Shown piece by piece: positions 1 to 64,000 of a stretch of DNA of 64,000 nt. Where the stretch lies: contig CM074511.1 in assembly GCA_037379345.1 (NCBI GenBank), positions 30,014,862 through 30,078,861 of the forward strand, written 5' to 3'. The first letter of the stretch is position 1, and every line of letters starts with the position of its first letter. This stretch comes from Perna viridis. Its lineage: Eukaryota. Under the pieces are notes generated by a model. The model made no database searches and was not told where the DNA came from. It saw nothing but the letters and a program-made list of their open reading frames with translations. The position numbers and the translations under genes were made by a program.

Positions 1-1405
1 TCGGGCCGAATGACAAGGACATCTATACATTTTTTTAGGTTCTTGAAAATTCGTTTTTAATGAAAATCAATTCCTTTTTTGAAGTTTTCTGAAAACTTTA
101 ATTTTATTTCAGGAATAAAGTTTACAAGGAAGCATTAGACATGAAGAGAAATGTTGCCAAAGAGGTGCAAGAAGTATTTGACGGTAAGGAATTTAATTTC
201 AGAAGTTACACAAGTTATATATTACAAACAACGATGATGTTTCAACTTAAGATTTTGGAATAGTGTTTGAAAGACACTTCACAAATGAACTCTTAATAAA
301 ACTTATTGTAAAGAGTTTTGTGCAACCGAATTATTAAGCTTTTTTTAAATTTGACTTTATCACTGTTATTCTAGGTAGTATAGATATGGTAAATTATGAT
401 ATATTGATTAAGTAGAAAAAACAGTCTATATTCATTAATAGAATACATGTATTCACTTTTATTTTATATATTTTATCATTGTAAGCAACATGGGATTCCA
501 TAGAATTAGACCAGATCTACAATGTGATGATAAGAGAATCTAAAGGTATTCGATGCTTAAAAATGTTACATCACTGTACAGTTAATTTGAATTAACATTC
601 ACAAGTATTTATAACAATGAAAGCACATTTTGATATTTATACAATCGTAATATGTTCATAGTAAGTATGAATTAAATTTCTAGTATTTTTCTATACTATT
701 GACCAAATCAGTTTTATTTGCCCTATTGAAGAAGTATGCTAGGTCCATGACTGTAGTGAAGTACAACCAAGGAGTACGGGTCCACATAAAATACGTGCAA
801 AAGGACCAACATCCTTTCTAGTCAAGTGTAATATGGATGTAGACGGTGGACGGTATGATTCATTTTTTAGAATAAAAAAAGTATTTCAAAACTATTTTTA
901 TAAACATATTAATATTTATTGTATTTGATTGGAAATAAAAATTTTATATCCCGTATGTTATTGAATGGAGATATACAATTTCAAACTTGAAATACCTTTC
1001 CTTGAGGTATGTTTATTTTAGAGAAAAAGATAAAATATTTATGAATCATTTTTAGACGAAAAGTTTTATGCACCACAAATGATTCAATTTATCATACTAG
1101 AAATATGCAGTTAAAACATATTTTACACTTGTTAATATGATCATTTAAAAATATTTGTGTTCCAGAAGTTATAAAATTCACTTAGAAATATCACTTTTCT
1201 AAGCACATTGACCACAAGAAGGTTGAAAGTTAGGCAATATGAAAGGTAACGTTAATTTTGTTGAATAGGGAGACGGCAAAGATGGTGTTTATGTGTATTT
1301 CTTATTTTTTTCCATCTTCATGCACCTTGATATTATTTTAACACTCTTCATGGCACACAATCATTTTTTTATTCCAATATATATCTTTACTTCGTCAAGA
1401 ATTAG

Positions 1406-1519
<114 letters not shown>

Positions 1520-1907
1520 TAAAAGAATCGTAGTTTACCTTTACAAAATCAATTAAGTACTCGTTCTCCTATTAGAATTATAAATATTCGTTTTATTTGA
1601 AATGTCCTTGGGGTGAGGTTTTATCTGAAGATAAATAAAACGTCGAATGGTCATAGTGTTTTCTTAGATTTTTTTTGTGATGGTTTTAACAACATAATGC
1701 AGACCCAAAGGTATACAAGAAGACTGGGTGTAAGTTAATATAAAAGGAATAAAGATATCAAAAACAATTTTAGGGCCTAAAATATGCTAACTTAATACCT
1801 TATAATTACTTATACCCAACTTTTTGCTTTTCATTTTTACAATTTTATTTTACTTCTTACAATTATCAATATCACTGACATGTTCAGTTTATTTATATTA
1901 TTCAATT

Positions 1908-2040
1908 GAGAACAAATTGTGCACCTCTACTTGCTGATCTATTTCTTTTCTCTTAGGAGTTTAGTGCTGATCGGATCCAAAAGAAGAAACATCGTTTATC
2001 TAAATCCCTTAATCACAGTTTCAACTATATAGGTGACGTC
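1908..2040 (+). mobile_element. Degenerate Penelope-like RT core fragment
   Basis: Translates as TNCAPLLADLFLFS*E...KKKHRLSKSLNHSFNYIGDV, matching PMGTNCAPLLADLFL and FRYVDDV of the copy at 2441-3515. Confidence 0.8.
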
Positions 2041-2440
2041 GGTATGCAGTATATAAATTATTTGACATTGGAGATGAAGATTCGCAGTATCAGTTAACAC
2101 TAGGACAATATTGTGGAACTGCAGGTATAGGCTTAAGAGGGTTACCTTACAAAAACCAGGCAGTGTGTGACACATGACACATTATGTTTTTTAAATTGTT
2201 TTTATCTATTTCATATCACTAATGCATCCTTACTAAAAGTTGAATGTTAGATTTTGAATAACTGCAATGATGCAATAATTAAAGAAAAATAAATTACATA
2301 TAAAGCATTTAGATTCATTAAAAGGGAATATTATAACTCTTTGAAAGGGAACTTTTAAATTATTTGTCTGAGACATCAATTGTCGATTATTAAAATCTTT
2401 TACATTTTTTGACATACATATGGCATACACATTACAGTGG

Positions 2441-3515
2441 AAGAGTAATCAAGGGAACCAAGGTTATAGCGGTAATCAAAAGAATGTAATCCAGGTACAA
2501 AGACCCGACATGGAAAACAGACACACACTACAAAGAATATAAAGTAACTCAAATCATACATACAAAGTAACAAAAGTAAATGAGCAATTCGGACTCCATT
2601 AAAAACTGGGAGCATCGACCAGGTGCACCGGTAGGGTAAGCGTCCTCTGCTTTTCTAGAAATACCCGCCGAGTTCCTCATAAAAAGTCAAGTCCGGGGTA
2701 GACAAACGAGGAAAGGTAAACTATGACCCGTTGAATAAATCAGTTTTCATGGTGCTGATGGATACATCATAACGGTCCACGAGTTCATGATGACGACCAT
2801 AAAACTTCTGTAGTGATGACTTCAATCTTGTAACAACATAACCCTGTTCCAGAAGCCTATTTGTTAGACTTCTAGCGCGATACAAAAAGTCTGCGTAGTT
2901 TCGGCAAGCTCTGGCATAACGTATGAGTTGTGATATGAACACTCCATACGCAGGAACCGAAGGAATGTTGCCACAGACGAAAGGAAAGTTGACAATTCTA
3001 AATGAAAAGTCATCACGTTTGTCGTAAAGTTTCGTCAATAGTTTTCCTTTACCATCGATTTCTAAGTGTAGGTCAAGATATGAGGCTGACTTCACAGTGT
3101 CTGTAGTATCCTTTATCTCAAGTTCTTTTGGGTAGATGCGATGTATCAAATCCCCGAAATTAGGATTGTTTAATACGTCATCTACATATCGGAAACTGAG
3201 ATTGAAGGATCTAGCCAAACGATATTCTTTTTTTTCTGATCAAATCAGCTATAAAGTCAGCCTCATAAGAGTGAAGGAATAGGTCAGCAAGTAAAGGAGC
3301 ACAATTTGTTCCCATTGGAAAGCCGACGGTTTGTTGAAAAACACGTCCACCACACTGGACAAATGTGTTGTCGATTAAAAATTCCAGCATTTTGTAAACA
3401 TCTTCCTCTGTATATTTGGAAGATGATTTGGAATTATTTCTTACAAAGTATGAGGAATGTCTACCAAGAACTATATATTTGTATCTAGGTGTACCATCTT
3501 TTTTGAAAAAAAAAA
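2441..3515 (-). mobile_element. Penelope-like retroelement (Naiad-like), 5'-truncated, longest copy; RT C-terminal half plus 3' UTR
   Basis: Two frameshifted ORFs (3211-3603, 2721-3218) give [77 protein letters not shown]. The ORF stops at DLFNGS* with no downstream endonuclease, followed by a 280-nt tail ending ...CCCTTGATTACTCTT. Confidence 0.88.
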
Positions 3516-4052
3516 CAACGATGTATAATGTTTTTAAGTCGGGATTATGGAACAAATCATTACGTGGGGGAAAATATACTTCACTTAGAATGTTGAGGGA
3601 CACTTTGTTTTTTCCCTAATATTCAAAATTTGGATTTCCACCATTACGACAGTAATTTTAAACCTTATTCGTTTTAAGAAAATTGTTTTTATTGGTATAG
3701 TGATTAATTTCAGGGTTTTTTATATATATATATGCCTATAATAATAAAATTAAATTTATTGAATTTTCTATAGTGGCCCTTAACATTTTTGTGGCGTATA
3801 TGCTATGCCATCCTCATTATAAGAATTATCTGATTTTCTCCAGGACAGCTTCTTCTGTAAGTAAGAATAAAGGATTTAAGCGTGTGATTGAATGAAATGG
3901 CAAGAATTTTCAAAATAGCAACGCATATTTTCAGTTTACACAATGAACAAAAAAACCGGCCTCAATAAGAGGCTTCAGGCTTGTCCCAAAAATATTGATT
4001 AATCTCTTTTGTTTAAAGAAAATTTTAGGAAAATACTAAAAATTCATCTATC

Positions 4053-4205
4053 GTTTTTTTCTTTTTCTTTTTGTTTTCTTTTTATTTTTTTTTGTTTTGT
4101 TTAATTTTTGTGCTTTTATGTTTTTTGTTTTATTTTGTTTTATTTTGTTTTGTTTTGTTTTTTGCTTTTTTTGTTTTTGTTTTTGTTTTTGTTTGTTTGC
4201 TTTTG
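4053..4205. repeat. T-rich (TTTTG)n low-complexity tract
   Basis: Direct inspection. Confidence 0.9.
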
Positions 4206-4510
4206 ATAAGTTGTAAATAAAAGATTCGGGGAAACCAACTTTTATCTTTTATCGTTTCAATAGTAACTTTGCCATTTTTTTTCGAATCGTGTGATTCAGA
4301 TATAAGTGTATTTCTGATTGAAAAAAGTTTACCTTGTTCAATCATGTTTATTTAGACTGTTGATAACAATAAACTGAAATAGTTAGAACAACAATGTGAA
4401 ATTTAAGTGTTTTAAAAGCAACATAAGTTTACCAATAAAGGACCATTATTTGTTTAAGTTTTGTTGTGGAAATTTTATGATAAAGATCTTATTCTTATGC
4501 AGAGTAGAAA

Positions 4511-4892
4511 TTAAGCACCAGTCATTGTAAGAATGCAAATTCTGTAATCTGTATACAATCCACAAAGGCTTCACATGTTTCGTTTTTGTTCATTATTTGC
4601 TCTATAGGTTTATATGATGAAATGTATAATTGTTCATTTTTAGGAGTTAATCCACTTTGAAAATCCACCAATATTGTATTTTAGTATAATTTACATTTCC
4701 CAGTTTTTTTCCCTTAATTATAAATTCTACGGTTAATTCTATATTTTTATCTCCTTAGAAAAAGGTTATATGAAAAGGCATATGTTAATTTATGTTTACT
4801 ATAATACTTAAAACAAAATATCAAAAATAAAGATATGTAGACTTCCCAACCATTTTACCATTTTGCATGATTTTATCTAGAGTGCTGCTTAA
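4511..4892. mobile_element. TTAA-flanked MITE family 2; second copy at about 56450-56834
   Basis: ttaagcaccagtcattgtaagaatgcaaa ... tttgcatgattttatctagagtgctgcttaa; interior aligns with 56450-56834 (aaacaaaatatcaaaaataaa.atatgtag, gttatatgaaaag). Confidence 0.65.
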
Positions 4893-7230
4893 ATAAATAA
4901 ATAAATATTATAGTTGTTCAGTGTAAAACAGTCAGCCTATGATTGTGGCAAAAAATACAAAGACCGTCTCTGAATTGCCTTTCGTTGATTTCCGCTGTAA
5001 ATTCGAAGTATTGTTTCATTTTCACTTCAGTTTACTTTTATATTTCTGGAGTATTTAGGGACAAATATTTCACTGTATCTGTGTATAGTGTCGTTTTGGG
5101 GCCAGCAGCAGCATGCCTTGTGTTGTGAGGGTTTCTGCATTATTCATTAAAGAGCCATGGATAGACTTGAGATGACTTTATTTATTTCGGTGCGGTTGTT
5201 GTCTCTTTGACATATTCACCGTTTCCATTCTCATTATATAATAATTAGACTTACATTTGCAATGTTTAAATAGATCTTTTTTTTTTTTTGTTTTTCTTTT
5301 GTTTCAAAGCTTTAAAAATTCGAATCTTGTAAATATATCTGCAGCATGTTGGTTTTGGTCAAATTGCAATTGTGTTTAAATATATTTTAGGGGATTCTTT
5401 TGATTATCACAATGGAATGAAGTATACTACAAAGGACAGGGACAATGATCGTTACCATATAAATTGCTCAAAACATACAGGTGGAGAAGGAGGTTGGTGG
5501 TTCAGGGACTGTGACATGGCAAATTTGAACAGCCTACACACAAAAGGAAGTGGTGAGAAAGGAATAGAGTGACAAAAGGCAAAGAAAGACCACTCGATGC
5601 AGTTTTCAAGAATGATGATTCGGCGGTATTGATGTTTGTCAGAGTGTTGAAGTTCGTCGAAAATTTGATATCTAACCGTGTTTTATTGCATTGTTTTGAA
5701 ATGAATTGATTTGATTTTATATGTATTTTGAATTTCGATAAAATTACAACAAACTAGAGATTTTAATTTTAGTTGAATAGTATGTAGTTAAACATATGTT
5801 GGGGTTAGATTTTAATTCTCTGAAAGCTGTCACTGAGCAAGAACTCAACAACGAACTAGCATAGAATATGTAATTTGATACACCTTTGAGTACAATACGG
5901 TAACTACTCTAAAAGAACCAAAAATACAACAATCCAGCGATAACGACCAGAAAAAAACACATGCAACAAAACAGATGAAATAACCATAATAACACGCACA
6001 AATTATCGAATCAGCAACCCTGACTTATCCCTTGATTTTCTGGAAGCACCTCCGAGATGCTTATAAATTATTAGGTCAAAGTTAAAACTAACCAGAAAAA
6101 AACTATGACAAGATATGACAGTTATAAAGTACTGCTGAATTGTAAAAAGTCTAGTACCAAAACGTTTGAATGCTAAAATCGAGTTCAGCCACTCAGCTTA
6201 ACATGCAAGGCAGAAATTGTAAAGAAATGATGTACATTTATCTTTACAGACATTAGAGGTAAACATCCCCCTCTCGTTTTATTGTTATGATAAGAATATT
6301 GCACGTATTCCGAAATCAAATGGGCAGGCTCATCTCGAAAAGGGCAAAATAGAAGAATGAAATTAGAATTTCCGATTTTTTTCAAAGTAACGTTATAATA
6401 CTGAATGATGTTCGATATTAAACATTTCTTTGATAGACAGCCCTGAACAAGACAAAAATAAATAACTGTGGAAGTACAAGTGTTGAGTGATCATATCGCT
6501 TTAGATTTTGTCGCTATGAGCAATAAAAAAGGTAAGATAATACAAACGTCTGTTTACAATAGAGATATTTTTGACAGAAAAAAAAAAATTCTATTTATAT
6601 TTTACTTTCTTCAACTAAATTCAACAAGAATTGTACAAAACAACTCAGGAATAAACTAGCTTAACATAATTTATTATGTACAAATGCTATGATGCTGTCA
6701 ATTAAAAGGAGTATAAAATACAATACTATATTTCTGTCAATACTGACATAATATATTTAATGCACCGTTTCTATGCCTGTTCCAAGTCGGGACTATTGCG
6801 ATGGTGTCCTATATTTCCGGTTTTTAACCTGATATTGACATTTGTTATGCGGACATTTCTTTCAATTGTTCCCTTAGACTATTGCCCAGATTTTTTTCAG
6901 TTCAGTAATTTTGTTTATGCCCTTAATTCAAAGAAATTATCAATTGGGTGGTTGCATAAATAGCCAATGCATTTATTAATTTGAAATTTAAACATAAACA
7001 AAACAAGTAAAGAATTAAAAATGCAAACCTTTGTTTAAGAAGTTAAAAGACAAACATTATGTAAAAAAACTGAAAAGTTATATTGAAAATGTGTAAAAAC
7101 AGCAAATAATAACACAAACGAAACAGATACATTATACATCATGTAATAAATCAAATCATTGATAGTTAGGCTATATATTTATTTGAACATTTCTTTTGTC
7201 AGTAAGCAGCTGTAAATAAAAGAGTTTAAA

Positions 7231-7712
7231 AGCGTAATCAAGGGAACCAAGGTTATAGCAGTAATCAAAAAAATGTAATCCAGGGACCAAGACCAGACAT
7301 GGAAAACAGACATACACAACAAAGAACATAAAGTAACTGAAATGATACATACAAAGTAACAAAAGCAAATGAGCAACTCGGACTCCACCAAAAACTGGGA
7401 GCATGGACCAGGTGCACCGGTAGGGTAAGCGTCCTCTGCTTTTCTAGAAACACCCGCCGAGTTGCTCATGTAAGTCAAGTCGGGGTATACAACGGAAAAC
7501 TATGACCCATTGAATAAATCAACGGATAAGTTGAGATATGAACACTCCGTACGCAGGTGCCGAAGGGATATTGCCACAGATGAAAGGAAAGTTGACAATT
7601 CTGAATGAAAAGTCATCACGTTTGTCGTAAAGTTTGTTAAATAGATTTCCTTTACCATCGATTTCTACGTGTATGTCAAGATATGAGGCTGACTTCACAG
7701 TGTCTGTAGTAT
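7231..7712 (-). mobile_element. Same Penelope-like family, truncated copy with internal deletion
   Basis: TTDTVKSASYLD...[10 protein letters not shown] joined directly to DLFNGS*; 3' tail near-identical to 2441-2720. Confidence 0.9.
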
Positions 7713-9505
7713 ACTTTAAAAACACATTTTTGTAGAAAGGTTGCAAATTTGTATTACTGTTTAATCGAAAAATTGTCTCCACCTACAAATACACATATCT
7801 ACAATTTAATTTCGTATCTTTGATATGAAAGACAACCTAATCAATAAAATTATGACCGTTTCCAGTTGAGATGACTAAGAAAGACTAGTTAATGTGCGTT
7901 CGGTTTAATTTGGAATGAGTATAACGTCTATTAAACATGTGTATGTTTAGATTCTTGCTCGCTCTGAAACTGTTATTTAGACTCTTTGTTACTGTCATTA
8001 CGTAGGTGAGAAAAGCCGAAGTAACTTGTTTACGGCACGGCAAAAATGTATTCCCACAATTGTTATAGAACCGAAATAATTTAAAATATAACTCGCATTT
8101 AAAATTCAGCTGCTTTTGGGATGTAAATAACAACTTGACAGATTGAAGTGTAAATTGGCTTGAGTGTTTGAGAGGATATCCTGCACAAAATTTGCGTTTA
8201 GATTTTTGATTCGTTAAAAACATGTCCGCAATGTTTACTTATTGAGCATGTAACTAAATCCGCTTATTGAAGGGAATATTTCAAAAACTATGAGGGTTAA
8301 AAAAAATTAGATGACCTTCCTTCTTCTGCTTGAGGAGATTTACGTGAAAATGTAAGTAAACCAAGTGGTCGATTCCAGCTCCCTTGAGCCTTAAGTTTGA
8401 TTTCACTGAGTTTTAAATGTATCTTCTGTACATTCATTTTTTGATATCGTTTTATTTTCTATTTTGTTATAAGGATGATGAAGAGAAAGTTATTCTAGAA
8501 ATGCGTTTAAAGCATTATGAAATGTGCATTATTGTATTAGATATGTATTCTTGTACTGAAAAAGAAATCAGAATGCTTTAATTTGACCCCTTCCTATCCA
8601 TACCCCAAAAACAACAAAAACAAAACTAAAACAAAAAACATTCGACAAAAGTAAATACGCTCTATCGTCTATGACATTCTTAGTTCCGCAAAGATTAAGT
8701 GAGTTTTTTCCTAAAGGGGGGGGGGGGGGGCGATGAGAGCAGATCTACACTAAGCTTCGGTATTTAACATGAACTTCTTTCATATACTAGTAACTAAACC
8801 AGTGGAACAAAATGAACCATCCCTAAATTATTTAAAAACAATACCGAAACACTACCTTAGTGTCGGATCAAACAAACAATACTGATGCGTGGATAATTGG
8901 TGTCAGTTTTAATAAAAAGATTTTCAAGCCATAAGTTAGTCCAATTGGCGTTTACGCGTTTGACCCTTGTTCAATATAAAACTCGACTAAGAAACCTCGA
9001 AAACATTCGCTTGAATGTTATGGATATCTTGGGTAAATCAATATGACCTCATGATGTATGTTGGATTTATGCATCTTATAACAAAAAATGCATCTACCAT
9101 ATATATTGTCAATTTATATGAAAAACTATGAAACACTAATAGAGACATGCAGAGGAAGGTTTTCAGCGCACACAATAATATATTTTCTTAATATTTTCTA
9201 TCAGGGCTCCGTATAAAAAAACACATTTTAACAATAACTTTCTACATTTTAGTAGAATATGTCTTTGATTATAAAATCATTTTTTATTATCAAAAGCAAA
9301 ACACTTTACGTATTGAAGCAAACACTTAAAGCAAAAACAAAGGGATAAAATAAGTGTATCCTGAGCTACATTCTTTAAAATATGTCACTAACCGCAACTA
9401 CGTTTTGAAAATATACATCTCCCAACCATCACTGTCACATAAAGAGAGGGCAATTAAAGTTGTGTTTGTAAAGCAGGCAACAAAAATCTATTGTTACAAA
9501 AACAA

Positions 9506-12500
9506 ATGTTCTGCTCATTTTCAGCTGTTCTGACAGTCACTGTGTACATGTTTGTAAATGCACGATCGGATGACAAACACGTCAATGGCAACTTTATGCA
9601 AGGAAATGACGCTTTTCTTCCTTTAAGGAAAACAAGATTTTCTTATTTGTAAAAATAGAGTTATGATACATTCAACCAAATAAAACAAAATTGAAACCTG
9701 TGATATCAATTCAATATCTGATTAGGTTCTTTCGTATTAATTTTAAGTAATGATATACATTACCAAAATTTCATGTCAATTCATTTCTCTGGATTCGAGG
9801 GCAACGCAAGATAAAAAAAGTTCTATGTTAGTGACATAAAATAATGCTGAATGTGATATACAAAATATGAATATCTAGTTTGTATACTTTTTCATGGCAT
9901 ATCAGTAATGAATTATAACATTCTGTTGGTTTGACGATGATCAGCTGATGTTTAGAAATCAAAAATATTAAATGTTACAGGTCCGATTATCTGGTATTTA
10001 CAGTCAATACCAAAATTCAGACCGCTACGTATTGGTGAGTAATTCCCATTGTGAAGTTTGACATATTAATGTATGGTTCTTCAACGAAATAAACAGGAAA
10101 GCAAATGATAGAAAGGGCTATATTATAAAATATGAAATATGGACTTCTGTTGGATTGCGTTATGCACCAGAAAAATGGTATTTCGCCTTGCTAACGGCTT
10201 TATTTTGTGAATATGATTCGTGATATACATTTTCTGGTTTTTGAGATAAATTGAGTTGAGACCCATGTTAATAATGCTTAATTCCAACATCTTAATTAAA
10301 AACATCTTTTTTTATTTGTTCTATAATTATTATGAAAAGATATCTATTTTCGTTGTTCTAACTTGCTTACACTACATTTATATCTCCTCGTAATGTCGTC
10401 GGGCAAACAGTCTTCAGATAATCACTTATGCATACATTTAATTGGTAACTAGGTATAAAATCCATAAAGATTGAAATTCCTCCTCGCTTTAAACAAATGT
10501 AATGTGTGTTTAGGTTGATGACCACATTTATGATGATCACATCAACACACTGTTTTGTTTGTCTGAAACCAACCATGTTTTCTTGTTTAAAAGCAGAAAT
10601 TGCAGTACATCCGATCTTATAACAGGTTTACACTAAATTCAAATATTTTGTTTGCGTCACAACCTTAAGTTATCAATAAAATATCTACAATTCTTTATAA
10701 TTTATTTTTAAAACGCCTAATTCAAATCAAAACTAAAAAACGGGGATTTTATTTTAGCGATAAAATAGTCAAATCAAATCAAATCACCGAAATTCAATTT
10801 TAGGTAAAAACATCTTTTCCTTCGGACATCATACCGATCGCTTATAAAGTATCACAAGCTAAACAGTGTAATGAATTTGACAAATTTGCACCTGTCAAGA
10901 TGGTATGACTTTGCCGAAACAATGACAGAATGAGAGTAATACTTAGTTATTTGTTAGCATTTAAAAAAAAGGACAAAAATGTTGATGCTTTAGTCATCTC
11001 AATAAGAGTAAAAATAGATATTACAATACCAGAGCAGCTGGTACCGCAATGGTCCTGACTTGTTACAGCATACTTGATACTCAATTCATAAAAGCATAAC
11101 GAATGACAAGCAAGACAACACTTATTCGAGAATATAATAGTTGTCAAACTTGATGTTGAAATCAATAGGAGAGTAAATTGGTAGTATAGTAGTTATCCTT
11201 CAAAGATTATTTAAGTTAAGTCAGTTATTTAGTAATGCTGAAGTTAAGTCACAAATATGTAAATGATTATTGTTTTCCAACGAAACACCAGATGACTACA
11301 AGTTCATTGTAAAGTTTTCTGTGATTTGAAACTGACAGCATCATTAATAGCGATTTCTGTTTTGTTATGTCTGAGTTGCATCATGTGAACAGTTAAAAAA
11401 AAGTTATTATGACATCTAATATTATGAGGTAAGCGTTACATTCTATAGGAGCTTTAAGTCAATTTTTATATTATTTCATTCGGTATCTTAACCAAAATCA
11501 TATACAAACCAAACCCGCCAGATAGTCTTACGGTATTGGGCTTGATTTGAATGCTGGAGTGGCGTGTTGGTTACTTCTCTTGTCTACCCCAGACGTGACA
11601 TTTTATGAGCTCACTGTACCGGTCGACCTGGTCAATAATCCTCGTGGCGAAAAAACAATTGTGAATAATAAAAAAAGTCTAATAAAATCAACGAAATTCA
11701 AGTTTAGATATTTTTTTTTATTTGTTCAACAAAACGCGGAGTCATGATAGCTCATTTACTTTTATTTCTATGTTGCGTGCTATTTTGGTAATTCATAGTT
11801 TCTTTTGTGTCTTTATTTTCTCTATCCGGTCTTTGTCATTGGAGTGCATTTTCTTATTACCGCTGAATTTGTGGCCTTTTTAATTACTTTTGGCCATATT
11901 TTATTTTTTGAATCTCTTACTTTAAGACCCCAAGACATGTATAGGGTTATCTTAAGGGGAGTTATATACTTCCCTTCAGTACGATAACCATTGATATAAT
12001 AAAAACATCATTCAACAAACATATCTTAAACAGTTTAGACTCGTTCAGAGAGAAAAAAAAACCTATAAAATAAATTACATTGTGCAGTATTGTTCTATTG
12101 TCTTGTTGATCGAAGTATTAAAACAGATATATTTTAAAATCAGACAGATTATAAATAGTTAAACTCAAGCCAAAAAGTTCTGAGTTAATTTTACTCAAGA
12201 GCAAAACATTGGGAAAGAATATCACGATTTCATTTATATAGTATGTTTTTTCCCAATAAATAGGTAATGTGATAAATATTTTTCAGAACAGAACAGTTGG
12301 TGAATTGATGAATAGACTTGACGGTATGAAGCTACATAAGAATGTTTCCGCATAGCGGATAATTTATGCGAGGTTCAAATTATCGTTTTATTCGCCATGA
12401 TCAATAAATCGCAAAAAGAAAAGCTTGTCGATGTATCACATTTATCTCTTTTAGGCCGTATCTATGCGCGCATAGAAAAGAGACTGTGAAAATAAAATTT

Positions 12501-15500
12501 AATGCATTTATTCTGAGCTAACCCTGAAAATTTGCCAACCGCAAAAATCATTTGCTTTACAGTAAATCAAACTTTAAATAATGTAAATTTAATACGATTT
12601 AATAAAGATTTACTTATGTGCCTATTATTATGTGGTGATATGAATAAAAAATGATAACAAAAAGTGCAATGTAAAATAATGTTTGTTAGCATTTTTCTAG
12701 ATAAAATAACATATTTAACAATGCTTTCACATTTTTTAAATGTTGTGGTATTGTATTTTTTTCTCTAAATTGTTCTAATTAGATAATGACCACAAAACAA
12801 CTAATTATCATCGAGTGTAATTGTAATGCTAATAATGAGATACATTGTAATTTTAAGATTGGAAAGAGAAAACTATCAAAATATGATTGCGTGTGCCGAA
12901 GAACGATATAATTGTATCAGCACACGAGTTCAATTTTCAAACGGTCTCGGCACGTGTTATTACATTTTGGTTATTCGCAATAACCTAGTAATTATCATGC
13001 CTTTTACATGAATTGTTTCCAAAATATATTGCTACTTTTTAACATAAGTTTTAATTTTGTTATGATCGGCAGAGTTGTGGTATGTTGGTGGGAAAAAAGT
13101 TCTAGAGTGAATTTACTAAATGTATTTTACAGTGTCAAAATTCCATAAATCTTGATGATAAAGTTTTATGTATTTATATCATATTTAATTTTAGGGTCAT
13201 GTCTTGCAATAAACTCAGATACAAATACTAACCAGTGGTTGATGCACTTGTCACAATATTTGAACCGTAAGTAAAATATTTCCTACACAGGTACAATTTA
13301 TTTTTCCGACGCAGTCGGTATAGTTTCGCTTTTTACCCTTTGACTTTAAAGACGCTACTCCATGGAAACGCAAATCACCTGTTCACATTTCTGTTTCCAA
13401 ACTGGCTAAATACTGATAACTTAGTGGCGCTCGAAAAAAATGTATCGAAAATGTGTGCCATGTGTTTTTTTCTTGAATGAAATGTAGAATATTGGAAGTA
13501 AAAAAAGAACAAGAATTTACTGCGTCGGCTATCATTTTTTTAAAGGTAGTACTTGTTATAACATAGTATTATCAAAATGCTTGTGTTATTATTGTTTTGC
13601 GGTAAAGTTTCACTTCTATTGTAACTAAGGCAAATGCAGAATTGAGAATCGCTTTTTGGGAATAATGGTGTGGAATAAGGTTTTCTAAAAACAACAAAAA
13701 CAAACAAAAAACAAAAAACAAAAAACAAAAATCATACATTTAAATTTTAAATAATTTAAAAGTTTAAAATTTAATTGAAAAATGTAATAATGTAAGATGG
13801 AAAATGCTTTCGAGCTTTAATTGAAAATAGGGATTTTCTTTGGGGAGATTCAGGAGGAATATTCTATGGGAAACATTGTGCTCGAAAATGGGAAGTTATA
13901 CCATGGAGGAGCTGTGCATAAAATCCGACCTTTGTGTTTATATTGAAACGTCGACAGTGACAGCGTATTAGCCTATGTTTAACCCGACTTTCATTATGCA
14001 ACTCTATTTGTCTTATTGATGTAAATAGTTAAAAAAAACAATATTACATATATACGCTGGAAGAGCTCAATAAATCATTTAAACATATTTTATTTAAAAT
14101 TTGCAAACAGAAAAAAATGATTCAAATTTATACAGTAAATGGCAATTGGTAAATCACTTTTCCAGTAACTATTGAGGCGTGTCAAACAAAAGGTAATAAT
14201 TCACACATGCCTAAAATCTAACTACCAGTAAATTTGCCCCAAAATTAAATTGTCCCAGAATAGATTTTATTAATATATTTACTGATTCAATACATATAAA
14301 ATAAAATGATTCCCAACTGTTGGGATAGAATTATAAGGATTAAACAGCTATTTTCAGTCGTTCATGCATGTATGAACGGATCTCTCCACCCCAAACATTA
14401 CATTTTGGGACTCAGTTTACCTTTTTGTAATATTAAGTACTCTTTTATTTTACATTTTAAAAAGGACACATTATGAAAGCACTAAGACAGGTAACAAACA
14501 AAAAGTATTTTGTAAATGTTAACTGGCCTACTTTAGATAGGTTAACTTTTCATGAACCACAATGTCGTTCATGAACAAGTATTATGTGAACCAAAGGTGT
14601 TTATTCAATCGCATGAAGAACATTTAAGTATTACTCTGTTTAAGAATCAGGCAAAGTGTAACTAAAAATCTGACATTTTTTTTTCGCTCATGAATTCTGA
14701 TTTATTTTAAACAAATACGGCTCAAATGAGGAAAATTATTGTTGGGAGGACTGGAATGATGCACCTAATTTTATGTTTCACAATGTCGATTATGTATTTT
14801 TCTGAGAGAATTTAAATATCTTAACAAATATCAAAACGTTATTTACACATGTTCTGATCATTTTTAAAACTGTAGGTGATCCAACAACAAGACGGTTCTG
14901 TGGATTGATTTCAAGAGAACCTGACAGAAATACAAAGATGGATTCGACGATCTTAACGGAGACAATTTTGGCTAGGTAGATAATACAAAAATACCAATCA
15001 TATTAATTTCAAGTTTTGGTATGCTAAACACATGTTTTAAGGAGTAACCGCTCCTCATTAGAATCAAATATGTATAGAAACATCTACATCCTAATATTAA
15101 ATGCATACACGACGTACTCACAACCAAAACAATCGAAATAGGAAACCGAATCTACCACCGAGAGGTTTTACCATGTGCAAGACAAGGTATAGGGTTTGTA
15201 TGTCTCGTTCTGGTTTCAGTTTCCTTTCCGGAACTTCTGATGTAGAACGTATTGAAATCCAAAGACCGATCTGCATTTTATTGTATACTTCCGCGAAAAC
15301 GAAACGCTACAATCACAATGCAAAATTTTCTATTATATGCTTTTCTTAACATTTTTATTATGTAGAACTAGATATTTGTCATTTTTATCAGTATTTTTAC
15401 ACACAAAAACATTTTGCTTTTAATATTGAACCCATTGATGTGTTAATGACGAATCTCCATGTATTTGAATGGTAGACGAAGACCCATTCTCATAAAATCA

Positions 15501-16244
15501 CAGAGTCACGTGAGGAGACTTACATACCATATACAGCCTCAGTGTTTAAGGTATTTTGAAATTTGTTACACTGCTAAACATCAATGTATTAAAGCTGGGA
15601 TTGATATTCCTTTAACTATGAAGACAATCACACACTATTATTGGTTAGCTCAGATATGAACGATTCTTTATAATGAATTGAAAAAAAGGAATACTCTTGT
15701 ATCAAAATTTGTAAAGCTTATCATACTTACGAATAGATCAATTTTCTTCAGGACAAGGCATTTGTAAAGTATCAGTCGATTTACTTCTTATTTTATAACG
15801 TTTTTGTTTATATAATTAGGTAACGACAAAAAAAAAAAAAACAACAAAATTACAGACAGCGCAAGATATGAACTACGGATTGACATCAAGAGCTGGGAAG
15901 GAGAAAGTTGGTATGCTGTTTATAAAACGTTCATAGTAAAGGATGAAAGTTCCAAATACCGGTTGACGGTTGACGGTTAGAGGTATTTTGTGACTGTGCG
16001 AAAGTTTCATTTTTGTTTGTTTTGTTTGTTTGTTTGTTTCTTTTTATGTTAAATTAGTAAAATTTAATGTATTTATTGACTTTTTAAACACAGACTGGTA
16101 AGATATTGAATCGTGACAATCACGGGGAAGAGCACACGTTCTGTCTCTCCACGAAGGGCAGTGGGAAAAAAAGGTATTGAGTAGACAAAAGCGAAGAAAA
16201 TGTATTCCATGATGTTTTCCCGGACGATGATACGAAGATATTGA
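9506..16244 (+). pseudogene. FReD lectin pseudogene, copy B1
   Basis: Exon 1 9506-9602 (MFCSFSAVLTVTVYMFVNA..., 97 nt, donor reads GA instead of GT); exon 2 12264-12323; exon 3 13195-13266 (GSCLAINSDT...); exons 4-6 not found; exon 7 14876-14975 (stop and frameshifts); exon 8 about 15820-15982 (poly-A expansion, [23 protein letters not shown]); exon 9 remnant about 16095-16244 (GIE*TKAKKMYSMMFSRTMIRRY). Confidence 0.88.
11750..11891 (+). mobile_element. Diverged 3'-tail fragment of the Penelope-like family
   Basis: gctcatttactttt...ggtctttgtcattggagtgcattttcttattaccgct...taattactttt resembles the family's 3' terminus. Confidence 0.55.
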
Positions 16245-18459
16245 AGTTATTTACTTATTTATATTAGTTTTATGTGATTGTATACTATAATCCTTTGCTT
16301 GTATTTAGATTTAAAAAAAAACGTCATATGTTCTACCTATTTGTAAGAGTAATTTTTGGTATTATATGGAATACTAAACAAATTAAAAAAAATAAACAAA
16401 GGCTTTGTGTTTAAGTATACATACGCTACATTTACAGTTAATCAAAACGTATCTCTTAAAGACAAGTCTTTATTATCATTCTATATAATGCATAAGTTAA
16501 CATAGAAAAAAGTGAAGAATGCATGCAGTAAAAATGTAAAAATCCCTGTTGATATTGGCAAACCCCTTTTACTTTAATTACAGCCCTGCTATATATGAGA
16601 TTCAAGTTAAACGCAGGTATAAATTGAAATTAGAATCAAACCAATATACAATTGTATGAGGTTGAAATCAAAACACCCTTCAATACCTACATGGAATATT
16701 ATTTTATTTGTTTTACATCACTTAAAGGAACTAATGGCATACATTTCCAATGCAGCCATTAACAAATTACTCTGTTATCGTTATTGATTACCAAGTCTGA
16801 CGCATTATACATTTAACATCAAATCAAAAAGTTGCCATTACTTATCTATATACAATTCAATAATGAATTATCACTAATAGGGGTAAATTGCGGATTCCAT
16901 GGGTGACAAAACAGTTTTTGACAGTCAATATACCGACACAAGTTCACAGGAGAAGAAAGAAAAAAACAAAGGAAAATATAAAACACACAAAAAGACGAGA
17001 AGAACGAACCCCACAAACAACAGAAGCATTTAAAGTATTTCATATGCAAATTTGGAACACAGAACAAAAAAAATATTTCTTGCACATTGAAGTATGTTAT
17101 TTAAACGGAGTTTTGTAATTAGAATTTGGGTAATGTGTGTTGCCTGTTCCGCCTACTCGCGGTCTTTGAAGGAAATACCCTAGGAATGATATGAATCTGT
17201 TTCACTTCGTGGTTTCTTGAACAGAGTGTTTAAAAGTTTTTCAACGATGAAAAAGACAGCTAAGTGTTGATATAATTTCACATAAACCTTAAGTAAAGGT
17301 AAGCTAAAATTAGTTAGGACGTGAACTTAAACTGGATAAGACGTATCTTTCTTCTCATAGAAGTATTAGGCGGAAACAATATGACTGTCATGGACATAAT
17401 ACAAAACTAGTCATTCTGCACTCTTTAAAGTGTCAGAATGAATGACATCTTTTCATGTGATAAGGGGATAACTATTTTTATTTTCCCACTTTTAATACTC
17501 AAATAAGATACATTCACATTTTGGTCAGATACAATGATACGATACTGTATCTATTAACCTTTTATAATGTCTTCATTCATTCGAGAAACATGTTCTTTTA
17601 TGCTTCCAAATTTGTTCACATTCTAACTTCCATTAGAAATACATGAATGAAGTACATTGCAATAGAAATTTTCGAGACCAGGAAGACTTTCTGATATAAC
17701 TGGTGACGAAATAAGGCTTTAAGTTTTAAACTTCCATTTTGAATTTTACGTATAAAAATTCTCTTTGTATGATCTAACAAAATAAAACAAAACTGTACAC
17801 AAAATTCGATAAGAGTTGTTAATGAAATATGTATTTTATTAATGTTATCAATCAAGAATCTTAAGTACAGTTTCCATGTATATATTGTACCTTATGTTAT
17901 GTGCATTTGTTTTAATAGACAGTTGTTCTTTTTGGTCAGGAGATTTGTTTTGAATTTGCAGTTTATGTTTAATTGATCATATTTCCAAATAACTTTACCA
18001 CGCAATCCAAATGCATGTGTTTGCAGATAGGCCCACAGAGCAAGTAAACAACAAGAATTTGCCTGTAACTTTATATCAATATTTGGAATTAGAGAAGGAT
18101 AGTATACGTAAGTTTTCTCTAGTTTGCACGAATCAAATCTCTCAAAACCCTTTAGAAATGTATTTTTATGTTAATGAACTTTCTTATTACTCGACTAAGG
18201 CTCACTATATTATTCCAAATGTGATTTGATTGAAAACCATGGCTAAAATATTGATAGTTTTCTTTGTATTCATACAATCAATTCTCGACAAAACCAATTA
18301 TGTGACCTCACAAAAAAATAGAAAGTGGATTGAAGGTAAAACGTATTTTTAAAATATAGCAGCAAATAGCAATTAAATAAGCCTTATTTGATTCCTAAAA
18401 ACGATTTTTATCAATATTAACTTCAGACACTGCCAATAGTAAATCCATGAATACATACG

Positions 18460-19035
18460 CCGGTGCACCTGGTCCATGCTCCCAGTTTTTAGTGGAGTCC
18501 GAGTTGCTCATTTACTTTTGTTACTTTGTATGTATGACTTTAGTTACTTTATGTTCCTCATAATAAGTCAAGTCCGGTGTAGACAAAAGAGGAAAGGAAA
18601 ACTATGACACGTTGAACAAATCAGTTTTAATGGCGAAGACGGTTATACCGTAACGATCCACGAGTTCACTATGACGACAATAAATTCTGTTGTGATGACT
18701 TAACCCTGTTCAAGAAGCCTATTTGCCAGAATAATATCGCGTTACAAAAAATCTGTGTAGATTTGGCAAGCTCTGGCATAACGTATGATTTGTGTCACAC
18801 GCAGGTGCTGAAGGGATGTTGCTACAGATGATAGGAAACTTGACAATTCTGAATGAAAAGTTTGTCGTAAAGTTTGGTCAATAGTTTTCCTTTACCATCG
18901 ATTTCTAAGTGTAGGTCAAGATATGATGCTGACTTCGCAGTGTCTGAAGTATCCTTCATCGCAAGTTCTTTCGGGGTAAATGCGATGTATCAAATACCAA
19001 AAATTAGGATTGTTTAAAGATAATACGTCATCTAC
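18460..19035 (-). mobile_element. Penelope-like copy with inverted 3' segment
   Basis: 18460-18556 matches the 3' tail on +; 18553-19035 matches the RT end and tail on -. Confidence 0.88.
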
Positions 19036-19387
19036 AGTGTAAGAAACTGACACGATTTCATGACGATTGGTTTGTTTTTTTTTTATGAATTTTGTTTAAT
19101 CCGTAACTGTAGTGAAGATCTATCAATCTGACACTGTACTTTTACTAAAGAAAGTCTCAAAGAATTTGAAATGACCAGATTTTGGTCTCTGCGTTATTGG
19201 AGAAAGTTTTCATTAGAATTTTAGAAATGATGTTCCTGTGCCTGAAATATTAATTTGCACTCATGTGATATATGCAGTCAAATCACACTATCAATAATTG
19301 TGGTAATGTTTTACAATGTTGAACCCACTGCATGGCTTGTTTGCATCTGTTCTGATCTCTGTCCCTTATTGTTTTGCTTTACTTAAG

Positions 19388-19549
19388 GAAATGACAAGAT
19401 TCATCAAAAACAATCAGTGGACGGTATGAGGTATTGTAGGACATACGGGATTGAAGTTGCCACTGGCATGTTTTGTACATTATATTAATCTAGGACAATT
19501 AGATATATCAGCTTCTCATAAAAAAACTAAAACTAAAGTGGCAACACGG
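19388..19549 (+). pseudogene. Orphan degenerate FBG exon 8, remnant of a C-type gene (C1)
   Basis: aag|GA AAT GAC AAG ATT CAT...AGT GGA CGG TAT GAG...GAC ATA CGG GAT TGA...TTG TAC...TAT CAG CTT CTC ATA...AGT GGC AAC ACG G aligns with C2 exon 8 ([23 protein letters not shown]...[13 protein letters not shown]); several stops and indels. Confidence 0.75.
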
Positions 19550-19634
19550 ATATTTGTGTTTTTTAAACATAAGCACTGGATTTAGGTTGGATAGTTGTAT
19601 ATGGGTAAAGGTCAAACAATAGAGCTCAACTGAC

Positions 19635-20427
19635 AAGAGTAATCAAGGAAACCAAGGTTATAGTGGTAATCAAAAGAATGCAATCCAAGGACAAAGACCA
19701 GACATGGAAAACATACATACACAACAAAGAACATATAGTAAAATCATACATACAACGTAACAAAAATAAATGATCAACTCGGACTCCACTAAAAACTGGG
19801 AGCATGGACCAGGTGCACCGGTAGGTTAAGCGTCCTCTACTTTTCTAGAAACACACGCCAATTTGTTCATAAAAAAGTCAAGTCCGTGGTAGACAAACGA
19901 GGAAAGGAAAACTATGACCCGTTGAATAAATCAGTTTTCATTGTGCAGATAGATATACCATAACGATCCAGGAGTTCATGATGACAACCATTAAACTTCT
20001 GTAGCGATGGCTTCAATCTTGTACCAACATAACTCTGTTCCAGAAGCCTTTTTGTCAGATTTCTAGCGCGATACAAAAAGTCTGCGTAGTTTCGGCAAGC
20101 TCTGGCATACCGCATGTGATATGAACATTCCATACACAGGTGCTGAAGGGATGTTGCCACAAATGAAAGGAAAGTTGACAATTCTGAATGACAAGTCATC
20201 ACGTTTGTCGTAAATTTTTCCTTTACCATCGACTTCTAAGTGTAGGTCAAGATATGAGGCTGACTTCACAGTGTCTGCGCTATCCTTTATCTCAAGTTTT
20301 TTTTGGGGTAGAATCCCCGAAATTAGGATTGTTTAAAGATAATGCGTAATCTATATAGCGGAAACTGAGATTAAAGGATCTAGCCAAAGGATATTCTTTC
20401 TTTCTGTTAAGATCTGCTATAAAGTCA
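19635..20427 (-). mobile_element. Penelope-like copy, 5'-truncated and frameshifted
   Basis: ORFs 19912-20229 and 20063-20269 carry RT C-terminal motifs; same 3' terminus aagagtaatcaagg. Confidence 0.9.
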
Positions 20428-20744
20428 AGAATTGATATATACAAACAAAACAGTAATTTATTTATCAATAATGAGGCAGTATTCTAAAACACGGAGTAAA
20501 TAAAGACTTTGATGGAGTTTGTTACCTACAATTAGCCTGAATCTCATTGTATTTGACATTTTAGAAAGAAATAATTTAGTTTACAAAGAAATTCAAATGC
20601 CTTGAAGTTTATCATATGAGTTTATTGGATGAAGATACAAAGTTTGGCAGTTACCCTTAGTTCAACATGATGAGTTTTAAAGATATATCACAAAGATGAC
20701 TTAGTTGACAAGTTTTTCAACTCTTTAATGTCTAGAAGCCTACT

Positions 20745-20950
20745 TAAAAAGAGACGATTTTGATTGACTATTGGTAATTTTCTATTCCCAGATGGTGATA
20801 TACCGGGAGCACCCTCCTACGGTATTTTTAAGACTACAAGTTTAAGCTGAAACGACAACTTGTTCAGACAATTTTCTTACGATGATACACATCAACCATG
20901 ACAAAAAGTGCTAATCCGTTTTACGGTAGCACTTTCTTACTGGAAATGCA
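20745..20950 (+). mobile_element. Highly diverged RT fragment of a related Penelope-like subfamily
   Basis: Reads KRDDFD...NFLFPDGDIPGAPSYGIF with a frameshift, paralleling [26 protein letters not shown]. Confidence 0.6.
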
Positions 20951-21127
20951 ACCCGAAAATAATTGTCAAGATTACGTAAGACACAATTATAAAATTGAAT
21001 TCGAAGAATTGAAACCCATATATTCCAAACAATAATAAAAAAATCTATTGATTTTAAATTTACATCCTCTCTCTAACTAGTTATCAGATTCTATATGTTT
21101 AATTATTACACCTGGTATTTTATCATC

Positions 21128-21284
21128 CATTTAAACGCACGGTGGGAGCGTTCGGTTATCGTACGATTGAACACGAAATATGAGCGTTCGTAATACGCAC
21201 GAAGGAAGCGCTGGATTGTCGTGTATTAAATGAGCGTATTGAGTGCGTTCATGTGCGGAAAACCTTAACGTTTCAGGAAGTGTA
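21128..21284. mobile_element. Truncated, diverged copy of the 43782-44041 MITE
   Basis: tttaaacgcacggtgggagcgttcg... units and right end gcggaaaaccttaacgtttcaggaagtgta. Confidence 0.65.
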
Positions 21285-21932
21285 ATAAGTAGCAGATTTG
21301 AACAGCTTATTAATTAACTTTGATAAAGGATGAATTCTTTAGTCACTTGCCTGTGTAGGGCTCGACCCTCAGTGGAGATAATGTTTTCATGCGAGTCGAA
21401 TCATTGTAATATATTAAGACTGGTATCGATAATTCTAGATACTAGTAGTCTTTGATTTCAGAATCATGATTACTAGACCTATTACAAACGTACTTAATGT
21501 TGATCAATAATATATATGCCATAAATTACATGCATGTCTTCTTCATTTCAAGCGTTGTGCTTTTTTATGTTTAACCTTTATGTTTTTTATACTAGTAATC
21601 TTATTATGAAATAATTATCAAATTTCGTATATAACAAACATACAGTAAATTATAGTTGTCTAGCAAATTCAATTTTAATGCATAATACACGTCACACATG
21701 TGGCGTTTAGAATAAGTACTTGACCTAATTTACAACCCACTTGGGTTCTGTTTTCTTGTTTACCATCTTGTAAACGTTGTACACGATGCTAATGACTTGC
21801 ACAAGTATTTTACCCTTGAAATAGTTTTTTGAAGATATCATTGATAAGTAATTTTGCGTCGTAGTTGTCTTAATATGAAGTAACTGTTTAGTTTGAAAAA
21901 CACATTATCAAAACTGACATAGATAGGTTAAC

Positions 21933-24900
21933 ATGGCTGCGCTTTTCAAGCTTTCAGTTGTAATAACATTGACAGTTGTTGTGGAATCTTATTCCCTTCA
22001 AACGTTAGACAAAGGATATTTGATGCAAGGTAAGTAAAGGATTTTTTGTTAGAAATTATGAAGCAGCAGAAGAGATTTTTAAGTGTAAGTGTTTGTAAGA
22101 ATAATGCAAAATCGAAAAAATCATAAGCATGCATGTCATAACCCCCACCGCTCTGACAATGTAATATCACTCAAGGATACTTTCTCTAGTAGAAAATACA
22201 ATTATTTAATTTTAGTCTACATCACTGGCTTTGACATTTTTTCAATAGCATTTAAGAAAGGGGAGACCTTTGACAGAGTTATCTGCCCTTGAAATGTTCA
22301 TTTTCAGTGCATTTCAATAAAATTATATAACTCAAAGCACCAACATGATATGGAAATATTGTTTTTTTTTATTCCTTGAGTTTGATAGTGAAAATAGTTC
22401 AATTACACTCAAAATTATGTTTTTTTCATACCATGTTTCACCCACTATCTGATTCTTACAAAGACTGACACTTAATAAGCAAATATAAAATAACCAACAA
22501 AAAAAAAAAAAAAAAAAAACAACAGTGGAAACGAACAGACAGAGGTATTTGTTATTTAAGTGTAAGTTTTTGTACGAACCAGAAACACGCATGTCTGAAA
22601 CTCACCAACTCACCAACCTGACAATACAATTATTCAAGGATGCTTTTGCTATTGAAAAATACTTTTATTTGACCTCTGCATCATTGGATTTGCTTAACAA
22701 AATCTTTCAACAAAATGTAAGAAAATGATATTTTTGGCAGAGGTATATGCCCCTAAAATATTCATTTTTATTTCTTTCCAATGAAATTACAACTCAATTT
22801 ACCAAAATGATATGGAAACATTATCTTTTTTCCTTGGTTCCGATGGTGCCAATTGTCAGCTCAAACTTTCAAAATGTGCCTTTTTTATACCTTTCTCTCC
22901 CTCTGTCTAATTCTTATATAGACTGATAACTACTTTACATTATTCAGTGTTAAAAAAGGGAGTTAGAAGCATACATGAGGACAAACCAATTCGGTAAAAG
23001 TTTTTTTTTTCTTTTTTTGCTTTTGTTTTATTCTCTCAAAGGAAGTTAATCTAGAACTCCGTTATCTATTTATAACTCTGCCTAATACTAATCAATTCGA
23101 CGAAACAATCATTAAACAATGCGTTAATTGTACAAGTATCTATTTGGTTTACATGAAATTGACTAGATTTACATTTTATTTTTTTTTCATTTCATAATTA
23201 CAAAATGATTTGTCAAGGCCTTTATTGTACAGGTATGCGTTTGATGCTCGTGGAATTGAGAAGTTTTATATGTTTTCCATGATAAATTCCAGATAAGGTG
23301 GATGCAGCTAATAACAGGTCTATAGACGATTTTATGAAAGAACTACATGGTATGTTGTATTTATTTTCTTCTCTTACATTCTAACAATCGTTGACTGTAA
23401 ATATTTCAAAAGAAGTATGATCTTTTTCTTTCCTACATGTTCAATAATGATACATATTCAGAGAAGGTCTCTTCTTGAATGTTCCAAGAAGTTGTCATTG
23501 AAATTTACTATGCATGTTTTGAATTCTAACACAGCCTCTGTCCTCGTACAATAAATTTATTGTCTAAATATAGTAGATAATATTTGTGTTATCATTCCTT
23601 TTACAAAACGTTTTTTGTATAATAACATTGAAATAATAACGAAAAACATTTACTCATATCAATGAATTACTATATTTTTGGAAATTGCATGCAGACGCTT
23701 TTAGTTCATTAAATGTTTAATTCTATCATGTCAGTTTATAAAGAGAAAAACTGATATGGTTAAAGGTTACAAATGGACTTTCAACGTATAATCTAAATAC
23801 TAAATAGTAAATACTTACAAATCTCCAGTAAATGTAAAAAACACCTTTGATAAGCTCTTAGGTAAGGGTCCCGTTAACAAAATGTAATATCCACGGTAAT
23901 TGAATGATGACAATTCTTCATAAGCAAACGAGAAAAAAAATATAACGACACAGGGTCAAATTAATGACCAACATCACCTGACTGTCAAAAGGCACCTAAC
24001 ATGAATAAGTTCATTCAAAAATATACCAAATTCTTACATGGGGTACTTTAACATCCAACATATAGACAAAATAAAATGTCCACTTAAAGAACGCTCGCAG
24101 TAACTGAATGCATGCTAAAACACATTAAAGACTGACCACACCATGAAAACTATTACATTAGAAATAATCGGTCACTGCGTACAATTCAAATCGACTGGAT
24201 TTGGACTAGTAACGTTAAATACCAAATTAACAAGAACTTTCATCTGTGGCAACATCCCTTCAGCACCTGTGTATGGAGTGTTCATATCACAACTTATACG
24301 TTATGCCAGAGCTTGCCGAAACTACGCAGACTTTTTGTATCGCACTAGAACTCTAACAAATAGGCTTCTGGAACAGGGTTTTGTTGCTACAAGATTGAAG
24401 TCATCACTACAGAAGTTCTATGGTCGTCATCATGAACTCGTGAATCGTTATGGTGTATCCATCTGCACCATGAAAACTGATTTATTCAACGGGTCATAGT
24501 TTTCCGTTCCTCGTTTGTCTACCCTGGACTTGACTTTTATGAGCAACTCGGCGGGTGTTTCTAGAAAAGCAGAGGACGCTTACCCTACCTCTGCACCTGG
24601 TCCATGCTCCCAGTTTTTAGTGGAGTTGCTCATTTGCTTTTGTTACTTTGTATGTATGATTTTAGTTACTGTATGTTCTTTGTTGTGTATGTCTGTTTTC
24701 CATGTCGGGTCTTTGTCCCTGGATTATATTCCTTTGATTACCGCTATAACCTTTGTTCCCTTGACTACTCTTTGAAGTAGTGCAATACTAGACAAAAATA
24801 TGAGTTTTGTTCATGTAGGTTTGCAAAATGGGTGTAAATCTCTATTTGTGAAATCACGATTCAAAGAATAGACAATAAATTGATAATCGTATTCTTTATT

Positions 24901-27900
24901 AATAAATATATTAAGGACCGTCGATAAAATGATAGGGTTTTGTTTGAAAGAATGTGCTTTATAGACTTTCTTCTGTGGAAAACAATTTTTAATTAAGAAA
25001 CTGCAAGTGTTATTAGATTTTTATATCAAAGTATTGCAACGATGAAAACAGTTAGGAATTCTTGGTAACGATTTGAATGCTTAATTTATAATTCATTCTT
25101 AACTATAATAATCTCGAAGATCATATAAACAAGCAAATTGTGGGTTTCATATTGAAATCTTACTGTATTAATTTATATAGATAATCACCCACATTTATAA
25201 AGACGATATAAATTTCAGGGTCATGTCTAGGGGTTAACCCTGAAACACAGCCAGATGAATTATTGAAATATTCAACGATCATTTTTAATCGTAAGTTGTT
25301 TTTATATTTGTAATGGATGTAACATATACATGTAGCTCCACACAAATAAATGATTGATAGCCTCTTATACTGACTTTCATGCATGTAATAATAAAAACGT
25401 TGCTTTAGTTCTGGAATATAAAATTAATTTCAACGCTGGACATTGTCCCTAACCTTCCTCTATTAATAGATTTATGGTCCGTTTCATGCATTTATGACTT
25501 TATTCGTTTATTATTTGCATACATTGTATTACCGTTTATGCGTCTGCGCTGTGTTTGTTGTTTTTATCGACCAATATTTCCCTTTCTCTTTCTCTTCTTT
25601 TTATTTTATTCTATACCATCAAAATCTTCTTTCTGTAAAGAAAAAAAACATATTTTATATTTAATTTACGTAGACAAAACAATTGTGATGTATTTAAGTT
25701 TATAACAACTTGTTGGTTACATGGTTTATATAAAACTAAAGTCTAATCAGTACATTTGCAGACTATAGCAAAACAGACAGGAGAGAATCTAACCACCCTA
25801 ACTTAACCTTTAGCACAATTCATTGACAAACGACTGAGACACGATATTGAAACTGTCATTATAATTTGGAAGTGTTAAATGATAAGGATGCTGTGGTTTA
25901 TAATACGATAACAGACTGGACAATGATTAATGTTTGCTAAAGTAATTAACAAACATCATTATGCAACGCATAGATGAAAACAAAATTTAAAAATATTAAT
26001 CTACAAATTATTGAATTTCGTCATATATGTTGAATTGCCAACAAATTCATCAAGGGTCGAATCCACTCTCAACAAATAATAAAATACTAACTTGCATAGC
26101 CTGCATGATAAATATATTAATTCAGAGTTTAATCATTTGTAATGAAATAACTTGTTTTATGTAACCAATTTATACTTATTTCAAAGTTCGTTATAAAGGA
26201 ACTCAAGCGATTTTGTACTCTTCATTTTCTTTCAGGAATAAGAATTTACAAAGAAGCATTGGACATGAAGAGAAAAATTGTGAAAGAAGTGCAAGAAGTT
26301 TTTGACGGTAGGAATGAGTGTTCAGTACTTGATAGAAAATGTTGCTATTACCACATGACGGGTAAATCTTGTGAATGCATAATTTCACAGCTTGGTCTTT
26401 GAATACAGGCATTAAAGTTTCGCGGTCATTATTTATCGCGTCTATAGAAAGAGTTTTCATTCCCCTCCAGAGATCCCCAATTCTCCCGAAACAAGCGAAA
26501 ATTCTCGCTATACGATAATACAAACAATGGTAATATCTTCAGGTTAAAATTTTATTATTGATTTTTAACAGAGCTTTGTGAAACCTTAATTCTAGAGGAT
26601 CTTGAGCCACCTATTTTTTATATGGCTTTAATTATTAAAAACTCGACATACCATTGTATTTTTAAACTATATAAATTACCTAGAAGATCTACTCAAGTGG
26701 AACGTTAGTAAATTTTAAATTACATAAATTGTTTTCACTATATTTTGTTATTAATTTTATTGACAGTAACATGGGATGCCACAGAATTCGAACAGGTCTA
26801 CAATGTAATGATTAGAGATTCTAAAGGTTGTTCATATTACATTTTTTTATCTTTCACAGTACACCGTTAATCTAAAAAATAAAACGTTGTAATTTCGAAA
26901 AGTTGTATTCAATTACGAAGAAAAAACAAAGAAAACACGATAAAGAGAAAAAAGGAAACCAAAATGTTCGGTCTAGGGGCCGTCATCTTAGGTGAATCGC
27001 ATTTCACGAGAGGAGAAACAGAACTGTAGACCCAGAAGAAACTCAAATGATAATGGGAGTGGATAAGATTCTTAATGTTGTGCATTTAAGTATGCATGTA
27101 TATAATTGGCTACCATGACAACAACAACAATGACAACATGGTATGATTTTGAATAGGTCGCTACATGTTCATCTTAAAATAAATACTATATTAAACTACT
27201 GCCATTAGCTTGTTTTCGCACGAGATGTATTTTCATGAACAACAAAACAATTCGGAAAAAAAGAATAGCGGCAACAAAATCTCTTTATAACACATAGTTT
27301 GGTCAAAATATTAAATAGCCGCGAAATTGGATAGACATCCCAAATCGCACAAATAAAAATAAATAAATCGGAATACATTATTCTTCTTAAAATAATTCAG
27401 GTGTGTTCGTTTATAACAATGAAAGCACATTTTGATATTTATACAATCGTAATATGTTCATAGTAAGTATGAATTAAATTTCTAGTATTTTTCTATACTA
27501 TTGACCAAATCAGTTTTATTTGCCCTATTGAAGAAGTCTGCCAGGTTCATGACTGTAGTGACATACAACCAAGGACTACAGGTCCACATAAAATACACGC
27601 AAAAGGACCGACGTCCTTTCTAGTCACGTGTAATATGGATGTAGACGGAGGTAACTGGACGGTAAGATTCTTTTTAGGAAACAATATCGATAGCAAAAAC
27701 TATTTAATATGAATATTAAGATATTTTTTTTTATTTAATTTCATTTAATATATCACATATGTCCCATTCCAGTTAAAACTTGAAAACCTTTCATTTCGTT
27801 CGAAAAATAGATGCATTTATGAAACCATATATACAAGTTGTATTATCAGCATATATTCGATTTTGTTGTATTGTTTTACAGTCAAAACAACCAACTAACG

Positions 27901-30900
27901 TTTAAACAAAATTATTTCAAAATTACTTTTTTCACTTACTTTTCTAAGAATGCAAAAACACTATAAATGTTGAAAACTCAAAAAGATGAAATGTAAAACG
28001 AAATAATCTGCGACGTATTTGTGAATAGACACAAATTTAATTATATAGCTATTTTCCAGGATTCCATCATATGTATTTTTTACTCAGTTCATATATTTTA
28101 GATCTTGTTTTTCTGTGCGCTTCGAAGGTGGCACAGCAATTGCTCATCGAATAAATTCTTTTACATTTCGCTCTTTTTAGGTTATTCAACAACGACAGGA
28201 TGGATCTGTAGATTTTAAGAGGACATGGCAAGAGTACAAAGACGGTTTTGGAAATCCAGAAGGGGAACTGTGGCTAGGTAATAACTATCCTTTACAAGCT
28301 TTTAACGACAAAAATATTTATTACAAAATAAAACTGTCGATTTTATTTAACATACTATTGAGTGAAAGGACACGGCCACAGCACATATTTCAGCAAGGCC
28401 TATGTAAATAATTTCCTGGCACACTGGTATCCCTCTAGTAATAAGATATTATGTGCCCTCTCTGTACATACAATATCTGTACTACAGAGTAGGAAAAATA
28501 TTTAACTTTAATATTTTGCCCTGATGAACCTGCTCCTTTGGTAATCAAAAGTAAGCAACAATTCCATTTTGTAATAAACCTGGAGGGGGTTCCTCTGGTA
28601 ATCTTGAGTAAACCTTTTAATCCATATAATAATAATTTTTTTTATTTGTATTAATTAAGCTTGTCATAACCTGATCTCCTTAGATAGCTTCCCATAACCC
28701 AATAACCTTGCCTGCAATAAAAAAAAATATATTTAGATTTCCCAAAGTCCTACCACATGAGGGTTACTCTAATCCCTCACCCCAACAAATTTGTGTATGT
28801 TTTAAGTTCTCATAATCATTTCTATCATAATTCCTACTAAGCCACATTGCATGTCTTAAATAAATATAAAAAGTTACCTTAGTTTTATAAATGCTCTCAA
28901 TCATACCAATACAATTTAATATCTTTTATAGTTATTGTACTGTGGTGGATTTTAAAGTCACCCTCTCCTTTAAAACAGTTTATGGCGAAGCTGTTTATTC
29001 TTTTCCCACTACACTCTAGCTATGTTTGTGATTTTGTTCCATGCCAATAACATTGCTGAACAATATCTGACAAAATGTATTTAGTATTGGGTAAGAAAGT
29101 TGTTATGTTTAATAACGTGCATTCAATATTATTCATCAAATCCTTTGTCTTACCGGTTAAAGGTATTTCTGACAATCATAAATTTTCAAGAAATTATCTC
29201 AGAAAGAATCTTCCAATATTACTTTCAGTCGTTTAAATCTGAATCTTTTTTTTTTCCTCAATGCTGCTTTTTGCCAATGACGGACATCGCAGTTACTACA
29301 ATTTTGGTAGACTTTATATTCAACAGGCAGTAGGTGTCATATTACAGCCTTATGCTTGCCGATCTTGTCCAAAAGAGTAATCAAAAGAATGTAATCCAGG
29401 CACAAAGACCCGACATGACACAGACATACAGAACAAATAACATAAAGTAACTAAAATTATACATACAAAGTAACAAAGTGTGAATGAAAAAAACATACAT
29501 TCCTGGTTGCTCAATTAACTTTTCCTCTTATGCTATTGGAGCTAAAACTTGTATTTCAACTCTTTTATTCAATGTTTATTTTTTATTTTATATGTAAATG
29601 TAATGAAGACGTTTTATTAATTTTTGTTTAGTTTTCCGGGTGTTTCCTGTTGTTCAATCATGTTCTATGTTTGGATAAGTTACATGTGTGTATTTGTCAA
29701 ACAACATCGAAGTATAGGATTATGATAACTCTAAAGGAACATTTGTAAAGATACATTTATTCTTGTCTTTTTTGTACTTAAAAAGCATATATTTCGAACC
29801 TTTCAATCTTTATTCAAATACTGAAGCTTTTTAATAAATTTTGGTTCATTGATCAGGTGTTCAAAATGAACATTTAGCAACAATTATTTTTAAATTCAAT
29901 ATTATAGCAACCACAACAAGAAGTCTCTGAACTTGAAACATGTTTCCTTTCTGGAAAATTAAAACTTTGTCAACATAGATTTTTGATCAATACGGTTTTT
30001 GGAAAACTTTCATTAAAACACAGATTGAAAGCTGGCAAAAATACCAATACGGACAATGTTGATCGAAAACGCTGAACTTTTAAGAATTTTATTGCAATTA
30101 AGGTTTGCATAATTATTATATTAAAGGAAATGAGAAAATACACAGACTTACCACTAGTGGAAAATATGAACTTCGAGTTGATCTGACCAGTTGGGAAGGA
30201 GAATCTTGGTACGCGGTATATAAGTTATTTAATATTGGAGATGAGGAATCGCAGTACCAGTTAACACTGGGACAATACAGTGGAACTGCAGGTAATGTCT
30301 TATACGTAAAAAGAAGAATAATATAATAAAATCTAAATTGGAAATATAGTCATACAAGTTCTAATGTAACGTTCTAAAAATGCTTAAAGACCACAAACAT
30401 GGTTGATTGTTTTATTTCCACATGATTTGCACGTAATAAAATGGGCGTGGTTTGTGTCGGTGTAAATTAATTTCAATGATTTCTTTTATCGAGTGTTCTA
30501 ATATGACATCCTTAAAAGGCTTTGATACCACAACTTTGGTTGATTTTTGATTGTTATATGAGCAGCACGCGACTTATTGGGCGTGGCTTGTGTGTGTGTA
30601 AATTACTACCCACCTTAATCATGTAAACAAACACACGTAACATTCCGATGTGTATCAGCTGTTTTCATTTATGTCAGTAGCGTGAATGAACATCAAATTC
30701 GTGTATAATAATATTATTAAACGTTATGTCATATTCCGTAAAACACATACACAATAGCACTCGCCACGTGCCACGTGCGCCATCATGTATAAGCTATCGC
30801 TTGGAATAAAATAATGCCGCATAAATGGTCAGCACGTGGTAAAACATTGATAAAATTGAGTCTCCGTGATTTTTTCGCATAAATTAAGAATGGGTATCAA

Positions 30901-33900
30901 TTAGATGTACATTAGCTGTCATTATATATTTATTCATTCCAGTAATGTAAAGGAACATCACAATCGATGGTTATATTTAACATAATAGATGAATCTTGAA
31001 GAAAAAGAAGGCCATTAGGTAGATAAAAAAAAAAAAAAACACGCGACATAAATGACCATCCCGTGGTTTACAATGATAAAATGAAGTTTGCATAGGTTTT
31101 ACTTAATCAACTATATCAGGCAACCATTTAGCAGAGAAATGCAATACCCAGCACCACGGTAAACTATGAACAATAGTTAATTAAACAAATCACCACAAGA
31201 TCCGAAGCTTGTACTAAAAGTATTGATTTATTATTTTAATATGGAACTGGCGTTTTGTTTTTTATTATTATTATTATTTAACAAATAACCTATTGATTAA
31301 AAAAACATAGATTTTTTTATAACAGCTTTACATTTGAATACTAAACTTCTGTTGAATGTTATTGCTTTACTTAAAATGTCTTAAAAAAATTAGAAACTCA
31401 TTATTTTCTTTATTTCAATTTGTGAGTACTCCGTCAAGAAACAATATAATAGACATTTTATGATAGATTTTTTTCTTACAGTGTTGTAAAATTGGCATGA
31501 AAATCGTAAAAGAATTTTGAAAACTAAGTCAGAAACTCATATGTGTTTAGATAAAAAAGATATTGATAAAATGACTAAATTATCAAATTTAAATATATTT
31601 TATCGAAAAAACAAATGTTGAAAGTTCCTGTTTCTCCATAAATATGCGTTATAAGCGATTATCAATGACAATATTTCTGAACAAGATATCATTTCAACTG
31701 AACGCAAGTTTAAAATGTTAATTATGCCCACCGTTCAAACATACACGTATAAAACAATTCATGAAAAAAATAACGAAAATATCGCAGAATGTTCATAATT
31801 TGTTAAAAAATAATCATCTCGAAGGCTTTCAATAAACATAATTGAAATACAAAAATGGTCGCCATTTTACAATGGCTGTTTGTCGAAAAGTAGAAAAAAT
31901 GCGACAAAAATCATGGAGGCGTAGAAAGTGATTTTAATAAATGCTCCTGTTACAATGGGGATCTGGGGGAACATCCCAATTACGCTTTGCGTAATCATTA
32001 ATTATGTATCTAGTTATTCTTCTTTCGTCTAACCTCTGTCTTGCATACAGAACTCCACTAAATTAATTTAAATCACACTATGCACAAACAAGACCTCCAT
32101 ATGAATATGTGCAACTCTTGAAAGTTCAAATATAACTGCCATGTCAAAATGGCCGCCGTCAAAAGTTTACAAATTTGTCAGAAATAAGAAAGAAATCGTA
32201 GAATTGTTATACCTGACTAAAAAAATGGTCACTATACTAGGTATTGGATTAACGATATTGATTTTTGTCGTAAATGGCAGCTACTCTAAGATGGACACCA
32301 GCCAAAGGTAAACAAAAATGAAAAACTTCATGGAGGCGTAGAAAGTAATTGTAAATTCTCCTGTAATTATTAATTATGCTATGCACAATAGTTATCCAGT
32401 TAGTTTTATTCCTAAGTATTTCACATATATATTTATTTAACTGGAATTTTAGTTTTCCTATGAATGGTTATTATGTACAAGTTTCGTTGGAAACTTTTGT
32501 CATTATCACTACTATACAAAATAATGGCTGACAGGACCATTCATAGTCGTTTTTTTAATGATACAAACACGATGTCAACGCTTTGTTAGAACAAAATGTC
32601 TACCTCAACACTTTTTGTGTTGAGGTAGACAAAATGTGTCCACCTCAACGCACGAAACGTTGTATAACATTTGTGTCCTATTCAACACTAGATTTGCTTA
32701 GATGTTTTAAGGCAACGTATTTTTGTGTTGATTTAGACAAATTTTGAGGGTTGATATGGTCAAATTATGATTTAGTAAAATAAATTGAGCGTTTAAGTAG
32801 ACATAATTTGTTTTCCCCAGTTATTTTTTGACTCTGCATGGTCACTACAGTCATTATTTTAGACAGCAGTGTATATTTAGCGCTAAACACCATTTAATAA
32901 AAGTCTAAATGAAGCTTTCATAGTTATTTTGCCTACTGGCGGTCTGAATATTTTTAGTCAATTATTTTCACAAAAAAAGATATGCAATTATCACATATTG
33001 CTTTCTTTTGCATTATTCAAAGGGGACAAGCATTAGATTCTTGAGGGGAGGGGGGGCTGGCAGATTTTGAAAATGTATAATCCGTCTCTGATTATCTAGG
33101 AAATAAATAAATCGGCCTCATCATACCAGAAAATAAATATTCTGACATTGGCTTTGATTGAAAATAAATATTCTGATCTTGGCTAGTAAATTGTAAATAA
33201 ATATTCAGACCTGAATAAAACCTTAAAAAATAGGCTCATAGTTTCATAAAGTAGAAAAGTAAACAGGTTTAAATACTCCACAATTTTTATAAAAACTTTA
33301 ATATTCTCCAGTGGAAATATTAGATACAGTGGATTTCTCTTTACCGCATACTCAATTTGACAGAAAAAAAAGTATATGGCTTTTTTACTAATTTTACAAT
33401 AAATACATAATATCAAACAGTCGAATTAGCTACATCTTTTTATTAGGAAATTGTTAAGATTACATCATAAGGACAGAAAGTGTAAAATTTTAATAACGTT
33501 TTGGGACAAAATTTATGTAATAAACAGGAATGTTTGTTTAGAGCTATGCAATTAAGAGGAATTTTTAACATGGAAGAGTTGGGAAATGATTTGGTTCTTG
33601 AAAATGCTACGCAATTAACAGAAATATGCAATAATCAGGTAAGCAATTAAGTGGAATCCTCTGTACATAAATGACAGTACTGGGGTAATGTGTAGTTGAA
33701 TATCGCAATTGTAGATTTCATTCATATACATATATATACGACTCTGTCCCATAATAAATCTCTCGCAACATTTCCCGCTAAATTGAGGACATATTTCAGG
33801 TCCAGAAATGCCACCTGTCAGATATAGTAGAGACTATGTCTTGTATTATAGAGAATAAACTTCATTTAATAATGTCCAAACCTGGATATGCATATATAAA

Positions 33901-34509
33901 TTTTCATAAAAAATAGATTATTTTATTAGTATGGAAAAGAAATAATCTTACAAAGGTTATGTTAAAAATAAATTATCTGACTATCACCAGGCTGAAAATT
34001 TCTGACCTGAAAAATTTCCCAGCCCCCCCCCCCCCCCCAATAAAAAATCAAATGTCCTCTTAAACAAAACGGTAATGGTTTATCTTTTTGTCAAAACTAT
34101 ACGGGTGTCTCGACAGTTGCTCGTAGTCATACCGTGTTATTCATTATTGATTAAAATTAATATTAGTTTGAGCAACGAACTTCATTTTTGCAAATGTAAC
34201 TTTCCAACAGATTCTGAATTCTTATCAAATGAAACATTTCAATTACATTAAATTACATGTATTACAGGAGACTCTTTCGATTATCATAACGGAATGAAAT
34301 TTACCACAAAAGACAGAGATAATGATCTGCATCAACAAAACTGCTCAAAACTCACTGGTGGTGAAGGAGGTTGGTGGTTCAGGGACTGTGATAATACAAA
34401 TCTGAACGGCTTACATTTAAAAGGCAGTGGTGAGAATGGTATAGAATGGCAAAAGGCGAAGAGAAGTTACTCCATGCAGTTTGCCAGAATGATGATTCGG
34501 CGGTATTGA
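21933..34509 (+). CDS. Secreted fibrinogen-related-domain lectin, copy A2, 9 exons, 329 aa (ficolin/tachylectin-5/MFAP4-like FBG domain)
   Basis: join(21933-22029, 23293-23349, 25219-25290, 26236-26307, 26767-26826, 27534-27661, 28181-28277, 30127-30291, 34268-34509) = 990 nt, all GT-AG, open frame. Signal-like [19 protein letters not shown]; FBG motifs [80 protein letters not shown]. Additional small exons cannot be excluded. Confidence 0.92.
22079..22475. mobile_element. TTAA-flanked MITE family 1 (about 350-400 bp)
   Basis: Ends ttaagtgtaagtgtttgtaagaat / attcttacaaagactgacacttaa are inverted repeats. Other copies at about 22556-22930, 37767-38123 (reverse), 42589-42918, 44805-44900 (partial), 52668-53034 (reverse), 59071-59385. 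Confidence 0.75.
24237..24772 (+). mobile_element. Penelope-like copy in intron 2 of A2
   Basis: [26 protein letters not shown]...DLFNGS* (ORF 24143-24499) plus full 3' tail. Confidence 0.9.
29373..29477 (-). mobile_element. 3'-terminal fragment of the Penelope-like family
   Basis: aagagtaatcaaaagaatgtaatccaggcacaaagacccgacatg... matches 2441-2575, with a deletion between two gtaatcaa repeats. Confidence 0.85.
33019..34063. mobile_element. Probable MITE with G/C-run subterminal inverted repeats
   Basis: Left aaggggacaagcattagatt...ggggggctggcagatttt; right aaaatttcccagcccccc...aatcaaatgtcctcttaa; internal repeats of gaaaataaatattctga. Confidence 0.55.
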
Positions 34510-36596
34510 CAATTGCTAGGAAAGTTTTTTCGCATTGCATGATCTGCCTTTTTATTGGAGACTCCGTGCTCTGTTTTAAAGTGCTTTAATATTTAGAAGT
34601 ACCTTTGCCGTTTTTGGTTCATTGTTTCACTACTATGAAACTTCAACTTTAAGGAATTAAAATATTTCTATTTTAGTTTTGCCTGTATATAGTTATCAAT
34701 AGAAACAGTTTAAATTTGCCTTCTTTCAATATGTATACATTGGCAGAAAGGTAAGTTTACCTTTAAAAAGATCTTGATAAAGGACTCGGAAGAAAAATCA
34801 GGAAAGGAAACTGTATTTCAAGCAAGTTTTGACTGCAATATGACACCACATTGAATTCAAAAATTAAGGTCTGATTGTATAAACCTCCGACTGTCATAGA
34901 CAATCTCTATTACATCGGACTGTATTTATATCGAGTAGCACGACAGGTCTCATATGAAAAACAGGAATTGCTTCTTTATCTAGTACCGATTTCTTGTTTC
35001 GATACGAGCAACCGTATATGAATATAGCAGCAAATTCATTGAGCGAATATGAAGTTGTTGTTCAATGATTCGTAGTCTGGTTGTAGTGTTATTGTTAATT
35101 CTTCAAATATCTCTATTTCAATTTGATAATCATCTCACTCATTTAACTTGAATCAAAATTTATATAATTTATGTTGGAGTTCACCAATTTTAGAGTAAAT
35201 TACATTCAAGTTGCGGGCATGTTGCACCTATTGTTTTTTGTCTGTATAAAAAATATTACATCTTAATCTAGAGTAGAACAATTATATTATGTTCTTTAAT
35301 ATTATATACTCTTTTCTCAATCTAAGCAACTGATTAAAATTTCTTGTGCCATTGCGTCCAATGGATAGTAATTATATTGCTGTGAGAGTTTTCTCGCGAT
35401 TACAGTTTTCAAGTTTTATACAAGTCTTGTGGAACAAACCAATTTTCCTTCACCATATTCTCGATTTTTCCCCTGAAATAAACCATTATTTAAACCACCT
35501 GCACTCATAACTATATTTTTTCATTTGGGAAATAAAAACAAACAAAATACATGTAGACCTCTTGAAACAGACACTTAAAGCAATACAAGGTAGTGATTGA
35601 ATCTTGAACTTAACCATTAAACATCTCTCTACATTGCAAGAATGACTGAATTATTGATATAATCAAATATTAGTTATCACTGTCACATGAATCAACAGAG
35701 AATGTTACGTTTGTCAGTACACTTGAGAAGGATAATCAGCTGATACCGATAAAATGTTTTTCCCTGTCTTATACATCCTGATGATTACTGTTTGCTTGGA
35801 TGCACTCTGAGATGACAAGAACATTGGGGAAAAAGTTATGCATTGTAAAGAGGCTATTTTCATTCTATAAAACTATTGATTCTCATGCAATTAGGATGCA
35901 TTATAGCTGGAAGGCACAATTGATACCCGAAATATTGATTAAATAACGCTTAAGTACCAAAGTGTTGACAATTGTAAAGCAGAAGAAGCCAAAAATAACC
36001 TCTGCTTATACCTCTGGACTGGAAAGGCGACACACGGAAAGTGTCCATTCCTAGTGTCATGAAATATACTTGAATGCGATATGTAAAATGTTAAAATATA
36101 CTTGTTGATATGTACAGGTTTATCGTCAACATATATAATAAATGAATATCGTTGTTTTAATTTCGAAGTAAGATCTATGTAAGTACTACCTAGTTCATAT
36201 ATTCCAAATGAAAAGAAATAAGTAATTTGCAAAATTATGTATTTGACCTATTGATGTTTAGAGGCCCACCACCCATCCACCCTGGTCACGACGATTTTAT
36301 TTATTATTTTAATGTAACTACCTACATTTTTCCAGTCAAAAATCATTGTGTAGTTTATCTTCACTGCCAATTATTAAGATTTGATTTGAATTCATGGGAA
36401 ACTATTTATCCTTAAAAGAAACTCTTGAAATTCTATCATAATTATTTGTTAATAATATGTCGCTTTAATATAGCAGAAGTGGACTTATAATGAAGTTTTT
36501 GACGGAATCATGGACTTTCGTTCAATAGCAAATGTTGTGCTTTTGGTTCTAATGAAGGAATTAGCGCATTACGATGACTCTGATTCATAAATAGAT

Positions 36597-37120
36597 GTTT
36601 GTTTGTTTTTTTGTTGGGGTTTAACGTCCGAGCAACAATATTTCAGCTATATTCAGACGATGAACATGAAATTGATGATAAAATGAACATGAAATGATAA
36701 AATGAAAAAGGGATGGGACACAAGGACAATGGGGTCGACAAATTTTGATTGCCACTGGAAATAGGGAGAGGTAGGTAGGGTCGGGCAATTTAGCCTCCTG
36801 TGGCGGTGCCCTATGGTTCCTACTCCGGGAGAATACCACAGTAGGGTTCTTTAACATGCAAGGAACGTGGTGGCATCTTTCCCAACACGGTGCACCACTA
36901 TGGTTTGCGGTCAGGTTTTCCGTATTATAGCCTGACAACCCCAGCATGTAACACGCCAGGGGTACCCCATTCCACCACCTGGGGCACACATCCCAGTTGC
37001 TCTGTGGGCAGAGCGCCGTAGCCCCTGGCTATGGTTCTGAGCACTATTAAGTCGCCTTTTACGACAAGCTTATCGCTGCTGCAGGCCTATTCTTTTAACA
37101 CCCGGACCTGCACGGGGACC
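36597..37120 (-). mobile_element. GC-rich SINE-like retroposon (about 520 nt) with non-tRNA head and (CAAA)-rich tail
   Basis: Sharp GC-rich island; the minus strand starts GGTCCCCGTGCAGGTCCGGG and ends ...ATAGCTGAAATATTGTTGCTCGGACGTTAAACCCCAACAAAAAAACAAAC. The same tail recurs with a TSD at 38834. Confidence 0.7.
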
Positions 37121-38821
37121 ATCATAGAAAGTTGGCAAAATTGATGTTGAAATCAATAAAATATAAGGCAGACGTCGATCATAATGGTTGCCCTACTGAT
37201 GAAAGCATTGCAATGTATTTAGTTTGGTGGCAATATATCAACATTAATTGCTTACGGAGTGTATTTGTTATTTAAATTCATTACTGTCATGCCAGTTATT
37301 TCTTTCGCTTTGGAACGAATTGCTATTGTAAATGATTTAGTTTTTTATGTGCTGTCTTGTTTTACAATAGCATTGTACATCGTTCTGTTATTTTAGATTT
37401 TTTTACATTTTGTATTAGCTCGTCTCTGGTTTCTGTTTCAAGGTTTGGTCATGTACTTAGATTTTGAAATCTTTGATTTACCATTTTTTTGCTAATCTGT
37501 AACTACTTTCTGCATACTCCATACTGAATGAAACTTTTTTTTTCCATTTTAATTAAACACACATATCAGTCAAACATATCTGAATTCTGTTTTGTATTAT
37601 ATACTAAGTATCGGAAAAAATATAACGCTATCTGTTCAGCAATTTCTTTTCAGAAAATGCAATCAATGTTTTAAAGAACAGAACATCTGATGAGTTTTTA
37701 GAAAGACTTGAAGGTGTGTACGTAACTTGATACAGAATATTTTTGCATAATGCTAATAATGAACTTTAAAGTGTCAGACTCTTTAGGAATCAGATAGTGG
37801 GTGAAATATGGTACAAAAAAAAACACTATTTTGACGTTTAATTTGACTAGTTGCACCATCAAAATCAAGGAAAACAAACAAGATTTTCCATATCGTGGTA
37901 AATTGAGTTATAATTTCATTGAAAGCACCGAAAGTCAACATTTCAAGATCAGATAACTCTATTGAAAACCTCATTTTTCTATTTTTCTATTGAAAAATTA
38001 CTGGGCAAATCCAGTGATGCAGAGATAGCATTTTTGAATGACATTATATAGTCAGATAAGTGGGATTTGAAATTAATGTTACTTTTTCCACTTTGACTGA
38101 TTCTTACAAAAACTTGCACTTAATTAATTTTACAGTAGTTATTATTATGTTTCGAAGTATTTTATTAACTGCATCATCAAAATTATATATGTTAGTTTGC
38201 GTTTGAATACAAAAACATATATACAAGCTTCCCACATCTGTTTGAATGTTGCATTGTCCTATAATTTGTTTTTTTCAAACAAAGAAACTTGCCAAAAATG
38301 AACCACATTTTGATTTTAAAATTAGTTCGATTTAAACAGGTGTTCTCTTTATTAAAGGTCATAATGCCTTTTAAGTAATATAGAGAGACTTTAAAAATGT
38401 CTTGTTGCGACAATTTTTCGTCTTTTCAGGACAGTTTTAACTGTAGTTCTATAACCATGAACAAATTTCGTAAGTATTAAGTGGTGTAGTGGTATAATAG
38501 TTTCTATTCATGTTATTTTTTCGAAGGGTCTTGCCTTGTCTTTACTTCTGATACGGTTACAGATCAATGGTTGATGCAATTGACGCTTTATTTGAATCGT
38601 AAGTTCATATTTTGTTTGATATGGTCACAGTTTTTACACTGCATAGTAATCTATTGCTGAAAATTCGAAAACATACTTTATAGTCCTTAAATAGCTGTAA
38701 AATCTAATTTCTATGATTTACGGGCTATTTCGATTATTGATGGGAGAATAAGGAAACGTAATGGTGATTATGTATGTAGGAAATCAGTTTAAAGGCATTC
38801 GTTTTTTCCCTTAAAGATAAG

Positions 38822-38879
38822 TTTACATATTAATGATTGATTGGTTGTTGGGGTTTAACGTCCGAGCTTTACATATTAA
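38822..38879 (-). mobile_element. 34-nt 5'-truncated insertion of the same SINE tail with 12-bp target-site duplication
   Basis: TTTACATATTAA (38822-38833) + tgattgattggttgttggggtttaacgtccgagc + TTTACATATTAA (38868-38879). Confidence 0.85.

Positions 38880-64000: not shown

Follow-up and report, generated by a model that had tools for sequence, protein, structure and literature searches.

The 3′ UTR of a Naiad retroelement in Perna viridis encodes a deeply conserved RNA fold, apparently undescribed, that carries two palindromes predicted to pair in trans with a second copy of the element. The fold, referred to below as motif A, lies on the minus strand of the window, the 64-kb stretch of P. 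viridis DNA that was analysed, within the 3′ UTR and pseudo-LTR of a Naiad copy (Table 1). Pairing and covariation across families make it very probable that motif A is a structured, self-pairing RNA. As to its function, we tentatively prefer a self-cleaving ribozyme that acts on paired copies, and weigh below the non-catalytic alternatives. So far, small self-cleaving RNAs make up about ten classes (nine and a proposed tenth), so that another from animal genomes would be a major discovery.

Table 1. Motif A, its parts and copies, neighbouring host features and motif B. Positions are those of the window, except for motif B, which is given by locus.
Feature	Position	Strand	Basis
Main element copy, motif A	7369..7469	-	sequence reading and covariation
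P0 5′ strand, outer stem, pairs with 7377-7381	7457..7461	-	two-sided changes at 5/5 pairs, 96.9% paired
P0 3′ strand	7377..7381	-	covariation
P1 5′ strand CGGGUG, pairs with 7409-7414, G-U wobble at second pair	7451..7456	-	97.4% paired, two-sided changes at 0/6 pairs
P1 3′ strand CACCUG	7409..7414	-	alignment
Palindrome 1, 10 nt, loop-less, predicted pairing with second copy	7441..7450	-	column shuffles, position control
Linker, conserved, ends in CAG	7436..7440	-	A33 and G34 invariant, C32 at least 90%, in alignment A2
Pseudoknot 5′ strand, pairs with 7404-7408, 4/5 pairs in this copy's family	7431..7435	-	two-sided changes at 5/5 pairs, 95.4% paired
Pseudoknot 3′ strand, directly after P1	7404..7408	-	covariation
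Core GCUYAC, mostly unpaired in the model	7425..7430	-	invariant in A2; GCUCAC variant in published consensi
Palindrome 2, 6-8 nt, abuts P1 3′ strand, predicted pairing with second copy	7415..7422	-	variants among loci and consensi
Hairpin Pc, variable loop, missing from crab consensus	7382..7402	-	two-sided changes at 4/5 pairs, 92.3% paired
U-rich tail, poorly conserved among families (not alignable); 7230 marks the shared 3′ end of copies and the probable RT start	7230..7368	-	
Naiad RT gene, 3′ fragment; stop codon 7500-7502; internal deletion of ~175 nt	7500..7718	-	
Second element copy, behind 172-aa RT C-terminal frame at 2721-3239	2579..2680	-	
Inverted partial copy, joined to minus-strand copy stopping inside P0 5′	18448..18556	+	
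Element copy	19769..19870	-	
Element copy, small deletion in P0 3′	24539..24634	+	
Element copy, 3′ side cut off	39074..39156	-	
Strongly decayed element copy	40561..40672	-	E 0.08
Decayed element copy	53829..53928	-	
Motif B	L331:1300-1372	+	by eye
Motif B	L033:150-225	+	by eye
Motif B	L036:1612-1692	+	by eye

The first-pass annotation of this DNA had proposed a conserved cis-acting RNA of a Naiad-like element that lacks a hammerhead core and might prove new to Rfam, and this proposal holds: the covariation is strong, and neither a hammerhead core nor an Rfam family was found on the element. The perfect 13-bp inverted repeat (7369-7381 / 7457-7469) and the sequence that it encloses are present on the minus strand as described, the GC content of the element (0.54) exceeds that of the downstream tail (0.35) and of the end of the RT gene (0.38), and the five further copies that had been named are all there. 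We find seven full or partial copies in the window besides the main one; this recurrence reflects copies of a single transposon family and nothing more. The element follows the RT stop codon by 30 nt in the main copy and by 40 nt in the copy at 2579-2680. An origin of the element from a tRNA or SINE was rejected, no tRNA being found within the window. The window also carries a separate dispersed repeat family of 200–400 nt with at least six copies (22073-22926, 37769-38027, 42581-42917, 52658-53035 and 59069-59385).

These copies belong to one transposon that is abundant genome-wide. Exact matches to the core pattern number 11,036 across the 723 Mb of the P. viridis genome, as opposed to none for the reversed control, and a 22-mer from the tail has 17,336. 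A long genomic copy contains a 727-aa frame with the CxC (DCSC), DKA (ADKA), GIPMG and YIDD motifs of the RT, which ends just before the element. In a full-length copy the first frame, located upstream of the RT frames, has Zn-finger-like motifs and the YGLEC..C..IYVGET motif of a GIY-YIG endonuclease, and by eye this frame matches published Naiad proteins. Pfam gave no match on the RT frames scanned (those of the window and of locus L110), so the identity of the host rests on these motifs. The copies display further features of Naiads, being 5′-truncated and accompanied by partial tandems (pseudo-LTRs) and by inverted copies, with inverted partial copies flanking many insertions. Judged from its sequence, the host is thus a Naiad Penelope-like element with an N-terminal GIY-YIG endonuclease, CxC, DKA, a C-terminal RT, partial tandems and inverted copies, the very marks that define Naiads in the sections consulted of Craig et al. 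2021 (PMC8557442). The same genome also contains older families with different stems. At one locus (L342-L344, G000 C5:25.03 Mb), three units of a Naiad copy with an internal deletion stand in tandem at intervals of 2,943 nt.

Read 5′ to 3′ on the element strand, motif A consists of the 5′ strands of P0 and P1 (CGGGUG), palindrome 1, a linker ending in CAG, five pseudoknot letters, GCUYAC, palindrome 2, the 3′ strand of P1 (CACCYG), the five partner letters of the pseudoknot, hairpin Pc and the 3′ strand of P0. We assessed this model in an alignment of 13 rows, which are family representatives chosen by eye as well preserved; several are related, and the five rows with long matches share 47–70% RT identity with the long copy from the P. 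viridis genome. Across the four helices 95.6% of 272 cells are paired and two-sided changes occur at 14 of 21 pairs, values matched in none of 500 shuffles and set against 31–46% in slid controls, although both pairing and invariance are inflated by the choice of rows by eye, by the conserved-letter search pattern (to which the linker letters also belonged) and by kinship among the rows. P0, the pseudoknot helix and Pc covary across the aligned families, whereas P1 is paired but nearly invariant; its lack of two-sided changes follows from the fact that it scarcely varies.

This comparison of diverged families bears out much of the structure first drawn from a single copy, namely the outer stem, the CGGGUG/CACCUG helix and the last hairpin, all of which pair across the 13 rows, as well as the expectation of covariation, which is strong in P0, the pseudoknot and Pc. 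The 13-bp repeat had been described as perfect in the main copy. Its inner 5 bp hold across families (97% of cells paired), but the outer 8 bp (7462-7469 / 7369-7376), which extend P0 to 13 bp in the family of the main copy, pair in only 68% of cells across families. The proposed pseudoknot between AGG and CCU fails, with only 46% of cells paired; the supported one joins the five nucleotides that precede GCUUAC to the five that follow CACCUG. This 5-bp pseudoknot and both palindromes had been missed. The AAGC/GCUU inner hairpin is paired in 94% of cells but shows one-sided changes only, and in the published Clytia Naiad-2 consensus, part of the records inspected by eye, it is broken.

The strand that is structured can be read from the exceptions to Watson–Crick pairing. 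On the sense strand there are 31 G–U cells (12 of which belong to one invariant column) versus 4 A–C cells, and this excess points to the element-sense RNA. Single-sequence folding is weak and not strand-specific (z = -2.0 on the element strand, -3.0 on the opposite strand), so the excess over chance comes from the comparison of diverged families. That the opposite strand is predicted to fold as well or better would suit a feature acting at the DNA level, such as palindromic protein sites or cDNA hairpins with no RNA structure. However, the 31-to-4 ratio on the sense strand, the absence of A–C pairs among the departures from symmetry in palindrome 1 and a palindrome sequence too freely variable for one DNA-binding protein make this explanation very unlikely.

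Palindrome 1 comprises the ten letters after GGGUG. Among its ten distinct sequences, 46 of 50 pairs are Watson–Crick compared to 22.8 in column shuffles, none of 20,000 of which reached the observed score; the four departures are three G–U pairs and one other mismatch. The inner four letters, represented by six distinct tetramers, are complementary in 10 of 12 cases (7 of 100,000 shuffles). As a position control, we scored the other 10-mers of the same UTRs, of which 11 of 2,299 are fully self-complementary, and 28 chance matches to the search pattern in prokaryotes and one virus pair on average at 1.5 of the 5 palindrome positions. We considered whether prokaryotic and viral matches are true elements and rejected the idea: 28 of 29 resemble chance matches and the last one, L141 (RAYO01000111.1, 407 bp), is an animal-type contig in a bacterial assembly, whose Naiad 3′ end is near-identical to a published bivalve consensus and which is likely a contaminant.

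Palindrome 2 is intact in two variants among the loci, ACCGGU and UCCGGA, and among 11 representatives it is imperfect in L141 and broken in L204 and L207. Seven more variants were found by eye in the published consensi that we inspected: UGGCCA and UGGUACCA in Clytia, AGGUACCU in a crab, CCUAGG and CCAUGG in oysters, and UUUCGAAA and UGUCGACA in the hemichordate-part and toadfish records, the species being assigned from neighbouring headers and file order. In these records each variant is accompanied by its own palindrome 1, imperfect in the crab, and by its own pseudoknot pairs. The outer three pairs of palindrome 1 could form a small hairpin, but its inner four letters cannot pair within one strand. 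As the centres of the palindromes have no partner inside a single copy, pairing between two copies is predicted. Folding energies computed for two copies favour the dimer by 5.2–13.4 kcal/mol in 11 of 11 cases, in a calculation that has no control and leaves out pseudoknots and is given no weight here. We infer that two element copies would pair through both palindromes.

To survey relatives, we searched with the C-terminus of the RT and collected 49 metagenome loci, of which 29 come from a single record series. With a covariance model, the element is placed directly behind the RT in 29 of the 49 at E ≤0.01, and weakly in 2 more; the other 18 comprise 8 contigs that are too short, 4 broken copies and 6 distant relatives (35–41% identity) with other 3′ sequence. 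By eye, the same anatomy is recognisable in the inspected Naiad consensi of Clytia, a crab, oysters and other bivalves, hemichordates and a toadfish, although in Clytia it lies several hundred nucleotides behind the stop codon. By sequence comparison, then, the element is conserved from cnidarians to hemichordates. It is present, unremarked, in the consensus sequences of Craig et al. 2021 (PMC8557442), as is motif B (see below). The passages of that paper available to us do not describe the element, reporting only that canonical hammerheads are lacking and that four families have SECIS elements, and in its table Clytia Naiad-1 is the sole element-bearing family flagged 'HHR_core' among the entries consulted. 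Our literature searches returned no description, though Repbase or Dfam notes or subscription journals may contain one.

Several other 3′ motifs came up in the survey. In the consensus records, Clytia Naiad-1, -2 and -3 share another conserved GC-rich 3′ UTR motif, which in Naiad-1 and -2 lies upstream of the element; Naiad-3 seems to be without the element. Two distant RT relatives (L054:750-850 and L063:745-845, 37–38% identity) carry a different closed motif that also has two palindromes, one differing between them (GGGCCC / AGGUACCU) and one common to both (AAACAUGUUU). Behind the RT of another distant relative are at least three tandem repeats of ~70–80 nt (L055:2150-2395). Finally, two Chlamys consensi in the Craig 2021 supplement contain a hairpin that starts with GACGGGUG and is closed by the complementary strand, like the P0/P1 strand, which may be chance.

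The copies themselves end well beyond motif A. Counted from the first G of GGGUG, the 3′ end that they share falls at about +225/+226 (window position 7230), which is 139 nt past the element. Of 30 loci chosen for the presence of the endonuclease gene, 17 have an upstream pseudo-LTR that ends at the common 3′ end; the upstream element is complete in 13 (3 of which form one tandem array), while in the other 4 the pseudo-LTR starts inside the element. The starts of the pseudo-LTRs spread from -849 to +42. Directly behind the common 3′ end, and before the start of the ORF, sits a second conserved hairpin, motif B, whose stems covary by eye in three sequences and whose invariant segments in these three are UGCUGGUGG and CCCCGAG. 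Motif B is also seen at the 5′ ends of the oyster, mussel, hemichordate and toadfish records among the published consensi inspected.

These positions bear on the suggestion of the first-pass annotation that motif A is an RT-binding or priming signal. In the telomerase RNA core an outer helix closes a pseudoknot, and P0 closes one here; motif A is near the 3′ end and its invariant letters could contact protein. The suggestion is nevertheless weakened by the end of the copies 139 nt away, exactly where the covarying hairpin of motif B is found, and it leaves the palindromes unexplained; we judge it unlikely. A telomerase RNA core as such, which would carry its repeat template within the pseudoknot domain, was rejected, since the copies end outside the element and the letters after GCUYAC vary between families. 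In the Poseidon element of Anolis, according to the parts consulted of Frangieh et al. 2024 (PMC11167929), RT initiates internally on the RNA, at the pseudo-LTR/ORF junction, and needs the surrounding sequence, so that the required RNA lies around the RT start and not in the hammerhead. Motif B is therefore the better candidate for an RT-binding or start signal.

The position 30–40 nt behind the stop codon would also fit a 3′ UTR element that serves RNA stability, export or translation, for example by blocking nucleases, or a SECIS-like recoding signal. SECIS elements are kink-turn hairpins with an AUGA...AA...GA pattern, which does not occur on the element strand, and the 727-aa frame has no in-frame UGA. 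Nor would a role in the 3′ UTR account for the palindromes, and the Clytia consensi, as far as inspected, have the element several hundred nucleotides behind the stop. Even though SECIS elements at this position are reported for four Naiads in the sections seen of Craig et al. 2021 (PMC8557442), we consider this explanation quite improbable.

The reading that we prefer, and hold tentatively, is that motif A is a self-cleaving ribozyme activated by pairing, which would cut a two-copy transcript and yield a product that could be joined into a circular template. The idea of a new self-cleaving motif, already raised in the first-pass annotation, may be right. Given its location in the pseudo-LTR, a tandem transcript would contain two copies of the element, and these would pair through both palindromes. 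RT would start at the junction beside motif B. Since the transcript of a single insertion would have motif B only at its 5′ junction, copying of the whole ORF would need a circle, an end-to-end jump or a longer tandem, and circle and jump alike would use pairing between the 5′ and 3′ elements. The letters GGGUG, CAG, GCUYAC and CACCYG, which hardly vary, would form a putative catalytic core that is active only in the pair; a one-copy circle would then not recut itself, as proposed for Penelope-type hammerheads. In the excerpts consulted, the hammerheads in the pseudo-LTRs of other Penelope-like elements dimerise via palindromes (Cervera and de la Pena 2014, PMC4209133; Weinberg 2019, PMC6765202), and such dimers are thought to permit cutting of multimers while sparing monomeric circles. 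In one nematode Naiad consensus from the records seen (the record before Naiad-3_Nbra), inspection by eye shows at the 3′ end what looks like a whole hammerhead of the rearranged type CSG, with stems I–III and all core letters, suggesting that the slot can house a ribozyme in Naiads too; this rare order would explain why hammerheads have been overlooked by standard descriptors in some Naiads.

Genomic junctions bear no trace of a fixed cut. In a hand count over 167 Mb, 5′ truncation junctions at +2, +1, 0 and -1 number 19, 10, 14 and 10 versus 15 and 10 at two control sites, with no pile-up at any single site, and from +18 to +47 a hand count gives no clear peak beyond an A/T bias at +27 to +29. 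The break rate among 115 copies is the same in the element (3.1 per 1,000 nt) as just upstream (3.3), leaving no cleavage footprint. A cluster of 5′ ends that first seemed to lie between -7 and +2 was discarded when it vanished in the genome-wide junction counts. The variable starts of the pseudo-LTRs likewise argue against a fixed cut end. The preferred reading is also weakened by the absence of any of the catalytic cores sought, by the imperfect or broken palindrome 2 in three of 11 representatives and by the imperfect palindrome 1 of the crab. Poseidon, the sole Penelope-like element tested in vitro, offers a parallel in the parts consulted of Frangieh et al. 2024 (PMC11167929): mutations in its hammerhead leave insertion in vitro unaffected, so a ribozyme in the pseudo-LTR slot may be dispensable, and no RNA reads end at its active hammerhead, so a missing genomic footprint means less.

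The lack of a footprint is also what would be expected if motif A were a non-catalytic clasp, a lesser but real possibility. Here the pairing of elements would hold together the 5′ and 3′ pseudo-LTRs, or two RNAs, and so let RT jump from its start at the 5′ junction to the 3′ copy, or let a protein dimer insert two cDNAs, giving tandem and inverted insertions. All the structural evidence fits a clasp equally well, no cut would be necessary, which agrees with pseudo-LTR starts that vary and with truncations that leave no footprint, and the inverted partial copies beside many insertions are in its favour. So is work on the Anolis Penelope-like protein: the sections seen of Frangieh et al. 2024 (PMC11167929) predict that it dimerises and show it extending both strands of the DNA. 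However, while a clasp needs the palindromes, it is not obvious why it should also require some 20 core letters that hardly vary or a four-helix knot maintained from cnidarians to hemichordates, and in other Penelope-like elements, as far as the sources consulted go, the same slot is occupied by hammerheads. Returning to the ribozyme, and more tentatively still, motif A might represent a new structural class, an obligate homodimer in which two trans palindromic helices surround a pseudoknotted core and which, in the hammerhead slot of a large branch of Naiads, makes a circular RNA template.

Either outcome would matter beyond this element. If the ribozyme is real, this genome alone would contain more than 10,000 copies of a new class that fills the hammerhead slot. 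If the element is non-catalytic, self-pairing kept by evolution while both palindromes change freely would suggest that what Penelope-like elements have in common is a need for the pairing of two pseudo-LTR RNAs and not for hammerhead chemistry. The question also touches on the way in which these telomerase-related elements produce insertions that are full-length, tandem or inverted, and on why Naiads thrive without canonical hammerheads.

We compared motif A with known RNA classes by pattern and by covariance model. The hammerhead core CUGANGA is absent from both strands at 7341-7500, as the first reading of the DNA had it, and no GAAA joined to stem III and NUH was found; the only GAAA strings lie within palindrome 1 and upstream, and they are not shared among families. 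Rfam has no family on the element: the window gave two chance matches elsewhere (E 2.4 and 4.6), and 12 related loci scanned with Rfam 15 gave four, none on the element. The element strand has no core string of the hammerhead, HDV, twister, pistol or SECIS types. In HDV-like ribozymes P1 contains a G–U pair, and a strand comprising P1 3′, a pseudoknot strand and a hairpin runs through the P1/P1.1/P4 stack. Motif A resembles them in its P1 with a G–U pair and in the continuous P1 3′–pseudoknot strand–hairpin; the wobble is present in 12 of 13 rows, but the letter ahead of it, whose counterpart in HDV-like ribozymes is unpaired, is able in 12 of 13 to pair with the G that follows. It differs in that Pc runs straight into P0, with no linker bearing a catalytic C (J4/2), and in that the outer stem starts 5′ of P1. 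No string on the element strand matches the HDV L3 pattern, and genomic junctions, an indirect test of an HDV-style defined 5′ end, show no excess at -1 to +2. Pistol ribozymes have the order AG–pseudoknot strand–GC, in which the pseudoknot strand is followed by GCGU and the linker that is cleaved is GU. Motif A shares AG–pseudoknot strand–GC between two helices but reads GCU(Y) instead of GCGU on the element strand (GCGU occurs only on the opposite strand), and has neither a P1 hairpin that supplies the other pseudoknot strand nor the GU linker. Twister, which is marked by a GAGG(G) block and two pseudoknots with L4, was rejected, as there is no string or Rfam match and GAGG here overlaps the freely covarying pseudoknot strand.

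Further parallels lie in arrangement. The dimer initiation site of retroviruses pairs two RNAs near their 5′ end by means of one 6-nt palindrome, displayed in a hairpin loop, whose sequence varies between lineages. Motif A would likewise pair two RNAs through palindromes whose sequence can differ between lineages, but it has two of them, flanking a pseudoknot, and lies in the 3′ UTR of a retrotransposon. The minimal type I hammerheads of Penelope-like elements share with it the pseudo-LTR position and palindromes that let two copies pair, as far as the consulted parts of PMC4209133 and PMC6765202 go. Unlike them, motif A lacks the CUGANGA core and the GAAA–stem III–NUH arrangement, and it has two palindromes instead of one, together with an intramolecular 5-bp pseudoknot and four helices, and its self-cleavage is putative. 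It therefore resembles the dimeric pseudo-LTR hammerheads in position and palindrome logic and, by its sequence, is not a member. Poseidon of Anolis offers, in the material seen of Frangieh et al. 2024 (PMC11167929), an RT start at the pseudo-LTR/ORF junction beside structured RNA and a separate RNA motif in the pseudo-LTR, but that motif is a hammerhead and its two start sites give a 30–40-nt tail, whereas Naiad copies have one dominant 3′ end and an unrelated fold. Collectively, the fold of motif A fits no family tested, while its job may equal that of the dimeric hammerheads.
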